This document shows, one piece after another, positions 1 through 11,379 of a stretch of DNA of 11,379 nt (positions are counted from its first letter, which is position 1; each line of letters starts with the position of its first letter). This DNA comes from a virus. The DNA lies in the UHGV virus genome UHGV-1549875; one strand, written 5' to 3'. The position numbers and the translations under genes are program-made. The notes below the pieces were generated by a model. It had not been told where the DNA came from. It ran no database searches and saw only the letters and a program-made list of their open reading frames with translations.

Positions 1-212
1 ACAACCCAAGCCAGTAAGTGGGGAAATAACACTGGCAGCCACTGAAAGATGAACCTCCAGCCTTATGGCAAAAAAGATTCTTTGTGGTGGCGGACTGATG
101 GAAAGACATCGGTTATTGCAGAGGCCATTCAATGAGTGGTCTCGACAATGGCTTATACCCTACACGGGATAACTTAACTGATATCCCTTTTGACGGATAA
201 ACGGAGCCAACA

Positions 213-455
213 ATGGCAGAGATTATTCCCATGACTGAAGAACAGAAATTCAAGTTAGAAATTTACCGACTGCTATCTAAGAACAATTCAGCGGCAGAGG
301 AAGCTTTTGCATTCATTGGTGCTGACCAACTGAAACTGGAATTGTTCAAGTTGCACTACAACGATGGTGGTGCAAATCCAGACTTCACATCTCGCACTAT
401 CGAAGCGGTGCGTAAATCGAAGGAAGCGTTAGACCTGTTCACTACCGGAGCATAA
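213..455 (+). CDS. Hypothetical small protein (80 aa) immediately upstream of the small terminase gene
   Basis: ORF from the track; GGAG about 8 nt upstream of the ATG at 213; TAA stop at 453-455 lies 2 nt before the small terminase ATG at 458, suggesting co-transcription and coupling. No motif I recognise (no HNH-type Cys/His pattern). Confidence 0.5.
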   Translation: MAEIIPMTEEQKFKLEIYRLLSKNNSAAEEAFAFIGADQLKLELFKLHYNDGGANPDFTSRTIEAVRKSKEALDLFTTGA

Positions 456-457
456 AC

Positions 458-901
458 ATGGCACGCCCAACAAAGTATCAAGAGGCGTATGCCGAACAGG
501 CACGCAAACTGTGCTTGCTGGGCTACACCGATGCAGAACTTGCTGATTTCTTTGAAGTCAGTGAGTCAACTATTAACAAGTGGAAGCTTGATTATCCTAA
601 GTTTTCGGAGTCCATAAAAAAGGGTAAGGCCGTCGCTGATGCAGAAGTTAGTGATCGTCTTTATCAACGCGCTATGGGCTTCGTGGCTCCAGACATCGAT
701 ATTCGTGTTATTGAAAACAGAATTGTCGAAACTCCGCTTAAGAAGTATTACCCGCCTGATACAACTGCCGCCATCTTCTGGCTCAAGAACAGACAGAAAG
801 ATAAATGGCGAGAGAAGCAGGACGTCAACCATACATCTGATGACGGCTCCATGACTCCAAAAGCTCCAGTGTATAACATTGTAAAAAGCGAGACGCAATG
901 A
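458..901 (+). CDS. Terminase small subunit (DNA-recognition subunit), 147 aa
   Basis: Position directly upstream of and overlapping (ATGA at 898-901) the large terminase; size typical of small terminases; N-terminal region (ARPTKY...LGYTDAELADFFEVSESTINKWK) looks like a helix-turn-helix DNA-binding domain; basic, charged C-terminal half. Sequence is not the P22 gp3 type as I recall it. Confidence 0.78.
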   Translation: MARPTKYQEAYAEQARKLCLLGYTDAELADFFEVSESTINKWKLDYPKFSESIKKGKAVADAEVSDRLYQRAMGFVAPDIDIRVIENRIVETPLKKYYPPDTTAAIFWLKNRQKDKWREKQDVNHTSDDGSMTPKAPVYNIVKSETQ

Positions 902-2376
902 CAGAGCAATGCAGCATTCCTGAAGCGTTTGAGGAATACCTGCAGCCAGCCAGATTCAAGGTAGCTTATGGCGGGCGAGGTTCCGCCAAGACGCGAACGT
1001 TCATAACAATCCTCCTCAATAACGTCATCTATCACGGATGGAAGCTTATCTGTTTTCGTGAGTACATGAAGTCCATCAAGGAATCATGCTATGCGGAAAT
1101 TGTTGAAGAGATTAACCGCCGAAACCTCCACTCACTGGTGACTATCAATAAGACAGAGATATTTGCCAATAGCGGCGGACGTATCAGTTTCGACTTCCTG
1201 CGCCTTAACGTGGAAAATATCAAAGGTTACGCAAACTTCGATGCCGCCCTTGTAGAGGAAGCAGAAAACGTATCAAAGGACTCATGGGAAACGCTTATCC
1301 CAACGGTACGTAAAGAGTTCTACAGCGCTGAGTATGGTCGAGTGGTTGAGTCGGAAATATGGGTTGCATACAACCCGAAGAACAGACTCAGCGATACACA
1401 TCAGCGCTTTGTTACGAATCGCATATACCCCGACTATGACGAAAACGGTAATCGCTACTGCATCGTCAAGCAGATCAACTACACAGCTAATCCATGGTTC
1501 CCGGAAACTCTCCGCAGGGATATGGAGATTATGAAGAAGGCTAATCACGAGCTTTATCGGCATGTGTATCTTGGTGAACCGGTGGGGGCATCAGAAATGG
1601 CTATTATCAAGTTTGCATGGTTAGAGGCTGCAACAGACGCCCACATTAAGCTCGGATGGAAAGCTAAAGGTGCAGTGATTGCAGCGCATGACCCGTCAGA
1701 CACCGGCCCAGATGCCAAAGGATATGCAGTGCGACATGGATCAGTTGTTAAGCGCGTATGTGAAGGGCTGCTCATGGATATAAACGAGGGTGCTGATTGG
1801 GCATCTTCATTGGCGGTAATCGATGATGTTGATCATTTCCTGTTTGATGGAGATGGACTTGGAGCAGGGCTTCGTCGACAGATAACAGACTATTTCAGTG
1901 GAAAGAAAGTCACCGTAACAATGTTTAAAGGTAGTGAATCGCCATTCGACGAAGATGCTCCATATCAGGCTGGGGCATGGACTGATGAAGTTGTGCAGGG
2001 TGATAACGTCCGCACTATTGGAGATGTATTCCGAAACAAGCGAGCGCAGTTCTATTACACGCTGGCTGACAGGCTTTATCGAACATACCGGGCGGTTGTC
2101 CACGGTGAGTATGCAGACCCCGACGACATGCTGAGTTTCGACAAAGAAGCGATAGGCGAGAATATGCTGGAGAAGCTGTTTGCAGAACTGACGCAGATTC
2201 AGCGCAAATTCAATAACAACGGGAAGCTGGAGCTAATGACTAAGGTCGAAATGAAGCAGAAGCTCGGTATTCCATCTCCTAACCTGGCTGATGCGCTGAT
2301 GATGTGTATGCATTGCCCGGAGTCGGCTGCGCAACCCGACTATTCCAGTTACTCAATTCCTTGTGGTGTAGGTTGA
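898..2376 (+). CDS. Terminase large subunit (ATPase and nuclease), 492 aa
   Basis: Deviant Walker A near the N-terminus (YGGRGSAKT, about nt 970-993); Walker B-like hydrophobic stretch ending in acidic residues (FDAALVEEAE); C-terminal acidic segment (AAHDPSDTGPDAKGY) consistent with an RNase H-like nuclease domain; size and position between small terminase and portal as in P22 gene 2. Confidence 0.92.
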   Translation: MTEQCSIPEAFEEYLQPARFKVAYGGRGSAKTRTFITILLNNVIYHGWKLICFREYMKSIKESCYAEIVEEINRRNLHSLVTINKTEIFANSGGRISFDFLRLNVENIKGYANFDAALVEEAENVSKDSWETLIPTVRKEFYSAEYGRVVESEIWVAYNPKNRLSDTHQRFVTNRIYPDYDENGNRYCIVKQINYTANPWFPETLRRDMEIMKKANHELYRHVYLGEPVGASEMAIIKFAWLEAATDAHIKLGWKAKGAVIAAHDPSDTGPDAKGYAVRHGSVVKRVCEGLLMDINEGADWASSLAVIDDVDHFLFDGDGLGAGLRRQITDYFSGKKVTVTMFKGSESPFDEDAPYQAGAWTDEVVQGDNVRTIGDVFRNKRAQFYYTLADRLYRTYRAVVHGEYADPDDMLSFDKEAIGENMLEKLFAELTQIQRKFNNNGKLELMTKVEMKQKLGIPSPNLADALMMCMHCPESAAQPDYSSYSIPCGVG

Positions 2377-2377
2377 T

Positions 2378-4576
2378 ATGGCAGAAAAAAAGATGACTGA
2401 CTGGCATCGCAAGGTGCTGTGCAACTTTGATAATGCCTGGTCAGCAACGCAGGATATGCGTGAGCAGATTATTGAGGCTCAACGTTTCGTCCGGGTATCC
2501 GGCGCACAGTGGGAAGGCAGCACAAACGCTGGTTACTCATTTGATGAAGGCAGGTTTGAGCATTACCCGCGCTTTGAACTGAATAAGATTGCCCGTGAAT
2601 GTGATCGCATCATTGGCGAGTATCGACAGAATCGCATCAGCGTTAAATTCAGGCCGAAGGATGACAAGGCATCGGAAGCTTTAGCCGAAAAAATGAACGG
2701 AAAATTCCGCGCTGACTATCAGGAAACATCCGGTGGCGAAGCGTGTGATAACGCATTTGATGATGCCGTAACGGGTGGATTCGGTTGTTTCCGCATGTGT
2801 GCCGATTACGAAGATGAAATGGATCCGAGTAACGAGCAGCGACGCATCAGTCTTCTTCCTGTTTACGACCCGGCGACATGCGTTTTCTTCGATCAGGACA
2901 GCAAGCAATATGACCGCTCTGATGCTATGTGGGCTATGGAAATGTTCTCCATGACGCCTAAAGCGTTCGAGGCTGAATACCCTGATTCCATCGCGGCAAG
3001 CCTTTCTCGTGATGACACTGGCACTCAATATGACTGGTCAACGCCAGATGCCATCTATGTTGGTCGCTACTACGAAGTTCGCATAGAGAAGGTGAAGCTC
3101 ACGGCATGGCGCAACCCTGTTAGCGGAGAAACGGCAATCTATGATGAAGAGCAAATCAAAGATATTGTCGACGAGCTGACCGATGGCGCATTCGAACTGA
3201 TTGGTGAGCGGACAGTGAAGAAACGCAGAGTTTATTGCGGTCTTCTGTCTGGCGCTGAATGGCTGGAAGAACCGAAGCGTATTCCGGGCGAACACATTCC
3301 TCTCATCCCGGTATATGGGCGTCGCTCATTTGTTGATAATCAGGAGCGAATAGAAGGCCATGCAGCAAAAGCGATGGATGCACAGCGTCTTGAGAACCTG
3401 ATGGTTTCCATGATTGCAGATAACGCTACTCAGGCTGGCGGTGATGGCATTCCTGTAGTTGATGTTGACATGATTCCTGGTCCTCTTGCCACTCATTGGG
3501 CGGAGCGCAACAAAAAGCGCCCGGCGTTCCTGCCGATGGTCAGTCTGAAAAACAAAAACGGAGATATTACTGCGCAGGCTCAGGTCAGCAGTTATACACC
3601 TCCGACACAAATGCCGCCAGCTCTTGCCGGGCTATTGCAGTACACCGGAACGGCTATTCAGCAAATTACAGGTGCGTCGCAGCTTGAGAACATGCCGAGC
3701 AACGTCGCTACCGATACCGTTGATAGCATCTTTAACAGGATGGACACGCAGTCCTATATCTACATGGACAACATGGCTAAATCCATGCGTCGCGCTGGCG
3801 TTGTGTGGCTTTCTATGGCGCGTGAGGTCTATGGCAGTGATACGCCGATGCGTATCGTTAATGAGGACGGCAGCGATGACGTGGCGCTGATGACTGGTGA
3901 AGTGGTTGACCGTCAGACAGGGCAGGTTATCGCGCTTAATGACCTTTCGCAGGGCAACTATGAAGTGACTGTCGATGTCGGTCAGTCGTTCGCTACTCGC
4001 CGTGATGCAACGGTTAAGTCGTTACTTTCCATGCTGGCACTTATCCCACCAGGAACGCCGAAGCACGACCTTGTATCGTCGATGATTCTCGACAATATGG
4101 ACGGCGAAGGGATGGACGATCTGAAAGAATACAACCGCAATCAGTTGCTTCTGTCTGGCGTTATCAAGCCGAGAACGCCTGAAGAACAGCAGATGGTTGA
4201 GCAGGCGAAACAACAACAGGCCAGTCAGCAAGATCCGGCTATGGTTGCAGCGCAAGGTCAGCTTCTTGCAGGTCAGGCTGAATTGCAGAAAGCGCAGAAC
4301 GAACAGGCAGCCATTCAGGTTAAAGCATTCCAGGCACAGACTGATGCTCAGGTTGCAGCGGCAAACGTTGTGAAAATCCTCGCATCTGCCGATAGCCAGC
4401 AGAAATCTGATATCCGCGAGGCTCTGAAACTGCTCGGACAGTTCCAGCAACAGCAAGGAGACAATGCCCGTGCTGATGCAGAGCTTGTCCTGAAAAGTCA
4501 GGCACAGGGTCATGCGCAGCGCATGGACATCAGCAGCATCCTGCAAAAATCAACTCAGCAACAACCACAGCAGTAA
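2378..4576 (+). CDS. Portal protein (P22 gp1-like), 732 aa
   Basis: Size close to P22 portal (about 725 aa); recognisable similarity to my recollection of P22 gp1 in segments such as GEHIPLIPVYG, KKRRVY and the C-terminal PEEQQ...QDPAMV...AQGQLLAGQAELQKAQN...ARADAELVLK...QRMDI region; long Gln-rich helical C-terminus. Start at 2378 is 1 nt after the terminase TGA. Confidence 0.93.
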   Translation: MAEKKMTDWHRKVLCNFDNAWSATQDMREQIIEAQRFVRVSGAQWEGSTNAGYSFDEGRFEHYPRFELNKIARECDRIIGEYRQNRISVKFRPKDDKASEALAEKMNGKFRADYQETSGGEACDNAFDDAVTGGFGCFRMCADYEDEMDPSNEQRRISLLPVYDPATCVFFDQDSKQYDRSDAMWAMEMFSMTPKAFEAEYPDSIAASLSRDDTGTQYDWSTPDAIYVGRYYEVRIEKVKLTAWRNPVSGETAIYDEEQIKDIVDELTDGAFELIGERTVKKRRVYCGLLSGAEWLEEPKRIPGEHIPLIPVYGRRSFVDNQERIEGHAAKAMDAQRLENLMVSMIADNATQAGGDGIPVVDVDMIPGPLATHWAERNKKRPAFLPMVSLKNKNGDITAQAQVSSYTPPTQMPPALAGLLQYTGTAIQQITGASQLENMPSNVATDTVDSIFNRMDTQSYIYMDNMAKSMRRAGVVWLSMAREVYGSDTPMRIVNEDGSDDVALMTGEVVDRQTGQVIALNDLSQGNYEVTVDVGQSFATRRDATVKSLLSMLALIPPGTPKHDLVSSMILDNMDGEGMDDLKEYNRNQLLLSGVIKPRTPEEQQMVEQAKQQQASQQDPAMVAAQGQLLAGQAELQKAQNEQAAIQVKAFQAQTDAQVAAANVVKILASADSQQKSDIREALKLLGQFQQQQGDNARADAELVLKSQAQGHAQRMDISSILQKSTQQQPQQ

Positions 4577-4666
4577 TTAACCCATAACGTGCAATGGCTG
4601 TCTTTATGAGGCCTGGCACCCTATTGCCTTCCGATGGGCTGAACATCGAGTAAACAGGGGTAACAA

Positions 4667-5560
4667 ATGGACCAGATGGCAGAAAACACACCAGAAGTTG
4701 AAATCGAAACCGACGCGTCAGAGCAGATTCCTGATGATGTCGAACTGGCTGAAGAAGTCGAAACAGAAGATGGCAGTGAGTCCTCTGGCAATGATGCAGA
4801 GGAAGCTACTGAAACTGATGACGACGAATCAGAACAGGAATTCTACTTTGGTGACGAAAAGCTGGATTCGCCAACCAGCGAAGATAGCGCAGAGCATGGA
4901 CTGGTAAAACACCTGCGCAAGACGATTAAAGAGAAAGACCGCGAGCTGAAAGAGCTGATGCGTCAGTCTCAGAAACCCGTCGAGCAGCAGCCGGTAATCA
5001 CTCAACCACCGCGAATGCCAAAACTGGATGATGAGGACATCGGTTTCGATGAAGAAATCTACCAGCAACGCATGGCTAAGTGGGCAGAGGATAACGGCAA
5101 GTACCAGCAACAGGAGATGGCTCGCAAGCAGAAGGAGCAGGAGCTTCAGGCTGCCTATCAAGAGCGATTATCCAAATATCAGCAACGTGTTAAGGCTCTC
5201 AAAGTTCCTGGCTATCAGGAAGCAGAGCAGGCCGTACTCGAGGAAATCCCCATCGAGACACAAAACGCGATCCTGTTTGAGTCAGAGAAGCCGGAAATCG
5301 TTGTTCTGGCACTCGGTCGCAACGCTGAACTGCGCAAGCAACTGGCAGAAGCTACCAACCCCGTAGCAATTGGTCGTCTGCTGGAACGTATCGAATCGAA
5401 GGCCAGAATCATGCCAAAAGCAAAAACCACGGCAGCCACAACCCCGACAGTTAAGGGGAGCAACGGCGCAGTAATCAACAACCTCGACAAATTGAAAGCC
5501 AAGGCGCTGGAAACTGGTGACTGGACGCCGTATTTCGCCGCTAAAAAGGCAAAAAAATAA
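4667..5560 (+). CDS. Scaffolding protein (P22 gp8-like), 297 aa
   Basis: Between portal and coat genes; highly acidic N-terminal third; charged helical middle; C-terminal segment (PGYQEAE...LALGRNAELRKQLAEA...) resembles the helix-turn-helix coat-binding region of P22 gp8 as recalled; basic C-terminus (AKKAKK). AGGGG about 8 nt before the ATG. Confidence 0.85.
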   Translation: MDQMAENTPEVEIETDASEQIPDDVELAEEVETEDGSESSGNDAEEATETDDDESEQEFYFGDEKLDSPTSEDSAEHGLVKHLRKTIKEKDRELKELMRQSQKPVEQQPVITQPPRMPKLDDEDIGFDEEIYQQRMAKWAEDNGKYQQQEMARKQKEQELQAAYQERLSKYQQRVKALKVPGYQEAEQAVLEEIPIETQNAILFESEKPEIVVLALGRNAELRKQLAEATNPVAIGRLLERIESKARIMPKAKTTAATTPTVKGSNGAVINNLDKLKAKALETGDWTPYFAAKKAKK

Positions 5561-5578
5561 CCTATCGGAGCATTAAGC

Positions 5579-6832
5579 ATGGCTAACCAATTAGCAAAAG
5601 ACCTTGAAATCATGTTCGAAAACTACGTTGAAGGCTTTGAGGCCGCCTGCGTAGTTTCCCGTAACGCTAAAAAATTCCTTCCCGGTGATACAGCAATGCA
5701 GAGAGCAGGTGATGTTCTGTATCGTCCGCAGCATTACCACATGAACATTGAGGAAGGCCTCGACCTCAGCAGCAAAACGCCAACAGCACTGGTTCAGCGC
5801 CTTGTTCCTTCTGTGTTCAAGGAGCCGAAAAACATTCTGTACACTCTGGATGCGCGTGAAATGCGTGACCCGGAACATAAAACTGAAGCTGGTCGAGCCG
5901 CAGGTATGCGCCTTGCTGCACAGATTGACTCTGACCTGATTTCCATGGTCACGCAGCGTGCTACTAACGTGATCACAATGGCTGACTCAACCACTGGTTC
6001 ACAGGGCCGTGATTTGTGGAACTGTGCGGCAGGTATTGATGCCACCATGACGGCGATTGGTGTACCACAGGGTATCAACCGCCGCTCTTTCTGGAACCCC
6101 TTCAACTACAAAGACCTTGCTGGCGAGCTTGGTCACCGTGCCTATGCTCAGGGCGCAACCCTGACAGCATACGAAAAAGCGCAGATCCCTCCGGTTGCGT
6201 CCTTCGATAGCTACAAGACGGATATTTCTGGTCGTGTTCCGAAGGGTACAGCAACTTCCCTGACGCTGGCGGCTGAACCTGCGCACAAGGTTGAAGCGAA
6301 AGATGCCAACGATATGCCAGTGGATAACCGACAGGGGACTATTACGGTATCTGCATCTGGGTTGCAGGTTGGCGATGCGTTCACCATTGCTGGCGTGAAT
6401 TCTGTACACCAGATCACCAAAGACACCACCGGGCAGCCGCAGGTATTCCGCGTTCTGGCAGTAAGCGGAACGACAGTAACTATCTCCCCGAAAATTCTGC
6501 CGCCTGACAACGCGGATGTCGCCAGCCGACCATATGCAAACGTTGATGCTAACGCGGCAAATGGTGCAGCAATTACCATTCTCAACAAAAATGCCGCACC
6601 GGCTAACCTATTCTGGGCTGATGGTTCTGTTGAGCTGATGTACGGCAAACTGGCGTTCCCGACTGGTCAGGGTCCACAGGTAATGACAGCAACCACCGAG
6701 CAGGGCGCTACGCTGATCATGTCTTACGCCTTCGACCACATCAAAGGCGTAACCACTGCTCGTTTCACCACTCTGTATGGTTGCTCTGTACTTGTTCCTG
6801 AATATACGGGCATCGTTATTGCCGGGCAGTAA
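5579..6832 (+). CDS. Major capsid (coat) protein, 417 aa
   Basis: Immediately after the scaffolding gene with GGAG before the ATG; size in the range of P22-like coat proteins (HK97 fold with an inserted domain); followed by a strong stem-loop and T-tract as expected after a highly expressed capsid gene. Sequence differs from P22 gp5 as I recall it, so it may be another coat type (Sf6/CUS-3-like). Confidence 0.88.
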   Translation: MANQLAKDLEIMFENYVEGFEAACVVSRNAKKFLPGDTAMQRAGDVLYRPQHYHMNIEEGLDLSSKTPTALVQRLVPSVFKEPKNILYTLDAREMRDPEHKTEAGRAAGMRLAAQIDSDLISMVTQRATNVITMADSTTGSQGRDLWNCAAGIDATMTAIGVPQGINRRSFWNPFNYKDLAGELGHRAYAQGATLTAYEKAQIPPVASFDSYKTDISGRVPKGTATSLTLAAEPAHKVEAKDANDMPVDNRQGTITVSASGLQVGDAFTIAGVNSVHQITKDTTGQPQVFRVLAVSGTTVTISPKILPPDNADVASRPYANVDANAANGAAITILNKNAAPANLFWADGSVELMYGKLAFPTGQGPQVMTATTEQGATLIMSYAFDHIKGVTTARFTTLYGCSVLVPEYTGIVIAGQ

Positions 6833-6836
6833 TTTT

Positions 6837-6862
6837 GGTGGGGCTTCGGCCCCATTTTTATT
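6837..6862 (+). terminator. Putative rho-independent terminator or attenuator directly after the coat gene
   Basis: GC-rich hairpin GGGGC-TTCG-GCCCC (6840-6853; 5 G:C/C:G pairs, UUCG-type tetraloop), extendable by T:A and two G:U pairs to 6837-6856, followed by ATTTTTATT (6854-6862). Begins 5 nt after the coat stop. Confidence 0.65.
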
Positions 6863-6873
6863 GGGAGAAGACA

Positions 6874-7062
6874 ATGGCACGAACAATGCTCTATAAGCCG
6901 GGCAACATGATCACCTCTGGTCAGTTTGCTGTCGATTACATCATTGTTGATGACGAAGAAGTTAAATCTCACCTGAAAAAAGGCTGGGTAAAAACTCCTG
7001 AAGAAACCGCAACGAAGCAAAAAGTGGCTAAGGCGGAAGAAGATGGCGAAAACGAAGGGTGA
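6874..7062 (+). CDS. Hypothetical small protein (62 aa) between coat and gp4-like genes
   Basis: The track ORF 6835..7062 begins inside the terminator hairpin; the internal ATG at 6874 is preceded by GGGAGAAG (6863-6870), so I take 6874 as the start. Product MARTMLYKPG... has an acidic C-terminus (AEEDGENEG). Its 3' end overlaps the gp4-like start (7043) by 20 nt. Confidence 0.5.
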   Translation: MARTMLYKPGNMITSGQFAVDYIIVDDEEVKSHLKKGWVKTPEETATKQKVAKAEEDGENEG

Positions 7063-7504
7063 TCTCGTTCTTAAGGCTTTACGAAAAGCCGGGCTGTATT
7101 CCAATGCCACGTTGACAGATGCCGACCCTCAGGCAATTGAAGATGCCATTAATGACCTCGAAGACATGATGGCAGCATGGCAGGCGAAAGGTATCGAGCT
7201 TGGGTATCAGTTTGCTGATACAGAAAACGGCATCATGCCGTTGCCTGACGATGATTCAGGTATCCCTGCATGGGCAAATGATGGCGTCGCTTTGAAACTC
7301 GCTGTGCAAGTGTGCATGGATAACGTCATTCAGCCGTCAGACGCTCTCCTTACCGCTGCTGACAGTGCATATCAAACAATCTGTATCGCTTTAACCAAAA
7401 TACCACCACTTGAGCGGCGAGATGACATGCCTTGCGGTAGTGGTAACAAAAGCGCGTTTACGTGGAATCGGTTTTACATCGAGAAAGATGATCCGAGTAC
7501 GTGA
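7043..7504 (+). CDS. Head completion / tail accessory protein (P22 gp4-like), 153 aa
   Basis: N-terminal KTKGDLV...ALRKAGL...ATLTD...DLE.MMA.W and C-terminal MPCGSGN patterns match my recollection of P22 gp4; position after coat and before the gp10-like gene. Confidence 0.85.
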   Translation: MAKTKGDLVLKALRKAGLYSNATLTDADPQAIEDAINDLEDMMAAWQAKGIELGYQFADTENGIMPLPDDDSGIPAWANDGVALKLAVQVCMDNVIQPSDALLTAADSAYQTICIALTKIPPLERRDDMPCGSGNKSAFTWNRFYIEKDDPST

Positions 7505-7513
7505 GGTGAATAA

Positions 7514-8932
7514 ATGCCGATTCAGCAACTTCCGCTTATGAAAGGTGTCGGCAAAGACTTTCGAAACGCCGACTATATCGACTATCTGCCAGTGAATATG
7601 TTGGCTACACCCAAAGAAATCCTGAACAGCAGCGGATATCTTCGCTCATTCCCGGGCATTGCCAAACGTTCTGATGTGAATGGTGTATCTCGCGGTGTCG
7701 AGTACAACATGGCGCAGAGTGCTGTTTATCGCGTGTGTGGCGGCAAGCTGTATAAGGGCGAAAGCGAGGTCGGTGATGTTGCCGGAAGTGGTCGCGTATC
7801 AATGGCACACGGTAGGACATCACAGGCAGTAGGGGTTAACGGGAAACTGGTAGAGTATCGCTATGATGGCACGGTTAAAACCGTCTCAAACTGGCCTACA
7901 GACAGTGGATTCACTCAGTATGAGTTAGGCTCGGTCCGTGACATTACGCGCTTACGTGGGCGTTATGCGTGGTCAAAAGACGGCACGGATTCATGGTTTA
8001 TCACTGACCTTGAAGACGAATCGCATCCTGACCGCTACAGTGCACAATATCGTGCCGAGTCTCAGCCTGACGGCATCATCGGCATAGGTACATGGCGAGA
8101 CTTCATAGTCTGCTTTGGTTCGTCTACGATTGAATATTTCTCCCTGACAGGTGCAACCACCGTTGGTGCCGCTTTGTATGTTGCACAACCATCGCTGATG
8201 GTGCAGAAAGGTATTGCCGGGACTTACTGCAAAACGCCATTCGCTGATTCTTATGCGTTCATCAGCAATCCGGCAACGGGTGCGCCGTCTGTATACATCA
8301 TCGGCTCCGGTCAGGTATCACCAATCGCCAGCGCGAGCATTGAGAAAATTCTCCGCTCCTACACTGCTGATGAACTGGCTGATGGTGTGATGGAATCGCT
8401 GCGGTTTGATGCGCATGAGTTGCTGATTATCCATCTTCCGCGCCATGTACTCGTGTACGACGCATCTTCAAGTACCAATGGTCCGCAATGGTGTGCGCTG
8501 AAAACTGGACTGTATGACGATGTGTACCGCGCTATCGACTTTATTTACGAAGGCAATCAGATAACGTGCGGCGATAAGCTGGAGTCCGTGACCGGGAAAT
8601 TGCAATTCGACATCAGCAGCCAGTACGACAAGCAACAGGAACACCTGCTGTTTACTCCGTTGTTCAAAGCGGATAACGCCAGAGTGTTCGACCTTGAGGT
8701 TGAATCGTCAACTGGCGTTGCGCAGTACGCCGACCGCCTTTTTCTCTCTGCAACCACTGACGGCATCAATTACGGGCGTGAGCAGATGATTGAGCAGAAT
8801 GAACCGTTCGTTTACGACAAACGCGTTTTGTGGAAGCGAGTAGGGCGCATCAGGAAAAATGTCGGCTTCAAATTGCGCGTTATCACTAAGTCACCTGTCA
8901 CTCTCTCAGGCTGCCAGATAAGGATTGAGTAA
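7514..8932 (+). CDS. Tail hub / head completion protein (P22 gp10-like), 472 aa
   Basis: Same length as P22 gp10 (472 aa as I recall); sits between gp4-like and tail needle genes; GAGGTG before the ATG; stop overlaps the tail needle start (TAATG). Confidence 0.82.
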
Positions 8933-9633
8933 TGGTTGATTCATCACTGAATGATCCTGTCGTGGTTCAGGCTACGCGCCTTGATGCTTCAATTTTGCCA
9001 CGCAATATATTCAGCCAGTCTTACCTGCTGTATGTCATAAATCAGGGAGTTGATGTCGGCGCAATTGCCGGGAAGGCAAATCAGGCTGGTCAGGGCGCTT
9101 ACGATGCCCAGGTAAAAAACGATGAACAGGACGTCGAACTGGCTGATCACGACGCAAGAATCACCGCAAACACAAAAGCGATAAATCTACTTGAGGTCAG
9201 GTTAACAACTGCCGAAGGGAAGATAGTCGTACTGCGTAGCGATGTTGATTACTTGCTGGATGAGGTTATCGATATTCAGGGGCATCTGGTCACTGTTGAC
9301 CAAAGACTGGATGACGTAGAAAACGATGTCTCTGGCATTAAGAGTGATTACGTATCGAAAACCGTAACAGAATCGCAGTCTCTTGCGTCACCGCTGGATG
9401 TAAAAACATCATATTCAGTTGATGGAATTCAGGTTGTTGGAGCAAGAAATACCGGATGGACTGCAGCCACAGGTACACCTCTTCTTGGCTCATTCAACGC
9501 TAACCAGTCATACACAGTCGGCACTACGTACACACAATCCGAAGTCGCAGCCCTCGCTACAGGTTTGCAGCAGGCGCGGCAGCGTATTCTGGCGCTTGAA
9601 ACGGCACTTAGATTACATGGGCTGATTGACTGA
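8932..9633 (+). CDS. Tail needle / cell-envelope-penetrating plug protein (P22 gp26-like), 233 aa
   Basis: N-terminus ([63 protein letters not shown]) and C-terminus (ADYVSKT...[47 protein letters not shown]...[23 protein letters not shown]) closely match my recollection of P22 gp26; same 233 aa length; heptad-rich central coiled-coil. Confidence 0.9.
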
Positions 9634-10088
9634 TGATTACATTAAAACCAACGCGAAACATCGACCTGATTGAAGCCGTAGGAAATCACCCTGACATTAT
9701 CGCCGGGAGCAACAACGGTGATGGATACGACTACAAACCTGAATGCCGTTACTTTGAGGTTAACGTGCACGGGCAGTTCGGCGGAATTGTTTACTATCAG
9801 GAGATTCAGCCGCTGACATTCGATTGCCACGCCATGTACCTGCCAGAGATTCGTGGATTCAGCAAGGAAATCGGGATGGCGTTCTGGCGATACATTCTGA
9901 CTAACACCACCGTTCAGTGCGTCACATCGTTCGCTGCGCGCAAATTCCGCCACGGTCAGATGTACTGCGCAATGATTGGCCTTAAGCGAGTAGGAACCAT
10001 CAAGAAATACTTCAAAGGCGTGGATGATGTGACTTTTTACAGCGCAACACGCGAAGAACTAATCGACTTCCTGAATCACGGGAGATAG
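9633..10088 (+). CDS. P22 gp14-like virion protein, 151 aa
   Basis: Assigned mainly by position between the gp26-like and gp7-like genes, with a TGATG overlap to the tail needle stop; I do not recall the gp14 sequence well enough to confirm by similarity. Confidence 0.65.
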   Translation: MITLKPTRNIDLIEAVGNHPDIIAGSNNGDGYDYKPECRYFEVNVHGQFGGIVYYQEIQPLTFDCHAMYLPEIRGFSKEIGMAFWRYILTNTTVQCVTSFAARKFRHGQMYCAMIGLKRVGTIKKYFKGVDDVTFYSATREELIDFLNHGR

Positions 10089-10090
10089 CC

Positions 10091-10786
10091 ATGTTATATG
10101 CATTTAAGCTGGGCAGAAAACTGCGCGGCGAGGAACCTTATTGCCCTGAAAAAGGCGGGAAAGGTGGCAGTTCTGATAAAAGCGCAAAGTATGCAGCAGA
10201 AGCTCAGAAGTATGCCGCAGACCTGCAAAATCAGCAGTTCAACACCATCATGAACAACCTGAAACCGTTTACTCCTCTGGCTGAGAAGTATGTCGGCAGC
10301 CTCGAGAACTTATCGTCTCTGGAGGGGCAAGGTCAGGCACTTAACCAGTATTACAACTCTCAGCAGTACAAAGATCTTGCTGGTCAGGCTCGCTATCAGA
10401 GTCTGGCGGCAGCGGAAGCAACAGGTGGATTGGGTTCCACTGCAACCGGTAATCAGTTAGCAACAATCGCACCAACGCTTGGTCAGCAGTGGCTGTCTGG
10501 TCAGATGAACAACTACCAGAATCTGGCAAATATTGGTCTTGGCGCGCTTCAGGGGCAGGCAAATGCCGGGCAAACATATGCCAACAACATGAGCCAGATT
10601 TCACAGCAAAGCGCGGCACTGGCGGCGGCAAACGCTAATAGACCTTCCGGCCTTCAATCTGCAATAGGCGGGGCTGCCTCTGGAGCAATTGCTGGAGCAC
10701 AACTTGGCAGCATTGTTCCTGGTATTGGTACTGGTATTGGTGCCGCTGTTGGTGGCGGTCTTGGTCTGCTTGGCTCGTTGTTTTAA
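10091..10786 (+). CDS. Ejection (DNA-transfer) protein, P22 gp7-like, 231 aa
   Basis: Position and size match P22 gp7 (about 229 aa); GGGAG before the ATG; Gln/Asn/Ala-rich middle and a Gly/Ala-rich hydrophobic C-terminus (AIGGAASGAIAGAQLGSIVPGIGTGIGAAVGGGLGLLGSLF) typical of membrane-interacting ejection proteins. Confidence 0.8.
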   Translation: MLYAFKLGRKLRGEEPYCPEKGGKGGSSDKSAKYAAEAQKYAADLQNQQFNTIMNNLKPFTPLAEKYVGSLENLSSLEGQGQALNQYYNSQQYKDLAGQARYQSLAAAEATGGLGSTATGNQLATIAPTLGQQWLSGQMNNYQNLANIGLGALQGQANAGQTYANNMSQISQQSAALAAANANRPSGLQSAIGGAASGAIAGAQLGSIVPGIGTGIGAAVGGGLGLLGSLF

Positions 10787-10795
10787 GGGGTAATC

Positions 10796-11379
10796 ATGGC
10801 TACGTGGCAACAGGGTATTAATTCTGGTGGTTTTCTGGCTGGCATTGGTGCGCAAAACGAGAATGCGCCAAAGGCAAGCGACATTAACGCAACGCTTGGT
10901 CTGATCCGCGAAAACAATGAACTGGCTCGCTCAGGTGCAAATAACGTTGGTCTGACCGCGTTACGTGGTCTGGCTGGAGTTGCTGATATTTATAAGCAGG
11001 AACAGCAACAGAAAGCGATTAATGCGTTCAATAAGGTTCATGCTGATGCATGGGCTTCTGGTGATCCATCGGGACTATTTAAGTTTGCCAAGGAAAATCC
11101 AGCATTTGTTGCGCAGGCACAACAGGCGTTTTCCGGTCTTAATGAGCAGCAACGCAACGATATGGGCGATTTAGCCATGAGGGCTAACGTCGCTCTTTCT
11201 CAGGGACCGGAAGCCTACAGTAAATTCATTACTGACAACAAGGACAGGTTAAATCGCGTTGGTGCTAATGCTGACTGGATGATTCAGACAGGTATCCAGA
11301 ATCCAGAGCAGCTATCACACATGCTGACTACTATGTCTCTCGGTGCACTTGGGCCAGAAAAGGCGTTTGCTGTTCAGGA
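10796..11379 (+). CDS. Ejection protein, P22 gp20-like, 5' partial (first 194 codons; runs off the window)
   Basis: ATG at 10796 preceded by AGGGG; the frame stays open to the last base. It is absent from the ORF track only because it has no stop in the window. Assigned by position after the gp7-like gene and by Gln/Ala-rich composition. Confidence 0.75.

Follow-up and report, generated by a model that had tools for sequence, protein, structure and literature searches.

Among phages of the P22 group, a stem-loop located directly behind the coat gene is already on record, since the GenBank entries of P22-pbi, HK620 and Sf6 each carry it as a feature, although under different descriptions:

P22-pbi, AF527608, 6102-6119: 'RNA stem-loop'
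HK620, NC_002730, 25827-25853: terminator 'tGP5', 'consensus termination sequence following major capsid transcript'
Sf6, NC_005344, 6147-6173: 't coat', 'stem-loop that is likely to be a transcription terminator'

The hairpin that is the subject of this analysis shares with these a stem of the GGGGC/GCCCC type that begins 4-5 nt past the coat stop codon, a loop of 4 nt and a T-run, as well as a position ahead of a small ORF (orf69 in P22, hkbT in HK620, gene 6 in Sf6) that overlaps gp4. It differs from them in its loop, which is UUCG here, UGCG in P22 and UUAC in HK620 and Sf6, in its flanks, and in that the coat gene beside it is of a different sequence type. On these sequence features it is the CUS-3/Sf101-type version of the P22-like 't-coat' stem-loop, and thus an ordinary element of a kind already known; the GenBank records of Sf101 and CUS-3 carry no annotation for the coat-end hairpin. 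In the genome paper of phage L, which unlike the phage considered here is a Salmonella P22-type phage, intra-operon terminators were predicted in silico within a late operon served by a single promoter, and two possible roles were offered for them, namely partial termination or the stopping of transcription that has started without antitermination (PMC8022706). The coat/orf69 junction is not discussed in the transcriptome paper on the P22-like prophage BTP1 (PMC7067206). A literature search for RNA-seq, Term-seq or Northern data at the junction of gene 5 and orf69 (coat and small ORF) found none for any P22-like phage.

When considered beyond this group, two further kinds of element are instructive. 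Hairpins inside an operon are known to stabilise the mRNA segment upstream of them, as is the case for the malE-malF REP elements, the papBA transcript and the Rhodobacter puf operon. The likeness to the present case lies in a stable hairpin that follows the gene for the most abundant product of a polycistronic message and in the differential stability of the segments, which for the phage would be part of the proposal made below; the difference is that these are cellular operons, and that the REP and puf hairpins have no U-tract. Terminators of phages form the second kind. The lambda terminator tR2 belongs to the nin region of the early right operon, and the factor that overcomes it is N rather than Q. 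It resembles the coat-end hairpin in having a G+C-rich stem followed by a UUUUUAUUUGG-type tail, whereas stem sequence and loop differ, and a homologue of it (AGGCCTGCTGGTAATCGCAGGCCT-TTTTATTTGG) is found in the ninA region of Sf101 (locus L097, 31697-31720). Termination at tR2 is about 0.9 efficient when unobstructed, and falls in vivo from about 90% to under 10% when the terminator is placed 5 bp past a stop codon, because the terminating ribosome blocks folding of the hairpin; uncoupling translation restored termination (PMC4824070). Finally, T7 has the terminator Tphi directly behind gene 10, which encodes the major capsid protein; RNA-seq coverage is highest within that gene and declines behind it (PMC6938266). 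Here the likeness is one of design, a terminator right after the capsid gene, and not of homology: Tphi acts on T7 RNA polymerase, and T7 lacks Q-type antitermination and possesses further promoters.

The coat-end hairpin and its late operon

The window, meaning the whole stretch of 11,379 nucleotides that was analysed, is taken to be the portion of a late operon that holds the structural genes, in a P22-like phage or prophage of the CUS-3/Sf101 type. This is indicated by its gene content (Pfam) and by an identity of 94-99% between positions 5579-7504 and a set of E. coli and Shigella phages, all of them Lederbergvirus or P22-like, among which are Sf101, JEP4, Kapi1 and CUS-3. The coat gene taken by itself is likewise 94-99% identical at the DNA level to the coat genes of Sf101, JEP4, Kapi1 and CUS-3. 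All large ORFs of the 11.4-kb window lie on the plus strand, and the features relevant to the argument are the following:

898-2376, plus strand: large terminase gene (Pfam)
2378-4576, plus strand: P22-type portal gene (Pfam)
4667-5560, plus strand: scaffolding gene, a 297-aa ORF (counterpart annotated in near-identical phages)
5579-6832, plus strand: coat (major capsid) gene, 417 aa (PF11651 P22_CoatProtein, E 1.8e-75)
6830-6832, plus strand: coat stop codon TAA (from the sequence)
6837-6856, plus strand: stem-loop GGUGGGGC-UUCG-GCCCCAUU, fold of -13.3 kcal/mol
6855-6862, plus strand: U-tract UUUUUAUU, 7 U in 8, overlapping in part with the two outer G-U pairs of the stem
6863-6867, plus strand: Shine-Dalgarno sequence GGGAG, with a 6-nt spacer (through 6873) before the ATG of the small ORF
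6874-7062, plus strand: small ORF, 62 aa (translation; an annotated CDS in Sf101 and CUS-3)
7043-7504, plus strand: gp4-type head-tail adaptor gene (PF11650 P22_Tail-4, E 3.8e-41)
7514-8932, plus strand: gene for a gp10-type stabilisation protein (PF11134)

The hairpin is situated, on the coding strand, in the 41-nt gap between the coat stop and the small ORF, and read in order the junction is TAA(6830-6832)-TTTT-GGTGGGGC-TTCG-GCCCCATT-TTTATT-GGGAGAAGACA-ATG(6874). Its core, GGGGC/GCCCC with the UUCG loop (6840-6853, 14 nt, GGGGCTTCGGCCCC), consists of five G-C/C-G pairs closed by a C(UUCG)G tetraloop, and one U-A and two G-U pairs on the outside lengthen the stem to 6837-6856, giving eight pairs in total. 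When its free energy is calculated, the 20-mer 6837-6856 folds at -13.3 kcal/mol, a stability reached by 0 of 200 shuffles, and the 14-nt core alone at -9.6 kcal/mol. The stem begins 4 nt past the coat stop, or 7 nt if the count is taken to the G+C core, and past the strong pairs the tract reads A-UUUUU-A-UU. The original prediction had placed a GGGGC-UUCG-GCCCC hairpin and a T-tract at 6837-6862, after the coat gene, with the next ribosome-binding site right behind the tract, and this anatomy is confirmed: 6862 is the end of the T-tract, and the GGGAG at 6863-6867 serves the 62-aa ORF. Given a G+C-rich stem within the usual range of about 5-14 pairs with a short loop (3-8 nt being usual), a U-tract directly 3' of it and a location past the stop codon on the transcribed strand, the hairpin and its T-run are, by architecture, a canonical Rho-independent terminator module on the strand of the late mRNA. 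A bidirectional terminator was also considered and rejected for the window, where the minus-strand tail is CCAAAAUUA and no U-tail is present. Rfam covariance models gave no match at gathering thresholds over the whole window, and within 6700-7000 only matches at chance level (E >= 0.75).

Transcription of the genes behind the hairpin would depend on what passes through it. A promoter scan returned no sigma-70-like promoter on the plus strand of the whole 11.4-kb window, hence none after the hairpin by which strong termination could be tolerated, and the essential genes gp4, gp10 and gp26, together with those for the ejection proteins, are all located 3' of it. Of these, the gp4 adaptor gene is the first to rely on read-through. 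In the 99%-identical Sf101, an antiterminator of the lambda Q family (PF03589, E 1e-57) is encoded upstream of the lysis and structural genes, and a PR'-like promoter and the lysis genes also precede the structural genes. The corresponding region lies outside the window, whose own late operon is assumed, by analogy with Sf101, to be Q-antiterminated too. It may be added that sigma-70-like matches are depleted in the window: both strands together hold 3, every one on the minus strand, while shuffles give 11.5 +/- 3.2, a depletion that would fit a long operon avoiding internal starts. A second structured signal was looked for in the 90-nt gap between portal and scaffold genes (4577-4666) and discarded, as the fold there is no better than that of shuffles (z = +0.95).

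How exceptional the hairpin is within the window depends on the yardstick. A strict scan, defined by a perfect stem of at least 5 pairs, a loop of 3-8 nt, a dG of -9 kcal/mol or lower and at least 5 T in 8, returned it as the sole match on both strands, and in a looser built-in terminator scan, which gave 17 sites against 10.9 expected, it ranked first; its earlier description as the clearest regulatory signal in the window is well founded in this sense. Dinucleotide shuffles of the window contain 1.42 strict matches at <= -9 kcal/mol and 0.19 at <= -13 kcal/mol, and wider folds around the hairpin reach z = -1.55 (56-nt context) and z = -0.86 (141-nt context). By window-only statistics the hairpin is not beyond chance, and since shuffles make one such hairpin in 11.4 kb unsurprising, the case does not rest on them. 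It is through its position and its recurrence in diverged relatives, as judged from comparison of the predicted hairpins, that it is far beyond chance.

Conservation within and beyond the CUS-3 type

Within the CUS-3 type, the comparison covered 80 IMG/VR loci found via the gp4 protein, plus Sf101 and CUS-3. The 41-nt gap occurs in seven variants among these loci, with stem core and T-run almost constant; the loop is UACG, another of the UNCG type, in two loci, and one locus shows a G-to-T change in the stem. Over 57 haplotypes, only 1 of the 24 sites in core and U-tract is polymorphic, compared with 65 of 144 third-codon positions in the 3' part of the coat gene (Fisher p = 6e-5), whereas the difference from the third-codon positions of the small ORF, which is itself low in diversity (10 of 55), is not significant (p = 0.16). 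Across the 57 distinct haplotypes, the eight U-tract sites 6855-6862 carry no polymorphism at all, and the Shine-Dalgarno sequence with its spacer (6863-6873) carries a single polymorphic site, G6863T. The coat-end hairpin is one of only two plus-strand terminator-like sites in the late operon of Sf101, the other one being found after the lysis cassette (AGCCTCGCATTTGCGGGGCT-TTTTTAC, L097 37359-37378).

The comparison was extended to 13 diverged loci obtained via gp4 homologues at 30-45% identity, and in 11 of them the strict scan found a plus-strand match 5-34 nt past the coat stop, with only 3 other plus-strand strict matches elsewhere in the 71 kb examined. This enrichment of predicted hairpins at one position is extreme even when it is allowed that the lineages are not independent. 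The phages concerned, arranged by the offset from stop to stem, are:

5-6 nt: P22, HK620, Sf6, NM-3, Louie
15-18 nt: APSE-3, Sortsne, Lumpael, Pseudomonas AH02
32-34 nt: C130_2, Skarpretter

Among the remaining loci of the 13, Sodalis phiSG1 has a GGGGC-GUAA-GCCCC hairpin with a weaker T-run, and in Ralstonia Firinga a hairpin occurs only after the next ORF. The stems vary by lineage, with GGGGC/GCCCC, GGGAGC/GCUCCC, GGGCGC/GUGCCC, GGGGCC/GGCCUC and GGGGAGCC/GGCUCCUC all represented. In an alignment of the 11 hairpins, 93.5% of cells are paired and two-sided changes affect 3 of 7 pairs, with none in slid controls, a covariation count that is partly circular because the hairpins were chosen by folding; their recurrence at one position is independent evidence. 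What characterises the P22-like 't-coat' is accordingly found here as well, namely a location between the coat gene and the small ORF, and a hairpin and T-run that are kept across lineages with diverged coat genes.

By the distance between stop codon and stem, the phages form two groups. A distance of 2-5 nt is seen in the window, P22, HK620, Sf6, NM-3, Louie, L028 and phiSG1 (by locus number, the window, L083, L084, L089, L095, L087, L028 and L086), and one of 14-33 nt in APSE-3, Sortsne, Lumpael, AH02, C130_2 and Skarpretter (in numerical order, L085, L088, L090, L091, L092 and L094), the latter group tending to longer T-runs. These two groups could relate to ribosome occlusion and to the use of Q-type antitermination. 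Two observations on individual phages may be recorded alongside. In AH02 (L092) the hairpin GGGGCCGAAAGGCCCC-TTTCTTTT lies at 1805-1820, within the stretch 1803-1830 and 18 nt past the coat stop, and the annotated start of 'gene 6' (1803), which is upstream of the hairpin and runs through it, is probably wrong. In Sortsne (L088, about 1869-1880) and Lumpael (L090, about 1913-1925), the sequence GGCTTATAC is common to both directly past the coat terminators, and could represent some conserved signal, for instance part of a promoter.

The small ORF behind the hairpin (6874-7062) holds the position of P22 orf69, HK620 hkbT and Sf6 gene 6, and could be aligned with its counterparts in P22, HK620, Sf6, APSE-3, NM-3 and Louie. 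No Pfam family matches it. Its overlap with the start of gp4 measures 20 nt in the window and stays within 17-26 nt in all phages examined other than Louie, a sign of possible translational coupling. The ORF is present in all Lederbergvirus-type loci examined, where it occurs in two sequence types, both with a G-W/F motif and a charged tail; counterparts lie at 2299-2508 in L083, 2326-2511 in L084, 2314-2505 in L085 and 2263-2511 in L087. The last of these, an 82-aa ORF of Louie, is apparently unannotated and overlaps gp4, as annotated, by 110 nt.

A swap of the coat cassette is also evident in this part of the operon. Across the scaffold gene (4600-5400), and again from gp4 on, the identity of loci L028 and L077 to the window is about 99-100%, but it falls to only about 50-75% over roughly the last 100 nt of the scaffold gene and the whole coat gene, the region concerned being about 5450-6856 in the window and about 900-2310 in the coordinates of the L028 and L077 loci. 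The end of the scaffold gene that is swapped together with the coat gene encodes the coat-binding C-terminus. In L077, identity with the window resumes exactly at the hairpin core GGGGCTTCGGCCCC; L028 has the same cassette and core, but its tail and the 5' end of its small ORF are different, and identity resumes only at about 7000.

A proposed leaky boundary and its alternatives

The explanation that we prefer, with a probability of roughly 0.6, is that the hairpin acts as a leaky boundary, at which partial termination and protection of 3' ends together raise the level of scaffold-coat mRNA over that of the downstream mRNA. The hairpin lies where the procapsid genes (portal, scaffold and coat) give way to the head-completion genes, inside a single late operon. 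A minority of polymerases would stop in the U-tract, and 3' ends would arise either by this termination or by endonuclease cutting in the A/U-rich tract, RNase E-type cleavage being a generally known source of such ends. The very stable UUCG hairpin would then shield these 3' ends from 3'-to-5' exonucleases, and the scaffold-coat segment of the message would accumulate above the downstream segment or outlast it. Most late transcription would nevertheless have to read through the hairpin, because the polymerase is presumed to be Q-modified, because essential genes follow without a promoter, and because the ribosome finishing the coat gene would hinder folding, being only 4-7 nt from the stem. 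Polymerase modified by Q is known to resist intrinsic terminators. We infer each of the three parts of this explanation, the partial termination, the 3'-end protection and the resulting expression ratio; should Q modification and ribosome occlusion suppress termination almost fully, the 3' end would need an endonuclease cut.

This is close to the role first suggested for the element, that of a terminator or partial attenuator and/or a 3' stabiliser favouring scaffold and coat, which is supported by its anatomy and by the annotation in HK620, Sf6 and P22. However, the hairpin alone cannot set the stoichiometry of the virion proteins, because portal and terminase, likewise low-copy proteins, are encoded upstream of it, and it would explain only the ratio of coat to downstream products.

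A role that is compatible with the leaky boundary, and not exclusive of it, is that of a fail-safe insulator. The hairpin would in this case act mainly on polymerases that are neither Q-modified nor followed by ribosomes, for instance those from spurious or internal starts in the prophage, and would keep the downstream virion genes silent in the lysogen with little effect on genuine late transcripts. Such a role is one of the two options given for phage L (PMC8022706), and agrees both with the four coding-strand start sites mapped inside the capsid cluster of prophage BTP1 (PMC7067206) and with the full activity that tR2 regained once translation was uncoupled (PMC4824070). Nevertheless, it leaves unexplained why the hairpin stands directly after the coat gene and not at other borders, and the window has no plus-strand sigma-70-like promoter upstream of the hairpin; we regard it as doubtful, while leaving it a certain weight.

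Efficient attenuation is the stronger form of the role first suggested: at least half of the late transcripts would terminate in the U-tract, and coat would be made in excess chiefly through this drop in transcription. The hairpin and U-tract look as good as those of tR2, which is efficient when unobstructed, and T7 does have such a terminator after its capsid gene (PMC6938266). Nonetheless, the stop codon stands 4 nt from the stem, and tR2 lost most of its activity at a distance of 5 bp (PMC4824070); moreover, Sf101, at 99% identity, has its late operon under Q antitermination, and gp4, gp10 and gp26 are encoded downstream with no promoter-like site to serve them. Efficient termination at the coat-end hairpin is therefore unlikely, and so is this account of the coat excess.

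The near-constant spacing of 2-5 nt between stop codon and stem in the Lederbergvirus-type phages, the first of the two spacing groups above, opens a further variant, in which the spacing is itself functional and the terminator is gated by translation. The terminator would be silent while ribosomes closely trail the polymerase through the coat gene, and would be switched on when coat translation lags or when transcription is uncoupled from it. We consider this improbable, to much the same degree as efficient attenuation.

It is also conceivable that the 14-nt core GGGGCTTCGGCCCC serves mainly as a short patch of homology for the exchange of modules between phages, as would be suggested by L077, whose diverged coat cassette meets sequence identical to the window precisely at the hairpin, by L028, with the same cassette and core and a different tail, and by the presence of the same core in NM-3 and C130_2. 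Yet one junction is anecdotal, and gene borders are where mosaic joints would be expected in any case. In addition, many lineages keep the hairpin with another sequence, something that exchange driven by homology does not require, and the T-run is kept too. Since the structure persists with other sequences and the T-run with it, it is the RNA signal that appears to be selected, and a recombination linker is very unlikely. A chance hairpin without function, for which one might invoke the 0.19 such sites expected per window shuffle at <= -13 kcal/mol, is refuted by the comparison, as the recurrence in 11 of 13 diverged loci, the compensatory stem changes and the low polymorphism leave it virtually no probability.

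For the biology of these phages, the consequences are modest. If the translation-gated variant were true, the dosage of the downstream genes would be tied to the translation of the coat gene. Capsid expression cassettes of the P22 type that include the hairpin would carry a built-in terminator and stabiliser. Beyond annotation the finding matters little; the element shows where the procapsid module ends and the head-completion module begins, and its annotation is due in genomes of the CUS-3/Sf101 type, as has been done in P22, HK620 and Sf6.
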